From: Planctomycetota bacterium
GTDB lineage: Bacteria > Planctomycetota > SZUA-567 > H5-PLA8
Direction: 5' to 3'
Assembly (NCBI GenBank): GCA_045863855.1
Contig: BTVV01000016.1
Location: forward strand, 16,123 to 80,122
Length of the DNA: 64,000 nt
Below the pieces are notes generated by a model that was given only the letters and a program-made list of their open reading frames with translations, ran no database searches and was not told the origin of the DNA. The number at the start of each line of letters is the position of its first letter. The first letter of the stretch is position 1. Shown here in pieces: positions 1-64,000 of the stretch. A program made the position numbers and the translations under genes.

Positions 1-1
1 G

Positions 2-676
2 AACGGCACCGACAATTGGTCGGAGCAGAAAGAGCATGGCTTCCAGAAACATCGCGCGTTTGACGAACTGACGAGCGGTCCGGTCTTCGGGCGCTTTACC
101 GAAACGCTCGACTGGACTTCTCACCAAGGCCGCAAGGATTGCGAAGAGACGCGCCGGGTCACGGTATGGAACATGCCGCAGGACGCCAGGCTGCTGGACT
201 TGGAAGTTACGTTCAAAGCCACCGAAGGCCCCATTCACTTCGGCGATACCAAAGAAGGCGGAATCTGCTCCATTCGCGTGCCCAGTTCGATGGACGGCGT
301 CGCGACCGGCACGATAGAAAACAGCGCCGGAGGTGTGGGCGAAGGGGAATGCTGGGGCCGCGCCGCGCATTGGGTCGATTACCACGGACAAGTGGAAGGG
401 CAGCACCTCGGCGTCGCGGTCCTCGATCACCCGTATAACCTGCGTCATCCGACGCCTTGGCACGTGCGCGACTACGGACTCTTTGGCGCCAACCCGTTCG
501 GCCACAGCTACTACAAGAGTTCGTTGCTGGCCAACGGTTCGTACACCGTGCCGGCCGGCGAGTCGCTGGCGTTCAAGTATCGCGTCTATTTCCACCGCGG
601 CTGTGCGAAGCGTGGCGACGTGGCAAGCCGCTGGAACGATTACGCGTTTGCGCCCAGCGTGAAAGCAGCGGAATAG
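2..676 (+). CDS. PmoA-like (PF14100/DUF6807) family protein, 5'-truncated by the window edge
   Basis: The frame is open from position 2 (NGTDNWSEQ...). Family-typical motifs: FGDTKEGG, WGRAAHWVDYHG, DHPYNLRHPTPWHVRDYGLFGANPFG. Confidence 0.8.
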   Translation, partial: NGTDNWSEQKEHGFQKHRAFDELTSGPVFGRFTETLDWTSHQGRKDCEETRRVTVWNMPQDARLLDLEVTFKATEGPIHFGDTKEGGICSIRVPSSMDGVATGTIENSAGGVGEGECWGRAAHWVDYHGQVEGQHLGVAVLDHPYNLRHPTPWHVRDYGLFGANPFGHSYYKSSLLANGSYTVPAGESLAFKYRVYFHRGCAKRGDVASRWNDYAFAPSVKAAE

Positions 677-682
677 CTTCGG

Positions 683-1660
683 CTACAGCCGGACGCCTTG
701 GCCGGTCGCGAGCACCTGCGTCGCGGCCAAGGTGAGCAACGTGGTGCGCAAGGCGTCGCCGTAGTTGCAGCGCACACGCGATGGATCCTTGTGCCGGACT
801 GAGTCGACGAAGGCCGCGTCTTCCAGTGCGAAGATATTCTCTTCGCCCTTCACCGTCTCGGTCTCGAGTTTCGATTTGCGCACGTTTAACGTATGTTCCC
901 AGCCGGTGAAATCGAGCGTTTGGCGGCGCGTGAAAATCTTGAGTCCGACGCCGTAACCTGGAATGTTAGCGCAGCAGCTCAATACCACCGCGAGGCTTCC
1001 GTTGGGCATCACGAACGTTACGGCGCTCGCATCGTCGTTGTTGTAGCCTTCCACGTCTTCCACGAAGCCGTGCGCGGCGCGGCCGATGATCTCGACGGGC
1101 TCGCCGAGCAGGTACCGAATCAGGTCGACCGTGTGGGTGGTCTGTTCGACGAGCTGCCCGCCGCTGGTGCGCCGGTCGCCCCACCACGGCACGCGGTACA
1201 TGTGGCCGATCCAATGCCCAAAGGTGAGTATCGCGGGCTCCTGCGCAAGAAGTTCCTTGGCGCGTTCCACCGACCGGCGGTAACGGTTCTGGTAACCGGC
1301 AGTCGCGACAACGCCCGCTGCGCGTACCGCTTCTTCGATTTCCCGTCCGGTGTCGCCGTCGATGCAAATGGGCTTTTCGATGAAAAGATGGATGCCACGC
1401 TTGGCCGCTTCCTTTTCGATGCGTCCGTGCGCGTTGGGGGTGACGCAGACGTACACGGCGTCGGGCTCGACGGCGTCGTACATCGCCACGGCGTCGTCGA
1501 AGGCCTCCGCGCCAGGATAAGCGCGCGCCGTCGCTTCCGCGCGTGCGCGGTCCACATCGCAGAATCCCACCAGCCGCAGGCCGGGCATCGCCGCCAATGT
1601 TTGAGCATGCGCTTGGGCGATGTGCCCGGCGCCGGCAAAGGCTATCTTAAGATCGGACAT
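683..1660 (-). CDS. Gfo/Idh/MocA family NAD(P)-dependent oxidoreductase
   Basis: GAGHIA Rossmann motif, FIEKP motif, SGGQLVEQTTHTVD. Start placed at MSDLK (ATG 1660) with a GGGAG RBS. Confidence 0.92.
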   Translation of the reverse strand: MSDLKIAFAGAGHIAQAHAQTLAAMPGLRLVGFCDVDRARAEATARAYPGAEAFDDAVAMYDAVEPDAVYVCVTPNAHGRIEKEAAKRGIHLFIEKPICIDGDTGREIEEAVRAAGVVATAGYQNRYRRSVERAKELLAQEPAILTFGHWIGHMYRVPWWGDRRTSGGQLVEQTTHTVDLIRYLLGEPVEIIGRAAHGFVEDVEGYNNDDASAVTFVMPNGSLAVVLSCCANIPGYGVGLKIFTRRQTLDFTGWEHTLNVRKSKLETETVKGEENIFALEDAAFVDSVRHKDPSRVRCNYGDALRTTLLTLAATQVLATGQGVRL

Positions 1661-1872
1661 GCTCCCGCCTCGGGGTCGGTCGAAATTCGCGTGGCATGCG
1701 GCAAGATGCGCGTGCGTCCCGCGCACCGGTTCCGATTCGAGGGCGAAACCGTACGGAATACGTGTATCGTCCTAACCAGCGCGGACCGCCGCGTCAAACG
1801 CGGTTGAACCGATTCGCGCTTGGGGCATGGCGTGCCGCGCGTTAGGATGGGGGCGATTCAGGGGATGGGTAC

Positions 1873-2379
1873 ATGCGCCAGGCCGTTTTTATGAGTCTTG
1901 CCGTCGCATGCTTTGCGACGCAACTGCGGGCCGCCGAACCGGTGACGGGAGGCGGTTTGAAATCCGTACTGCCCGCCGGTTGGCAGACTGGAACGGCCGC
2001 CGCGGGCGAACTGGCCCTGAGCGAATCGGCCGGTCCGGCGCGCGTGCGCGCATGCCGGCTGGCGCGGAAAACCGCCGCCAATCCCGCACAGTGGGCGCGC
2101 GCTTACGTTAAATACTTCGTGGAAGGCGAGGGCCGCAAAGCGCTCGTGGCCGGTGTGGAGCCCAAGCGCGTAGCCGGCAAGCTCGGCGCTACGGCGGCTT
2201 TTTCGGCGGAGAAGCCAGGCGGCGACGCCAAAGCCGACAAGATCTGGCAGCGGCTCTACGTGATCCCTTCGAAGGAAGCCGATCAGGTGATCGTGGTCAT
2301 CTGCACGGCGCCGTCCAAGGAATTCCGCAAGTACGCGAAGGCCTTCGATCAAATTCTGGACGCGTTGGAAGAACAGTAG
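1873..2379 (+). CDS. Hypothetical exported protein
   Basis: N-terminal signal-peptide-like segment (MRQAVFMSLAVACFATQLRA-AE); typical codon usage; fills the gap between neighbouring genes. Confidence 0.7.
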   Translation: MRQAVFMSLAVACFATQLRAAEPVTGGGLKSVLPAGWQTGTAAAGELALSESAGPARVRACRLARKTAANPAQWARAYVKYFVEGEGRKALVAGVEPKRVAGKLGATAAFSAEKPGGDAKADKIWQRLYVIPSKEADQVIVVICTAPSKEFRKYAKAFDQILDALEEQ

Positions 2380-2381
2380 TC

Positions 2382-3383
2382 CTATTTTTCGCGCCAGTCG
2401 AAAGCGACGCCGAGCGCTTTATCCTTCTCTTCGAGCAGCATTCGGTACAGTTCGGGTCCTTGGCGCCATGGCGCGACGTGCGTGATCGCCGGACGCGGCC
2501 GCACCTGGCCGGCGGCGATCATATCCAGCAACGCTTCCTGGTTGCGTTCGACGGTGAACGGGTAATCGGCCGGATACGCAGAACCGCAGCCGACCATCGT
2601 CAGATTGCCCTTCTGGAAATTCGTGTACAGGTCCAGCGGTACCTGTCCGTGCACGCCGCCAAGCACGACGACGCGCCCGAATTCCGCGGTCGTCTCGACC
2701 AGTGTAGGCATCACGCGCGCGGTTCCGGTCGCGTCGATGGAGATGAACGGTCCCGAGCCGCGGGTGAGTTCCTTCAGGCGCGCCTTGAAGTCCGCCGCGG
2801 TCGGATCCAAGGCCGCATCGACGCCCAGCTTCGCCGCGATCTCGCGGCGCATCGGGACCGGGTCGATGCCGATGACCGGATAGCCCCCGGCCACCTTGGC
2901 CAAATGCGCCGCAAACGCACCGATCAGGCCCAGGCCGTAGACCGCGACCGAATCGCCCAGACGAATCTGACCCGCTCGAACGCCCCGCAACGATATGCCC
3001 AACAAGACCACCGAACATGCGTCCACCGAATCGACCTTATCCGGAATGGCCTGCACACGATCGGGCGTGACATTCGAGTAGGCGCTGTGGCCCCAGCCGC
3101 CGAGAACTCGCTGGCCAATCTTGAATTCGCCTCCGTCGCCTTCCAACCCGATTACGCGGCTCACGGCAATGTAGCCCGTCGCGCGAGGATACGTGGTCGG
3201 CTTCGTATGGGTGCCTGTGATGTGGTGCAGTTCGGTTCCTGGACTGACCATCGTGAACTCGGCCTTCAGGCGAAGCTCGCCGGGCTTCAAGGCTTCCAAG
3301 GGGCGAGCCGAGCAATCGACGACGTTCTTCTCGCGCACGCGTAGATAAGGGTTGGCAGTTAAGGAACCGGTTTCGCCAGGCAT
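2382..3383 (-). CDS. MDR-superfamily (zinc-binding-type) alcohol dehydrogenase
   Basis: VSPGTE motif, GY..V, GLGLIG NAD-binding motif, IDATG, ITH near the C-terminus. Confidence 0.88.
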   Translation of the reverse strand: MPGETGSLTANPYLRVREKNVVDCSARPLEALKPGELRLKAEFTMVSPGTELHHITGTHTKPTTYPRATGYIAVSRVIGLEGDGGEFKIGQRVLGGWGHSAYSNVTPDRVQAIPDKVDSVDACSVVLLGISLRGVRAGQIRLGDSVAVYGLGLIGAFAAHLAKVAGGYPVIGIDPVPMRREIAAKLGVDAALDPTAADFKARLKELTRGSGPFISIDATGTARVMPTLVETTAEFGRVVVLGGVHGQVPLDLYTNFQKGNLTMVGCGSAYPADYPFTVERNQEALLDMIAAGQVRPRPAITHVAPWRQGPELYRMLLEEKDKALGVAFDWREK

Positions 3384-3397
3384 AGAGATCGCTCCGC

Positions 3398-4408
3398 TTA
3401 GAGGCGCTTGATCAGCGCATCAGTGAACTGCACCGTTCCGGCCGTCCCGCCTATATCGCGAGTGCGTTCCTCGGGCTTGCCTTCGGCCAGCAGTGTGTTG
3501 TACGCGCGCTTGATGCGGTCGGCCGCGGAAGTCTCGTTCAGGTGATTGAGCATCATCACCCCGGACATAATCGCCGCGAGCGGATTGGCGAGGCCCTTGC
3601 CCGCGATATCGGGGGCCGAGCCGTGCACCGACTCGAATACCGCCAACCGCTCGCCGAAGTTCGCGCCCGGCACCACGCCCAAGCCGCCCACCAGCGCCGC
3701 GCACAGGTCGCTCATGATGTCGCCGTACAGATTTTCAAGCAGCAGGATGTCGAAGCGCGACGGATCGCGGACGACTTGCATGCAGCCGTTGTCGATGATC
3801 AGCTCGTTGTACTCGATGCTTGGGTGCTGTTTGGCTACGCGGCGTGCACAGTCGAGGAACAGACCGTCGGACATCTTCATGATATTCGCTTTATGGAATA
3901 CCGTTACGCGCTTACGTCCGCGGGATTCGGCGTACTTAAACGCAAACTCCGCGATGCGCGTCGAGCCCGCCTCGGTCACGATCTTCAGCGACTCGACGAC
4001 GCCGGGTACCACTTCGTGTTCGATGCCCGAATAAAGTCCTTCGGTGTTTTCGCGCACGATCACCACTTCGACGTTCTCGTAGCGCGTCGGAATGCCCGCA
4101 ATGCTGCGCACAGGACGTACCGCGGCGAATAGGTTCAGCTTCTGGCGGATCTGGACGTTGACGCTTCGGTGGCCCTTACCGATCGGCGTGGCGGTGGGGC
4201 CCTTGAACGCAACGGTGTGCTGGCGCAGCGCGTCCAGCGTGCTTTCGGGCAGGACTTCGCCGTACTTCTCGAAATGCTCCAGCCCCGCTTGGCGTTCGAT
4301 CCATGCGATGCGGACGCCCGTCGCTTCGATCAGGCGCTGGGCGGCGCCAATCACTTCGGGGCCGATTCCGTCCCCCTTGATGAGGACCACTTCGTGTTGT
4401 GTGCTCAT
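3398..4408 (-). CDS. icd: Isocitrate/isopropylmalate dehydrogenase family protein, likely NAD-dependent isocitrate dehydrogenase
   Basis: GDGIGPEV, RENTEGLY, HKANIMK, NLYGDIMSDL, FESVHGSAPDIAGKG. Confidence 0.88.
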   Translation of the reverse strand: MSTQHEVVLIKGDGIGPEVIGAAQRLIEATGVRIAWIERQAGLEHFEKYGEVLPESTLDALRQHTVAFKGPTATPIGKGHRSVNVQIRQKLNLFAAVRPVRSIAGIPTRYENVEVVIVRENTEGLYSGIEHEVVPGVVESLKIVTEAGSTRIAEFAFKYAESRGRKRVTVFHKANIMKMSDGLFLDCARRVAKQHPSIEYNELIIDNGCMQVVRDPSRFDILLLENLYGDIMSDLCAALVGGLGVVPGANFGERLAVFESVHGSAPDIAGKGLANPLAAIMSGVMMLNHLNETSAADRIKRAYNTLLAEGKPEERTRDIGGTAGTVQFTDALIKRL

Positions 4409-4935
4409 GATTGCGCTCCGTTGGGGTCGTTCGCTTCGCCGGGCTGAAGCTCGCCGCGCATTCGGTGCACGAGGACGTCCAACTCCGCCACGGCCTCCGC
4501 GTCTCCGGCGGCCTCGAATTCCAGGCGGCTGGCCGCGAATCGAGTCAGCGCTTCATCGTCGGCGCCGCGCGAGGTGGCGGTCAGGCCCAGTCCAAATAAC
4601 GCGCGTCCGTGCCAGGACCGGTCGCTTTGCCGTTCGGCTTGCTCCAGGACCGCGCCAAACAAGGCGTCGGCCTGGAGCAATAATCCTCGCGCCAGCAGGA
4701 TCTGTCCCTGTTCGAACAAGTTGGCCGCGCGCAGATCGTGACTGCTGGTGAAGTGGGTCTCCAGGATGCGCTGCTCGGCCAACAGGTGTTCCAGGCTGGC
4801 GCCAAAGTTATGCTCCTGCCGCTCAAGCTGTCCCAGCGCGCGGTGCATGCGCGCCTCAAGCGCCAGGTCGCCCGTGGCGTGCGCGTGCGCCAACTGTTCG
4901 GCGCATTGGGCGCGAACCCGCCGAAAGTCGATCAT
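4405..4935 (-). CDS. Short TPR-like helical-repeat protein
   Basis: Repeated A..LG.L helices (HRALGQL, LFEQGQI, LFGLGLT). ATGA overlaps with pepF upstream and icd downstream. Confidence 0.7.
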   Translation of the reverse strand: MIDFRRVRAQCAEQLAHAHATGDLALEARMHRALGQLERQEHNFGASLEHLLAEQRILETHFTSSHDLRAANLFEQGQILLARGLLLQADALFGAVLEQAERQSDRSWHGRALFGLGLTATSRGADDEALTRFAASRLEFEAAGDAEAVAELDVLVHRMRGELQPGEANDPNGAQS

Positions 4936-6668
4936 GCGCTTTCGAGCCGCGCCAGTTCTGCGGCCAGTGCATCGGTTAGCGGCTTTACGGTGCGTTCGGA
5001 GAAGTCGAACGTCGCCCCGGCGGCCTCGAAAAGTTCCGGCAGCGGCCTCGAGCGCCCCAGCGCCAGTGCCGAGCGGTATTTCGCGATGGCGCCTTTGAGG
5101 TCGTCCAAACTGTTGCGCCAAACCTGCAGCGCGCCGAGTTGGGCGATGCCGTACTCGATGTAGTAGAAGGGAGAACCGAAGAGGTGGCCCTGGCGATGCC
5201 AAAGATGCGATTCGGCCGCTTCGAATCCGCTCCAATCTTCGGTCCCGCCAAACCTCCGCAGTGTACTGAGCCACGCCGCCTTGCGCTCTTCGCGCTTATG
5301 CCCAGGATGCGTGTAGAGCCAGTGCTGAAATGCGTCGATCGTGGCGATCCACGGGAGCAGATTGATAATGCCTTCCAGGTGTGTGCGCCGGGCGCGCGCC
5401 GCATCTTCCGGACGATAGAACGCTTCCAGGTGCGGCCCGCCAAGCAGTTCCATGGCCATCGAAGCCACTTCGCAGAACTCCAGCGGCGCATGCCGGTATG
5501 CCAGCAGCGGCTCCCGGCGCGTGGCCAGTGCATGAAACGCATGTCCGCCTTCATGCAGCAGCGTCTCGACGTCGCGCTGCAGGCCCACCGCATTCATGAA
5601 GATGAACGGAAGCCGTGCTTCTTCCAGCGTGTACTGGTAACCGCCCGGCGCTTTACCTTTGCGTGATTCGAGATCGAGCAGACCGTGATCGACGAGTACT
5701 TGAAAGTCTGAGCCTAGTGCGGGGTCGATTTTTCCAAAGACAGCCAGAGTAGAGGTCACGAACGCTTCCGTGTCCTGAAACGGCCGCAACGCCGGACGGT
5801 TTTTCGGATCGACAGCCAGATCCCACGGCATCAGCCGTTCCACGCCCAGCAGCTTGCGGCGTCGGTCTTGAAGCTGCCGCGCCAGCGGGACCACGTGCGC
5901 TTCGACGGCCGCGTGGAATGCTTCGCAGTGCGCAGGGGTATAATCGAAGCGGCCGCGCGCGCGGAACGCGAAGGCGCGGTAGTCGGAACATTCCGCATTC
6001 TTCGCGATGCGGTCCCGGAGCGTCAGCAGCTTCTCGAACAGTGCTTCGATCGCTTCGCAATCGCGCAAGCGGCGCTGCACCACCATACGGAACGCCTCTT
6101 CGCGCAAAGTGCGGTCGGGGTCTTCGAGGAACTTGCCCATTTGTTGCAGCGTGCGCTCTTCCCCGCGAAAGAGGACCGTCATCGCGCCCATGATTTTCTG
6201 ATACTGCTGTTTCAGGCGCGCTTCTTCCGTCTCCAGCGGCACGTTCGCATCGCGGAACAGATCGACTTCGTTTCGCGTATCGCGTTCGAAAACTTCCCAG
6301 CGCCGCGCGGGCAAGTCGGCCCGGTGTGGGCAGGCCAAAAACAGTTGCGCAAGGCGCTGCCAGGCTGGCTTGAGCTTCGGCTCGATTTGTTCGACGAAAT
6401 CCAAGTAGGCGCGTTCGGTGGCCGGATCGTCGGTCTGGCACGTCATGCGAATGTAGCGCCGGGCGGTTTCCTGCTGCACCGCGGCATCCAGTTCCGATCC
6501 GTCCAGTACCCAGCGTTCCAACTCGGCCGCATCCGCCAGCGCGCGACCGCGCTCTTCGAGTTGCTTGAACAGGGGCTCGATATGAATCCAGTTACCCGGA
6601 TCGAAGGTCTCGGGTACAAAACGCCGGGACTGGTAAGGCTTCAGGGTTTCCAGTGCGGCGATGGTCAT
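4932..6668 (-). CDS. pepF: M3B oligoendopeptidase F
   Basis: HEGGH zinc motif, GKAPGGY, EVASMAME, PFYYIEYGIAQLGALQ. Start ATG 6668 with an AGGAG RBS. Confidence 0.93.
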   Translation of the reverse strand: MTIAALETLKPYQSRRFVPETFDPGNWIHIEPLFKQLEERGRALADAAELERWVLDGSELDAAVQQETARRYIRMTCQTDDPATERAYLDFVEQIEPKLKPAWQRLAQLFLACPHRADLPARRWEVFERDTRNEVDLFRDANVPLETEEARLKQQYQKIMGAMTVLFRGEERTLQQMGKFLEDPDRTLREEAFRMVVQRRLRDCEAIEALFEKLLTLRDRIAKNAECSDYRAFAFRARGRFDYTPAHCEAFHAAVEAHVVPLARQLQDRRRKLLGVERLMPWDLAVDPKNRPALRPFQDTEAFVTSTLAVFGKIDPALGSDFQVLVDHGLLDLESRKGKAPGGYQYTLEEARLPFIFMNAVGLQRDVETLLHEGGHAFHALATRREPLLAYRHAPLEFCEVASMAMELLGGPHLEAFYRPEDAARARRTHLEGIINLLPWIATIDAFQHWLYTHPGHKREERKAAWLSTLRRFGGTEDWSGFEAAESHLWHRQGHLFGSPFYYIEYGIAQLGALQVWRNSLDDLKGAIAKYRSALALGRSRPLPELFEAAGATFDFSERTVKPLTDALAAELARLESA

Positions 6669-6702
6669 GTGCGGCTCCTGCCCGGGTGAGGTCTTCGGGG
6701 CG

Positions 6703-6730
6703 AGGATAGCTCGCCGGGCGGAATTGTCAC
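6703..6730 (-). promoter_or_regulatory. Candidate sigma70 promoter for pepF
   Basis: GTGACA-16 nt-TATCCT on the minus strand, upstream of the RBS. Confidence 0.4.
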
Positions 6731-6746
6731 GCACAGCGTCAAGAGG

Positions 6747-9700
6747 TCAGAAATCCAGCCGCAGGTGCCGCGTGGGCCCCCAATTCCCGGCTTGATCCAC
6801 CGCGCGAACATGCACGTACCAGACCCCCTGGCGCGGCTCGTCGCGCCGCGTGTTCGAAGTATCGGTGATCCGCTTCGGCGCTTCGGAATCGGGCGTGCGG
6901 TCGATCAGCACCGAATAGCCTTCGATCCCGCTCGGGTCCTCCGCGGCCGTCCATTCCAGCACCCCGGCCTCGCCGTCGGCAAGCAGGTGCAAATTATCGA
7001 GCCAAAGCGCGGAACCGCGCTTGCACCCGCGTTGTCCGTGCGCCGTAAGCACGATCTGCGAAATGATCCGGGCAGGAAGCTGCGGAACCGCTTCGTCCAG
7101 GAGCGCGCGAAGATTCACGCCCGCGTGCCGCCACGATCCGCTTGCGCCGGCGGTCGCGATCTCGCCGAGGGTCCGCTCACCGCCCGGCGGGCCCAGGAAC
7201 CGGATCGTGTACCATTCGCCCAGCACCATAAGCTGCAGATCCAGCGCCATCTCTCCTTCTACTTTGTAGTCGAAGTGGAGCATCGGGTACTGGTCGAAGT
7301 ACCACGCGTTCTTGTGCAGCATCACCTGCACGTCGGCGTCGTCGGCCAGTGAAACGATTTTGATCGCCCGTTCTCCGTACGCCGCATCTTTGGGGTCGGA
7401 GGTCCAGTCGATCCTGCAATCGCGCAGCGGGCGGACGTGTCCCAGGGTCTCTTCGAAATCGAGCGCCATGCTTAATTCGAGCAGCATCGGCCGACGTGGC
7501 GTGCGCCCCGTCGCGCCGTCCGATGCGCAGTAGCGCAACTGGCTTACCGCCGGTCCTTCCGTATCGCGCGTACGGTCCACCATAAAGGTGAAGACCTGCG
7601 GCTCGATCATGCGGTTGCCTAAGGTGTCCTGCGCGCCGCCCACGAGCACCTGAACCTCGCCCGTTTCAGGCCATACCAGCCGTTCGCCCACCTTCGAGCC
7701 GTCGAACGTCAGAATGTTCGTACCCGCGTCCAGCACACATCCAAGCTGACCGTCGATGAAGAACTGACCGTTCACGCGCACTTGCACGCTACCGGGCAGG
7801 ATCACGTGATCCTCCGCGAAGTGCAGCCGGAAAGTCTTGCCCGTCATTGTCGATCCGGCCGCCGGTTCGGTCTTTACGATGCGCGGTGAGTGATCGTCGA
7901 GCCGGAACTTGTAGTGCGTCGTGGGCGACCATTGGCCCGCTGCATTCTTGCTGCGCACATGCAGCCAGCGCCAACCCGACTGGGCCGGAGCCGGCGTGCC
8001 GGGCGCTTCGCCCTCAGCCTGCCGCGCGCGCCGCAGCGCGGCTTCCACGCTCTCCTGAAGCCGCACGTCTTTGCCCACCGGAATGGTCTCCGGCTGCTCG
8101 TCGATCGTGGCCGCGTAGTCGGCCATCCCGGTCAGGTCGTGCGCCGTCCAGCGAAAGGCGATTCCCCGCGAGCGCGCCGCCGGAAGCGCGCGCAGCGCAT
8201 GAATCTGATAGGCCATTCCGCGCCGGTTGCCTTGATACCCGTGATCCTGCAGGGCCAGGTGATGGATCTCGTAGGCCGACGATCCTCCGCTGGCCGCGGC
8301 GAAATGCTTCAGCAGCGCGATCTCGCTCTTCCGCCACGTGCCGTCGTCCTTGAAATCTTCGGGTGGTCCCAGTTCTTCGCGGCGCAAGCGCGCAGTGGCC
8401 CATTCGCCGCCGCGGTCTTGGGCAAAGCCAATATCGTTGAGCAGCAGTACGTGCTGCCCGCCTTGTGCGCCTCGATAGAAGAGGTTGACCGGTACCTCGC
8501 TGGGAATGTTGTACTCCAATTCCAAGTAGGGCCATTGCGCGAGGTTGTAGACAGTGCCGGGCAGCGTGAGGCCGAAGTGCGCACCGTCCATCAGCGAAAC
8601 CACGCGCAGGCTGCCGGACTCGAGCGCCCAAGGCGGCGCGGCTTCGGTTTCGTACAGGGCCATTTCGCGTGTGCCGCCGGCCGGGGCCGTTTGGCTCAAG
8701 CGCAGCCTGGGCGCAACGGGAGCCCGGTGTGCGCGCCCACGGCCCAGTGCGGCATCCACATCCAGCCGCGCTTCGATTTCGGGCGCCGAGGCGGCCTTCC
8801 GTGCCGCGATGGCCTCCGTGAGCTTATACGTCCACGCCGTCTGGACGGGTTCCGCGACCGCCATGCCCGCGCGGTCGGCGAAGCGCCCCAGCGTCATAGG
8901 TACCAGCGCGCCATCCACCAACGGCCGTTCGCCCAGCGCGCGCCACAAGTCCACGCGCGCTTCCTGCTTTGTCTCGTCAAATTCGATCAGTTCTCCACCC
9001 AGCAGCCGGTCTTGAATCTGAATCTGCAGCGTATCGGGATCGACACCGCTTCCGCCGGGATCGGCGAAGCGAAGCGTCGCGTGCCGCCCGTCGCCGGCGG
9101 CATCGAACGGCCAGACGATTTCCAGAAGGCGCGGCGGCTCGCGGTCCACGTCGGAGCATTTCAGAAAGTACAGGTCGCTCGCCGAATACGAAGCGTGCAG
9201 CGCGTTACCGCCGAATCCCCCCAGCGCGTAGCTCCGATTGTCCAGGCAGGCCAGCAGCGGGCGCAGCGTCATGCGCGGCGGCTGGCGAAACCCGCGGCGC
9301 GACCAGAAGCGCCGCCAGTCCCGCCCCAAGTCGGCTTGGATCACGTGCCAGCGCCCGTCCGCCTTCGGGCCTTCCAGGCGGCCAATCAGCGGAAGGTCTT
9401 CGTTCGCGTCCTCGGGGCCGTTCAGGCGCCAGCGATAAAATTCCTCGCTGCCCAGATCCTTGAAGCATAAATCCACGAGCGTTCCGGGTTCGATGCGTAC
9501 CGCAAAGCGCAAGACCCCGTGATCGGAGAGATCCACCAGCGTCTTCTTCCACTGCAACGCCAACGGCCCGCCTCCAATTCCGTTCTCGACGCGCCACCCT
9601 TCGCCCGCACCCGCTTCGCCGGGCGCCGGCGCCGGAGCGGAAATCGGTTTGAACTCCAGTAGCGGTCCGCGCAGCGCCTTTTGCGCCGCAACGGGCAAGC

Positions 9701-12497
9701 TCGTCCGCTCGACGTGGCTGTGAATCTCACCGTCGAACATGTTGATCACGCGCCCATCGTCGAATAACTGCGTGGCGCGCGGTTCCAAATCCGCCGGTCT
9801 TGCGTCGCCCGTAAACGCAATCCGGCAGCGCGAAAGCAGGACGCCGTTCTTCAGCGTGCCGAATCCCACGCGCCCCTCCGCCAGCGGCTGAGAGTCTTCG
9901 AACTCGAACGCGCGCTCGCCGTCCATGAAGAACCTAACCTTCGTGCCGATCCGCTCCAGGCGCAGATGGAACCAGCGTTGATGCAACTCGGGCTTGTCCG
10001 GATGCCGCAGCCGGTCGCTGGGCAGGCGAAATTTCTCTTCCGTCGCTTCGGCTACTTGCACGCCGTTGCGATAAAGGCGCGTCCAGTAGTTCCCGCCGCC
10101 GCCGACGATCACCGTATAGCCGCTGGAGAAATGTGTGCCGTCTCCGCAGATCGTGAGCAGGTAATCGCCGGGGCGTTCGTATGGCGGATCTTCGCGCTGC
10201 ATCATCATCGCCAGATGGGCATCGACGCTTTGGTCCCCGCTGAAGACGCGCTTGTTCCAGATTGCCGCCGTCGTCGCGCTGCGACCACCGAACCACGACC
10301 AGCGCGGATCGCAGATCCACTTGTTGAGCAACCCCCAGCGTCCGGAGGCGACTTTCCAGTCGGCCGGCGCTTCATTAAAGGTGTACTCGTACGCCAGCGC
10401 GCCGCCCACCTGAGCGGTTCGCGCGTCGCCCAAGTTGCGCAGCCCGCGCAACGCCACACGATCCCCGCGCGGAGGGGTGCCGAGCGGAAGTTCCAACCGC
10501 ACGCCGTCCACTTCGGCTTCGAGCGTCCCGCGTCCCGCATGCACAAAAATGCGCTCGAACGGACCGCCGCCCACCGGCGCGCGCTTCGTTTGGCCTCCGC
10601 CGCTGAGCACCGCTGTGCCTGCCTTGATGAAAAGCCCCGGAGCGTCGGACGACGGCGGAACGGCCTCTTCGCAGAACAGCCGAATCTCCAACTCGTCGAA
10701 AACCGGACGGCGCAACCGCACAAACTGATCCAGCGGTGTGCGCGCCGTATGCAGCGCCCACGGCGTGGCCGGGTCGCGCCGCCATTCCAGCGCCGGATTC
10801 GCCCAGCGCTCCATGTCCTGTTCCAGCGCGAAAATGTCGTTCAGCGCGCGGTCCGGCCGGCGCAGCGAGGCCAGGTTTGCACGGTTGGTCACCACTGCAA
10901 GATCGTCGAAGAAGACCGGATCGCCGCGCAGCGCGTACAGGCCGACTTGCCCGCGCTTGAGCCCCGGGACGGCCGTCTTGAAGACCTCTACGCCGTCCAC
11001 GAGCGCGCGCACCTCCGCGCCGCGCCAGTCGAGCGCCAGGCGATAAAATTCGTACGGGCGGTAACTCAGTGTGCGTTCTGCCAGTACCGTGGCGCGGTTG
11101 CCTTCAACACGCACCAGTTGCAGCGCTTCGGCTGCTGCGGGCGCGGCATCGGGCTCCGCGGGTACGCCCTCGCCCGGTTCGGAGGCGGCCACGCGCGGCG
11201 GCGGACCGATCCAGCGCAGCAGCACATAGTCTTGGGGCGAAGAGACCGCCACCGCCAGACCGAAGCCGCCGCTGCCCAGCGGCTTCGCCGCCACCTCCGC
11301 GGCGTAATCGCTCCAGCCCGCTTCGCCGCCCAGGATCATCCCGTCGGACCCGTCGCTCACAGGCTGAATCGCTTTGCCCACCATCGGTGTGCCCCAACGG
11401 AAGACGTCGCCGGTCAGCGTGAAGTCTCGCAGCGTCTTTTCGCCGCGCCGCAGGATCTTCAGCGTCAGGCGCTGTCCGCTGCGAGCGGCCTGCTGCAAAA
11501 AATTCTGTGCGCGCCAAGGCGAGAGATCGTCTACGGCATGTCCGTTGATCGCGACGATCGTGTCGTCTTCCTGCAGGCCGGCGTACTGAGCGGGGCTGCC
11601 GCCGGTAATGCGCAGGATATGCAGCGTGCCTTCGCCGCTGCTGAGCATCACGCCGATGCCGGTGTCTTCGCCGCGCATGCGGTCGCGGTAGAGTTTGTCG
11701 TCGGCCGGCGGCTCCGGGCCGAACGAAGCCCGCAGCGAGAACGGATTGGCGCTCCGTTCGGGAAACGTGAGCTGCGTCAGTTCCCAACGTCCGCGGGCAG
11801 GTTTCCAGAAACCGTCCGCCGATTCGCGCATAAATCCGTCGCGAAACTCCACGCGCGCCAAGTCCAGCGCCCGCCGCGTGCCCAGCTTGATGCCCGCGGC
11901 CTGCACCGCGCCAGCGCTGGGCCCTTTAAGTTCCAGGCTGCCTTTCCAAGTCAGGGCTTCGGTGTCGTCCCACCACACGCTCAATTCGCCGCTGCGCCAA
12001 AGCGCTCCCAGACGCATGTTCCCGTCCACCGCTGGAAGCCCGGCGCGGCCCTGCGCGAGCAATTCCGGCGCGGCCGATCCTCCGGCCAACCGTTCCAAGC
12101 GCAGCGACGGCCCCTGCAACCGCACGCGCACGCCGGCCGCAGTGGCCGGGTCGAGCGACAGATACAGGTCGGCCACCGGCGCATCCGGCCACGAATCCGG
12201 GAGATTCAGGCGCTGTTCGAGCCAGAAGTCGCCTTGCTTGGCCGAGGCGTCGTCTGAAAGTCGCACCGTTCCCAGTTGCTGGACTTCGTGCTCGCGTTCG
12301 GGCGAGGCGTGCGGATCGGGGTAGGCCGACGGAGCCGGTTCGGACGGCCCGGGCTGGGCCACGGGCGGTGCGGGCGTGGCAGGCGTCGGCCGCAGAACCG
12401 CCCAAACCGCTCCGGCGGTCAGGACCAGCGCCAAAATCAGCCAGAACGTGCGCAGCACAGCGCGGGGTTGGGATTCGGAAGGGGCGGGTTCGTCCAT
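6747..12497 (-). CDS. Giant (~1,916 aa) membrane-anchored protein with a PDZ domain, lectin/ConA-like domains and repeated beta-sandwich/Ig-like modules
   Basis: Single N-terminal TM helix (FWLILALVLTAGAVWAV), Pro-rich linker, PDZ (GIGVML...GGSPAQYAGLQEDDTIVAING), internal repeats. The start could be 12545. Confidence 0.85.
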   Translation of the reverse strand: MDEPAPSESQPRAVLRTFWLILALVLTAGAVWAVLRPTPATPAPPVAQPGPSEPAPSAYPDPHASPEREHEVQQLGTVRLSDDASAKQGDFWLEQRLNLPDSWPDAPVADLYLSLDPATAAGVRVRLQGPSLRLERLAGGSAAPELLAQGRAGLPAVDGNMRLGALWRSGELSVWWDDTEALTWKGSLELKGPSAGAVQAAGIKLGTRRALDLARVEFRDGFMRESADGFWKPARGRWELTQLTFPERSANPFSLRASFGPEPPADDKLYRDRMRGEDTGIGVMLSSGEGTLHILRITGGSPAQYAGLQEDDTIVAINGHAVDDLSPWRAQNFLQQAARSGQRLTLKILRRGEKTLRDFTLTGDVFRWGTPMVGKAIQPVSDGSDGMILGGEAGWSDYAAEVAAKPLGSGGFGLAVAVSSPQDYVLLRWIGPPPRVAASEPGEGVPAEPDAAPAAAEALQLVRVEGNRATVLAERTLSYRPYEFYRLALDWRGAEVRALVDGVEVFKTAVPGLKRGQVGLYALRGDPVFFDDLAVVTNRANLASLRRPDRALNDIFALEQDMERWANPALEWRRDPATPWALHTARTPLDQFVRLRRPVFDELEIRLFCEEAVPPSSDAPGLFIKAGTAVLSGGGQTKRAPVGGGPFERIFVHAGRGTLEAEVDGVRLELPLGTPPRGDRVALRGLRNLGDARTAQVGGALAYEYTFNEAPADWKVASGRWGLLNKWICDPRWSWFGGRSATTAAIWNKRVFSGDQSVDAHLAMMMQREDPPYERPGDYLLTICGDGTHFSSGYTVIVGGGGNYWTRLYRNGVQVAEATEEKFRLPSDRLRHPDKPELHQRWFHLRLERIGTKVRFFMDGERAFEFEDSQPLAEGRVGFGTLKNGVLLSRCRIAFTGDARPADLEPRATQLFDDGRVINMFDGEIHSHVERTSLPVAAQKALRGPLLEFKPISAPAPAPGEAGAGEGWRVENGIGGGPLALQWKKTLVDLSDHGVLRFAVRIEPGTLVDLCFKDLGSEEFYRWRLNGPEDANEDLPLIGRLEGPKADGRWHVIQADLGRDWRRFWSRRGFRQPPRMTLRPLLACLDNRSYALGGFGGNALHASYSASDLYFLKCSDVDREPPRLLEIVWPFDAAGDGRHATLRFADPGGSGVDPDTLQIQIQDRLLGGELIEFDETKQEARVDLWRALGERPLVDGALVPMTLGRFADRAGMAVAEPVQTAWTYKLTEAIAARKAASAPEIEARLDVDAALGRGRAHRAPVAPRLRLSQTAPAGGTREMALYETEAAPPWALESGSLRVVSLMDGAHFGLTLPGTVYNLAQWPYLELEYNIPSEVPVNLFYRGAQGGQHVLLLNDIGFAQDRGGEWATARLRREELGPPEDFKDDGTWRKSEIALLKHFAAASGGSSAYEIHHLALQDHGYQGNRRGMAYQIHALRALPAARSRGIAFRWTAHDLTGMADYAATIDEQPETIPVGKDVRLQESVEAALRRARQAEGEAPGTPAPAQSGWRWLHVRSKNAAGQWSPTTHYKFRLDDHSPRIVKTEPAAGSTMTGKTFRLHFAEDHVILPGSVQVRVNGQFFIDGQLGCVLDAGTNILTFDGSKVGERLVWPETGEVQVLVGGAQDTLGNRMIEPQVFTFMVDRTRDTEGPAVSQLRYCASDGATGRTPRRPMLLELSMALDFEETLGHVRPLRDCRIDWTSDPKDAAYGERAIKIVSLADDADVQVMLHKNAWYFDQYPMLHFDYKVEGEMALDLQLMVLGEWYTIRFLGPPGGERTLGEIATAGASGSWRHAGVNLRALLDEAVPQLPARIISQIVLTAHGQRGCKRGSALWLDNLHLLADGEAGVLEWTAAEDPSGIEGYSVLIDRTPDSEAPKRITDTSNTRRDEPRQGVWYVHVRAVDQAGNWGPTRHLRLDF

Positions 12498-12626
12498 GGC
12501 GCTCGCGAGGGGTCTGTTACCTTTATGGCTAGACGCCGCAACCAAGCCTTCTACATCGAAAATTCTAGGGGCGCGCGGCCTTCCGTGCAGCTAAAAGTTG
12601 GTCCGGAAAACCAGGAACCCTTTCGT

Positions 12627-13202
12627 ATGCGGTTAGGCAAACCCGGCGGCGTTACGTTGGTGGAACTGCTGGCGGTCCTCGCCATCGTGGGCGTATTGCT
12701 GAGTGTGGGGGTCTACGCCTACCGAGCCAGCCGCCGCAGCGTGGCGTTGGCTGCCGCGCGCGGGGAAACCCTGATCCTGAAGCAGGCCATCGAGAAATAC
12801 CGCGATCTGTACGGCTTCTGGCCTCCGGGCGAAGGGAACGCCGCCATCGTCCGGACCCTGCGTGCGCGCTACCGCCGCGATCCGGTCCTGGAGCCGCTCA
12901 AAGAGCGCCAGCAGGACGCCGATGGAAACTGGCTCGATCCCTGGGGCCGTCCTTACGCGGTGGAAATTCTGGACCCGGACGCCTGGCAGGCCGCGGAATC
13001 GGCGGTGGCCGCCGGCGCGGCCACCGTGCAGCAGCGCTATTGGGTCGCGGTCGTGCGCGGCCCGGTAAACGTCTATTCGCTGGGACCGAACGGGACCGAC
13101 GAGCGCGGCTTCGACGCCTCGGACGCCGCGCACGATCCGCCGCTGTACCCCACGGGCGCCGACCCGCAGGAGGTGGATGATCTGCGCGCGGGGGGGCGCT
13201 AA
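12627..13202 (+). CDS. Prepilin-type (GspG-like) pseudopilin 1
   Basis: Class III signal G|VTLVELLAVLAIVGVLL; T2SSG-type C-terminal motifs DPWGRPY, YSLGPNG, DDL. Confidence 0.85.
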   Translation: MRLGKPGGVTLVELLAVLAIVGVLLSVGVYAYRASRRSVALAAARGETLILKQAIEKYRDLYGFWPPGEGNAAIVRTLRARYRRDPVLEPLKERQQDADGNWLDPWGRPYAVEILDPDAWQAAESAVAAGAATVQQRYWVAVVRGPVNVYSLGPNGTDERGFDASDAAHDPPLYPTGADPQEVDDLRAGGR

Positions 13203-13206
13203 GCGC

Positions 13207-13764
13207 ATGCGACGCCACCCGCACCCGTCCGGCTTCACGCTGCTGGAAATGCTCGCCGCGCTGGCGGTCATCGCGATCCTTGCCGGGCTGCTTGTCGCGG
13301 TGATCGGGCCGATTCGGGAGAAAACCCGTCGCGCCGAAACCGCTCAGTTTATTCAGGCTATCGAAATCGCGGTTAAGGATTTTCAACTCGCTTGCCACCG
13401 ATACCCCTGGCCCGATCCGGAGCCTGGTGTGCCGTGGAACCTCACCGAAGAGCGGCGCTTGCCGGATGCCGCGGTATTCAGGGCACTCGCGCCGCAGTAC
13501 CCTTCCATTCGCTCCGCCGACGCGGACGATGCCGGCGCCGGCCTGAACCCCGACGGCCGCAACTTCCTCGTGGTCCCGCCGCGCTTCCTGGCGGAGAACG
13601 GTGCGGTTGTGGATGCTTGGGGACGGCCGCTGCTCCTGCATTGGGATTCCGAGTCCCGTGCACTCGTGGTAATCTCCTGCGGACCCAACGGAATCAACGA
13701 GTCCCTGACGCCGGACGGCGGCTGGCTTCCCAAACCGTACGGCGACGACGTGAACAATAGGTAG
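13207..13764 (+). CDS. Prepilin-type (GspG-like) pseudopilin 2
   Basis: G|FTLLEMLAALAVIAILAGLL; DAWGRPL, ISCGPNG, GDDVNN. Confidence 0.87.
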   Translation: MRRHPHPSGFTLLEMLAALAVIAILAGLLVAVIGPIREKTRRAETAQFIQAIEIAVKDFQLACHRYPWPDPEPGVPWNLTEERRLPDAAVFRALAPQYPSIRSADADDAGAGLNPDGRNFLVVPPRFLAENGAVVDAWGRPLLLHWDSESRALVVISCGPNGINESLTPDGGWLPKPYGDDVNNR

Positions 13765-13774
13765 TCCACGGAGC

Positions 13775-13811
13775 TTGGCAGGCCGTCCGAGTGCGGTAAG
13801 CTGAATATTCA
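13775..13811 (+). promoter_or_regulatory. Candidate internal promoter with an overlapping palindrome
   Basis: TTGGCA-16 nt-TAAGCT; perfect palindrome TGAATATTCA at 13802-13811. Confidence 0.4.
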
Positions 13812-13839
13812 ATCGATCGCCACGGAGCGCCCTCAGATC

Positions 13840-14220
13840 ATGTCGGATCATTCGCACGACAGCCACGGACACGATAGCCACGCTCACGCCAGCGGGGGTC
13901 ACGACGACCACGGACACGGCGGGCACGGCCACCATGAAGAACACTGGGGCGACTACAACGCCGAGCCGATTCCGCCGTCCACGCTTCCGACGGTGAGCGG
14001 GCCGGCGCTGCTGGTCTTTGGCGTGGCCCTCTTCGCGATGATCCTGGCAATCGGCTTTTACAGTTTTCAGGTGCTCAAGCGGGCGAAGCCGCACGACGCC
14101 GGCGCCGGCCATGCCGCCCATGCCGAAGCCGCCAATCCCCACGGTGCTGCGGCGCACGAAGCGCCCCATGGCGCGCATAAGAGCGAAGAGAAGAGCGGAC
14201 ATAAAGCTTCTCACCCCTGA
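13840..14220 (+). CDS. His-rich single-pass membrane protein
   Basis: 22 His in 126 aa (13 before and 9 after a central hydrophobic helix, ALLVFGVALFAMILAIGFYSF). Confidence 0.8.
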   Translation: MSDHSHDSHGHDSHAHASGGHDDHGHGGHGHHEEHWGDYNAEPIPPSTLPTVSGPALLVFGVALFAMILAIGFYSFQVLKRAKPHDAGAGHAAHAEAANPHGAAAHEAPHGAHKSEEKSGHKASHP

Positions 14221-14248
14221 TGGCCGGCCGGTTCTGGAGTGCGGTGCC

Positions 14249-14866
14249 ATGCGGCTATTCGCCTCTCCAAAAATCGCATTGCGCCGCGGATTTACCTTGC
14301 TGGAACTGGCCGTCGTCCTCTCGATCCTGGCCATTCTGATGGGCCTGGGCGCTGGGTATTGGTCGATGCGTGACCGCGAGCCCAAGGTTCGATCGGCCGG
14401 ACGCTTGCTGGTTCAATCCCTAAGGCTGGGCCGGCAACTGGCGATCACGCGACGGGCGCCATGCCTGGTGGAGCTGGTGAGCCCCGACCACGAGGCGTAT
14501 GCCGGCGCCGACGACGCGCCGGAAGATCTTGTCCGCGTGCGCTGCTTCCGGGGCGAGCGCGACCCCGTGACCGGCGCCATGGTTTACGTCCTGGAGCCCG
14601 GTGTTCACGACGAGCAAGGCCTTCCCGCGCCGGTGCGTTGGGATGAACTGCCCGATGCCGGAGACGTGCGTGAAGCCGGCGGAGACTCCACGCGTGTGCG
14701 CCGGCGCATCGGTTTCGTCTTCCTGGCCGACGGTACCTGCCGCGGCTGTGCCGAACCCGAGCCGCGCGCGACCGGGCGCATCGTGCTCAGGGATCAGGCC
14801 ACCGAACAGCGCGGCGAAATCGAGATTGCCGCCCAGACCGGGCATTTGCGCGAGCGCTATCCCTGA
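14249..14866 (+). CDS. GspH/FimT-like minor pseudopilin
   Basis: RRG|FTLLELAVVLSILAILMGL; LRLGRQLAITRR helix; FLADGT and IAAQTG motifs typical of GspH/FimT. Confidence 0.82.
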   Translation: MRLFASPKIALRRGFTLLELAVVLSILAILMGLGAGYWSMRDREPKVRSAGRLLVQSLRLGRQLAITRRAPCLVELVSPDHEAYAGADDAPEDLVRVRCFRGERDPVTGAMVYVLEPGVHDEQGLPAPVRWDELPDAGDVREAGGDSTRVRRRIGFVFLADGTCRGCAEPEPRATGRIVLRDQATEQRGEIEIAAQTGHLRERYP

Positions 14867-14870
14867 CGCC

Positions 14871-15659
14871 ATGAATCGCTCAGCCATAGGCTTCGCCGGC
14901 AGGCGCCTAGCCGCGCCGCGCGCGCGAGCGGGATTCAGCCTGCTGGAAGTCTTGCTCGCTCTGGCGATTCTCACCTTTGGTTCCGTCGCCGTTCTGGTCC
15001 TTTTCATGAACAGCCTGCGCACCATCCGGCAGGCCCAGGAAGAAAGTATCCTGGCGCTGCTGGAGCAGGACCTGAAAGGTAAGTGCCAGCTTTCCGCGTA
15101 CTTCGCCTTCGATGCCGCGAATCCGCGGCGCGGAACCTTCGACGGCTCAGTCTGGTTGCCGCGCGACCCGGCCGCACCCGACGACCCCGGCGCGCCGCCG
15201 TGGGAACCCGATAGCGAGCCGCCGCGCGTGGACGCCTATCTGAATCAAGACTGGACGGTCGTCCGTGCCGCGTACGACGCGCTGGCCGGGGAAGGCTTGA
15301 CTTGGTCCCAGAACCCGCTCTACGTCGGCTACCAGTACCGCCTGCGGACGGTCCTGCCCGCTTGGCGGGAATCGAACCAGCTTGTCGATTTCGACGGCTA
15401 CGGCTGGATCGGGGAGGACGAGACCGACGCCGACCTGGACGGCGACGGGCGCACGGGCGAAGCCGGAACGGGGCGCGACTTTGGGCCGCCTCGGCCCAGC
15501 CACGGCGTGGTCTACGATCCGCGCGGGCTGCGCTTTTATCTCAAACACTTGGAATGCGTCGTGGGCTGGGACTTGCAGGACCCGCGCGACATTTTCTCGG
15601 GGCAGTACCACGTCTTCCGCTTCACCGTCTACAATCCGGATGCGCGGAAAGATCGTTGA
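14871..15659 (+). CDS. PilV/GspI-like minor pseudopilin with an extended acidic C-terminal domain
   Basis: RAG|FSLLEVLLALAILTFG; contains DFDGYG and DADLDGDGRTGE. Confidence 0.8.
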   Translation: MNRSAIGFAGRRLAAPRARAGFSLLEVLLALAILTFGSVAVLVLFMNSLRTIRQAQEESILALLEQDLKGKCQLSAYFAFDAANPRRGTFDGSVWLPRDPAAPDDPGAPPWEPDSEPPRVDAYLNQDWTVVRAAYDALAGEGLTWSQNPLYVGYQYRLRTVLPAWRESNQLVDFDGYGWIGEDETDADLDGDGRTGEAGTGRDFGPPRPSHGVVYDPRGLRFYLKHLECVVGWDLQDPRDIFSGQYHVFRFTVYNPDARKDR

Positions 15660-15673
15660 GTCCGGGCGGGAAC

Positions 15674-16876
15674 TTACCTGAAACGGACCGTCGGCAATCC
15701 GAATCCGGAATCGCTCCGCGCCGGAATCTCCTTCGGGGGGGCGAGATACTGGTCGAAGAGGATCGAGATCCCCTGGATAGCGATGGCGCTGAGGAACGTA
15801 GCTTCGGCCAGCGGCGTGAGTTGACGCAGGAGCGCTTCCAACAGACCCACGGCGATGCCCGCCAGGATCATCCCGCGCTTCGAACGCGGACAGGTCGTGG
15901 GGCTGGCCGCCAGATAGAAGAAGCCCAGCAGCGTACAGCCGCTGAACAGATGGTACGTTACGTTTGGCGAACCGAAAATCTTGAGCGTCAGGCCCAAGGT
16001 GGCCAGCGCGCACAACGGCAGAATCCAGGAAACGGTTCCGCTGAAGACCAGCAGCAGTATGCCACACAGCAGCGCGAGCCCCTGGCCGCCGCCGATGGAC
16101 CCCGGTACGCCACCCAGCAATAGGCTCCAGCGGTCGTAATAGAACTCCCCTTTGACCTCCTCGATATCCTTGTCGGAATGCAACTGCACAAGGTCGAGCG
16201 GGCGCGGGCCGTAGATCGCTTCGGCCGGGACGGTCTGAGCTTCGTCTACGAACGGCTGGCGATTGTGCGTAAAGAGCTGCTCGTTGTACGCCTCTTTGCT
16301 CAAAGCGTTGCGGATATCCCCGCCAAAGAAGTCGCGCAGGTGCCGACCGGCCGGCGCTTCGCCTTCGGCGGGCTTGGTGATCTGGCGGACCAGCACGGGC
16401 CACGCCGGCTTGCCGGCGTCCGACGGGTGCATCGGAAGCGCGAACGATAGCGCATGCAGCGCCAGCAACGCCACCGCTGCAGGCTGCAACAACGGCATCC
16501 CGTCCACAGAGAGCCAATGCTTTCCGGCCAGGATCGCGATCACCCCGCCCAGGAACGCGCACCACAGCGGGAAGGCCGGGGGGAGCAGCAGTCCGACGAT
16601 CAGGCCCGTCGCCAGCCACAGCCCGTCTTCGGTTCCGTACGGATTATTAAGGATGAAACGCCCGTTGAAGCGATGCGTGATCAGGTCGGTGGCCAGTGCG
16701 CCCAACACCGCGGCCAGCACCACCAGCCCCGCGTACCAGCCGTAAAAGAAGAGGCCCACCAGAAGCGCCGGCAAGAGCGAAGCCGAAATGGTAAGGCGGC
16801 GCTTGGCCAGGGTCGCGGCATCCGGCGGGACGCTGGAGCGCCACAGCAGATAACTATGCAGTAAAGTCCATCTCAT
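15674..16876 (-). CDS. RnfD/NqrB-family membrane protein (divergent, not in an rnf operon)
   Basis: LLPALLVGLFFYG, DGLWLATGLIVGLLLPP, GGVIAILAGK, QPAAVA, GGVPGSIG, HLFSGCTLLGFFY, PTTCPRSKRG, LFDQYL follow the RnfD layout. Confidence 0.8.
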   Translation of the reverse strand: MRWTLLHSYLLWRSSVPPDAATLAKRRLTISASLLPALLVGLFFYGWYAGLVVLAAVLGALATDLITHRFNGRFILNNPYGTEDGLWLATGLIVGLLLPPAFPLWCAFLGGVIAILAGKHWLSVDGMPLLQPAAVALLALHALSFALPMHPSDAGKPAWPVLVRQITKPAEGEAPAGRHLRDFFGGDIRNALSKEAYNEQLFTHNRQPFVDEAQTVPAEAIYGPRPLDLVQLHSDKDIEEVKGEFYYDRWSLLLGGVPGSIGGGQGLALLCGILLLVFSGTVSWILPLCALATLGLTLKIFGSPNVTYHLFSGCTLLGFFYLAASPTTCPRSKRGMILAGIAVGLLEALLRQLTPLAEATFLSAIAIQGISILFDQYLAPPKEIPARSDSGFGLPTVRFR

Positions 16877-16984
16877 GGCGGGCTCGCGTGGGCTGCTTGG
16901 AGTACGATTCCGGTTCGCGGCGCCAGACGCATCCTCTGCGCCCTCGCGTAACCCGACCCTCGAAACCATCTTACCAAGCGCGGA

Positions 16985-18115
16985 TTATGGTAGCAACTCG
17001 CCCAGTTTTTGCGCTATTTTTTTGCGCCCTTCGGCATTAGGCGCGCGCCCATAAACGCCCCTCTGCTTGGGATCGATCCGCCATAGCGTTTCGTCCAGCC
17101 ATTCGCCCGGATCCAGCACCGAGGCATCCTGCGCCTTCGCGGACGCGCGGACTTCTTCCCACAGCCGCTCCTGCTGTTCGCGCGGCCGGCCGTAGTGGCA
17201 AGGCGGCGCCAGGGCGAGGCTCTTCGCGCCCATGAGCCGCAGCCGAGTCAGCAGCGCATCCAGCACGGTGCGGTAAACCCGCGGATCGGCTGCGACGTCC
17301 AGGTCTTCGGGCGGCAACGCCAGGATCACACCATCGGCTTGGGCAGTCTCCAGAGACCGCACCGCCGCATCGAAAGCTTTGAGAAGCGGTAGCGTAGGGT
17401 CGAGTTCGAACGGTCCCAGAGCCGCGGCCGAATGCGGTTCGGCAAAGGCTTCGGGCAGTAGGTCGCTTATGTCCACCGCATCTTCCGAACCCGGTTGGGG
17501 CTTACGCCCCCACGCTCCGGGCAGCAACGCCAGCACGCGCGCCGGTTTGGCGCTCGCGGGTCCGCCCCAAGCCCAGCGCACCGGCGCCCAGCGCCGGTCG
17601 TCCTTGGTCTGGCGGCGCTGCGTGAAGAAAACCAGCCGCGCCCCGCCATCCTTGATCCTCAACGCGCCGCCCGCGGCTTCCGCGTCCGGATACGCATCCC
17701 GGTCGCGCAGCACCCTCAAGACAGGCCCGGCCTGTTCGCCTTTCGGCGTGTCCAAGAATACGCGCAAGGTCGTCACGCCCTCGAGCCTGAAGTCCTTTTG
17801 GTACGTGGCAAAAGCCTGGGACTTGGGCTCAAGTTCGGTGCGATCCACGCGCACTTCTTTGCCTTCGGCGTCGAACAAGGCTACCCGCAGCTCGACCTTC
17901 ATCGCGCCGTCCGTAGCGTTTTCTATCCGAAAGCACGCCGTCAGCGGCTCGGTCTCGTACAGCGCCACGGGAAGGTGATCGACGATCAAGTGCACGCCGG
18001 CCCGCTTTTCCGCGGGAGGGCTGCTCGCGGGGGTGGCAGTATCTTCCCCACGCAGCGCCGACGGCGCCAGCAAGGAGCACACCAGGAACCACGCCAACGG
18101 CCCGAACTTCGACAT
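16985..18115 (-). CDS. Hypothetical exported protein; Ig-like N-terminus and degenerate SGNH-like C-terminus
   Basis: Signal peptide (ALRG-ED). The C-terminal PNAEGRKKIAQKL resembles SGNH block V but lacks the DxxH His. Confidence 0.7.
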   Translation of the reverse strand: MSKFGPLAWFLVCSLLAPSALRGEDTATPASSPPAEKRAGVHLIVDHLPVALYETEPLTACFRIENATDGAMKVELRVALFDAEGKEVRVDRTELEPKSQAFATYQKDFRLEGVTTLRVFLDTPKGEQAGPVLRVLRDRDAYPDAEAAGGALRIKDGGARLVFFTQRRQTKDDRRWAPVRWAWGGPASAKPARVLALLPGAWGRKPQPGSEDAVDISDLLPEAFAEPHSAAALGPFELDPTLPLLKAFDAAVRSLETAQADGVILALPPEDLDVAADPRVYRTVLDALLTRLRLMGAKSLALAPPCHYGRPREQQERLWEEVRASAKAQDASVLDPGEWLDETLWRIDPKQRGVYGRAPNAEGRKKIAQKLGELLP

Positions 18116-18183
18116 GCCCTAGGATCTCCGTTGCACCTATGCAGACGCGGAATCGGCGCGAGGCTTGACCAGAATTTTCGCGC

Positions 18184-18648
18184 TCACAGCACGGGACTTG
18201 GCAATTCCAGCAAGATCTGCAGCGCCATGTACTGCAAGTGTGCGCCCGTTAGCAGCAGGAAAATCCCACCGCTCAGCAAAAGTCCTTCGCGCCAACCCAG
18301 ATTGCGCAGGATCTTATTGACGAACGCACGAACCAGCTGATCGTAACAGGCTGGGAGCCGCCGCGCCCACGCATGCCGCCGCGCCAGTAGCCGCGTTTGC
18401 CGGTGGCCCTTCCAATAGAAATTCAGCACGCCCAACAGGTACGTAAGGCCCAGGTAAAGCACCACCGTGAGCGTAAGCAGTCGCATAACGCGGAATCCCA
18501 GCGCCGGATGCGGCAGCAGGCTCATCGCCTGCGCACCCAACCCCACCGCCGTTACGACCGCGGCCAACGCCAGTGCCAGCAGCGTCCGCGCCAGCGGATG
18601 CGCATCGAGATCCCTGACCAGCCGGCTCCAGGCGAATGCGCGCGCCAT
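18184..18648 (-). CDS. Hypothetical membrane protein (about 3 TM helices)
   Basis: Hydrophobic stretches; its ATG overlaps the upstream TAA (TAATG coupling). Confidence 0.7.
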   Translation of the reverse strand: MARAFAWSRLVRDLDAHPLARTLLALALAAVVTAVGLGAQAMSLLPHPALGFRVMRLLTLTVVLYLGLTYLLGVLNFYWKGHRQTRLLARRHAWARRLPACYDQLVRAFVNKILRNLGWREGLLLSGGIFLLLTGAHLQYMALQILLELPSPVL

Positions 18649-19181
18649 TAAAGCACCGCTCGATGCAGCCAAGCGAACAGGAGGCTTAGCGCACCTGTCA
18701 CCGCCACTGCGGCGGCCATGATAAAAAAGAGCAGCGTGGCGGTGCGGACTTCTTCCTTGGCCCGGCGTTCCAGCGCACTCTCTACGTGCTGCACAAAGCG
18801 CTCCGCCGCGGCATCGGTCTCCTGCCGTGCGCGATCGAGAAGTTTGTTCGCGCGGGCATCGGCCTCATTGAGCATGGCTTTCCCGCGCGCGTCGGCCTGT
18901 TCGATCAGGCGGCCGCCTTCTTCGCGCATGCGCAGCGCCAGTTCCTGTCCCAAATCGCGGCTCGCTTCCGCCAGCAAACCGCCCACCGGCGTTTCCGAGC
19001 GCTTACCCGCCTGGACACAGTTCAAGCACGTGAGCGTATCCGCCCCGCGTTCGTTGGTGCCTTGCTCGAAGCAGCCCTGCCCCACCAACCCGCCGCACGA
19101 TCCGCACTGAAACTGCCGCGCGTGTTTCGCCAGAGGGTTCAGGCGTTGGAACTCTTCTTGGCAAACGACGCATTGAGCCAT
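18648..19181 (-). CDS. Zinc-finger (FYVE-like spacing), coiled-coil and C-terminal TM protein
   Basis: CVVCQEEF...CGSCGGLVGQGC...CLNC; A/E/R-rich helical repeat (EQADARGKAMLNEADARANKLL); hydrophobic C-terminus; GAGGG RBS. Confidence 0.8.
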   Translation of the reverse strand: MAQCVVCQEEFQRLNPLAKHARQFQCGSCGGLVGQGCFEQGTNERGADTLTCLNCVQAGKRSETPVGGLLAEASRDLGQELALRMREEGGRLIEQADARGKAMLNEADARANKLLDRARQETDAAAERFVQHVESALERRAKEEVRTATLLFFIMAAAVAVTGALSLLFAWLHRAVL

Positions 19182-19612
19182 GCCGCGTCCCTCGGGAGGC
19201 GCAAGTTTAAACGATTACCTCTTCATTAAGTATAAGGTGGGGGTCGTTTCGCGGACCACTCTGGAAAGCGGCCACCGAACGGCGCAAGTGAGCCGTGCAC
19301 CATGGTGCACCGATCGCCGCCAGATCAAGAATGGGAGGAGAAGAACCTAGGCTACCACCACTTGTATCCTCCCCCTGAAGTTTGCACTCGAGATCGGCGG
19401 TAAGACTTGGCTTTCCGCCAACTCCAACTCGCTGGATCAGCACCAGCACGCGGCTTCCGAAGCTGTGGTGCTGCTTTCGTGAGTACCTCGCGGCTTGCGA
19501 AATTGGAATCGACAACTTCTTCCATCAGCGCTGTTACGTTGGGTTTTCTGTTGAGCACCGCGCGCAGCGGGGCGGAGATAATCGACTGCGAGTGCGTACC
19601 CAAATGATGAAG

Positions 19613-20029
19613 CTATGAACGCGCTGCGCTTGGCTTTACCACTGTGATCTGCGTTCTGCGTGCGAAGAATTCCGCAATACCTCCTGACAACATCCCAATA
19701 ATGGCGCAGCTACATATATTGCGCAGGATATTCATGTCTGCTTCATTGTCATACCACTGTCTCGGTTCTACGCCCTCCCAGGGCTGTTCTTGAGATGCCC
19801 AATAGGCCGTAAATTCCTCTTCAGCTGTCAAGGAATCTATGGCAGCAGGCCATGGCCACCCCGATGCATTGACAAGAATGGTTGCTCCGGCGCCAATTCC
19901 GGGCTCTAATATCTTCAAAGTTCTCCAATGCAGAATATTCAATCCTAGCATTACACTCGTGGCGAAAGCCACGGCCATAAGCGTAGTCAGTCGGATCTGA
20001 TACCTGTGTCGCTTCGGCACAAAATCCAT
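19613..20029 (-). CDS. Small low-GC membrane protein
   Basis: Starts 2 bp after the aspS stop; N-terminal RYQIRLTTLMAV followed by TM helices, and an SGWPW motif; one sampled 60-nt line is 45% GC. Confidence 0.6.
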   Translation of the reverse strand: MDFVPKRHRYQIRLTTLMAVAFATSVMLGLNILHWRTLKILEPGIGAGATILVNASGWPWPAAIDSLTAEEEFTAYWASQEQPWEGVEPRQWYDNEADMNILRNICSCAIIGMLSGGIAEFFARRTQITVVKPSAARS

Positions 20030-20031
20030 CC

Positions 20032-21885
20032 CTACGCCGGCTTCTCCGGCTCCGGCAAGTCCACCTTGACCGCGCAGTCTTTCAGCAACGCGCCCTCCAC
20101 CTCGGCGGGCGAACCGTTCATCATGTCCACACCCTTCTGGTTCTTCGGGAAGGCGAAGACATCGCGCATCGATTCGGTCTCGCTCAGCAGCCAGACGAGA
20201 CGGTCCCAGCCCATCGCGATGCCGCCGTGCGGCGGCGCGCCGTGCTCGAAGGCGTCGAGCAGGAAACCGAATTTCTCCTGCTCTTCGGCCTCCGAAATCC
20301 CAAGCGCTTGAAATACGAGGCGCTGGATCTCGCGGCGATGAATACGCACGCTCCCGCCGGCCACTTCGTACCCGTTGAGCACCAGGTCGTAGCGGTAGCA
20401 CTTCACCTGCTTCAACGGGCTGGCGTGCGACTGGTCGCCCGCGCCTCGCTCCAGGTCTTCCAGGCACTCGCGGTGTGGCATCGAAAACGCGTGATGCGCG
20501 GCGACCCAGCGCTTGTGCTCTTCGTCGTACTCGAACAGCGGGGGATCGACGACCCAGAAAAAGTCCCACTTGCCGCCGCTGCCGTATTCGGGAATCAGTC
20601 CGAACTTCTTGCCCAGATGCAGACGCAAATTCGCCATCACCGTATGCACCATCGCCTCGGGGCCGAATTGGAAGAGCAGCAAGTCGCCTTCTTCCGCGCC
20701 GAGGGCCTGGTTGAAGTCCTTGCGCATCCCTTCGGCGATGACTTTCGCCAGTGGCGCGTTGCCCCAGCTTCCGTCGGGGCCGATCTTGGCCCAGGCAAGC
20801 CCCTTCGCGCCCATGCCTTTCACGAACGTCTCGAGCTTGTCGATCTGAGCGCGCGGCATCTCGTGCTGCTTGGGCAATCGCAGGCCCTTGACGATTCCGC
20901 CGCTGTCGGCGACCGCCTTCATGATCTTGATCCCGCCGCCGTCGTGCTTCTTGACCGCTGCGGTCAGTTCGACGTGCTCCAGTCCAAAGCGCCGGTCGGG
21001 CTTGTCGTTGCCCCAGCGGCTCATCGCTTCGTCGAACGGCACGCGCTCGAACGGGAGCTTCAGTTCGATCCCGAGCACTTCCTTCCAGACCGCGGCGATC
21101 GCGCCTTCGACCGAGGCGAAGATGTCGTCCTGTTCGACGAAGGACATCTCGATGTCCACCTGCGTGAACTCGGGCTGCCGGTCGATGCGCAGGTCTTCGT
21201 CGCGGAAGCAGCGCACGATCTGGTAATAGCGGTCGGTGCCGGCCACCATCAGGAGTTGTTTGAAGAGCTGCGGGCTTTCGGCCAACGCGTAGAACTTGCC
21301 GGGATGCAGGCGCGAAGGCACCAGGAACGGCCGCGCTCCGCCCGGCGTCCACTTGATCAGAAACGGCGTCTCGACCTCGGTGAAGCCTTCGGCGGTGAGG
21401 TGGTTGCGCACGGCCATGGCGGCCTTGTGGCGCGTTTGCAGTACGCGCTGCATCGGCCTGCGGCGCAGGTCGAGGTAGCGGTACGTAAGCCGCGCTTCGT
21501 CTCCGGCCGTCATGTCGTCGCGAATTTCGATTGGCGGCGTCTTACTTCGATTGAGGACTTCGAGTTCGCCGACTTCGATTTCCACGTCGCCGGTCTCGAG
21601 CTTCGAGTTGCGCCGGTCGGCGGGGCGTGCCACGACCTTGCCCTTGGCCCGAACGACCCATTCGCCGCGCAGCTTCGCGGCTTCGGCGTGCACGGCGCCG
21701 CTGCGCTGAGGATCGAAGACGAGCTGCGTGACGCCGGTACGGTCGCGCAAGTCGATGAAGATCACGCCGCCCATGTCGCGGTTGGCGTCCACCCAGCCGG
21801 AAAGGACGATCTCCTGTCCGACGTCGGTGGCGCGGAGCGCTCCGCAGGTATGCGTACGGTATCGGTTCGGGCGCAACTGAGGCAC
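20032..21885 (-). CDS. aspS: Aspartate--tRNA ligase
   Basis: RTHTCG, RLTYRYLDLRR, GKFYALAESPQLFKQ, CFRDEDLR.DRQPEFTQ, GAPPHGGIA.G.DR. GTG start with an AAGGAG RBS. Confidence 0.97.
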   Translation of the reverse strand: MPQLRPNRYRTHTCGALRATDVGQEIVLSGWVDANRDMGGVIFIDLRDRTGVTQLVFDPQRSGAVHAEAAKLRGEWVVRAKGKVVARPADRRNSKLETGDVEIEVGELEVLNRSKTPPIEIRDDMTAGDEARLTYRYLDLRRRPMQRVLQTRHKAAMAVRNHLTAEGFTEVETPFLIKWTPGGARPFLVPSRLHPGKFYALAESPQLFKQLLMVAGTDRYYQIVRCFRDEDLRIDRQPEFTQVDIEMSFVEQDDIFASVEGAIAAVWKEVLGIELKLPFERVPFDEAMSRWGNDKPDRRFGLEHVELTAAVKKHDGGGIKIMKAVADSGGIVKGLRLPKQHEMPRAQIDKLETFVKGMGAKGLAWAKIGPDGSWGNAPLAKVIAEGMRKDFNQALGAEEGDLLLFQFGPEAMVHTVMANLRLHLGKKFGLIPEYGSGGKWDFFWVVDPPLFEYDEEHKRWVAAHHAFSMPHRECLEDLERGAGDQSHASPLKQVKCYRYDLVLNGYEVAGGSVRIHRREIQRLVFQALGISEAEEQEKFGFLLDAFEHGAPPHGGIAMGWDRLVWLLSETESMRDVFAFPKNQKGVDMMNGSPAEVEGALLKDCAVKVDLPEPEKPA

Positions 21886-22167
21886 GAAGTATCTCCTTGA
21901 ACGTGCATGAATCGATTTTGGCGAGCCCCATTCATACGGGGGGCGGCGCAGACCCACAAATGCCAATCATCCCGGAAGGGTCATGGGCGAAAGCGTTGGA
22001 AGGTAGGGTTAAAGTCAGATCGCGGCGCGGGGAGCCGCATTATCGCGGTTCGCGTCGGCATACAGAGGGAAGGTCAAGCGTTCCATGAGGGCAACCCTAC
22101 CTTAAGAAGGTCCGCATTGTCAAGGCGCGCACGCCGCCGGATGCAGAAGTGAGGCGATCCGGTATCC

Positions 22168-24642
22168 TTGGGGCACATCGAAGCCCTCCCTGGATTGGAA
22201 GCCTTGCCCTTGCTTTCGCACGCGCTGGCCGGACTGATGCTCTTGCCGCTGCCCGCGCTGGGGGCTTTGTGGATGCGCGCGGTGCTGCGTACGCGCGATG
22301 CATTTTCCGTCTGGGTGCTGGGCGGATTTGCCGCCTGTGCGGCGCATACGGTGCTCTTGAACGCAGCGTGCTATCTGTTCCGTCCGGGTGACGCGGCCTG
22401 GATGCTGATGGCGTTCGAAGCGTGTCTGCTGCTTATCTGCGGCCGGCATGCGCTGCGGGGCGAGACCTTTGACGCGAGCGCGTTTCGCGCCGAATGTGGC
22501 GGACTATTTTGGGCGCTGCTCCCGCTGGGCGTTTTCGGCTACGTCTCAGGCGCGCAGGCGGGCGTCACCGACCAGCTCAACCACGCCAACAGCATCGGTG
22601 TCATGCAAGCGCATGGGCTGCCTATGCCGCATCCGTACGATCCCGGGCAGGTCTTCATGTACCACTACGGCTCCGACTTGATCGGCGCGGCGTATGGACA
22701 GGCGCTCAATGCTCCCGGCGTGGAAATGCTGGATGGGTGGCTGGGCCTGGAACGCTTCTGGACGCTCCTGCTGCTCGTGGAGTTCGTGCGCGCGGCGGCG
22801 GCGCACGAGCGTCGGACGCTTCCGCTCGCGGCGTACGTGGGCGGCCTGCTGCTCTTTGCACTGGGCGGAAGCTTCGGCTGGCTGGAATGGCTCGCCGGAC
22901 GGCAGGCGTTCCTGGAGACCCTGCGGCGCGGCTTCGTCGAAGGCTTCTTCGAGAGTACGCGTGTGCCGGCGCTGGGCTGGGGCTGGCCGTGCTTCTTCGG
23001 TGTGCTGGCCTTGACCCTGCGCTGGCCAGATGCTGCGCGACAGCATGAACGCGAAGCGCCTCCGCATGCGCTATCCAGTCCGCTTCTCCCGCTTGGCCTT
23101 GCCTTGGCCGCAACGATGCTGGGCGCGCCACATGTCGCTGCTGTCTTGGGCGGTGGATTGCTGGTCTGGTGCGCTGCGCGTCACCTCACCAAGCGGGAGA
23201 GCGATACCGGCGCGTGGGCTTTAGCGGGTCTACTCGGCGTGGGCCTCGCGGCGGTGCAGGGCGGCCAGTTGACCGGTTCGCTGCTGGGGTTCTACGGAAG
23301 CGGGCAGCTTGAACTGGCTTGGAACGGTTCGCTCTGGCCCGAGTTTCCGGCCTGGGGTGAGCGCGTGCGGCCGGGTCAAGACGGTTATGCCTATTACGGT
23401 TGGCGTGAATTGGGGCCGCTGCTCTGGACCGGTCCTCTGCTTTGGGTGTGGACATTTTGGCCGCGCGCGCAGCAGCCCACGGCGGCGCGGATCGCGCTTG
23501 CGCTGGGACTTCCGGCGCTCGCATTCTCGGTCTGGTTTCACCTCGAGCGCGACCCGATCGGCTTGGGCCGCTTCACGCAGCTTTATACGGGCTGCGCGTG
23601 GCTGGCCTTGGGCGTCTGCGCGGGTTGCGCCTTGAGTTCTCGGCTTATCGCCGCCTCGAGAGGCGGACGGTGGGCCTTGCTCTCGGTGGGCGCGCTGCTT
23701 GGGGTGGGCCTCAGCTTCGAATCGATCCGCTTGGGCACGGACTGGTTGCTGCATCCCCATCCTGCGGTCCCCTTGCGCTTCGCCGCAGGCCAGGTCGCGG
23801 CGCTGCGGCACGCTGCCACGCAGGATCCCAAGCTGGCGGGAGTGCTTGCGTACGGAGCGGACGGCGCGCCGGTGGCTCCGGCCTTGCTGGGTACGCCGAT
23901 ACGCTGCATCGATCCGGGGCTGAACGAGTGGGGGCAGCGCACCCAAGCTTGGCAGCGTGCCGTGCAAGCGCCTTCGGCCGGAAGCGCCCAGGCGCTGGGC
24001 CTGTCCTGGATCTGCGCGTCGCCCGAACAGATGCCGCACGCGATTCCGCTTCTGGAAGGCCGCTTGGATTTGGAGCCGCACGGCGCGTTCGGAGAACCAG
24101 GCGCTTACTTTCTCTACCGCACGACACACCGGCCGCTATCCGGTGCGCCCATTCTGGCGCGCTGCTCTTGGCTACGGCGCGAGCCGCTGCAAGCGGTGGC
24201 TTGGGGGCGCGAACCCCTGGAGCGATCTGCGCAGGTGGCGCTGGTGGACGGCGATCCGCGCAGCGCCACGGAATTGCCTCTGTCGCGTTGGGCCGCGGAG
24301 GGACTCGTGTTGGCATTGCGCGCGCCAACCGGAGGGCGAGCGCCGGTCTTAAACTTGTTTTGGGTGCTGGTCGACGAAAGCGTATCCGATGAACGCGCAG
24401 CCAAAGTCCTGGGTCGCGTGGGACTCGAATGCTTTAACGTCCAAGGCGCGTGGCAGGCCGTGGAATCGCGGTCGTTAGGCGATCCGTTCGGACCGCGTGC
24501 GCGCGCCTGGTACGTACCCGCCGGCTTGTCTAGCGGTTCGATTCGGCTGCGTTGGGCAGGGGAAGCTACGGAAGGAACACTGCGGGTGGCCGAAGTTTAT
24601 GCGGGAGCGGTGGGCTGGGATGCCGGAGTCCCGCGCGAATGA
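22168..24642 (+). CDS. Multi-TM putative GT-C-fold glycosyltransferase (DUF2298/YYY-like) with a soluble C-terminal domain, copy 1
   Basis: Loop motif TDQLNH...GLPMPHPYDPGQVFMYHYGSDLIGA; more than 10 hydrophobic helices. The TTG start is uncertain and the function is inferred. Confidence 0.65.
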   Translation: MGHIEALPGLEALPLLSHALAGLMLLPLPALGALWMRAVLRTRDAFSVWVLGGFAACAAHTVLLNAACYLFRPGDAAWMLMAFEACLLLICGRHALRGETFDASAFRAECGGLFWALLPLGVFGYVSGAQAGVTDQLNHANSIGVMQAHGLPMPHPYDPGQVFMYHYGSDLIGAAYGQALNAPGVEMLDGWLGLERFWTLLLLVEFVRAAAAHERRTLPLAAYVGGLLLFALGGSFGWLEWLAGRQAFLETLRRGFVEGFFESTRVPALGWGWPCFFGVLALTLRWPDAARQHEREAPPHALSSPLLPLGLALAATMLGAPHVAAVLGGGLLVWCAARHLTKRESDTGAWALAGLLGVGLAAVQGGQLTGSLLGFYGSGQLELAWNGSLWPEFPAWGERVRPGQDGYAYYGWRELGPLLWTGPLLWVWTFWPRAQQPTAARIALALGLPALAFSVWFHLERDPIGLGRFTQLYTGCAWLALGVCAGCALSSRLIAASRGGRWALLSVGALLGVGLSFESIRLGTDWLLHPHPAVPLRFAAGQVAALRHAATQDPKLAGVLAYGADGAPVAPALLGTPIRCIDPGLNEWGQRTQAWQRAVQAPSAGSAQALGLSWICASPEQMPHAIPLLEGRLDLEPHGAFGEPGAYFLYRTTHRPLSGAPILARCSWLRREPLQAVAWGREPLERSAQVALVDGDPRSATELPLSRWAAEGLVLALRAPTGGRAPVLNLFWVLVDESVSDERAAKVLGRVGLECFNVQGAWQAVESRSLGDPFGPRARAWYVPAGLSSGSIRLRWAGEATEGTLRVAEVYAGAVGWDAGVPRE

Positions 24643-27008
24643 TCCTCCTGCAAGGCGCGGCCTGCGCGCTCCTGCTGCTTTTGCCTTGCGCTTGCGGCGC
24701 GGCGTGGGTCGCGCGGGTTTGGAAGACGCGCGACGCCGGCACGTGCCTGACGCTGGGCAGCGCTGTCGGCCTGGCGGCACACTTGGTGGCGCTTAACGCC
24801 TTGAGCTACCTTCAGGTCCCGGTTGCCGCAGGCTGGATCCTCGCGGCGGCCGAAGCACTGCTCTGGGTCGCGCTGGTTGCGTTAAAGCGTTTCCGCTTCG
24901 AGTTTCGGGACTGGATCGAAACGATGCGTGCGGTGGCGCCGGTTCTCGCGCCGGTGGCCTTGGCCTGGGCTTACGATGCGCTGGAAGACGGCGGCACCGA
25001 TCAGCTTACTCATTCGGCCAAGGCCATGGTTCTCGCGAAACACGGACTGCCCGCGCTGCATCCTTTCGATCCGCAAAGCGTCTTTGCCTATCATTACGGA
25101 CCGGACTTATTGGGCGCGGCGTGGGGCGGCATGACCGGATTGTCGCCGTGGTGGACGTTTAACGTCTGGCTGGCGGCGCTGGGGATCTTGGCGCTGTTGC
25201 TGGTACTCGAAGGGTTGCGCGCGGCTTTCGCGGCCCATGGTACCGCATTAGATGCCTGGACCGCGCGGCTGGGCCTGGCGGGATTCGCGCTTGGCGGGAG
25301 CTTCGCCTGGACCGAATGGCTGCGCGGAGCGGAGCCCTTCTTTCCGCCGCAGCGCGCGGCCTACGCGTGCGAAGGGTTCGCGTACTGCGCCAAGACGCTT
25401 TCGATGGGCGCGGGGTGGGTGGGCTTGCTCGCACTCCTGGTGGCTTGGCTGCGCTGGCCGAAGCACGATCCCGCTGTAACGGACACCTGGGGTCCGGCGT
25501 TACCGGTGGGGTTGCTTCTAGGCGGCGGCTGGCTGCTGGCTCCGCATGCCGCGTTTCCAATGGCCTGCGTGCTTGCGGCGGCCGGCTTGGCGCGTTTCGC
25601 ACCTCGGTTCGTGCAGGCTCCGGCCATCGAATGGCGTGCGTTGGGGGTCGTTTGCGCGTTGGGCGTAGGGCTGGGCTTCGTGCAAGGCGGCGCCTTAACG
25701 TCACAACTGCTGGACTTTCCCGAAGCGGCGGAAGCGCGCCTGGTTTGGACGGGTTCGTGGTGGCCGACCATTCCCGCCCTGGTGGACGGGCGCATGACGA
25801 GCGTTTCGTTGCGCGAGCCGTTGGGCTTTACTCTATCGTGGCGCGAATTGGGTCCGGTGGCGGGGGCGCTCCTGTTTCTAATCTTCGCTTGGCGCGGGAC
25901 CTCGGCGCATGCGGCGGGCATCCGCCTGATCCTGATGGCGACGCTGCCCGCGTTGGCGCTGGGTTTGTACGCGCGCGTGGGATTGAACGCGTTCGAGACG
26001 TACCGCTTCAATCAGTTTGCCTTGACCGGCGCGTGGTTGTCCGCCGGCCTTTGGTTGGGCAGCTGGTGCGAGAGCAAGCCCGCGTGGCTGCCGAGGGCGT
26101 GCGCCTGTGTCCTGGCGGGCGTGCTGAGCTTACAAGGCGTGCGCTACTTGGCGCAGGGGGTGGCGGAGCCCGTTCCGTATCTGCCCTTTCAATACGATGC
26201 GGGCCAGGCGGAAGCGGTGGCGTTCGTGCAAGCCCGCGGCGCGCTGCGCGAAGGCGTATTGACCGACGTGCTGGGCTTTTCCGCCGTGCCCGGCCTGACC
26301 GGCGAGCCGGTGGCGTGCGCCGATCCAGGAACCGATCGCTTCAACCGGCCGGGCGACGCCTGGCTACGTGCGTTGGATACGCCATCGCCACGCAATCTGC
26401 GCGCCGCGCGCTGCCGCTGGCTCGCGCTGCGCCCCGAACAATGGGCGCGCGCCGCGCCGTTGCTGGAAGGTTTGAGCGCGTTTCGCCGTGTACAGACCTT
26501 CGGCGAAGTGCCGGCCTATGCGCTTTATCGGTACGACGGAAGCTGGGAACCGCCGGACGGTTGCTTGTGGCAGGCGAGAAAGCTCCGGCGCCATGCGGCG
26601 ACGCGAGCCCTTTGCGACGGCCTCCCTGCATCAGAACGCGCGCTCTTGGCGTGGCTGGACGGAAACGCCCAAAGCGCGGCGGAGCCGGGACAGGAAATTA
26701 TGCTCGAATTGGCTCCCGATGCGGAAGGCCGTGCGCCAAAGACCAATCTGGTCTGGCTCCTCTGCGCACAGCCGTGCCCCGAAACCGGCTGGCGGCTGGA
26801 GATCCTGGAGCAGCGCGAACGTGTCGACGGATTCACCTATGCGTGGACGGAAATCGATGCGGCTTCCGCCGAGAAGCTGACCTTGCCCGAGCGCCCGCAC
26901 GTCTGGGGACTCGGCTTTGCCCCGCACGCGGCGGCGGCGATTCGGCTGCGCGCGAACGGCCCCGCGCCTTCGATCTGCGAACTGTACGCGGGAATGGTGG
27001 AGCCATAA
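24639..27008 (+). CDS. Multi-TM putative GT-C-fold glycosyltransferase, copy 2 (tandem paralog)
   Basis: TDQLTH...GLPALHPFDPQSVFAYHYGPDLLGA; shares FALGGSF.W.EWL, VQGG.LT..LL and WRELGP with copy 1; ATGA overlap. Confidence 0.68.
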   Translation: MILLQGAACALLLLLPCACGAAWVARVWKTRDAGTCLTLGSAVGLAAHLVALNALSYLQVPVAAGWILAAAEALLWVALVALKRFRFEFRDWIETMRAVAPVLAPVALAWAYDALEDGGTDQLTHSAKAMVLAKHGLPALHPFDPQSVFAYHYGPDLLGAAWGGMTGLSPWWTFNVWLAALGILALLLVLEGLRAAFAAHGTALDAWTARLGLAGFALGGSFAWTEWLRGAEPFFPPQRAAYACEGFAYCAKTLSMGAGWVGLLALLVAWLRWPKHDPAVTDTWGPALPVGLLLGGGWLLAPHAAFPMACVLAAAGLARFAPRFVQAPAIEWRALGVVCALGVGLGFVQGGALTSQLLDFPEAAEARLVWTGSWWPTIPALVDGRMTSVSLREPLGFTLSWRELGPVAGALLFLIFAWRGTSAHAAGIRLILMATLPALALGLYARVGLNAFETYRFNQFALTGAWLSAGLWLGSWCESKPAWLPRACACVLAGVLSLQGVRYLAQGVAEPVPYLPFQYDAGQAEAVAFVQARGALREGVLTDVLGFSAVPGLTGEPVACADPGTDRFNRPGDAWLRALDTPSPRNLRAARCRWLALRPEQWARAAPLLEGLSAFRRVQTFGEVPAYALYRYDGSWEPPDGCLWQARKLRRHAATRALCDGLPASERALLAWLDGNAQSAAEPGQEIMLELAPDAEGRAPKTNLVWLLCAQPCPETGWRLEILEQRERVDGFTYAWTEIDAASAEKLTLPERPHVWGLGFAPHAAAAIRLRANGPAPSICELYAGMVEP

Positions 27009-27014
27009 AACGCC

Positions 27015-28877
27015 CTAGCGGTTGCGTTCCAGCTCGTCGCGAAGCTGCGTAGCAGTCGCAGACCACGGCGAAGCATCGGGAATTGTGGCCAGATCGGCGG
27101 CGGCTGCGTTCAATCGCGCGTTGCGTTCCGTGCTGCCTCGCGGCGCTTGCCCGGCGCGCGTCAACAGAATGCGCGTCCGTGCGATACGCAGTTCGGCATT
27201 TTCCGGCTGCAAGTGCAACGCTTCGTCAAACCGTGCTTGGGCTTCATCCCAACGGTGCTCGGCCTGCGCCATAACTCCAAGCCAGCCAAGCGCTTCGGCA
27301 CGCACGTCCGGCAGGTCGGTCATGCCTGCGCCCGGCGCCGCTGCCGCTTCGAGCGCCTTTCGCGCCAACTCGGCGCGGCCTTGCTCTAGCCGGTTCTTGC
27401 CGACTTCCAGAGCCACGGTGGCTCGGCGAAGTTGTCGCTCGGCGTCCACGCAATCGAGCATCGCTTCCCATTGCTCGAAGGCCAGCTCGCGAAAACGGTC
27501 GGCTTCCTCGCGCGTATGCAGATCGGCGCTTTCTTTGCGCGCGTACCAGCGCTCGAAGAGCGTCTGACCCAGCGCGTATCGCGCGAATGCCGCGCGCGGC
27601 TCCTTGCGCACGGCGTCGGCGAAGAGCGATCCGGTCTCGCGCCAGACCGCGCTGCGCTGGATGGAACTGAGCCCCCATGCGGCGAGGAGGGCGCAGACCA
27701 GCGCACGCAGCAGGGCTTCCGCACGCGGGCCGCGCGTTTCGAGCTTCCAGAGTCCGGCCAGCATCTCGGCCGCGACGAGCAGGAAGCCCGGAAGCGCCAG
27801 ATACGCATAGCGGTCGGCCATGACGTAGGGAATCGCAATCAGGTTCAAGCTCGGCCCCAGCGCGCCGAAAAACCAGAGCCAGCCCAGCGCGACGCGCGCG
27901 CGGTCGCGGCTCAGGCGAAAACTGAGCGCAATCAGCCCGAACAGCAGTGCGGCGTTTAGCCAAAGACGCGGATCGCTCAAGCTCACCAGCGGCTCGATGC
28001 CGTATGCCGCACTGAGGCGCACCGGCGCGACGATATTGAATAGATACCGAAGCAGAATTTCGGTATCGGTCAACAGCGCCGTAAAGACCGAGCCGCCGGG
28101 CGGCGGCATGAGATATGCACGGTGTCCCCGAATGCCCAGCCAAATAAAGACGCCTGCCAGCAGGCACGGCAGCGCGAGGTTCAGCGTGGTGCGTTTCCAT
28201 CCGCCGGCCTCGCGCCAGACCGGCCGGCCCGCGGGGCCGCTCCAGCCGCCGACCTCCAGAGCCGCCAGCAGCGGCACCAGCCCCAGCGCACTTTGCTTGC
28301 TCTGTAGCGCCGCCAGCAGCGCCAGGGACGCGAGCGGCGCGCGCCACTTCTCACGCGGCACGCCCAGCCAGGCGTAAACGGAAAGAAATCCGAAAAGCCC
28401 GGCCAGCGCGTTTTTGCGTTCGCTCACCCAGCAGACCGTCTCGCATTGAAGCGGATGAAGCGCGAATCCGACGGCCAGAGCCAGCGCGGCGGAGCGGCCG
28501 AGGCCCAGCCGCGCGAAGATGCGCAGCAGCACGGCCGCGGCGCCGAAGTGATACAGCGCCGTCATCCCGCGGGCGCCGGGCGCCCAACTGCCTTTCCAGG
28601 CGTCCAGCCAGCCCGAGAAGAGCGCTTGGTCGATGCGGTAGCTCAGCAGCGTGAGCGGAAAGTATGTCTCGTCGGCGTGCGGCACGAAGAGCGCGTGCCA
28701 CGGCGTTTCGGCCTTCAGCGCCCAATGCTCCAGCACGTGAGCGCCATCGTCGTAGGCCAGAAACGGAGCGTCCCAGCAATGCGCGAGCGGAAGGATCGCG
28801 GCCAGCGCGAGGATTGCGAATTCGCGTGCGCCAAAGCGCGGGCAGTCCGGTTGCGGAAGCGAGGCGGGTTCGGTCAT
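27015..28877 (-). CDS. TMTC-like (GT-C) protein mannosyltransferase homolog with C-terminal TPRs, copy 2
   Basis: AYDD acidic motif, YFPLTLLSY, HPLQCETVCWVSERKN, ADRYAYL, TPR-like tail. Confidence 0.82.
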   Translation of the reverse strand: MTEPASLPQPDCPRFGAREFAILALAAILPLAHCWDAPFLAYDDGAHVLEHWALKAETPWHALFVPHADETYFPLTLLSYRIDQALFSGWLDAWKGSWAPGARGMTALYHFGAAAVLLRIFARLGLGRSAALALAVGFALHPLQCETVCWVSERKNALAGLFGFLSVYAWLGVPREKWRAPLASLALLAALQSKQSALGLVPLLAALEVGGWSGPAGRPVWREAGGWKRTTLNLALPCLLAGVFIWLGIRGHRAYLMPPPGGSVFTALLTDTEILLRYLFNIVAPVRLSAAYGIEPLVSLSDPRLWLNAALLFGLIALSFRLSRDRARVALGWLWFFGALGPSLNLIAIPYVMADRYAYLALPGFLLVAAEMLAGLWKLETRGPRAEALLRALVCALLAAWGLSSIQRSAVWRETGSLFADAVRKEPRAAFARYALGQTLFERWYARKESADLHTREEADRFRELAFEQWEAMLDCVDAERQLRRATVALEVGKNRLEQGRAELARKALEAAAAPGAGMTDLPDVRAEALGWLGVMAQAEHRWDEAQARFDEALHLQPENAELRIARTRILLTRAGQAPRGSTERNARLNAAAADLATIPDASPWSATATQLRDELERNR

Positions 28878-28887
28878 GCGCAGCGCT

Positions 28888-31080
28888 CTACTCGCCGGTC
28901 TTTGGAGCGGCGGGAGGCGGCTCGGGCGCCGGAGCTTTAGGTGCATCCGGCTTCGGCTCGTCGGACTTTGGCGGAGTAGCGGTTGTGCCGGGCGGCTTCA
29001 TCTCTTTGAGAAGCCGTTTGGCTTCGAGGTACTGCGCCGAATCGGGTCCTACTCTTTTTAATGCGGCTTGCGCGCGTTCGAAATGCCGGCGCGCGGCGGC
29101 CAGGTCGCCGCTGCGTTCGGATAGATTATCTAGCGCGATCTCTGCGCCAGCCTGCACGAAATAGGCGTGGCTCAGTACCGGACAGGCTTCCACGGCATGC
29201 TGCGTGAGCCGCACGACTTCCGCCGCCGCCGCGACACGTGCCTCGAGGGCCGTTTCGCGCAGCCAGGCTTCGTGCAGGTACGATTCGGCCAGTGCGAGGT
29301 ACGCTTGGCCCAGCATATCGAGCCGGTAGTAGTACGAACGCCCGTCGATCTGCATACGCCGGAAGCCCGCCTTCAGCTCGGTTTCCAGCAGGCCGGCTTC
29401 CGCGCCTTCCGGCGGCGGGGGCGGCGGCAGCCAACCTTCCAGCGCTCGTCGGCTCTTGAGGTACAGGAGCGGGTCCAACCCCGAGACGGCCAGATCGACC
29501 GCGGCCTTGGCGATTATCATGCGTACGCGCAACGGGTCGTAATAGCGGTACGCGTCAGGGCAGCGCAACGCGCGTTCGAGTTGCCGGATCATCTCGATGC
29601 GCAGCCGGATACCCATCGAAAGCCGCTCCAGCGGTACGGGCAGCTTGCGGACCCACTCTTCATCGGGGTCGTCGCCGGCCGGCGTCAGGAGCTTCGGATC
29701 GATCTGCGGATCTTGGTCCTGCGCGCGCCGAGCCAGAACGATCGCGTATTGGATGCGCGCGAGCCCCGCATCGGGCTGCAGCGCCACGCTGTCGGCCATC
29801 AACCGTGCCGGATCGCCCCAAAGTTGTCCGCGCGGCAAAGCCAGCGCGCCCAACGCCACGACGTAGCAACCGCCGATTAGGAGCCCCGACGCGCTGGGAC
29901 CCGGTTGGGTCGCGGCGGCGGCGAAGGCGTTGCGCAAGTGCCCGAAGAGCCCCGCGGCGGTCTCCAGCAGCACCAGCAGAAGGCCGATCATCGGAAGGTA
30001 CACAAAGCGGTCCTGCATCGTGAAGCTGATCGCGACCAAGTTGGCCGCCGGAGAGAGCGCGCCGAAAAACCAGAGCCAGCCGAAGAGTGCGCGGCGACGG
30101 TGGCGTGCCAGAAACACGCTGATGAAGATCGCGGTGGCCAAGCCGAGGCCGTATAAGTACAGGCGCGGATCGGCCAGCGAGGCGATATCCGCAACCCCGT
30201 AAATGTGAGCGAGTCGCACCGGCGCCACGATCAGGATCGCGTAGCGTGCGAAGATCTCGACATCGGTCAACAGTGCGTAGAACCAGTGCCCGCCCGGCGG
30301 CGCGACGAGGCGAATCTGCCCGGCATCCACGCCCCACCACGCGAAGAATCCGGCCAGCAACGTGAGCGGTACCAGCCGCCAGACCAGTCCCGCGTACGCA
30401 CCTGCGGTGCTGCGCTCCCGTTCGTACTCGGCGGCGTTTAGCCGCAGCCGGTCGGGTCCGCCCAACAGTTCCAGCGCCACGAAGACCGGAAACCAGCCGA
30501 CGCCCGCTGGCTTGCTCATGCAAGCCAGCGCAAACCCCAGCGCGCCCAGCAGCAGGCCGGCCCACGACGGAAACCAGCGCACGTAGGCGTATAGGCCGGC
30601 CAGACCGAAAAAGACCAGCAGCACGTTGTTGCGCAACGTGATCCACGCGACGCTTTCGCAGGCGATCGGATGCGCCGCCCAAGCCAGCGCCACGAACAGC
30701 GCTTCCATCCGTTTCAGTCCCAGGCGGCCCAGCAGCGCCGCCAAGATCAGCGCGCTCAAGCCGTGAAATATCGCGCTGACCAGCCGGAAGCTCCACGGCG
30801 CCTCGCGCCCGAAGATCTCGAAATTGAGCCGGAAGCTGACCTGCGTGATCGGTGCGTAATGCGTGTCGTGGGCTTTGGTGAACGGTTTGTACCAAGGCGT
30901 GTCTTCGGCGAAGAGCTTGTTGTGCAGCACCAGGCTCTCGTCGTCCATAATGCTGAACGGCGCGTTGAACGATCCGGCCACCGGCAGGAACGCACCGGCA
31001 AATAGCACCAGCGCCGCTACCGTCCACCAGACGGTGGGCGGCCACTCCGGCCAGTCTTCGCCCGTACGCTCGTCGGCCAT
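28888..31080 (-). CDS. TMTC-like (GT-C) protein mannosyltransferase homolog with a helical/TPR tail, copy 1
   Basis: IMDD motif, HYAPITQVSF, HPIACESVAWITLRNN, QDRFVYLP. The ATG at 31080 overlaps the upstream TGA. Confidence 0.82.
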   Translation of the reverse strand: MADERTGEDWPEWPPTVWWTVAALVLFAGAFLPVAGSFNAPFSIMDDESLVLHNKLFAEDTPWYKPFTKAHDTHYAPITQVSFRLNFEIFGREAPWSFRLVSAIFHGLSALILAALLGRLGLKRMEALFVALAWAAHPIACESVAWITLRNNVLLVFFGLAGLYAYVRWFPSWAGLLLGALGFALACMSKPAGVGWFPVFVALELLGGPDRLRLNAAEYERERSTAGAYAGLVWRLVPLTLLAGFFAWWGVDAGQIRLVAPPGGHWFYALLTDVEIFARYAILIVAPVRLAHIYGVADIASLADPRLYLYGLGLATAIFISVFLARHRRRALFGWLWFFGALSPAANLVAISFTMQDRFVYLPMIGLLLVLLETAAGLFGHLRNAFAAAATQPGPSASGLLIGGCYVVALGALALPRGQLWGDPARLMADSVALQPDAGLARIQYAIVLARRAQDQDPQIDPKLLTPAGDDPDEEWVRKLPVPLERLSMGIRLRIEMIRQLERALRCPDAYRYYDPLRVRMIIAKAAVDLAVSGLDPLLYLKSRRALEGWLPPPPPPEGAEAGLLETELKAGFRRMQIDGRSYYYRLDMLGQAYLALAESYLHEAWLRETALEARVAAAAEVVRLTQHAVEACPVLSHAYFVQAGAEIALDNLSERSGDLAAARRHFERAQAALKRVGPDSAQYLEAKRLLKEMKPPGTTATPPKSDEPKPDAPKAPAPEPPPAAPKTGE

Positions 31081-31664
31081 CAGCCCGCCACCTCGTGCCC
31101 GTCCAGAAGCGCACCCGATTCGAGATCGAAGATACGGACCTCGAAGCGCGGGCGGCGCTGGCCTTCTTCCGGGTCGTGAATCGTGAGCAGCCCGTACGAG
31201 ACCGGCAGTTCGAAGCGCCGCGGCCCGCACGAACCGGGATTGACGAACATTGTCCCGTTGTACTCCTGGACCCGGGGTTGGTGCGTGTGGCCGGTCAGAA
31301 TCAGACGCGGGCGTTCGGCTTTCATCACCGCCGCCACCGGCGGAAGCGGCTCCTCGGGCGTGCCGAGGTAATGCGTGATCAGAATCGAGACGCCGTGAAG
31401 ATCGCGGAGGGCGAAGCTGGGAATGCGTAGCGCCGGGACGCATACATCCACGTTGCCTTTCACTGCGGTAACCGGTGCAAGCCGCTGGAGGTCGGCAAGC
31501 ACCTCGGGCGTTCCGACATCCCCGGCATGTAGAATCTCCTCGACGCCCGCAAGCGCGGCGACCATTTCCGGCCGCAACAGCCCATGCGTGTCCGATATCA
31601 GCCCGATCCGGTAAGGGCCTTTCGAGAGTAAGCGTCGGCGCGAGGAGCGGCGTGGAGCGGTCAC
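31080..31664 (-). CDS. YfcE/MJ0936-family metallophosphoesterase
   Basis: SDTHG, HAGD, GNVD, GHTH, NPGS motifs. The GTG start at 31664 is inferred. Confidence 0.9.
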   Translation of the reverse strand: MTAPRRSSRRRLLSKGPYRIGLISDTHGLLRPEMVAALAGVEEILHAGDVGTPEVLADLQRLAPVTAVKGNVDVCVPALRIPSFALRDLHGVSILITHYLGTPEEPLPPVAAVMKAERPRLILTGHTHQPRVQEYNGTMFVNPGSCGPRRFELPVSYGLLTIHDPEEGQRRPRFEVRIFDLESGALLDGHEVAG

Positions 31665-31753
31665 GGTGTGCTTCCAAATAGAGGAATTCCGGCGAGGCGC
31701 ATACCTCACAACATAGTCTTTTGCTCGATTCTTGGCGAGGACCAACCCTCGCC

Positions 31754-31783
31754 TTGACAGTAGGGCTGGGGTGCCCTTACGCT
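31754..31783 (+). promoter_or_regulatory. Candidate sigma70 promoter for tyrA
   Basis: TTGACA-18 nt-TACGCT in the divergent intergenic region. Confidence 0.45.
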
Positions 31784-31891
31784 GACCTGAAAGGAAGTGT
31801 TACGAGCGCTTGGAGTTAGCGGTGCGGCGGATCACCATTAGCAACGCCTGTGCCGAATCTGATTGGAACTGCGGAAGAGGAAGAACGAACG

Positions 31892-32836
31892 GTGTTGCAT
31901 CGACTTTGCATTGTGGGGTTGGGGCTGATGGGCGGCGCAGTCGGCTTGGCCGCGCGCAGGCACCGTGCGGCGACGCGCGTCATCGGCGTCGGCGATCAAC
32001 AAGAAACCATCGATAAAGCGCGCCGCATGGGCGCCGTGGACGACGCGACGCTCGACGTCCGGGAAGGTGTCCGCGACGCCGATCTGGTCATTCTGGCCGT
32101 GCCGGTGCGCTTGATCCCCGATGTCGCCAAGGCCATCCTGGGTTCGCTCCGCCAAGGCACCGTCTTGACCGATCTGGGCAGCACCAAGGCGCCGGTCGTG
32201 CACGCCATCGATCATCTGATCGCGCAGTCGAAAGCCCCCGTTCACTTCGTGGGCAGCCATCCCATTACCGGAAGCGAGAAGTCGGGCATTGAAAGCGCGG
32301 GTGAGGTGCAGTTGGAGGAAGCCTCCTGCATCCTGACGCCCACGCAGCAGACCGATCACGAAGCGTACCGGACCGTCGACGACTTCTGGAAGTCGCTGCA
32401 GATGAAGACGCAGCGCATGGCGCCCGAAGAACACGACGCGGTTCTGGCGCGCAGCAGCCATCTGCCGCATCTGGTCAGCTACGCGCTGATTCAGGCCCAG
32501 ACCAACCGCAGCCTCCAGTTTTCCGGGCCGGGCCTGCGCGATCTGACTCGCCTGGCGGGAAGCGACGTGCGCCTCTGGACCGATATTTATACGCAGAACG
32601 CGAACGAAATGGCGAAGGTGGTGAAAGAGTACGCCGATTCGATGCAAGCCTTGGCGCAGGAGTTCACGGCGCTGGCTCAAGCCGGCACGCCGGGTTCCGA
32701 AGCCGCGCGCGAGCGCCTCTTCCGCTACCTCGCCGACGCCCGGCAGCGCCACGACGAACGCTTCCCGCCCGGCAAGCCCAAGGCACCAGAACCGGATATC
32801 CGCGAGAAGGATACGCAGGTGGTGCCGCAGCAGTAG
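31892..32836 (+). CDS. tyrA: Prephenate/arogenate dehydrogenase
   Basis: GLGLMGG, TDLGSTK, GSHPITGSEKSG, EEHD...SHLPH, RDLTRLAGSD. Confidence 0.93.
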   Translation: MLHRLCIVGLGLMGGAVGLAARRHRAATRVIGVGDQQETIDKARRMGAVDDATLDVREGVRDADLVILAVPVRLIPDVAKAILGSLRQGTVLTDLGSTKAPVVHAIDHLIAQSKAPVHFVGSHPITGSEKSGIESAGEVQLEEASCILTPTQQTDHEAYRTVDDFWKSLQMKTQRMAPEEHDAVLARSSHLPHLVSYALIQAQTNRSLQFSGPGLRDLTRLAGSDVRLWTDIYTQNANEMAKVVKEYADSMQALAQEFTALAQAGTPGSEAARERLFRYLADARQRHDERFPPGKPKAPEPDIREKDTQVVPQQ

Positions 32837-32946
32837 GGGTATCCGGCCCGCAGAGAGGCGGCGCCGAATGAACGAAAGATCCGCGCGCATTTGGGGTTGT
32901 TGAATATACGGATTGAGACTTTCTGATAGTTCTCCACGGAATGCAT

Positions 32947-33552
32947 ATGGCCGACTCCACTCCCGATACGCCGCCGCCCCCGGATGTCCCCTCTACGGAC
33001 GTTAAAGCGCCCAAACCGCGCTCGGAGGCGCTCGCCGATCTGCGCAGCGAGCCAACCGAGATCCCGATCCTCGACGTAAACGTATCCCTCTGGATGGGCT
33101 GGAAGGCCTTTGGCTGGGCCGGCTTGATCGGGCTGGCCGGGCTCGCGGTCCTGATCGTCGGCTTGACCCAGAATGCCGGCGCCGCGAGCCAGGTTCTCGT
33201 GATCGTCGGCGGAGCCGCGTTCGGCGCGATCGTGCTCCTGATCCCGTACCTCGTACTGTCCATTCGAGCGCTGCGCTACAAGATCACCAACCGCCTGATC
33301 GAGCGCGAGCGCGGGCTGTGGGTCAAGAACGTGGATAGCTTGGACTTGGGACGCGTGAAGGACGTTCGACTGACCCAGAACGTGGTTCAACGCGTCCTGG
33401 GCATCGGGACCATCCACGTGCTCAGTTCGGACCAGAGCGACCCGGTCATGACGCTGGAAGCGATCAAGAATCCGCGCCAGGCGTACGAACAGCTCCGCGA
33501 TGCCGTGATGCAGGTCACGCATGCACGCGGCGTCATCCCGATGGACCGTTGA
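32947..33552 (+). CDS. Membrane protein with a bacterial PH (bPH_2/DUF304) domain
   Basis: Two TM helices followed by YKITNRLI..ERGL...RVKDV..QNVVQRVLGIGTI. Confidence 0.85.
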   Translation: MADSTPDTPPPPDVPSTDVKAPKPRSEALADLRSEPTEIPILDVNVSLWMGWKAFGWAGLIGLAGLAVLIVGLTQNAGAASQVLVIVGGAAFGAIVLLIPYLVLSIRALRYKITNRLIERERGLWVKNVDSLDLGRVKDVRLTQNVVQRVLGIGTIHVLSSDQSDPVMTLEAIKNPRQAYEQLRDAVMQVTHARGVIPMDR

Positions 33553-33716
33553 GGCGACTTGGGGGCGTGCCGCAGGGTGTTCCGGTGCGGACCTAGGGTC
33601 AGCACCGGCAAGAGCCGATCCGGACGGCGAACGCCGCCGAAAGCGAAGAATTTCCGACAACTTCGTAGCGTGCCCGCATGACACGACTTGCACGGCCACA
33701 CATGCGTTTTCCTCCG

Positions 33717-33744
33717 TTGTCGCGATCCCTCTCAAATCTATACT
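33717..33744 (+). promoter_or_regulatory. Candidate promoter giving a leaderless purL transcript
   Basis: TTGTCG-16 nt-TATACT, then 7 nt to ATG 33752; no SD sequence. Confidence 0.5.
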
Positions 33745-33751
33745 CGCCTGC

Positions 33752-36700
33752 ATGGGCACCGCTGAAACTACGCTGTATCGCATCGAAGTCGGGCTGCGCG
33801 AAGACCTGCCGGATCCGGCAGGCGCGGGCTTGGCGGGGGAATTCAAGACGCTGGGGCTGCCGGCCCCCGAGCGCGCGCGAACCGTGCGTTTGTATTGGCT
33901 CGAAGGCCCCTTCGAGCGCGCGCAGATGGAGGCGGTTGCGCGGGAACTCTTCAGCGATCCCGTGACCGAGCGTTGCGCCATCGACGCGCCGGTCTACGCA
34001 ACGAACGGCCAGGCCGTACGCAGCGTCGAAGTCGTACGCAAGCCCGGCGTGATGGACCCCGTCGTCGGCAGCATCCGTAAAGCCCTGGCCGACCGCGGCC
34101 TGCATCCGACGCTCATCGCCACCGGCCGCAAGGCGCTCTTCTACGGCAATCTGGACCACGAGACCCTGCGCCTTGCCGGACGCCGCATCCTGGCCAACGA
34201 ATCCATCGAAGAGATCCACATCGACTGTGCCGCTCCGGTGCACCGCATCCGCGGGCAGGCGCCCTTTGTCCTGCGCATGGTTCCGCTGCGCGGCAAGAGC
34301 GACGCCGAATTGGAGCAGATCAGCAAGGACGGCACACTCTCCCTGACGCAGGCCGAGATGAAGAGCATCGTCGCGTATTACGAGCAGTTGGGGCGCGACC
34401 CGACCGACGTTGAGTTGGAGACCGTCGCGCAGACGTGGTCCGAACACTGCCGCCATAAAACCTTGAAGGGCTGTGTGGAGTTCACCGGCCCCGGTGGCCA
34501 GAAGAAGCGCTACGAGAACCTGCTCAAAGAGACCATCGTCCGCGCCACCGAAAGCGTGGACCATCCGGCGTGCCTCTCGGTCTTCAAGGACAACGCAGGC
34601 GTCGTGGCCTTCGACGAGCAGTGGGCGGTCACCTTTAAGGTGGAGACGCACAACCATCCCAGCGCCATCGAGCCCTACGGCGGCGCGGGTACGGGCATCG
34701 GTGGCGTGATCCGCGACACGCTCGGCACGGGCCTCGGCGCGAAGCCGATCGCGAACACGGACGTCTTCTGCTTTGGGCTACCCGATACCCCGTTCGAGGC
34801 GCTGCCCGCGGGCACGCTGCATCCCCGGCGCGTCATGAGCGGCGTGGTCTCCGGCGTGCGCGACTACGGCAATCGCATGGGCATCCCGACGGTGAACGGC
34901 GCCGTGCATTTCGATCCGCGCTATGTCGGCAATCCGCTGGTCTACGCCGGAAGCGTCGGCCTGATTCCGCGGAATCAGATCGAGAAAGCCGCGCGTCCCG
35001 GCGATCTGATCGTCGCCTTGGGCGGCCGCACCGGCCGAGACGGCATCCACGGCGCGACTTTCAGCTCCGTCGAACTGACCAGCGAGAGCGAAGCCGTCAA
35101 CAGCGGCGCCGTGCAGATCGGGAACGCGATCGAAGAAAAGAAAGTTCTCGATGTGATGCTGCGCGCGCGCGACGAGGGGCTGTATTCCTGCGTGACCGAC
35201 TGCGGCGCGGGCGGATTCAGCAGCGCCGTCGGCGAAATGGGCGAGCATACCGGCGCCGAGGTCGACCTCGAGACCGTTCCGCTCAAGTACGCGGGACTCA
35301 GCTACACCGAAATCTGGATCAGCGAAGCGCAGGAACGCATGGTTTTGGCGGTGCCCCCCGAACATTGGGCGCGCCTGCAGACGCTGTGCCGGGAAGAAGA
35401 TGTCGAAGCGACGGCGATCGGGCGCTTCGCCAGCGACGGGCAGTTAAAACTGCGCTACCGCGGCATCGCGGTGGGCGAGATGGCCATGAGCTTCCTGCAC
35501 GGCGGCCTGCCGAAGGTGGAACGCAAAGCCGTTTGGAATGGGCCGAGCATATCGGGGGCATCGGTAGTTGGTCTAGGCGACGTGATCGGCCTTGTGCATA
35601 AGGCTAGCGCAAAAGTAAAGGCGGAGCGCGGTGAGTCATTGAGTTGGGTGGAAAGTGTTTGGTCATCGGATGAGCCGAAGAATCTCTTGCTGCGCATCCT
35701 CGCCCATCCGACCGTAGCCTCGAAGCACCGCGTGATTCGCCAGTACGACCACGAAGTCCAGGGCCGCACGGTCCTCAAGCCATTAGTTGGCGTGCGTGAC
35801 GAGGGCCCGGGCGACGCGGCGGTAATCACGCCGGTCCTGGGTTCGACGAAAGGCATCGCGCTCAGCAACGGTCTGTGCCCCCAGTTTACCGACCTCGATC
35901 CGCGCGAGATGGCCAAGCTGGCGGTCGACGAAGCATTGCGCAATGCCGTGGCCGTCGGCGGCGATCCGGCGCATACCTTCATCCTCGATAACTTCTCCTG
36001 GGGCCGCACCTCGCGCCCCGAACAGCTTGGCAGCTTGGTCCTGACCTGCGAAGGCGCGACCGAAGCGGCCATCGCCTACGGGCTTCCGTTCATCAGCGGC
36101 AAGGACTCGCTGAACAACGAGTACGCCTTCGGCGAGAAGACCATCGCGATCCCCGGCACGCTGCTCGTCAGCGCCCTCGCCATCGTTCCCGACGTCCGCG
36201 AATGCGTGACGATGGATCTTAAGCGCGCGGGGAATCTGGTATTCCTGGTGGGCGAAACCAACGGTGAACTCGGCGCTTCGCACTACAACCTCGTGACCGG
36301 CCGCTCGCCGCTCGATGGCGCCTGCCCGCGCGTGGACTTGGAGCGCGCGAAGAAGATGTACTTCATCCTGCACGCCTGCATTCGCGAAAAGCTGATCGCG
36401 AGTTGCCACGACCTGAGCGAAGGCGGTCTGGCGGTGGCTGCGGCCGAAATGGCCTTCGCCGGCGGCCTGGGGCTGCTGATGGGGCTCGAGAATGTGCCCG
36501 GCGGGACGGAGTTGTCAGACGAAGCGCTGCTCTTCGGCGAAAGCCCCTCGCGCTTCCTGATCGAAGTTGAGCGCGAGAAGTGCGAGCTGATTCAAAACGC
36601 CTTCCGCGGCCTCCCGTGCGCGTGCATCGGCAGCGTGGACGAAAACCCGATTCTCGCCATCAGCCGACCGGCAGGCCCGGACCAAGTGCGCACCTTGGTG

Positions 36701-36754
36701 CATACGGGAATCGAGGAACTTAAAGCCGCGTGGCTCGGAACGCCGAACGGTTGA
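33752..36754 (+). CDS. purL: Phosphoribosylformylglycinamidine synthase PurL with an N-terminal PurS-like region
   Basis: AQTWSEHCRHK, KVETHNHPSAIEPYGGAGTG, GRTGRDGIHGATFSS, SEAQERM, FISGKDSLNN, CHDLSEGGL. Confidence 0.96.
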   Translation: MGTAETTLYRIEVGLREDLPDPAGAGLAGEFKTLGLPAPERARTVRLYWLEGPFERAQMEAVARELFSDPVTERCAIDAPVYATNGQAVRSVEVVRKPGVMDPVVGSIRKALADRGLHPTLIATGRKALFYGNLDHETLRLAGRRILANESIEEIHIDCAAPVHRIRGQAPFVLRMVPLRGKSDAELEQISKDGTLSLTQAEMKSIVAYYEQLGRDPTDVELETVAQTWSEHCRHKTLKGCVEFTGPGGQKKRYENLLKETIVRATESVDHPACLSVFKDNAGVVAFDEQWAVTFKVETHNHPSAIEPYGGAGTGIGGVIRDTLGTGLGAKPIANTDVFCFGLPDTPFEALPAGTLHPRRVMSGVVSGVRDYGNRMGIPTVNGAVHFDPRYVGNPLVYAGSVGLIPRNQIEKAARPGDLIVALGGRTGRDGIHGATFSSVELTSESEAVNSGAVQIGNAIEEKKVLDVMLRARDEGLYSCVTDCGAGGFSSAVGEMGEHTGAEVDLETVPLKYAGLSYTEIWISEAQERMVLAVPPEHWARLQTLCREEDVEATAIGRFASDGQLKLRYRGIAVGEMAMSFLHGGLPKVERKAVWNGPSISGASVVGLGDVIGLVHKASAKVKAERGESLSWVESVWSSDEPKNLLLRILAHPTVASKHRVIRQYDHEVQGRTVLKPLVGVRDEGPGDAAVITPVLGSTKGIALSNGLCPQFTDLDPREMAKLAVDEALRNAVAVGGDPAHTFILDNFSWGRTSRPEQLGSLVLTCEGATEAAIAYGLPFISGKDSLNNEYAFGEKTIAIPGTLLVSALAIVPDVRECVTMDLKRAGNLVFLVGETNGELGASHYNLVTGRSPLDGACPRVDLERAKKMYFILHACIREKLIASCHDLSEGGLAVAAAEMAFAGGLGLLMGLENVPGGTELSDEALLFGESPSRFLIEVEREKCELIQNAFRGLPCACIGSVDENPILAISRPAGPDQVRTLVHTGIEELKAAWLGTPNG

Positions 36755-36853
36755 GCGCGTTTTTCGGAGAATTTATGGAATAGCCGTATCGCGGAGCCAT
36801 CTTTTGGAGGAGCGCCTTCCATTTCGGTTGGAGCTATGGAAAAGGAGATCGTC

Positions 36854-37351
36854 ATGCGCATCATCGACGGCATGTTGGGGGAATATGAACACGAGTGCGG
36901 CACGACGCGCAAGTTGTTGGCGCTGGTGCCTGAGAAAGAGTTTAACTTCAAGCCTCATCCCAAGTCGATGACCTTGGGCATCCTGGCGGGGCATCTGGCC
37001 GAAAACCCGGCCTGGGTCGAAGTGACGCTCAAGCAGGATGTGCTCGACATGGATCCCTCGCAGTATAAACCGTTCGATCCCAAGAGCGTGAAGGAACTGC
37101 TGGAGACCTTCGACAAAAACGTCGCGCATGCGCGCGAGGTGATGAACGGCGCATCGGACGGTGATTTGATGAAGCCTTGGACGATGATGAATCGCGGCAC
37201 GCCGATGTTCACGATGCCCAAGGTCGCGATTCTGCGCAGCTTTATCTTCAGCCACACGATCCACCACCGCGGGCAGTTGAGCGTGTATCTGCGGATGAAA
37301 GACGTGAAACTGCCGAGCATTTACGGTCCGACGGCCGACGTGCCGATGTAG
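36854..37351 (+). CDS. DinB family protein
   Basis: E...TRKLL..VP, FKPHPKSMTLG.LAGH, HTIHHRGQLSVYLR, PSIYGPTAD; AAGGAG RBS. Confidence 0.92.
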   Translation: MRIIDGMLGEYEHECGTTRKLLALVPEKEFNFKPHPKSMTLGILAGHLAENPAWVEVTLKQDVLDMDPSQYKPFDPKSVKELLETFDKNVAHAREVMNGASDGDLMKPWTMMNRGTPMFTMPKVAILRSFIFSHTIHHRGQLSVYLRMKDVKLPSIYGPTADVPM

Positions 37352-37429
37352 CCGCGCGGGTGGCCGGTGGCGGCGCCGAGATGCCGTCGCCGGCCCTTGA
37401 ATTTGGACTTCCACGAAAGCGATGGACCG

Positions 37430-38227
37430 ATGAGCCAACCTTCCGTATTGCTGCTCCGCACCGCCGGTACCAACTGCGACGAAGAAGCCGCCTTTGCCTT
37501 CACGCAGGCCGGCGCGCGGGTCGAGCCTGTGCACATCCGGCGCTTGGCCGAACAACCGGGCCTGCTCGACGAACACCGCATCCTCGCCCTTCCGGGCGGC
37601 TTTTCGTACGGCGACGATTTGGGCAGCGGCGTTGTCCTCGCGCACGAAATCCGCCAACGGCTCTCCGAACCCTTCGCGCGCTTCGTCGAGCGCGGCGGAT
37701 TGGTGTTGGGCATCTGCAACGGCTTCCAGGTGCTCGTCAAGACCGGGCTCCTGCCGGGCGCGGCCTACCGGGAGGGCGATGCGAGCGCCTGGGCGGCGAC
37801 GCTTACCTACAACGATTCCCAGCGTTTCGAAGACCGTTGGGTCTGGCTGGAGGTCGGGCAGAGCGATTCGCCGTTCCTGGCCGGGCAGGCTGGACGCCGC
37901 GTCACATTCCCCGTCGCGCACGGCGAAGGCAAGTTCGTCACCCGCGACGAGGATACCCTGCGCCGCATCGTCGACGGCCGCCAAGTCGCGTTCCGCTACG
38001 TGGGAATCGACGGTGCCCCGCCGGTCTACCCCGAGAATCCCAACGGCAGCTTGGCCGATATCGCCGGCATCACCGACGAGTCTGGCCGCGTGCTGGGCTT
38101 GATGCCGCACCCCGAACGCCATGCGCTGCCATGGCAGCATCCGCGCTGGACGCGCGAGGGCCTCAAGGAAGAAGCCGACGGCATGTTCCTCTTCCGCAAC
38201 GCCGTCGCGTTCGCCCGCGGCGCCTGA
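37430..38227 (+). CDS. purQ: FGAM synthase glutaminase subunit PurQ
   Basis: GTNCDEE, PGGFSYGD, GICNGFQ, AHGEG, NPNGS, MPHPER. Confidence 0.96.
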   Translation: MSQPSVLLLRTAGTNCDEEAAFAFTQAGARVEPVHIRRLAEQPGLLDEHRILALPGGFSYGDDLGSGVVLAHEIRQRLSEPFARFVERGGLVLGICNGFQVLVKTGLLPGAAYREGDASAWAATLTYNDSQRFEDRWVWLEVGQSDSPFLAGQAGRRVTFPVAHGEGKFVTRDEDTLRRIVDGRQVAFRYVGIDGAPPVYPENPNGSLADIAGITDESGRVLGLMPHPERHALPWQHPRWTREGLKEEADGMFLFRNAVAFARGA

Positions 38228-38230
38228 CGT

Positions 38231-39505
38231 TCACTGCGCCAGCGCGCGCGTCAGCACCGCACGCAGGTACTGCGCTTCGCGTTCCGAAAGCCCGAACCCG
38301 AAGCGTACGAAGCGCCGGTCCGTCACCGCCACCAGCCGATACGTATTTCCGCCGCTCTCGCTTTCCACGCGCAGTTCTTCCAATTCGCGGGTGGGCAGTT
38401 CCGTCTCGCCGCCGAAGACGCGTCCTAGCTTCCAGATCCGCAGGCCAGCCGCATTTGCCTCGATCCGCCCAGCCGGCGCGCGCCTCAGTTCTTGCATCGC
38501 TAGCTCGAAAATCAGTACCGGGACGCTGACCGCTGCCGCGATCAGCACCCCGCGCACAAGGTACCACGCGGCGGCGTTCAGGCGCCACGGCCAGAGCGAG
38601 CGTTCCGTCGGCGCGTCTTGTGGTTGTTCAGCGTACACCGGCTGGACCGGCCGCTCCGGATACGGCCACGACAGCGTGTAAGCCAGCGCGCCCGAAAGCG
38701 CGCACCACAGCAACGCGCGCAATACCCAGCCGCCTCGGAACGGCGGCCGCGGCACTTCCACGCGCGCTCCCTCGCTGTGCACTTCGTACGCCGCCACCAG
38801 ATCGGGCGGAGCCGTGGGCGGGTCATGCGCACCTAAGCGCTGAATCCGGTCCCGCAGCGGCTCGTCGAGCTTCTCCGAATCGCGGGTGAGGGTATTCTGA
38901 GTCGAGGACACATCTTGGAGCGGAAGGCCCATGAGCCGGGCCACGTCTTCGGCGATACGCCGAGCGACGACTTCGCCGCGTTCGTCCGCCACCGGCATCG
39001 TACCGCCCGCGCGGCGCGCCAGTTCGATCGCGAAGGTCGTGTACGAATTCTTCCCGCTGCTGCGCGTGGTCTGGGTCAGCACGGCCCGCTCGAAGGCCGA
39101 GAACGCTTCGCGCTCGCTGAAGAGCGGCAGAAAAATCGGAATCAGCGGAAGCTGCAGGCCGTAGGCGAGCCGCACCGAAGCGTCGCTCCGGTCGATCCAT
39201 ATGCGCCGCCGTCCCAGCAGCAACGGCGTAAGGAAGCTGCAGAACAATCCACCGAAGGCGATGAACATCAGACAAACTAAGGGATGAATACCGTTGTCCT
39301 CGAAGCGAAACCCGAACGGCCACGCCAGCAACCCGAAGATGCCCGTTCCGAAGAGACCCCAAGCCATTCCGAGGTGCGGCAGGAAGAGGTAAAAGAAAAC
39401 GAGCGGGCGCGAACCGAAACCCAGCCGATCCTCGCGCCAAGTCCACAAGCGCGAGTAGCTATTTCCTTGAATCATATCTTTGATGGCACTACGGAAATTG
39501 CTCAT
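38231..39505 (-). CDS. Hypothetical membrane protein with two TM-hairpin plus PH-like units
   Basis: Two hydrophobic hairpins, each followed by a beta-rich segment; ATGA overlap with the upstream gene. Confidence 0.7.
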   Translation of the reverse strand: MSNFRSAIKDMIQGNSYSRLWTWREDRLGFGSRPLVFFYLFLPHLGMAWGLFGTGIFGLLAWPFGFRFEDNGIHPLVCLMFIAFGGLFCSFLTPLLLGRRRIWIDRSDASVRLAYGLQLPLIPIFLPLFSEREAFSAFERAVLTQTTRSSGKNSYTTFAIELARRAGGTMPVADERGEVVARRIAEDVARLMGLPLQDVSSTQNTLTRDSEKLDEPLRDRIQRLGAHDPPTAPPDLVAAYEVHSEGARVEVPRPPFRGGWVLRALLWCALSGALAYTLSWPYPERPVQPVYAEQPQDAPTERSLWPWRLNAAAWYLVRGVLIAAAVSVPVLIFELAMQELRRAPAGRIEANAAGLRIWKLGRVFGGETELPTRELEELRVESESGGNTYRLVAVTDRRFVRFGFGLSEREAQYLRAVLTRALAQ

Positions 39506-40689
39506 GCTCGGCCCGCCTTAGCGTGCTCAACCGCGGGAGGTCGCTCCAGCGCGTGCCACAGCGCGTCCTCGCACTGCGCGGGCGAACAGTCCGGGTAAGC
39601 CTGCTTCAATCGCTCCAGCAGCCGCGCAAACAGCGCGCGTGTGACCGCTAAGCTTGAGCCACGCGGGCGGATTCGCCGCGTCAGCCCTGCATCCAACTCC
39701 AGATCGACCTCCGTTACGCCTCCGGCCCGGCGTGGCAGTCGTACGTCAATCTGTTCGCTCGACGGCCGCACCGCCCGGCTCCAGCCGCCCGCGCGAGTGA
39801 CGTAGCTCACGCTTGGCGCCAGGCCGCGCGCCGTCGCTTCCCACGTCAGCCGCCCATGCCGGCGGGGCTGCTCGGGCGTGGCACGCACCATCTCCTCATG
39901 CAGGCGCCGGGCCCGCGCGCGCAGTTGCAGGCGCAACTGGCCTTCATCGTAGGCGGCGGGATCCTGATCGAAGAGCGAGCGTAGCAGCGCGTATAAATCC
40001 GGCTCTTGCGCCCGCATCCGAATCGGCTGCTCGTAGAAGGTCTCGACGGCCACGGCGAACGTCTCGCGCGGATGCGTGCCGCCGTAAGCGCGCAACACAC
40101 CACGGCCTTCGCGTGCGCCTTGCTGCGCGCGGCTCAGTGCCGCCAGCCATGAAGCGAGCAGCGCCGGCGGCAGGTGCGTCGGCACTCCGTCGAGTTCCGC
40201 GTCGTCGTCGCCGTCGTCCAGAGCGTGCGCGAATTCGTGGACGCCCAGATGATACCCGTCGCGCGAAAGCTCGAACGATTGCGCCAGCGTCGCACGCGTC
40301 AAGGCCACATGTCGGCGGTGCGCTGGACCTCCGAAATAAACGCCGTGATACGCCCCGCCGTCGCGTGGAGCGTAAGTCTTATCGTCAAAGGTCTTGTGCG
40401 TGACCAGTACGCGGCTCACCGGAGGGAAAGACCACTCGGGTCGCCCTGCGAAAAGTAGCGCGCACGAAGCCGCGATCCACGCGCGCTCCCCATCCGTCAC
40501 CGGCGGCCCGGGAGGGCACTCGAATGTCACTTCTTGCAGGAATTGGCATACCAGCTTCACGAAGCGGCGCTGCTGCGTGGCGTCGAGGCGCCTTACGAAT
40601 GGAACGTCTTGAAGCGTCCGGCGCAGGGCGGGGGAAAGGGCGATGCGTTTGGGTGGAGCAACGAAAAGCGCGACGAGCCGATCCCACAT
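39502..40689 (-). CDS. MtfA-like (M90) zinc metallopeptidase with a C-terminal extension
   Basis: DGYHLGVHEFAHALD, DGVP, LRAYGGTHPRETFAVAVETFYEQP, FDQDP. Confidence 0.88.
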   Translation of the reverse strand: MWDRLVALFVAPPKRIALSPALRRTLQDVPFVRRLDATQQRRFVKLVCQFLQEVTFECPPGPPVTDGERAWIAASCALLFAGRPEWSFPPVSRVLVTHKTFDDKTYAPRDGGAYHGVYFGGPAHRRHVALTRATLAQSFELSRDGYHLGVHEFAHALDDGDDDAELDGVPTHLPPALLASWLAALSRAQQGAREGRGVLRAYGGTHPRETFAVAVETFYEQPIRMRAQEPDLYALLRSLFDQDPAAYDEGQLRLQLRARARRLHEEMVRATPEQPRRHGRLTWEATARGLAPSVSYVTRAGGWSRAVRPSSEQIDVRLPRRAGGVTEVDLELDAGLTRRIRPRGSSLAVTRALFARLLERLKQAYPDCSPAQCEDALWHALERPPAVEHAKAGRA

Positions 40690-40740
40690 GCCGCAGCGCT
40701 CCAAATCGGTCGCTACCTTATTTCGATACGAATGGACTCG

Positions 40741-41925
40741 TCAATGGCTTCCCAGGCGCTTCACCGCCGTTCCGGAAAGGATCTCGTGCGCTTCTCGCAA
40801 ATAGCCGGGAATCCGATCCTTAAAGGGAGACTTTGACAGTGCCGCCGCCAAGTCCAATTCGTCGAGCTTGTCGGCCTTTGCGCCCGGAAACCAATGCCCC
40901 CCGCTCCCCAGCAGATTGTAGCGCATCTTGCCGTACTCGATCATATCGAATGCCTTGGCGAAATTTCGCAGCCGCAGAATCTCCAGGACATGCACCTGCC
41001 CCGGCACCTCGCGGTAATCGGGCAGTCCCACGTGCCAGCTTTCGAGCCACTCGCGGCCCAGCGTCCGCTCCAGTTCGGCCTGCAAGCGTGCTTCGATGGG
41101 CTGGAGCAGCGCGTACGTGTCAGCGCCCGGCTTCAGCAACTCCAGCGCCTTGAGATGTTCGTCGAAGTCCGTCGGCCGCGCCGCGCCAAGCGAGAGCGTG
41201 TGCACTTCCGGACGGGCGAGGCACCACGCATCGTTGAAGACCATCGGCGAATACGGCCGGCACAGGTCGGTCAGCTTATCGCTGGGCTGGTACAGCTTTC
41301 CGCCCTTGTCGTTGGGGCTGATGATAAAGACGCCCATATCGCGGCGCGTGGCCTCTTCCACCGCCGGCCAATTGAAGCGGAAAACGTAGTACCAATGCAG
41401 GTTCACGTACTCGAAGCGCCCGTCGCGGATCGCCGCCAGGATCACCGGCAACTGCGCGTGCGTGCTGAAGCCGACGTGCCGCACGCGGCCCTGCTCTTTG
41501 AGTTTTAACGCCGCTTCCAGACAGCCCCCTGGCCGCAGCGACCAATCCAGCAGTTGTTCGTTGTTGATCCCGTGCAGACTGAAGAGATCCACGTAATCGA
41601 TGCACAGCTTCTTCATGCTCGTCTCGAACGTCTCGAGGAACTTCTTGGTATCCTCGAACGGCGCGACCTTGGTCTGGATGATCAACTCACGTCGCGGCAG
41701 CCTGGGCAAGATCCGCCCCAGTTGCTCTTCGCTCGTCCCGTACCCGCGCGCCGTCTCGATGTGCGTGATCCCGATCTCCAGCGCGCGGCGGATGCAAGCC
41801 TCGACCGTGCGCTGGCTCTCGTCCCCGATCGCATCGTCCGACTTCCACGACTGCTGGTAGCGCATCCCGCCGCACGAGAAGACGGGCATCTGGAGTTCGG
41901 TCCGGCCGAAACGTCGATAGAGCAT
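40741..41925 (-). CDS. Aldo/keto reductase family protein
   Basis: MLYRRFGRTEL, HIETARGYGTSE, GFSTH, YVNLHWY. Confidence 0.92.
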   Translation of the reverse strand: MLYRRFGRTELQMPVFSCGGMRYQQSWKSDDAIGDESQRTVEACIRRALEIGITHIETARGYGTSEEQLGRILPRLPRRELIIQTKVAPFEDTKKFLETFETSMKKLCIDYVDLFSLHGINNEQLLDWSLRPGGCLEAALKLKEQGRVRHVGFSTHAQLPVILAAIRDGRFEYVNLHWYYVFRFNWPAVEEATRRDMGVFIISPNDKGGKLYQPSDKLTDLCRPYSPMVFNDAWCLARPEVHTLSLGAARPTDFDEHLKALELLKPGADTYALLQPIEARLQAELERTLGREWLESWHVGLPDYREVPGQVHVLEILRLRNFAKAFDMIEYGKMRYNLLGSGGHWFPGAKADKLDELDLAAALSKSPFKDRIPGYLREAHEILSGTAVKRLGSH

Positions 41926-42173
41926 GGCGTGGCCTCGCGTGGAGCGGACAAAGGATTCGCGTCGGGTTTAGCGGGAGCGCGCGGAAACGTAAAACATAAA
42001 ACGAGTTCCGCAACCGCCGCTTGGGGCCGATAGATCCTTTGTCACGGCTTGCTACAGCACGATTCATCGGGAGAGAGGGGATTCAGGGGCCGTTAGCTAC
42101 TCGCCGGGAACCGAAAGATTTAGGCATTTCCCTTGGGTAGCACGATCAAGGACGGCACGGGGTCGGTCGCTAG

Positions 42174-43910
42174 CTAGCCGAGCGTGGCGTATAGGCGTTC
42201 GAGGAAGGCGCCGCGGGTTTCGCCGGCTCGGAAGGCGGCCGCGGTCTGTGCGGCGGCGTTGAAGCGGGCGGCTTCGCCTTCGGTGATGGGATCGTTCAGG
42301 CGGGCTTGCCAAGCGGGTTCGGCTCCGCGTAGCGCCGTCCATTGCAATCCTTTGAAGCCGCGGTCGACTGGCTTCGCATCCTTGAAATAGATCAGCACGG
42401 CGCCTTGTTCGAGGAGCGCGCGCTGGATGCGTTCGATGGGGACGGCGGGAACGTGCGCGCCTTGCTGTACGGCGAGCGCGGCGGCAGCGCCGGCGGCTTG
42501 ACCGAGCGCCATCCAGCACGGTTCCATGCGCAGGGTGCTGAAGCCGAGGTGCGTGCCGGAGACGGGGACGGGAATCAGCAGATTATCGATCTGCGAGGCG
42601 ACGATGACGCCGTACGGGACGGTGTAGGGCTTGGTGGAGAGGCTGAGGAAGCCGTCGAGATGGCAGCGGCCGTCCTCGCGTTTACGGACGGCGTGCGAAT
42701 CGATGGGGTAGTGGCTGGCGGTGATGCTGGCGGAATGGACAGGCGGGCGCGCGCCTTCCTGAATGGGCAGAGCGTCGTGGGCGGTGAAGAAGTAGCGGCC
42801 CTGGATGCGGCGGCCTTCGCGGACGTAGACCTGGCGCGGAAAGTGGGCGTTGTCGGTGTACTCGTCCTTGGCGAGGCCCCAGCGGCGGCACTTTTCGCGG
42901 AAGGCTTCGGGGAGGGCCGGATCGTTCTGCGCGAAGTAGAGCAGACCCAGCGAGTATTCCTTGAGACGTTGCGCGAAGGCGTCGCGCCAGGCCCAATCGG
43001 CGGTGGGCCAAGGGTAGTTCTCTTCGGGGAGGTCGGTGGAAATAAAGGCCTGGTGCTGGTTGTTGCTGTCGGTTTTGGCGTTGGGGAGGCGGACCATGTT
43101 GACGACGCGGCCGATGCCGTCGAATTCCAGTTCGCCCTGATAGGATCCGGTGATGCGGTTGAGCTTCACGTCGTCGGCGAGCGAAGCGAATTCTGCGCGG
43201 TCGTAGCGCGCGGGCATTTCGATGGGCACGCGGCGCGCGGGGTCGTCGGTGAGGCAGAGGCGGTAGTTGTAGGCCTGGATTACGTCGTCGCCTTCGCCGG
43301 TGGAGCCCGGTCCGACTTCGCCGCCCCAGACCTTGTAGATGCGCCCGGCGAGGGGCTCTTTGAATTCGGCGTGGCCTTCGCGGCAGGTGCGAAACGGAAC
43401 GCCGGCGGCGGCGGCGAGATCGCCTTCGTAGGTAGCGTCGACGAAGACCTTGCCGCAGTAGGTTTCGGCGTTTCCGGTGGCGCGTTCGGTGACGCGCAGG
43501 GCGGAAATCTTCGTTCCATCCACTTCAAGATTCGCGGGCCGCGCGTCGAACTGGCGCTCGAGGCGCACGGCGACCTTGGACTGTTCGGCGAGCATCGCAA
43601 GGAGCACTTTTTCGGCGACGGACGCTTCGAAGTGGTAACCGCCGGAACAGAGGCCGGCTTGTTCGGAATCGGGCCCGTAGGCCGCGGTGTAGTGCGCGCG
43701 GATGCGTTCGACGAATTCGACGAAGAGCCCGGCCGTCGCTCCGCGCGTGGCGATGTCGGTGGCGCCGAGGCCGTTGGCGGGCAGGCCGCCAATGTGCGAC
43801 GTGCGTTCGAGGATGACGGCGGTCGATCCGGCTCGCGCGGCGGCGATGGCGGCCATGATGCCGCCCGGCGTGCCGCCCACGATGACCACGTCGAACGATT
43901 CGCTGCGCAT
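42174..43910 (-). CDS. FAD-dependent oxidoreductase (FAD_oxidored family)
   Basis: DVVIVGGTPGG, DATYEGDL, QAYNYRLCLT, YVREGRRI, SGTHLGFSTLRMEP. Confidence 0.92.
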   Translation of the reverse strand: MRSESFDVVIVGGTPGGIMAAIAAARAGSTAVILERTSHIGGLPANGLGATDIATRGATAGLFVEFVERIRAHYTAAYGPDSEQAGLCSGGYHFEASVAEKVLLAMLAEQSKVAVRLERQFDARPANLEVDGTKISALRVTERATGNAETYCGKVFVDATYEGDLAAAAGVPFRTCREGHAEFKEPLAGRIYKVWGGEVGPGSTGEGDDVIQAYNYRLCLTDDPARRVPIEMPARYDRAEFASLADDVKLNRITGSYQGELEFDGIGRVVNMVRLPNAKTDSNNQHQAFISTDLPEENYPWPTADWAWRDAFAQRLKEYSLGLLYFAQNDPALPEAFREKCRRWGLAKDEYTDNAHFPRQVYVREGRRIQGRYFFTAHDALPIQEGARPPVHSASITASHYPIDSHAVRKREDGRCHLDGFLSLSTKPYTVPYGVIVASQIDNLLIPVPVSGTHLGFSTLRMEPCWMALGQAAGAAAALAVQQGAHVPAVPIERIQRALLEQGAVLIYFKDAKPVDRGFKGLQWTALRGAEPAWQARLNDPITEGEAARFNAAAQTAAAFRAGETRGAFLERLYATLG

Positions 43911-44062
43911 GAGGCGTCTCCGGGTTGCAGTTTCGCGGCCGAGTCACTTTACGGGGAGGGGCGGAGGCGGAAAGGGAAAAGTGAAGCGTATGGGGTGAAC
44001 GGTAGGCTGGATGCCGGTCGCGATCCTTGGGTGTTATCGTTTACGGATTACCTCGCCGCGCA

Positions 44063-44905
44063 TCACCCCAACTTGCGGTAAGCATCGGGCGTGCGTCCGA
44101 CGTGCTGGCGAAAAACGCGGCAGAAGTAGTTGGCTCCGCTGAAGCCGCTGGCTCGCGCGATGGCTTCAAGTTTGGCGTCGCCTTCGAGCAACAAGCGTCG
44201 GGCATGGCGGAGCCGGTGCTGGACGAGGTAATCGGCGGGACTGACGCCTAGGGCTTCGCGGAAGGTGCGGGAGAGGTGTTCGCGCGAGACGCCCAAGTGT
44301 TTGGCGAGCGCATCGACGGAACAGTCGGGCTGCAGGCCGCGGGCGTGGATCAGCGCGGCGGCACGCTGGGCGAGCGGCGCGGCAGCGACGCGCTGGCGGT
44401 CGAGGCGGTGCAGGAGCGTCATCACCACTTCGTAAAGCTGCGAGGAGAGGCGGTAGCGGTCGTGGTGGCGCTGCTGCGCGTGCTGGTAGACGACGGTCTT
44501 GAGCAGCGGCGCAACGGGGTTGTCGGCGCCGAGGTGAACGACGCGGCCGTGGCGGCGCATCAGATCCCGCCAGACCATTTCGACGGCCGGTCCGTTGAGG
44601 TCCAGCCAAGCGTGTTCGTAGACGTCGCGGGCCGGGACGGGGATGCCGTAGCGGAAATCGGCGGGCATCTCTTCGATGAAGGCCATGCCGGCCTTGAGGA
44701 GCGTGGTTTTGCCGTCGCGTTCGTAGAAGCCTTCGCCTCGCAAGGTGAGTTGGATCACAAAGTGCGGATCGCGGCGGCGGCTGGCATCGCGGAGGTAATC
44801 TTCGCCGGGCGCGAAGAGTTCGTGTCCGGCGCTGACGAGCCAGAAGAGCGGTTCGTCGGTGCGTACCCAAGGCGTACGGGGCGGGTTGTGGGCCAGATAG
44901 GGCAT
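44063..44905 (-). CDS. AraC family transcriptional regulator
   Basis: N-terminal cupin-like domain; C-terminal LAKHLGVSREHLSRTF...SGFSGANYFCRVFR..VGRTP. Confidence 0.93.
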   Translation of the reverse strand: MPYLAHNPPRTPWVRTDEPLFWLVSAGHELFAPGEDYLRDASRRRDPHFVIQLTLRGEGFYERDGKTTLLKAGMAFIEEMPADFRYGIPVPARDVYEHAWLDLNGPAVEMVWRDLMRRHGRVVHLGADNPVAPLLKTVVYQHAQQRHHDRYRLSSQLYEVVMTLLHRLDRQRVAAAPLAQRAAALIHARGLQPDCSVDALAKHLGVSREHLSRTFREALGVSPADYLVQHRLRHARRLLLEGDAKLEAIARASGFSGANYFCRVFRQHVGRTPDAYRKLG

Positions 44906-44935
44906 GGTTTATCCTTATCCCGAGGGATGTCCGTA

Positions 44936-44970
44936 TCACAATTGTACTATCCTTGTCATAAGCCTGCTAT
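44936..44970 (+). promoter_or_regulatory. Candidate AraC-type tandem operator
   Basis: Direct repeats TCACAAttgtacTAT and TCATAAgcctgcTAT with a 20-bp period; overlaps a minus-strand TACAAT -10 for the araC gene. Confidence 0.5.
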
Positions 44971-45048
44971 TGCGGCTCGAGGCCGGAAGGGGGTTATTGA
45001 ACGAACGGCCCAGACGCATCCCGTCCCCGCATCCCAGGAGTGGAAGCC

Positions 45049-45852
45049 ATGAAGCTGTCCTGCCAGGAAGGCTTGGCGCGCGAGAAGTCGTTCGCGGCGG
45101 CATTGCAGAAGCTGGAGCAGTACGGATTCGACGGCGTGGAGTTGGCGGGCGGCGCTCTGCACGACGAAGTTCAGCGCGCGGAGCGGGTGCGCATCCTTAA
45201 GGATAGCAAGGTGCGGCCGAGTTCGATCTGCGGCGGCTTTCAAGCTGAGATGGTGCATCCCGATCCGAAGAAGCGCGCGGTGTGCGTCGATACGCTGAAG
45301 CGGTTCCTGGATTTCTGCGGAGAGGTGGGCGCGACGGGTCCGATCACGGTGCCGATCTTCAACCACAACGACCGGCTGCCGGATCTCTCGCCGTACAAGA
45401 CCCAGCACCAGCTCGAGAAGGAACTGCTCACGCATATCGTCGCGGATCTGGCGAAGCACGCCGAAGGCGCGGGTGCGTGCCTGTTGCTGGAGCCGCTGAA
45501 CCGCTACGAATCGAACTCGCTGAAGAACGTGGAGGAAGCGGCGGAGATCTGCCGCGCGGTGGGCGGGAAGGGCGTGCGCGTGATGGCGGACTTCTTTCAC
45601 ATGCACATTGAACAGCCGAACTCGCCGGCGAGTTTCCGCGCGGTGGCCGACGTGTTGGGCCACGTGCATCTGGCCGACAACACGCGGCAGGAGCCCGGAA
45701 CGGGCGACATCGACTTCAAGGCTTCGTTCAAGGTTTTGAAGCAGGCGGGGTATACGGGCTACATGGCGTTCGAGTGCGGACTTTCGGACAAGCCGGAGAT
45801 CGCGCTGCCCAAGGCGGTGAAGTATCTGAAGGCGTGCATCGCCGAGGCGTGA
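45049..45852 (+). CDS. Sugar phosphate isomerase/epimerase (AP-endonuclease-2 TIM barrel)
   Basis: GFDGVEL, LEPLNRYE, DFFHMHIE, HVHLADNTR.EPGTG, GYTGYMAFEC. Confidence 0.92.
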   Translation: MKLSCQEGLAREKSFAAALQKLEQYGFDGVELAGGALHDEVQRAERVRILKDSKVRPSSICGGFQAEMVHPDPKKRAVCVDTLKRFLDFCGEVGATGPITVPIFNHNDRLPDLSPYKTQHQLEKELLTHIVADLAKHAEGAGACLLLEPLNRYESNSLKNVEEAAEICRAVGGKGVRVMADFFHMHIEQPNSPASFRAVADVLGHVHLADNTRQEPGTGDIDFKASFKVLKQAGYTGYMAFECGLSDKPEIALPKAVKYLKACIAEA

Positions 45853-45929
45853 GGTGCAATTCGTAAAAAGTAAACAGCAACACGGTGGGGCTGCTGGTTT
45901 GGGGTGGTGGGGCTTTCAAGGAGCTTGAG

Positions 45930-46910
45930 ATGGCCGGCGCGAAGAAATTGAAGATCGGGTTCGTGGGTGTGGGTGGGGTGGCGAAGTGGGCTCATTTGGG
46001 CCACCTTTCGACGTGGGAAGACGTGGAGTTGGCGGCGTTCTGCGACGTCAGCGAAGAAGCGGCGGGGAAGGCGGCGAAGCAGTACGGGGGGCAGGCGTTC
46101 ACCGATACGAAAACGATGCTCGATACGGTCGCACTTGATGCGGCGTACGTTTGTGTGCCTCCGTTCGCGCACACGAACCAGGAGTTGCTGATCGCGGAGC
46201 GCGGGATCGGTCTGTTCGTGGAAAAACCACTGGCGACGACGAACGCGAAGGCCTTGGAGATCGACGCGGCGGTGCGCAAGCACGGGATCGTGGCGGCGGT
46301 GGGGTACAACTGGCGCAGCACGGCGATCACGAAAGAAGCGCGCGCTCGCATGGCCGGCAAGAAAATATCGGCGGCGTACGCGTTCTGGGTGGGCGGGTTC
46401 CCCGGGGCGATGTGGTGGCGGCAGCAAGCGCAGTCCGGCGGGCAGATGAACGAGCAGGCCACGCATGTGGTCGATATCGCGCGGCATCTGATCGGCGGGA
46501 AGGCCGTGAGCGTGTACGCGGCGGGCGCGAAGGGGATCGGCTCCAAGAAGTGGGAGAAGCACGACATCCACGACAACGTGATCGCGACGGTGACGTTCGA
46601 CAACGGCGCGGTGCTCTGCGCCGGCACCGGTCATATCGCTCAGGGTTACCGCACAGGCGTCGATTTCTTGCTCGAAGACCTGATCGTTACGCACAACAAC
46701 GGCGAGTTGATCGTCAAGACGCCGGAGCGCGAAGAGAAGATCAAGAACACCAACCAGGCATATCAGGAAGAAGACCGCGCGTTCCTGGAGGCCGTGCGCA
46801 AGAAAGATCCTCAGGGCGTGTACTGCACGTACGCCGACGCGGCGGTGACGCACGAGATCTGCATGGCGGTGAATACGAGTCTGGAGACGGGCAAGGTGGT
46901 GGCGCTGTAG
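45930..46910 (+). CDS. Gfo/Idh/MocA family oxidoreductase
   Basis: GVGGVA, FVEKP, SGGQMNEQATHVVD; AAGGAG RBS. Confidence 0.92.
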   Translation: MAGAKKLKIGFVGVGGVAKWAHLGHLSTWEDVELAAFCDVSEEAAGKAAKQYGGQAFTDTKTMLDTVALDAAYVCVPPFAHTNQELLIAERGIGLFVEKPLATTNAKALEIDAAVRKHGIVAAVGYNWRSTAITKEARARMAGKKISAAYAFWVGGFPGAMWWRQQAQSGGQMNEQATHVVDIARHLIGGKAVSVYAAGAKGIGSKKWEKHDIHDNVIATVTFDNGAVLCAGTGHIAQGYRTGVDFLLEDLIVTHNNGELIVKTPEREEKIKNTNQAYQEEDRAFLEAVRKKDPQGVYCTYADAAVTHEICMAVNTSLETGKVVAL

Positions 46911-46914
46911 CTTG

Positions 46915-47017
46915 TTTGGGATTGGAGTTTTTGGATTGGGCGGAACTTAAACACTAAATGGTTAAAATGGGGGCATGCAAAGATAGCGCTCCGCGCTCCA
47001 AAATCTCTAATCCCAAA
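46915..47017. repeat. Inverted repeat built from degenerate heptamers, between convergent genes
   Basis: TTTGGGATTGGAGTTTTTGGA (46915-46935) against the reverse complement of TCCAAAATCTCTAATCCCAAA (46997-47017): 19/21 identical. Confidence 0.75.
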
Positions 47018-47027
47018 TCCCACCGCT

Positions 47028-47909
47028 TCATCCCACAAATTCATAGGACGGGACGCCGGGGACTTCCATCTTAAAGTGGAAGAGATGACCTGCGTTGGGT
47101 TGGGCATTGAGGTCTTCGGGCTTGAGGTGTTCTTTCGCGGAGGTGATGTAAAGGTCGGTGAATTCGGGGCCGCCGAAAGCGCAAGAGGTGATGTTCTTTG
47201 CGCCGGGGATAAAGATCTCGCCGATCAACTGCCCGGTCTTCGGGTCGAAGCCGCAGACGCGCCCTCCGCCGAACATGGCGACCCAGAGGCGGTCTTGGCT
47301 GTCGATGGCCATGCCGTCGGGCCAACCTTTGTCTTCGGGCACGTTTACGACGGTGCGGCGCGTGGTGATGTTGCCGCTGCGCGGGTTGAAGTCGAACGCC
47401 TCGACCTTGCGTGTCGGTGTATCGATGTAGTACATCGTGCGGCTATCGGCGCTCCAGACGATCCCGTTGCTGCAAGTGATGCCGTCGAGCATCTTGGTCC
47501 ACTTTAGGTCGGGACCGATTCGGTAGAGTGCGGCGGCGCCATTGTCGAACTTGTAGGTGAGCGTGCCGACCCAGAAGCGGCCTTCGGGATCGCACTTGCC
47601 GTCATTGAAACGCGCGGTGGCGTCCACTTCGGGTATTTTCACCAGCATCTCGGTGCGCCCGGTCTCCGGATCGAGGCATGCGATGCCCGGCTGGAGGGCG
47701 ACGAGCAGTCCACCGCTGTTTCGGACGACCACGGTGCCGACGTGATGCTTGACGTCGAAGGCGCGGTTTTCGCCGCTTTGCGGTTCGTACTGAAAGACCT
47801 TGCCGCCCAGGATATCGACCCAGTAGAGCACTTCGTCGACGTGATCCCAGAGCGCGCCTTCGCCTAGATGAGCGCCTTGTTGGACGATCGGTTCGGCTTG
47901 TTTCGGCAT
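47028..47909 (-). CDS. SMP-30/gluconolactonase/LRE family protein
   Basis: LGEGALWD, RFNDGKCDPEGRFW, SNGIVWS, PDGMAID, TSCAFGG. Confidence 0.94.
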   Translation of the reverse strand: MPKQAEPIVQQGAHLGEGALWDHVDEVLYWVDILGGKVFQYEPQSGENRAFDVKHHVGTVVVRNSGGLLVALQPGIACLDPETGRTEMLVKIPEVDATARFNDGKCDPEGRFWVGTLTYKFDNGAAALYRIGPDLKWTKMLDGITCSNGIVWSADSRTMYYIDTPTRKVEAFDFNPRSGNITTRRTVVNVPEDKGWPDGMAIDSQDRLWVAMFGGGRVCGFDPKTGQLIGEIFIPGAKNITSCAFGGPEFTDLYITSAKEHLKPEDLNAQPNAGHLFHFKMEVPGVPSYEFVG

Positions 47910-48066
47910 CGCGGAAACTCCTTAAACGAGTAGCGGGTACGTGCATCTATAGCCTACCTTCGATGCTTCGCGTTGCAGCCGGAAACCGAACGCTTCCTTA
48001 CGATTCACGCGGGCTTCACGCACCCGGTGTGGCATTCGCGGAGCGCGATCGCGTAGAATGCGCGGT

Positions 48067-48810
48067 ATGAGGGGGCTCATCGGTCCGCTGGTTTGTGTGG
48101 CGCTTGCTTTGCTGGTGCTCTGGTCGGTCCGTTCGCGCACTCCGGAGGACGTTCCGCCGAAGCCGCCCGCCGCGGCTGAAGCCCAGAGTCTGGCCGCGCG
48201 CCTGTCGCGCGGGCCGGTCCTCTACCGTTGGACAGAAGCGGGTCTGGCGGAGGCGCTGGACCACCACGGCGGCGTCTGGTTCCTGCAGGCGGGCGGGCGC
48301 GTGTACAGCTTCGCGTGGTTCGAACGCTCGGAGTACGTGCGCCCTTGGCCGGCGGTGGAAGGCGTGGGGACGCTGGAAGGCGACGAACTGTACATGGCGT
48401 ACCGCAATGCGACCTACGATCCGTCCCAAGACTTCTATCACGCGCGGGTCCGTTTCGTTTTCGAGCCCGACGCGCGGCGTTTTGAATGCGACTTCCTGCA
48501 GCAGGCTTCGAATACGGGAGCAGCCGACGAAAACTTGTCGCCGGGCGGCGCAAACGGGGTCTGGGTCGCTGAGCCTGGGCTTGAGGATCGCGCGCACCGC
48601 GAGCGGCTGGAGCGGATGCCGGGCTCGTCCTACGCGGACGGGTCGGGGCTGCATCGCGACGTTCCGCGCTGCGCGGTGCTGCCGCAGCGCGCAGCCGAGT
48701 CGGCTTACGAAGTGAACTACGAAGGCCGCGCGTACCGCTTCTGCTGCCCGAGTTGCCGGGAAGTATTCATGCGCCGGCCGGAGGCGTTCCGGGTGAAGGC
48801 GTCCGATTAA
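48067..48810 (+). CDS. Exported/membrane-anchored protein with a C-terminal YHS domain
   Basis: N-terminal hydrophobic helix; C-terminal CAVL...VNYEGRAYRFCCPSCREVF..RPE.F. Confidence 0.75.
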   Translation: MRGLIGPLVCVALALLVLWSVRSRTPEDVPPKPPAAAEAQSLAARLSRGPVLYRWTEAGLAEALDHHGGVWFLQAGGRVYSFAWFERSEYVRPWPAVEGVGTLEGDELYMAYRNATYDPSQDFYHARVRFVFEPDARRFECDFLQQASNTGAADENLSPGGANGVWVAEPGLEDRAHRERLERMPGSSYADGSGLHRDVPRCAVLPQRAAESAYEVNYEGRAYRFCCPSCREVFMRRPEAFRVKASD

Positions 48811-48903
48811 GCTTTATCTGAGTCAGATTTGGATCATACGCGGACTGCGCTGCGCCGGACGGGCGTGTACGTATAGCAGGGCATGCAACGGAAAGGGACG
48901 CGT

Positions 48904-49890
48904 ATGCGAATCGGGCGATGGGCGGCCGGTCTGGTGCTGCTGGCGGCGAGCGCAATAGGCGCGGAAGGCGAGACGAAAGACCTCTTCGCGGCGCCGGTGG
49001 CGCTTGCCGATGCCGCGGGCGTGGCGCTGACCACAGGCCAGGCTCAGGGTTGTCCTTTCGCCGCGGATTACAACGGCGACGGCAAGACCGACTTGATCTT
49101 GGGCGCAAAGCTGGGCATGGATTCGTCGCGTGGCGGGATCTGGTTGATTCCAAATAAAGGCTCGAACGAGCAGCCGGCTTTCGCGTGGGCGGACGCCTGG
49201 CGCGTAAAGCTCGAAGGCGCCGCGGAATTGAACGTCGGCTGCGGCTGCAAATCGAGCGGGCAGGTGCAGCCGGTGGCGATGGACTGGAACGGCGATGGCT
49301 ACCTCGACCTCGTCTATTCGGACACTTATCAGCGCGCGTACCTGCTGCTGAACGATGGCCAGAGTCGCGAGCAGCCGTCGTTCAAGCAGGAAGTCTTCTT
49401 CGATATGGAGAAGAAGAATCACGGGATGTACGCGGGCGGCGGTGACTGGAACGGCGACGGCGTGCTGGACTTCCTGCATATGACCTTCGCGGGCGCGCAG
49501 TTCAAGGTATTTAAAGGCACGGCGCACGGTTCGGGCGGTATCAAGTTCACCGAAGGGGGCTTGCCGATGGCCGAGGTGTTGAAGTTTCACGGCGAGCGTC
49601 CGCGGAAGTGCGCGTGGGCGTGGGACTATTCGGGAACTTCGAAGGCGCGCGGCGTGATCGAATACGTGGGCGTGGCCAAGCGCGCGGAGGGAGGAGAAGA
49701 GATCGCGTACTACGAACTGGCGCAAGGCGAGAGCAAGAAGCTTGCCACGCTGGTCGTGCCCGACGGCCAGACGCCGCTGCTGACGGCCTGCGACCTCAAT
49801 GCCGACGGCAAGAAAGATCTGTTGTATTCGTGCGGGCTATGGAACAACGAACGCGAGAAAACCAAAGTGTATGTGATGTACGGAAAGTAG
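48904..49890 (+). CDS. Secreted FG-GAP/VCBS-repeat protein
   Basis: Signal peptide; four Ca-binding repeats: DYNGDGKTDL, DWNGDGYLDL, DWNGDGVLDF, DLNADGKKDL. Confidence 0.88.
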   Translation: MRIGRWAAGLVLLAASAIGAEGETKDLFAAPVALADAAGVALTTGQAQGCPFAADYNGDGKTDLILGAKLGMDSSRGGIWLIPNKGSNEQPAFAWADAWRVKLEGAAELNVGCGCKSSGQVQPVAMDWNGDGYLDLVYSDTYQRAYLLLNDGQSREQPSFKQEVFFDMEKKNHGMYAGGGDWNGDGVLDFLHMTFAGAQFKVFKGTAHGSGGIKFTEGGLPMAEVLKFHGERPRKCAWAWDYSGTSKARGVIEYVGVAKRAEGGEEIAYYELAQGESKKLATLVVPDGQTPLLTACDLNADGKKDLLYSCGLWNNEREKTKVYVMYGK

Positions 49891-49948
49891 GTTTCGCGAC
49901 GGAGGTCCGCGCCAAACCGAAAAGGAAGGCCCGTACGGAACGAACGAA

Positions 49949-51016
49949 TCAGGGCTTCCCGTACAAATGGGGATGGTTGGAGTGCCAGCGCCATGCGTCT
50001 TCGCAGATGGTCTTGAGATCGCTGCGCGCGGGCTTGAAGGCAAGTGACGCCTGCAGACGCGCGGGATCGGCGACGAGGCGCGGCGGGTCGCCGGGGCGCC
50101 GCTCGCCCACCGTGAAGGGTATGCTGCGGCCGCTGGCGCGTTCGACGGCGCGGATCACTTCCAGCACCGAATGGCCTTGCCCGGTGCCGACGTTGAAGGC
50201 GCCGCTTTCTCCGCCCGCGGCGAGGTATTCGAGCGCGGCGACGTGTGCTTGCGCGAGATCCCAGACGTGGATGTAGTCGCGGATGCCGGTTCCGTCGGGC
50301 GTCTCGTAATCGTTCCCATACACGGTCAGACGTTCGAGCTGTCCGAGGCCCACTCGGCACGCGTTGGGAATCAGGTGCGATTCGGGGTCGTGGGCTTCGC
50401 CCATGTCGCCGCTGGGATGCGCGCCGGCGGCATTGAAGTAGCGCAGGGTGACGAAACGGATGCCGTGTGCGTCGTGGTAGCTTTCGAGCGCGTGTTCGAA
50501 GGCCAGCTTGGTGCGCCCGTAGGGATTGATCGGGCGCAACGAGTGGTCCTCTGTGATGGGGGAGTTTTGCGGATTGCCGTACACGGCGGCCGTGGAACTA
50601 AAAATGAAGCGCGGAACCTTGTAGCGTTTGCAGGCGGCCAGGAGGTTCAGGCCGCCGGTGACGTTGGCGCCGTAATAGGTCTCGGGGTCGCGCACGGATT
50701 CGCCGACGAGCGTAAGTCCGGCGAAATGGAGCACACCCGAAATCTTATGCTGCTTGAAGACGGATTCGACGGCTTTGTCGTCGCGCAGGTCGCCCTGGTA
50801 AAGCTTGAAGTCGCAGGCGCCCATGACGGCTTCGAGGTGCCCGGTGTAGAGGTTGTCGAAGATGACGACGGAATAGCCGGCCTCGCAGAGCGCGCGGACG
50901 GCGTGGCTGCCGATGTAGCCGCAACCGCCGGTGACCAAAACCTCGCCCGAAGGTTGGAGCGCGGGCAGGTGGGCGGTGGATTCACCGGGTTTGGATCCTT
51001 GGAGCGGATGGCTCAC
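49949..51016 (-). CDS. galE: UDP-glucose 4-epimerase
   Basis: VTGGCGYIGSH, FSSTAAVYG, YGRTK, LRYFNAAGA, TPDGTGIRDYIHV. Confidence 0.95.
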   Translation of the reverse strand: MSHPLQGSKPGESTAHLPALQPSGEVLVTGGCGYIGSHAVRALCEAGYSVVIFDNLYTGHLEAVMGACDFKLYQGDLRDDKAVESVFKQHKISGVLHFAGLTLVGESVRDPETYYGANVTGGLNLLAACKRYKVPRFIFSSTAAVYGNPQNSPITEDHSLRPINPYGRTKLAFEHALESYHDAHGIRFVTLRYFNAAGAHPSGDMGEAHDPESHLIPNACRVGLGQLERLTVYGNDYETPDGTGIRDYIHVWDLAQAHVAALEYLAAGGESGAFNVGTGQGHSVLEVIRAVERASGRSIPFTVGERRPGDPPRLVADPARLQASLAFKPARSDLKTICEDAWRWHSNHPHLYGKP

Positions 51017-51043
51017 GTCGGCGTCCTCGATCCGGCGGCCACC

Positions 51044-52078
51044 TTACTGATCCACGCGCATGGCGACGACGGGTTCCATCTTGGCGGCGACGACCGCCGG
51101 ATAGACCGCGCCGACGACGGCGATCGCGGTGCCGATGCCCAGCGCTACGCCGATCCAGCCCAAAAGGCCCGACCACGGCAGGAACTCCACCGCGCCCGAA
51201 CCGTACTCCCAATACAGCTTCCCAAAGCTCATGGCCAGCCCCAGGATGACCCCCAAGGTCGTGCCGATGAAGCCCTGCATGGACGATTCGATCAGGAAGA
51301 GCCTGACGATGAAGCCGTTGAGCGCGCCGAGGCACTTCATCGTGCCGATCTCGCGAAAGCGTTCGGTGACCGACATGAGCATCGAATTGGTGATGCCGAC
51401 GAGCGCGACGAGGAGCGCGAGGCCGATCAGCCAGCGGTTGCGCGCCTGGGCTTCTTCATGCTCCTTGTCGGCGACGGCCGCGGCGGCCATTCCTTGTCCC
51501 TGTGCGGCGGTCATCTCCGTGTACTGCTCGGCGCTGAGTACGTTCTCGCCGCTCTTGATCAATTCGAGGCGCAGTTTTTCCATACCTTTGTAGCGCTGCC
51601 CGGATTGGGTGAGGACCTGCAGCTCGGCGAGGACGTTTTGGGCTTCGGCATGCGTCCTGATCTGCTCGTCTTTGTCGAGCGCGTCGTTCCAGAGCTGCAT
51701 GGAGCGGTCGGCGTCGCCGGCGCGAAGTTCGCGCAGCGGCGCGTCAACCTTAAGGCCGGCCGCTTTCATGGCTTCGAGCTTGGCGAGGAGATCCTTGCGC
51801 GCGGGGGCGGAGGCTTTCTGCAATGCGGCAAGGGCGGGAGGCAGATCGCGCTTGAGCCCGTCGATGACTTCGCCACGGGTAAGGGTGGCCATGAGGAACA
51901 TGATGGCGAGGACCACGCCGCCGGCGGTGATGAGGCTGCGCCAGAAGCGTATCTTGACCGAATTGAGACTGATCTCGATCGCCTTGGAGAGCGGTAGCTG
52001 AGTCTGGCGCGCGATTTCCACGCCTCGGCCGCTGAGGCCGATGCTGTCGGTCGAACTGGTGGACGGTACCTCGGCCAC
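51044..52078 (-). CDS. FtsX/MacB-type ABC transporter permease
   Basis: GITNSMLMSVTERFREIGTMKCLGA and YPA..AAKMEPV.AMR; GTG start with a GGAGG RBS. Confidence 0.88.
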   Translation of the reverse strand: MAEVPSTSSTDSIGLSGRGVEIARQTQLPLSKAIEISLNSVKIRFWRSLITAGGVVLAIMFLMATLTRGEVIDGLKRDLPPALAALQKASAPARKDLLAKLEAMKAAGLKVDAPLRELRAGDADRSMQLWNDALDKDEQIRTHAEAQNVLAELQVLTQSGQRYKGMEKLRLELIKSGENVLSAEQYTEMTAAQGQGMAAAAVADKEHEEAQARNRWLIGLALLVALVGITNSMLMSVTERFREIGTMKCLGALNGFIVRLFLIESSMQGFIGTTLGVILGLAMSFGKLYWEYGSGAVEFLPWSGLLGWIGVALGIGTAIAVVGAVYPAVVAAKMEPVVAMRVDQ

Positions 52079-52195
52079 GGGGCAGTCGGCCTCCCTGGAT
52101 TGGTATGTAACGAACACGGCAGCACGAGTTTGCGCCGCATCGAGCGCTTACGCAAGACCAAATGAGCGATCGTCCATCCGAGTACACCGTTCGGG

Positions 52196-52558
52196 TCAGG
52201 CGGAGGCGTTCGAATCTTCGGGGCCGGGCGGCTTGGAGAGCTTGCGGCCGTGTGGCGCGCCGGTGGGCAACGGGCGCGCGGGCGGAAGTTCTACCGGGGT
52301 CACGAGCGTACGGACTCCGCGCAGCTTGAGCACCAAAAAGACGAAGAGCGCCGCTCCGCAGCCCAAGGCCGCGGTCCACCATGCCCAGTGCTTCGCGCCG
52401 GTCATCAACGCCCAGCACGAAACGAATGCGGCCAGTGCAACGAGGGTTTCCGTTAGAAGCCGCGCGGTACTGGGCGGTGCAGGCTGTTCGGGCAGCGGTC
52501 GCGCCATGTCCGGCGGTCCAAACCGGTCCGGGCGTTGCGGGGGCTCCGGAGCAGACAC
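52196..52558 (-). CDS. Small hypothetical membrane protein (2 TM helices, Pro-rich ends)
   Basis: Two hydrophobic helices; starts 16 bp after rplS on the same strand. Confidence 0.55.
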   Translation of the reverse strand: MSAPEPPQRPDRFGPPDMARPLPEQPAPPSTARLLTETLVALAAFVSCWALMTGAKHWAWWTAALGCGAALFVFLVLKLRGVRTLVTPVELPPARPLPTGAPHGRKLSKPPGPEDSNASA

Positions 52559-52574
52559 GGGGGCGCGCCGGTAC

Positions 52575-53021
52575 TCAGGCGCCCGCGCTGGGCTTCTTGG
52601 GCGCCTGCACCGGCTTTACGGCCTCGCCACGCGGATCGTCGCTCGCCGCATCGCTCGTGGCCAAGGCCAGTCCGCGCTTCTCGGTGACCTTGGTGGCCTT
52701 GCCGATGCGGTCGCGCAGGTAGTACAGCTTGCTGCGGCGCACGCGTCCGCGGCGCTTGACTTCGATCTTGTCGATGCTGGGGCTATGCAGCGGGAAGACG
52801 CGCTCGACGCCCTGCGCTCCGACGAGGCGGCGGACGGTGAAGGAGGCATTGGTCCCGTGCCCGTTCATCGAGATCACCGTGCCGGTGAAAATCTGGATGC
52901 GCTGCTTGTCGCCTTCCACGATCTTGACGTGGATGTCGACGGTATCGCCGATGTTGAAAACATCGCGCCCCTTGGTGAGTTGGGAGTTTTCGACGATCTG
53001 CATCAGTTTATTTCGGGACAT
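52575..53021 (-). CDS. rplS: 50S ribosomal protein L19
   Basis: GDTV..H.KIVEGDKQRIQIF.G, GVERVFPLHSP, VRRSKLYYLR. Confidence 0.98.
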   Translation of the reverse strand: MSRNKLMQIVENSQLTKGRDVFNIGDTVDIHVKIVEGDKQRIQIFTGTVISMNGHGTNASFTVRRLVGAQGVERVFPLHSPSIDKIEVKRRGRVRRSKLYYLRDRIGKATKVTEKRGLALATSDAASDDPRGEAVKPVQAPKKPSAGA

Positions 53022-53028
53022 GGCCAGC

Positions 53029-53766
53029 CTACCTCTCGGGCGGGGCGTCGCGGTTTGCGCCGTCCCCTGGTTCCTGGTTTTCGATCAGGTCGGGCCGCAA
53101 CCGCGCGGTACGTTCGCGCGCCTGCTCCCGCCTCCACCGTTCCACCTTGCCGTGGTCCCCGCTGACCAGCACCTCGGGAACGCTGCGGCCCTCGAATTCC
53201 GCCGGACGGGTGTACTGCGGATACTCCAGCAGCCCGCCGTTTTCCTCTCCGAACGACTCCCAGACGACGCTCTCATCGTCGCCCAGCACGCCCGGCTGCA
53301 GGCGCGCGACGGCATCGATGACCACCATCGCCGGCAACTCTCCGCCGGTGAGCACGTAGTCGCCGATCGAGACGCGCTCCGCTCCGAGAATCTCGACGAT
53401 CCGCTCGTCGTAACCCTCGTAGCGTGGAGCGATCAGAATCAGCCGCTCTTCGCCCGCCAGCTCCCGCGCCAGGGCCTGATCGAAAACCCGCCCCTGCGGG
53501 CACATCAACAAAACCCGTCCCGATTGCCCGGGCTGCAGCGCCTGAACCGCTCGCACCGCCCGCACTACCGGTTCGACCTTCAGGACCATTCCGGGGCCGC
53601 CGCCGAAAGGCCGGTCGTCCACCTTATGGTGCTTGTCGGTCGTGTACTCGCGCAGGTCGGTGAGGACGACCTGCAGCAATCCCTTCTCCTGCGCAATACG
53701 CCAAATCGAGGTCGAAACCACGCCCGCAAACATCTCGGGAAAGATTGTGATGACGTCGACGCGCAT
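53029..53766 (-). CDS. trmD: tRNA (guanine37-N1)-methyltransferase
   Basis: VDDRPFGGGPGMV, RYEGYDER, SIGDYVLTGGE, LEYPQYTRP, VPEVLVSGDH. Confidence 0.98.
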   Translation of the reverse strand: MRVDVITIFPEMFAGVVSTSIWRIAQEKGLLQVVLTDLREYTTDKHHKVDDRPFGGGPGMVLKVEPVVRAVRAVQALQPGQSGRVLLMCPQGRVFDQALARELAGEERLILIAPRYEGYDERIVEILGAERVSIGDYVLTGGELPAMVVIDAVARLQPGVLGDDESVVWESFGEENGGLLEYPQYTRPAEFEGRSVPEVLVSGDHGKVERWRREQARERTARLRPDLIENQEPGDGANRDAPPER

Positions 53767-53810
53767 CGCCGGGGGCCCCTGATGCCGGCCGCCCTAAGGT
53801 TCGCGGCCGC

Positions 53811-54119
53811 TTACGCGGATTTCTTCTTGGCCTTTGCGCGGCGCTTTTCGTGCGCCTGCCGGGTTGCTTCGAGGACGTTGAGTCCTACCTTCTTGAGCAG
53901 ATGCACGACCGACTCGGTCGGCTGCGCGCCGTGGCTGAGCCAATGCTGCACGCGATCCTTGTCGATCAGCACCTTCTTGTCGTCGCTGGTCGCGGTCGGG
54001 TCGTAATTGCCCAACTTTTCGAGGTAACGACCTTGGCGCTTGACGCGCGCATCAGTCAACACAATGCGGTACTGCGCGGCGTTGCGCCGGCCCGTCCGAA
54101 GCAATCGAATCTTAACCAC
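53811..54119 (-). CDS. rpsP: 30S ribosomal protein S16
   Basis: VKIRL.R.GR, YRIV..DAR..R.GR..E.LG.YDP, WL..GAQPTE; GTG start with a GGAGGT RBS. Confidence 0.97.
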   Translation of the reverse strand: MVKIRLLRTGRRNAAQYRIVLTDARVKRQGRYLEKLGNYDPTATSDDKKVLIDKDRVQHWLSHGAQPTESVVHLLKKVGLNVLEATRQAHEKRRAKAKKKSA

Positions 54120-54219
54120 GTCCCGACACCTCCCAGACATCCGGCTCACAAGCCCAACAAACCCCCTCGGGTCGCCCAGCCGGCGCCCGCCGACAAAGCT
54201 CCACGCACAAGGGCATCAG

Positions 54220-54247
54220 AGTGTAGTTACCGGCGCGCCCAAGTCAA
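54220..54247 (-). promoter_or_regulatory. Candidate sigma70 promoter of the rpsP-trmD-rplS operon
   Basis: TTGACT-16 nt-TACACT on the minus strand. Confidence 0.55.
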
Positions 54248-54374
54248 TTCCCGTTCGTCGGTTATCGGAATTGAGCATTGAGAGCACCAATGGATGAGTA
54301 TGCACTATGTGTAATCCCAAAAGGCGATCAGGATATTGCGCTATACTTCACCTTGCAAGGAGGACTCACCCCCC

Positions 54375-54680
54375 ATGCCATGCGGTTGTTTTCTTGTCCT
54401 GCTGGGCATGCCACGAGCGGCGATCTTCGTGACGTGGCTGATCGGCTGGTTCGGCCCGGCCTTCCAGACCGGTCTGATGCCGCTGCTGGGATTTCTGTTC
54501 ATGCCCTGGACGGCTCTATGCTACGCCGCCGCGTGGCATGACCTGAACGGCCAGCCTTACACACTGCTGTGGAAGATCCTGATCACCGTGGCGATCCTGG
54601 CGGACCTCGGGGTCATCGGCGGCAGCGCGAACGAGCAGCGCCGGCGCCAGCAGGCGACGACAGTGCGCGTCGTGGAATAG
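54375..54680 (+). CDS. Small hypothetical membrane protein
   Basis: AGGAGG RBS and an upstream TATACT; three hydrophobic segments with PR and LGFLFMPWT.L.Y motifs. Confidence 0.75.
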   Translation: MPCGCFLVLLGMPRAAIFVTWLIGWFGPAFQTGLMPLLGFLFMPWTALCYAAAWHDLNGQPYTLLWKILITVAILADLGVIGGSANEQRRRQQATTVRVVE

Positions 54681-54682
54681 CC

Positions 54683-55711
54683 TCAACCCTGCAGCCACTT
54701 TGCCAGAACATCCACCGCCGCCTTGAGATCCTTCTTATGGACGCTCTCGGTGGTGGTGTGGATGTAGCGCGTGGGGACGGAGAGCGTGAAGACGCGCTTG
54801 GCCCGTCCGCTGCGCTGGATCGAAGAAGCGTCGGTGCCTCCGCGCGGCAGAATCTCGATCTGGTGGGGAATCTTTCCTTTCCGCGCGGCCTTGAGGAACT
54901 CGTCGAAGAGTTCGCGCGTCGAGATGCTTCCGCCGTCCATGATCTTTAAGGCCACGCCCTTGCCGAACTCGCTGACGGCCAGGTCTTTGCTGACGCCGGG
55001 CGTGTCGCAGGCGAGGGTGGTGTCGATGGCGATGCCATCGTCAGGGTCGATTCCGAAGGCGGCGACGCCCGCTCCGCGGCAGCCGACTTCTTCCTGCGCC
55101 GCGCCAACGTAGTAGATATCGAAGGGGCTCTTGTTGCCGGCCTTGCGGATGGCGTTGATCGCCACCCAGCTCGCGATGCGGTTGTCCATCGACTTGCCGG
55201 TGACGACGTCGCCGATCTCGACGGTTTCCTGCCAGAGCGTGACGGGGTCGCCGACCTGGACGAGTTTCTCGACTTCCTTCTTGGGCAGGAAGAGATCGAC
55301 GTAGAATTCGCCGACGTCGTAGGTTTTCTTCTTTTCGTCGTCGGATGCGATGTGGATGGGCTTGCCGCTGGGATTGAGTACGCCCAGGAGATCGCGCTTG
55401 CCCTGGACGACGACGCGGCGGCTGAAGAGGTTTCGCGTGTCGAAGCCGCCGACGTTCTGGAGCCGCAAGAAACCGTTGTCGTCGATGAACTTTACGTAGA
55501 AGCCGATCTCGTCGAGGTGGCAGGCGAGCATGACCTTGCGCGGCGGCTTCTTGCCGCGCTTGGCGGCGCGCTTGACGCCGATCAGGTTGCCCATGGGATC
55601 GGTGTCCCATTCGTCGAAGAGGCCCTCGGCCTCTTTCTGGATGAGCGCGCGGACGCGCTCTTCGCGCCCCGGCACGCCGCCAATTTCAGTGAGTGCTTTG
55701 AGGAATTGCAT
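54683..55711 (-). CDS. M42 family metallo-aminopeptidase
   Basis: CHLDEIG, GKSMDNR, QEEVG.RGA, GGTDA, PTRYIH. Confidence 0.94.
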   Translation of the reverse strand: MQFLKALTEIGGVPGREERVRALIQKEAEGLFDEWDTDPMGNLIGVKRAAKRGKKPPRKVMLACHLDEIGFYVKFIDDNGFLRLQNVGGFDTRNLFSRRVVVQGKRDLLGVLNPSGKPIHIASDDEKKKTYDVGEFYVDLFLPKKEVEKLVQVGDPVTLWQETVEIGDVVTGKSMDNRIASWVAINAIRKAGNKSPFDIYYVGAAQEEVGCRGAGVAAFGIDPDDGIAIDTTLACDTPGVSKDLAVSEFGKGVALKIMDGGSISTRELFDEFLKAARKGKIPHQIEILPRGGTDASSIQRSGRAKRVFTLSVPTRYIHTTTESVHKKDLKAAVDVLAKWLQG

Positions 55712-55739
55712 GGGGATCTGGGCTCCACGTGACTGGGGT

Positions 55740-57161
55740 TCAGCGCCGATTCTTCTTCTTGCGTTCCTTCTCGAGCTTGCGGCGCTTCTTGATCTCTTTG
55801 CGCTGTTCGGTGGTGAGGACGCGGCCGGGGCGCTGCGCGCCGGCCGGGCCGGGCATCATGCGGTCGACGAACTTCTGGGCCTTGCCCAGCGAACTGAGCT
55901 GCTTGGTCACGTCCTCGAACTGTTTAAGGAGGCGTGAGACGTCGTTGACGCTTACTCCCGACCCGCGCGCGATGCGCTGCTTGCGGCTGGCGCCGATGAT
56001 CGACGGGTTGCGACGTTCTTCGGGCGTCATGGAGCAGATCACGGCTTCGACCTGGCCAATGTGATCGTCGCTGGCGTCGAGATCCTTGAGCCCGGCCATG
56101 CCGGGGACCATGCCGAGCAGATCCTTGATCGAGCCCATCTTTTTGACCGCACGGAGCTGGGTGAGGAAGTCCTCCAGCGTAAGGCGGTCCTTGAGCATCT
56201 TGTCCTGGAACTTCTGGGCCTGATCCTGGTCGATGACCTGCTGGGCCTTCTCGACGAGGCTGACGACGTCGCCCATGCCCAGGATGCGCGTGGCCATGCG
56301 CTCGGGATGAAATTCTTCGAGGCGGTCGAGCTTTTCGCCGACGCCGACGAACTTGATCGGCTTGCCGGTGACGTGCTTGACGGAGAGCGCCGCGCCGCCA
56401 CGCGCGTCGCCGTCGAGCTTAGTGAGGATCACGCCGGAGATGGGCAGCCGCGCGTCGAACTCCTTGGCGCTCTGCACGGCGTCCTGCCCGACCATGGCGT
56501 CGACGACGAGCAGGATTTCGTGCGGCTGCGTGCGCTGCTGGACGGTCTCCAGCTCTTTCATCAAGTCGTCGTCGATATGCAAGCGGCCGGCGGTGTCGAG
56601 GAGCACAATGTCGCGGCCCGTCTGTTTGGCGTGCGCTACGGCATGAACGCAGACGTCCGGCGGCGAGACGCCGGATTCGCTGAAGACGGGGACGTCGAGG
56701 TCCTCGCCGAGCACCTTAAGCTGGGCGACGGCTGCGGGGCGTTGCAAGTCGGCGGCGACCAGCAGGGGCTTGCGGCCTTTGGCTTTCAGTCGATTGGCGA
56801 GCTTGGCGGTGGTGGTGGTTTTGCCCGAGCCCTGCAAGCCGCACATCATGATGATCGTGGGACCCTGATTCTGCAGGACGAGTTGCGCTTCGCCGCCGCC
56901 CATCAGGTCGATCAATTCGTCGTGAACGATTTTTACGAGCTGCTCTTGGGGCTGGACGGATTCGAGGACGGCTTGGCCGACGGCTTTCTCGCCCACCTTA
57001 TCCATAAAGGTTTTAACGACGGGCAACGCGACATCGGCTTCCAAGAGCGCCATGCGAACGGTGCGCAGGCCCTCCTTTACATCCGTCTCGGTGATCTTGC
57101 GTCCCTTGGCGCCGATCTTGGAGAAAAAGGTGCCTAGGGATTCGGTCAGTGTCTCAAACAT
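55740..57161 (-). CDS. ffh: Signal recognition particle protein
   Basis: ALLEADV, GLQGSGKTTT, DTAGRL, TKLDGDARGG, RILGMGD, SMTPEER..P, RIARGSG. Confidence 0.98.
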   Translation of the reverse strand: MFETLTESLGTFFSKIGAKGRKITETDVKEGLRTVRMALLEADVALPVVKTFMDKVGEKAVGQAVLESVQPQEQLVKIVHDELIDLMGGGEAQLVLQNQGPTIIMMCGLQGSGKTTTTAKLANRLKAKGRKPLLVAADLQRPAAVAQLKVLGEDLDVPVFSESGVSPPDVCVHAVAHAKQTGRDIVLLDTAGRLHIDDDLMKELETVQQRTQPHEILLVVDAMVGQDAVQSAKEFDARLPISGVILTKLDGDARGGAALSVKHVTGKPIKFVGVGEKLDRLEEFHPERMATRILGMGDVVSLVEKAQQVIDQDQAQKFQDKMLKDRLTLEDFLTQLRAVKKMGSIKDLLGMVPGMAGLKDLDASDDHIGQVEAVICSMTPEERRNPSIIGASRKQRIARGSGVSVNDVSRLLKQFEDVTKQLSSLGKAQKFVDRMMPGPAGAQRPGRVLTTEQRKEIKKRRKLEKERKKKNRR

Positions 57162-57585
57162 GCAACCTCTGCTCTTTCGAGGAGCGATTTCCAGTCCGCA
57201 AAGATGCTCCGGAAAGATTCGAGATTCCATACGCTGAGGAAAATGTCAAGTCGCCGTGAGTTGGAGATAGGAGAATCCTGGGGGGCGAAAGAGCATTAAG
57301 GTGGGGCCTGAATGGGTGGGCAAGCAATGACACGAGGTGCGTTATTTGAGCCGTAAAGATTCCCAAGGGAAGGTCTGAGTGGCTTATAAAATCTTAAGTA
57401 GAGGCGTATAAATAACTAAAATAACACCCTAAAAAAATCCTCTTGGTAGGTTCGGATTCATTGGAATTGGGCTCTGATTTCTCATGTGCGTAACGTCAGA
57501 AAGTATTGAGAGCATTTTTCTTACAAGGAAATCGAGGGTTGGGCCGGCTTGCGAAAAGTCGGTTCGGGTTGGTTGCAGTTGATGC

Positions 57586-57613
57586 TTGACCGAATGTGAA
57601 AAATGCATAGAGT
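57586..57613 (+). promoter_or_regulatory. Candidate promoter of the secretin pair
   Basis: TTGACC-16 nt-TAGAGT, downstream of an AT-rich tract. Confidence 0.45.
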
Positions 57614-57845
57614 TGGACTTTTGCAAAATCTAGACACGTGCAGGATCTGGCCCTTAGGGGTGATGCGGACGGCGTAAGCCTGCGTCCGGTGTTGGATTTC
57701 CGCAGGGGTCCGCTAGGGGTGCGGTAGAGCCACGCTGTGGCCGCTCGTTGAGCCGGCTGGTGCTTGGTTACCGTGGGGACGGATGTTAAGGCGGGCTGCT
57801 CGAATGCCGACCGAAGCACACGCAGAAGAAAGGACGTCCCGGCCG

Positions 57846-60800
57846 ATGAGTCGATCCTTGACCTTCGCGGCATGGGTGCTCCTGGTGGGATCCGTAAGCC
57901 TTATGGGCTGCGGTGACCGCAAGGGCGACCTGGGTGCCGTGCACACCGACGCGTCAACGGTGGCCTACCCGGAGGAGACGGCGGCGCCTGCTGAAGTAGC
58001 GGCGGCTTCGTCGTCCGATACGGGTGCGGTCGCACCGGTGGAAGCTCAGCCGAGCGCCGTGGCGATGCAGGCCGAACCTGCTTCGTCGAGCGCTGCTCCG
58101 GCGGGCGAGACCGTGGCGCTGCCGGCCGAGACTTCGTCCAAGCCCGTGGGCGTGACGGCTCCGGTGGGCGTGACGGCTCCGGTGGGCGAGACGGCGGCTC
58201 AGCCCGGAACCGAGGCGGCTGCGGTCGAAACTGCCGGCCAGCCCGCGACGGAAGTGGCGCTTGCGCCTGCCGCTCCGGTTGGAGCGCCGGTGGCGGGTCC
58301 TGAAGACGAGAAGACGCCTGCGCCTGCTCCCGAGCCGACGCCCGCGCCCGCGCCTGGCCAGGAAACGCTGGAAGACCGCGCCACGCGGTTGCTGGAAGAC
58401 GCCAAGAAGACGCGCACGCTGGACCAGCAGGCCGAATTGGTGCAGGCCGACAAACTGATCGAGGCGGGCAAGAAGCTTTTCGACGACCTGTACTACGAGA
58501 AGTCGCTGGAGTACTTCGAAAAGGCCGTGGCCTTGGATCCGACCAACCGCAAGGCACAGGAACTGCTTGCGCAGAACCGCGCGCTGTTGGGCTTCCATAA
58601 GGATCGGCTTGGCCAGAAGCTGCGCGATTTGGAAAACGTAGAGCGGGTCAAGATTCAGGCTTCGCTGGTGGCGCTGGCCAATGCCTTCGAAGAAGCGCGG
58701 AAGTACGAAGAGAAGGGCAGCCAGATTCCGCTGGAACTGGAAGGTTCCGACGAAGAAGACATCCTCGCCACGCAGCTCGAACAGTTGCGCCAGGCGCAGG
58801 ACCGCTATCGCCGCGTGAAGGAAATCGTGAACTGGATGCCGCCGCCGGTGGATTTGCCTGAGATGCGCCGCCAGGTGGACGAGGCGTTGTTGCGCGTGCG
58901 CCAGAAGTTGGCGGACAAAGATGACGAGATCAGCTTCTTGCGCCGCAAGCGCGCGCTGGAACTGGCCGAGCAGACGCGGATGCGCGAGACGGAGTTGTTC
59001 AAGGCGCGCATTCAGAAGCTGATGGATCAGGTCGGCGATTTGTATACGAAGGGCGAATACACGGCGGCCGAACGACTGGCCGGTCGCATCCTGCAGCTCG
59101 ATCCGTTCAATTCGGACGCCGAAGGCTGGCGGCGCAAGGCGCGGGCTTCGCACCTGCGCGTAGACGCGGAGGACATCGGTATTCAAGCCAAGGAGCACCA
59201 CATGCGCTCCTGGGAAGATGTCGAAGCGGCGAACATTCCGTACGGCGATCTGCTTACGTATCCGCCGAACTGGGACGAGATTGCGCGCCGGCCCGACCGC
59301 ATGGCCATCGGCAAGACGAAGGTGGACGAACAGTGGAAGCAGGACATCAAGAAGAAGTTGCAGCGCAAGGTCAGCTTCGAATTCGTGGACACGCCGTTGG
59401 ACGAAGCGATTACCTTCCTGCGCAGCTTGACGAACGTGACGATGATTGTCGACCCCAAGGTGCTCGAAGGCGGGGCGGCTCCGATCAATCTGCGCGTGAC
59501 GGACATGACGCTGGAGCTGGCCTTGGAGTGGATTCTGCGGCTGGCCGAGCTGGATTACGCCCTAAAGGATAACGCGGTTTTCATCAGCAAGCGGACGTCG
59601 CTGGTGGAGGATGTCGAACTGCGTATCTACGACGTGAGCGACTTGACGCAGACGGTGCCGGATTTCCCGGGACCGGATTTCCAGCTCGTGACGGTCGGCG
59701 ACGATCCTTCGGGCGGCGGCGGTGGCGGTCCGATCAATCCGTTCATGGCGCCGACGGCCACGGCGGCTCTGACGCCGCAGACGATCGCGGACATGATCCG
59801 CAACCGCGTGCAGCCCGATAGCTGGGACCCGAACCAGGGTACGAGCATCGAAGAGCGCGCGGGCAAGCTGGTGGTGATGCAGCGCCCCGAAATTCATGCG
59901 CTGGTTAACCACCTTCTTTCCAACTTCCGCACGACGGCGCGGCTGATGGTGAACATCGAAAGCCGCTTCCTGAGCATCCGCGAGGCGTACCTGGAAGACA
60001 TCGGCGTGGAATTCCAGGGCTTGGATCCGAACGTGCTGTTCGGCGACTTCGGCGACGTTTCGCGCGTGCTCTCTCCGACGCCCGGCGACCCGCTGGCGGT
60101 GCAGCCCCGCTTGCCCGGTAACGGCGACGGGACTCCGGTGAACGTTCCGTTCCCCGGCTTTACCAACGGTCCGGACAGCCTGTACTCGGGTTCGTTCAGC
60201 CAGGTGGGCGCGATCCTGAACCATACGCTGAACTTCTTCAGCAACGATCCGACGACGATTTCCGGCCGGGACGGCGCGAACCGCATCCGGCAGGGTGGTC
60301 TGTCGGCGCAGTTGACCATCCTTAATAACGCGCAGGTCCAGGCGTTCATCCGTGCGTTGGGCGTGCGCGAAAACAGCACGACGCTGGTGGCGCCGCGCCT
60401 GACGGTCTTCAATACGCAGCGCGCGCATATGTTCTTGGCGCGGCAGCAATCGTACATCGCCGACTATGAAATCAGCGGCGACAGCTACGACCCGATCATC
60501 CGGCAGTTCCTGGTCGGGGTGGTGCTGGACGTTCGCCCGACGGTGTCGAGCGACCGGCGCTACGTGACGCTGGAGCTTCGCCCGACGGTGACGGAACTGG
60601 CGAACTTCCAGACGCGGCAGATCGACAGCTTCACGGTGCAGCAGGGCGGTAACGTGATCATCCCGATCTTGCTGAGCTTCCCGGTGCAGTTCCCTGAACT
60701 TTCGATCCAGCGCGTGCGCACGACGGCGACGGTGCCGGACGGCGGCATCCTGCTGATCGGCGGTCTGTACCGCAACATCAAGTTCAACGCGGAGAACGGC

Positions 60801-60935
60801 GTGCCGTTCCTCAGCGATCTACCGGTGGTCGGCCGCCTGTTCCGCTGGAACGTGGTGGACAATGCGAAGACTAATTTGGCGATTCTGGTCAGCCCTCGCA
60901 TCATCCTCTTCAGCGAGGAAGAAGCGAAGCTGTAA
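57846..60935 (+). CDS. Secretin-family protein 1 (GspD/PilQ-like; predicted lipoprotein with a TPR/coiled-coil N-terminal extension)
   Basis: Lipobox LMG|C; STN/N0-like VSFEFVDTPLDEAI; N3-like GKLVVMQRPE; secretin motifs APRLTVFNTQRA, GVVLDVRPTVS, TTATVPDGG, VPFLSDLPVVGRLF, ILVSPRII. Confidence 0.9.
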   Translation: MSRSLTFAAWVLLVGSVSLMGCGDRKGDLGAVHTDASTVAYPEETAAPAEVAAASSSDTGAVAPVEAQPSAVAMQAEPASSSAAPAGETVALPAETSSKPVGVTAPVGVTAPVGETAAQPGTEAAAVETAGQPATEVALAPAAPVGAPVAGPEDEKTPAPAPEPTPAPAPGQETLEDRATRLLEDAKKTRTLDQQAELVQADKLIEAGKKLFDDLYYEKSLEYFEKAVALDPTNRKAQELLAQNRALLGFHKDRLGQKLRDLENVERVKIQASLVALANAFEEARKYEEKGSQIPLELEGSDEEDILATQLEQLRQAQDRYRRVKEIVNWMPPPVDLPEMRRQVDEALLRVRQKLADKDDEISFLRRKRALELAEQTRMRETELFKARIQKLMDQVGDLYTKGEYTAAERLAGRILQLDPFNSDAEGWRRKARASHLRVDAEDIGIQAKEHHMRSWEDVEAANIPYGDLLTYPPNWDEIARRPDRMAIGKTKVDEQWKQDIKKKLQRKVSFEFVDTPLDEAITFLRSLTNVTMIVDPKVLEGGAAPINLRVTDMTLELALEWILRLAELDYALKDNAVFISKRTSLVEDVELRIYDVSDLTQTVPDFPGPDFQLVTVGDDPSGGGGGGPINPFMAPTATAALTPQTIADMIRNRVQPDSWDPNQGTSIEERAGKLVVMQRPEIHALVNHLLSNFRTTARLMVNIESRFLSIREAYLEDIGVEFQGLDPNVLFGDFGDVSRVLSPTPGDPLAVQPRLPGNGDGTPVNVPFPGFTNGPDSLYSGSFSQVGAILNHTLNFFSNDPTTISGRDGANRIRQGGLSAQLTILNNAQVQAFIRALGVRENSTTLVAPRLTVFNTQRAHMFLARQQSYIADYEISGDSYDPIIRQFLVGVVLDVRPTVSSDRRYVTLELRPTVTELANFQTRQIDSFTVQQGGNVIIPILLSFPVQFPELSIQRVRTTATVPDGGILLIGGLYRNIKFNAENGVPFLSDLPVVGRLFRWNVVDNAKTNLAILVSPRIILFSEEEAKL
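58143..58196 (+). repeat. In-frame 18-bp tandem repeat, three copies (PVGVTA-PVGVTA-PVGETA)
   Basis: CCCGTGGGCGTGACGGCT / CCGGTGGGCGTGACGGCT / CCGGTGGGCGAGACGGCG. Confidence 0.9.
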
Positions 60936-61005
60936 ATGCCGGTCCGGAACGGTCCGGCGGGCAGTGGATGAGCTTGGGACGTAATTGAAAGAGGGTACAG
61001 CCACC

Positions 61006-63834
61006 ATGCATAGCGGTGTGACCCAGTGGATCCGAGCGGGAGTCGTAGCGGGCGCCTTGGCCGTAGGCTGGGGCTGGACCGCAGGCGCCCAGGCCCAGGA
61101 AACGGCTCCCGAGCCGGCTCCAGCCCCGGCCCCGACAACGGGCTTGGAAGGACAGCTCGATCAGGCCGAAGCGGCTCAGAAGCGGCTGCGCGAGGAAATC
61201 CAGACGCAGGCCGAGTCGCATTTCCAGGCCGGTAAGCGGCTGTACGAGAACTTCGAATACGACGGCGCGCGCGCCGAGTTGGAGCGGGCGGTTTCTTTGG
61301 ACCGCGGCCATGCGGACGCCAAGAAGCTGCTGATCCAGGTCAACGACGTGCTGGGCCATCGCCAGGACCGGGTGCGCTCGGCGGTCGAACGGCTGCACGG
61401 CGCGAGCAAGATCGCGATTCAGGAGCGCTTGGTCGAACTGGACAACCAGATCGACTGGGGCAACCGTTTCGTGCGGCAGGCGACGGACGACGTGGAACTG
61501 ACCACAGCCGACCGGATTCGCCGGCTGGAGCAGGCGTTACAGGCGTACGAGCGCGCGCGCGAGCTGGTGAAGTGGATGCCGCCGGACGTAGACGTCGAAG
61601 AACAGCACAACCTGGTGGTGCGCCAAATTCGCGAGTCGCGCCGCTCGATCGAAGAGTTGAAGGTTCAGCTCCACGAGCAGGACCGTGAAGTTTCGGCCCG
61701 TTTGGCCGAAGCGCGCAAGGCGGAAGAACGCCGGCTGCAGCAGCGCAAGGTGGACGTAATGCTGGACCAGGCTCGCGCGCTCTTCGAACGCGGCGAATAC
61801 GCCAAGGCCGAAGGGATGGCGTCGAAGATCCTGGAGACCGATCCGACGAACGCCGAAGCGCATGCGATCGAAGCGACCGCGCGCGACCGCAAGCACATCA
61901 AGCGCCGCACGTGGATCGAAGAAGAGCAAACGCACCAGTTCGCGCTGCAGCAGAACCGCGTGGACCGGATGATGATTCCGCATTCGGATTACCTGATTTA
62001 TCCGGAGAACTGGGCCGAGATCGCGCAGCGGACTTCCGATTCGGGCAAAGCCCGCGCGGAAGAACCGTGGAAGGAAGAAGTGCGCAAGAAACTCGCGCGC
62101 CGGGTCAGTTTCGAATTCGTTGACACGCCGCTTGAAGAAGCGCTGGCCTTCCTTAATTCGCTGACGAAGGTCAACATCATCCTGGATCCGCGCGTCGCGG
62201 CCGAAAACGCGGGCAAGCTGCCGATCACGCTGCGCGTGGCGGACATGGACATGCAGACGGCGCTGAAGTGGATTCTGCGCTTGGCGGAGTTGGATTACGA
62301 CCTGCGTAACCAGGCCGTGTTCATCACCAAGAAGCAGAACCTTTCGGCGAACGTGGAGCTGGAGATTTACGACGTCCGCGACCTGACGACGACGGTTACG
62401 GACTTCCCCGGCCCGCGTATCGAGATGGGCGTGCAGGCACAGGGCGGCGCTCCGGTCAATCCGTTCGCTGGCCCCGCAGCCGCGACGACGACGCTCGGCG
62501 CGCCGGACCTGGCGCAGTTGATTCAGGAACGGCTGTTGGCGGCGGACTTCGCCGATCCGGCGACGTCCATCCAGGAGTCGGGCGGCAAGCTGGTAGTGAT
62601 GCAGCGCCCGGAGGTGCACGAGAAGATCCGGCAGTTGCTGCGGAGCTTCCGCGAGACGCAGACGGTCCAGGTGCTGACGCAGGTTCGTTTCATCGATGTG
62701 TCGGAAGGCTTCCTGGAAATGATCGGCGTGCACTTTACGGGCCTGGATGCGCCTCCCGGCGATCCGGGTATTCCGTTCGCGCGCGTCGATCCGCTGAATC
62801 AGCCTTCGAAGTACGGCCTGTTCCCGATCGGCGGCGGTCCGGGTCTTACGCCTCCGCTGCCGGGCGACGTGCTGCCTTCCCCGGCGTTCCAGTTCCAGGA
62901 TTCGGTGGATCCGGCGACGGGTCTGTTCCGCCCGCCGTTCCATTTCGACGTGGGTCCGCCTTCGAGCAATCCCGGTCCGCGCCAGCCGCTGTTGCTGCGC
63001 CCGCGCTTGGACAGCAACTTCCCGGTTCGCGGCAACGCGACCTTCGGTCCGGCCAACGCGCCGGCCGGTATCCGCCGCCAGTGGTACGAAAAGGCGTTCG
63101 GCTCGCCCACCTTGGTGCAGGGTATCATTCAGAACTTCGTAAACACGCTGGGCGGGGCCGGTCCGCTGGGCGCTGCACTGACGGCTCAGCCGTTCGGCAA
63201 CCAGGGTGCGATCTTCCAATTCCGGTTCTTCCATAGTTTCCAGGCCAGCGCGGTGGTTCACGCGTTGCGCAAGGATCAGAATGCCGACCAGTTGCTCGCG
63301 CCGAAGCTGATGCAGTTCAACAATCAGCGCGCGCATATCATGGTCGCGCAACAGCGCAGCTACATTGCCGACTACGACGTATCGGGCGCGGTCTTCGACC
63401 CGGTCATCCGCGCGTTCCTGATCGGCGTGGTGCTGGATGTGAAGCCGACGGTGAGCCACGACCGCAAGTACATCACGCTGGACGTGCGGCCGGGGACGGC
63501 GGTGGAGTTGACGCCTCCGCAGATCCTGTTTATCAGCAACGGGCTGGACGTGAACAACCCGCTGGGCAACATCAACCTGCCCATCGAGTTGCCGAACATC
63601 GAACTGCGCAGCATCAATACAACGGTTACGGTGCCGGACAACGGTACGCTGCTCTTCAGCGGTCTGATCAACGACCGCAAGATCGACAGCAAGTCGGGGA
63701 TTCCGTTCCTTTCCGATCTGCCGATCGTGGGGCGGCTCTTCTCGAACAACCTGAAGCATCGCGAACGGCGCAATCTGCTCGTGCTGGTCAATGCACGGGT
63801 GGTGCTGTTCGACGAAGAGGAAGAAAAGCTATAA
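61006..63834 (+). CDS. Secretin-family protein 2 (tandem paralog; Sec/SPI signal peptide)
   Basis: Signal ending AQA|QE; VSFEFVDTPLEEAL, GKLVVMQRPE, APKLMQFNNQRA, GVVLDVKPTVS, TTVTVPDNG, IPFLSDLPIVGRLF. Confidence 0.9.
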   Translation: MHSGVTQWIRAGVVAGALAVGWGWTAGAQAQETAPEPAPAPAPTTGLEGQLDQAEAAQKRLREEIQTQAESHFQAGKRLYENFEYDGARAELERAVSLDRGHADAKKLLIQVNDVLGHRQDRVRSAVERLHGASKIAIQERLVELDNQIDWGNRFVRQATDDVELTTADRIRRLEQALQAYERARELVKWMPPDVDVEEQHNLVVRQIRESRRSIEELKVQLHEQDREVSARLAEARKAEERRLQQRKVDVMLDQARALFERGEYAKAEGMASKILETDPTNAEAHAIEATARDRKHIKRRTWIEEEQTHQFALQQNRVDRMMIPHSDYLIYPENWAEIAQRTSDSGKARAEEPWKEEVRKKLARRVSFEFVDTPLEEALAFLNSLTKVNIILDPRVAAENAGKLPITLRVADMDMQTALKWILRLAELDYDLRNQAVFITKKQNLSANVELEIYDVRDLTTTVTDFPGPRIEMGVQAQGGAPVNPFAGPAAATTTLGAPDLAQLIQERLLAADFADPATSIQESGGKLVVMQRPEVHEKIRQLLRSFRETQTVQVLTQVRFIDVSEGFLEMIGVHFTGLDAPPGDPGIPFARVDPLNQPSKYGLFPIGGGPGLTPPLPGDVLPSPAFQFQDSVDPATGLFRPPFHFDVGPPSSNPGPRQPLLLRPRLDSNFPVRGNATFGPANAPAGIRRQWYEKAFGSPTLVQGIIQNFVNTLGGAGPLGAALTAQPFGNQGAIFQFRFFHSFQASAVVHALRKDQNADQLLAPKLMQFNNQRAHIMVAQQRSYIADYDVSGAVFDPVIRAFLIGVVLDVKPTVSHDRKYITLDVRPGTAVELTPPQILFISNGLDVNNPLGNINLPIELPNIELRSINTTVTVPDNGTLLFSGLINDRKIDSKSGIPFLSDLPIVGRLFSNNLKHRERRNLLVLVNARVVLFDEEEEKL

Positions 63835-63857
63835 GCCGTTTCGGTATTGCCATTCTG

Positions 63858-63894
63858 ACCAAAGCCCGGGGCCAAACCCCGGGCTTTGGTGTTT
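63858..63894 (+). terminator. Rho-independent terminator-like hairpin after the secretin pair
   Basis: Perfect 14-bp stem ACCAAAGCCCGGGG / CCCCGGGCTTTGGT, 5-nt loop, followed by GTTT. Confidence 0.85.
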
Positions 63895-64000
63895 CTGAGG
63901 TTCAAGTTGGAATACTGGGGTAGTAGTTGATGTGTGTGTAACCCAATTTATAGATTAGCTTTGTATGGATACGGACAGGCCTGAGTACACGCATTTGCAG

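Follow-up and report, generated by a model that had tools for sequence, protein, structure and literature searches.

A conserved pair of secretin paralogs in Planctomycetota and between-paralog covariation consistent with an alternating outer-membrane ring

The window, the whole 64,000-nucleotide stretch analyzed here, comes from a Planctomycetota bacterium (GCA_045863855.1, contig BTVV01000016.1; genome G000, contig C16) and ends where that contig ends. It contains two intact genes, co-oriented on the plus strand and 70 bp apart, that encode proteins of 1,029 and 942 amino acids, here called secretin A and secretin B. Coordinates and translation confirm the original prediction of two colinear giant secretins: the proteins are 37% identical over 907 aligned columns (E = 1e-174), and the shared motifs quoted for them are all found, as are both abrupt C-termini. 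A conserved GAAAGGA-type site supports the start codon of A, as do the conserved N-termini of its relatives. The locus comprises the following features.

57846..60935, plus strand: secretin A, 1,029 aa, with a lipoprotein-type signal, long disordered linker, helical/TPR stalk, and N0-like, N3-like and secretin domains (AlphaFold monomer: mean pLDDT 63.5, pTM 0.33)
57846..57911, plus strand: signal peptide of A with the lipobox LMGC (Cys22) at its end, read from the sequence by eye
57912..58361, plus strand: Ala/Pro/Glu-rich disordered linker of A, ~150 aa, from the predicted lipid anchor to the stalk (pLDDT <50 for residues 17-47 and 49-172)
58371..59360, plus strand: helical/TPR stalk of A, with helices of up to 64 residues (domain profiles and AlphaFold model)
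59367..59939, plus strand: N0-like and N3-like periplasmic domains of A (weak STN and GspD-N0 matches; secondary structure)
59946..60932, plus strand: secretin domain of A, with a low-confidence insert at ~721-817 and an extended second gate hairpin at 914-956 (Pfam and AlphaFold)
61006..63834, plus strand: secretin B, 942 aa, architecture as in A, with a cleavable-type signal (AQA at 28-30) and a short linker (AlphaFold monomer: mean pLDDT 65.4, pTM 0.33)
61144..62094, plus strand: helical/TPR stalk of B (domain profiles and AlphaFold model)
62737..63210, plus strand: Pro/Gly-rich insert of B, ~160 aa, predicted to sit on the outer face between the lip strands (pLDDT <50 for 568-635 and 639-764)
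63858..63890, plus strand: conserved terminator-like hairpin that separates the two secretin genes from TPR-TPR-exbB-exbD-exbD (fold -29.9 kcal/mol, z -3.8)

The profile scan proposed in the original prediction supports this architecture. Both proteins pass the Pfam Secretin model (PF00263) with 95.8 and 98 bits against a cut-off of 27.5, TPR matches are above cut-off in B and weak in A, and STN/N0 matches are weak and present in A only. According to predicted secondary structure, an N3-like domain precedes the barrel in both proteins, and the top Foldseek matches of the B model are all secretins. The lipobox in A (LMGC, Cys22) and the AxA signal in B (AQA at 28-30) are present by eye, and the absence of an S-domain is upheld in both AlphaFold models. 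These models also place a disordered linker of ~150 aa in A vs ~20 in B, and an insert of low confidence that follows the first barrel strand of each protein; the two inserts are unlike each other in the A/B alignment. A pTM of 0.33 makes domain orientation unreliable in both monomers, and the position of the B insert was assigned from secretin topology. The inserts had been proposed as a gate or cap, and their predicted place, on the outer face and between the lip strands, keeps the cap possible but argues against a central gate.

Upstream of the pair lies a divergent run of genes that, from their sequences, we take to be ffh-rpsP-trmD-rplS-like. Promoter-like sites upstream of A are at chance level, with one found vs 0.8 expected. 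The window aligns to G002, a genome of the same genus, at 94% nucleotide identity over 12.9 kb. In G002 and G001, also of this genus, the pair is followed on its 3' side by a TPR gene (~1,400 aa, split in G001), a second TPR gene (~450 aa), exbB, exbD and exbD. Contig C85 of G000 takes up again at exbD (93.7% over 18 kb), which leaves about 6.9 kb missing from the G000 assembly; its TPR-TPR-exbB-exbD-exbD genes appear to lie past the end of C16. The hairpin at 63858-63890 is kept in G001 and G002 with altered stem letters and may be a transcript end. In this sense a terminator may close the pair, as first proposed, but in both genomes the system continues beyond it.

The pair is genetically linked to TPR, TPR, exbB, exbD and exbD, and an upstream pilM(N)-X-Y block joins them in many lineages; the reading of the system as a secretin pair alone had overlooked the motor (ExbB/ExbD) linked to it, as well as its TPR proteins and PilM-like platform. 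The whole unit is seen in G022, from the same class, as pilM(N)-X-Y, secA, secB, TPR, TPR, exbB and three exbD genes. The block directly precedes the secretins in G022 and other genomes, and in G000 it is on contig C12, apart from the pair. The first gene of the block has its best NCBIfam match to the Amuc_1101 PilM-like model (191-262 bits vs a cut-off of 650), X matches Amuc_1100 weakly and below cut-off, and Y has no match to the Amuc models. The cluster encodes ExbB and two ExbD proteins, in which the membrane Asp and Thr motifs, as we presume them to be, are seen in G002. A TonB-like or vWA transducer is absent among the recurring genes between secretins. Elsewhere, G000 encodes a pilMNOPQ-like cluster with its own PilQ (contig C4), further secretins (one on C116 and a fragment on C226), 12 T2SSE (PilB/PilT/GspE-type) ATPase matches over cut-off, and six TonB-dependent receptors.

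The relatives examined are recorded as Planctomycetota. Searching 71 Planctomycetota genomes of at least 90% completeness with the barrel profile (E <= 1e-45) yields matches in 66: two copies in 45, three in 3 and one in 18, with none in the other 5; part of the single-copy counts are threshold misses, as in G020. In the window's class, 30 of 46 genomes match the profile, and all 14 other genomes of the window's family carry at least two copies. Among the f4 genomes, 16 of 24 have none at the profile threshold used. Family f33 has a single match in each of 8 genomes; relatives can thus work alone, which counts against an alternating ring. The impression that many relatives are single-copy was rejected as mostly an effect of 6-kb flanks, wider searches having revealed second copies 7-14 kb away. 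The original prediction held that it would suffer if relatives usually carried single or unlinked copies. Two copies are the common state (45/71), yet 18 genomes have one, and the copies of G119, G137, G169 and G197 lie 0.6-3.8 Mb apart.

Gene order was compared in the 83 genomes whose fetched locus held at least two copies, and the copies are co-oriented in all of them. Motor genes lie between the copies in 41 genomes from 26 families; the copies are adjacent in 33, spaced without a motor in 5 and part of triplets in 4. In the window's class the motor genes come directly after the pair, and the same order is found in independent assemblies. The secretin pair is real and conserved, and the covariation between its paralogs is the new part of this analysis.

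By analogy with what has been proposed for Akkermansia mucin uptake, the TPR proteins and ExbB/ExbD may be coupled to the pore for import of large substrates, a tentative proposal to which we give slightly less than an even chance. The motor-pore link rests on gene order, and either the motor or a pilus ATPase could drive the pore. A different function, also possible but short of probable, is that the ring serves as exit pore for a type IV pilus-like fibre whose ATPases are encoded elsewhere, with the ExbB/ExbD-TPR genes as mere neighbours. The Amuc_1101-like and Amuc_1100-like matches of the two upstream genes are in keeping with such a fibre, as are the 12 ATPase matches, the description of MUL2 as pilus-like (PMC13174399), and the f33 loci, which read pilM-X-Y-secretin and hold no motor genes within the fetched 19.5 kb. 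It accounts poorly for motor genes that sit between the secretins in so many families, or immediately follow the pair within the window's class, and for the separate pilMNOPQ-like cluster of G000 with its own PilQ. A fibre pore would itself be compatible with an alternating ring.

The two paralogs differ in their predicted lipid anchors. Within the window's class, signals read by eye end in Cys in 23 of 26 copies at the A position, while B copies have a cleavable-type signal in 23 of 25 and an ambiguous one in 2. This asymmetry, together with the lack of an S-domain in A and B, would fit the proposal that a lipidated A takes the place of a pilotin and carries the non-lipidated B to the outer membrane, an arrangement compatible with an alternating ring. 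Across the phylum the anchor pattern varies. Among 25 operons in which the copies bracket the motor genes, both copies end in Cys in 22 (16 by regular expression and 6 by eye), only the first in 1 and only the second in 2, and neither copy looks lipidated in G022, L091/L173, L174 and most triplets. Pilotin-independent assembly is also known for the secretin ExeD (available text of PMC6532946). Piloting by A is for these reasons doubtful, and self-piloting is not supported as an account of why there are two copies, as lineages differ in whether both, one or neither looks lipidated. The difference in anchors between A and B is genuine yet local and leaves the pair itself unexplained; the predicted anchor of A reads as a lineage-specific tether that may help targeting.

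Co-assembly of the two proteins, the central idea of the original prediction, was addressed by covariation. The data comprise 383 distinct sequences in 232 groups (genomes or contigs), of which 127 two-copy groups were paired and 12 triplet and 93 single-copy groups were left out of pairing; the median identity of paralogs within a genome is 45% in the barrel (127 groups). Mean-field DCA was evaluated as ladder-level z. Couplings within single chains reproduce the anticipated strand ladders and show two stacked sheets (700-900 and 907-1017), and they would place b3-b1-b9-b8 over b4-b5-b6-b7 within one subunit, with strands labeled by what we take to be the usual convention. Given this order, the ladders b3-b8 and b4-b7 must join neighbouring subunits, an assignment made from topology rather than coordinates. 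In a homomer, inter-subunit ladders should appear within one sequence, and in an alternating ring they should appear between paralogs.

Inter-subunit ladders are seen between paralogs at index sums 1824 and 1819; in A numbering, the predicted registers set residues 843-849 of A facing 981-975 of the partner, and 857-868 facing 962-951. Over their 25 position pairs, the mean cross-paralog z is 0.94, a value reached by 0 of 20,000 random diagonals, and the within-paralog z is 0.32 (1,169 of 20,000). Intra-subunit ladders (70 pairs) behave in the opposite way, with 1.14 within vs 0.29 across. The crossover is kept in all 14 subsamples and under each of three pseudocounts, and full shuffles (n = 15) give -0.31 to 0.21. 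The registers 1824 and 1819 were first seen in the paired data and only afterwards checked on a control of 246 independent PilQ-like secretins. There, both are in the top two for their inter-subunit ladder, each with a rival peak four residues off (0.54 vs 0.68 at 1820; 1.00 vs 1.08 at 1823), and the intra-subunit peaks fall at the same sums, 1870 and 1985, with 1807 tied for second. PilQ pseudo-pairs of similar divergence, presumed homomeric, show within-sequence signal above cross signal in 6 of 6 runs (0.66-0.92 vs 0.04-0.48). The 75 ordered pairs with spaced or unlinked copies separate the directions: the hetero directions reach 0.63 (7/5,000) and 0.52 (27/5,000), and the homo directions -0.17 and 0.19.

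Several results temper this picture. In the window's lineage alone (25 pairs, ~9 effective), cross z is 0.26 vs 0.21 within (491/5,000). All 49 adjacent pairs together give 0.43 vs 0.25 (131/5,000), and neither direction is significant alone (272/5,000 and 826/5,000). Lineage-preserving shuffles retain mean z values of 0.48 and 0.56, which amounts to roughly half the signal on the outer ladder and the greater part on the inner; among 17 such shuffles, 3 reach the inner-ladder value and 0 the outer. This retained signal is expected if the partners of close relatives are interchangeable, and shared ancestry could also give it. Strong cross couplings (z >4) number 38, vs 34-44 in shuffles, so only ladder-level tests were used, the ranking of single couplings being uninformative.

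Taken together, the covariation modestly supports an alternating A/B ring across the family. For the A and B of the window, alternation is inferred from the family, since their own lineage alone is underpowered and gives no significant result; the proposed co-assembly is thus backed in the 127 groups but not in the 25 pairs of the window's lineage. On balance, A and B probably alternate as A-B-A-B in a single, even-numbered outer-membrane ring, linked to the motor and platform operon.

A less ordered ring, in which A and B mix at variable ratio and A-A, A-B and B-B contacts are all allowed, is improbable. It could draw on residual within-paralog signal (0.65 for the outer ladder; 0.32 for both), on the existence of triplets, and on trees that imply repeated duplication or gene conversion, which fits interchangeable subunits. 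Such mixing sits badly with near-zero homo directions in the ordered pairs, with an inner-ladder within-paralog value of 0.04, and with paralogs of one genome that are only ~45% identical in the barrel. Still less probable are two specialized pores from one operon, for instance a fibre pore and a motor-coupled pore, with A and B each forming a ring of its own. The solved secretins matched by sequence are indeed all listed with a single sequence present 12-17 times per entry, some lineages have one copy and some copies are unlinked, A and B have unlike inserts, and G005 has an extra B with no A within the fetched 19.5 kb. Separate rings, however, predict inter-subunit covariation within each paralog, as in the PilQ control, and the family shows it between paralogs; at family level, covariation argues against a ring of identical subunits.

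The age of the pair was read from three trees, two with 130 and 138 rows and one of 48 rows built under a mixture model. The A and B of the window belong to two sister clades, each reaching across four families of the class; their support in the 48-row tree is SH-aLRT 99 and 96. Other lineages have their own first-copy and second-copy sister clades, and pairs cluster by lineage. Placing all first copies in one clade was rejected by an AU test (p = 4e-57; 30 rows, LG+G4). The original prediction of two ancient clades that always occur in tandem does not survive this lineage-wise clustering, nor the finding of copies that are adjacent, 7-14 kb apart or unlinked. Because the A and B clades span four families and a single first-copy clade is rejected, the pair is old within its class and is not the product of one phylum-wide duplication. 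Repeated duplication or early gene conversion would lie behind the pairs, and the data fit both equally. A recent duplication confined to one lineage, or an error of assembly, is a scarcely credible source of the pair: pairs do group by lineage and do not form two clades across the phylum, but 37% identity and clades across four families refute a recent origin, which the original prediction had named as fatal to it, and the order is repeated in independent assemblies.

In the alternating arrangement, A and B would co-assemble into one even-numbered outer-membrane ring; across the family, edge strands in one paralog co-vary with those of the opposite edge in the other paralog, and this goes both ways. 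The helical stalks would reach down through the periplasm to the PilM(N)-X-Y platform, and the outer inserts would form a two-part cap. Less securely, TPR proteins may couple the proton-driven ExbB/ExbD motor to the pore and so pull in large substrates such as glycans. A broader reading, speculative and as a whole unlikely, is that Planctomycetota repeatedly converted a single-protein secretin ring into an obligate alternating ring of two subunits (three in one family), motor-coupled via TPR scaffolds as a macromolecule importer across an enlarged periplasm.

If correct, an alternating ring would fix even symmetry and allow neighbouring subunits to carry different caps, gates and stalks, and it would represent a change from homomer to heteromer that seemingly occurred several times in one family. 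A secretin-based importer, if real, would be a candidate for the unexplained uptake route of Planctomycetota. Macromolecule uptake in these bacteria is called uncharacterized in the available text of PMC5394234 and PMC11131199, and the operon offers a concrete gene set for it. The cultured strain Engelhardtia mirabilis Pla133 (L100) carries a member of the family. The literature searched, which took in few subscription papers and neither the MUL paper nor a 2025 review, yielded no description of a natural ring of two secretin paralogs.

Neither A nor B belongs to an established NCBIfam family, the best matches, Amuc_1098 and MshL, being far under cut-off. The Amuc_1098 family (NF042912) scores 114 and 101 bits vs an equivalog cut-off of 750, and the C116 secretin of G000 scores higher on this model, at 136 bits. 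PilQ (TIGR02515) reaches 83 vs 284 bits, and GspD (TIGR02517) 78 and 103 vs 351 bits. The GspD layout is likewise not seen, as there are only N0-like and N3-like domains and the S-domain is missing, and no gsp genes are among the recurring neighbours of the secretin pairs.

The nearest described system is Akkermansia PilQ/MUL2 (amuc_1099-1102), which shares a TPR-bearing secretin and, in many relatives of the pair, PilM-like and Amuc_1100-like genes upstream; the pilM(N)-X-Y block resembles amuc_1101-1100-1099. Unlike Akkermansia, where one PilQ is described, the family has two or three paralogs, and unlike MUL2, the pair is linked to TPR-TPR-ExbB-ExbD-ExbD, with pilM-X-Y on another contig in G000. 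MUL1 may hold TPR and ExbB/ExbD genes, a likeness that was not used as evidence. In the available text of PMC4960237, the PilQ of Akkermansia muciniphila (Amuc_1098) is a ~900-aa secretin with N-terminal TPRs and the most abundant outer-membrane protein of the species. Mul genes are tied to periplasmic glycan uptake, with MUL1 described only as Sus-like (PMC13174399), and mul1A is treated in the accessible part of PMC12570417. Clusters in PVC bacteria combine a gene encoding TPRs, a tolQ-like gene, two tolR-like genes and a vWA force transducer (available portion of PMC12204202). In common with the secretin operon they have a TPR gene, one homolog of ExbB/TolQ and two distinct homologs of ExbD/TolR; that same portion does not mention secretins, and a vWA transducer is not among the recurring genes here.

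Planctomycete crateriform structures are, in the available text of PMC5394234, unidentified fibre-bearing outer-membrane complexes that join both membranes and are linked to dextran uptake; they resemble the proposed complex by description alone, and secretins are not mentioned in that text. Two expressed secretins are described for Kuenenia in the part of PMC3422733 that is available, and the phrase 'mixed multimers' is used in that of PMC4604470. The general layout of the secretin barrel and gate is given in the available text of PMC7545093. Liposecretin BfpB illustrates that self-anchoring secretins exist, and ExeD, as described in the available text of PMC6532946, that a secretin can do without a pilotin; unlike the proposed A/B ring, both are homo-oligomers, and in the available text a non-lipidated paralog partner is described for neither.

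The solved secretins (PilQ, GspD, SctC/InvG, RcpA, BfpB and pIV) share with A and B the N0-N3-secretin order and the double beta-barrel, and PilQ-like secretins also share the strand registers. HxcQ is another liposecretin. Unlike the solved structures, A and B have a ~330-aa stalk, long outer inserts and an extended gate hairpin, and where each solved ring is built from one sequence, the planctomycete ring is predicted to alternate two.

Tandem triplets of the secretin family of A and B occur in relatives at loci L131, L134, L137, L138, L142, L170, L171, L290 and L334. Most of them lack lipoboxes, and the middle copy is without much of the N-terminal stalk. A three-subunit ring is a testable prediction. 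A recent additional copy of B lies at L057:6538-9378 (contig C50 of the related genome G005), with no A within the fetched region.

In most operons in which motor genes (exbB/exbD) lie between two secretin copies (L145-L169), a HAD hydrolase gene follows the second secretin, and a sulfatase gene often precedes it. The best HAD match in the window's own genome, G000, stands alone at the start of its contig (C72:337-1074). In the same-genus genome G001, the large TPR gene 3' of the secretin pair (L026:12854-17015) is broken across two frames in the assembly, possibly through sequencing error. Downstream of B, the sequence 3' of the conserved terminator-like hairpin (window 63890-64000) is AT-rich and differs from its counterpart in G002, another same-genus genome. 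The contig terminates with this stretch, and no further copies of it were found elsewhere in the G000 assembly.

G000 also contains other motor and pilus-like clusters:

C54:25145-38585, minus strand, TPR-exbB-exbD cluster
C90:20644-25214, minus strand, TPR-exbB-exbD cluster
C65:25925-33007, plus strand, pilM-like locus
C116:15493-19437, plus strand, pilM-like locus

One of the two TPR-exbB-exbD clusters encodes a 2,725-aa protein, and no secretin adjoins either in the assembled DNA. One pilM-like locus adjoins a prepilin-like gene and the other a third secretin. G000 seems to carry four or more platforms related to type IV filaments.

Other proteins contain short isolated pieces of secretin inner-barrel strand, with identity reaching 77% across 40-70 aa; some of these proteins have an N3-like domain but lack a full barrel:

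G000 C135, approximately 2030-2230
G000 C28, approximately 41950-42960
G000 C43, approximately 36740-36920
L059:3588-5806

Membrane-anchored or secreted G000 proteins carry repeated N0 or N0-N3 modules that share approximately 30-50% identity with the corresponding modules in A and B:

C5:6362-8722, minus strand
C5:75269-76138, minus strand
C59:22206-23996, minus strand

Two of these three look like anti-sigma factors, and some database relatives have sigma-70 domains fused to such modules. Very large proteins in relatives have stalk, N0 and N3 regions closely matching the secretins' own, without a barrel:

L060:2643-12596
L061:3868-10110
L059:6653-14431
L064:3863-7717

Their domains include anti-sigma-like FecR, VIT and VWA, with zf-HC2 in two. 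A possible role of these FecR/VIT/VWA proteins is surface signalling, either by docking to the proposed alternating A/B ring at its periplasmic part or by mimicking that part.
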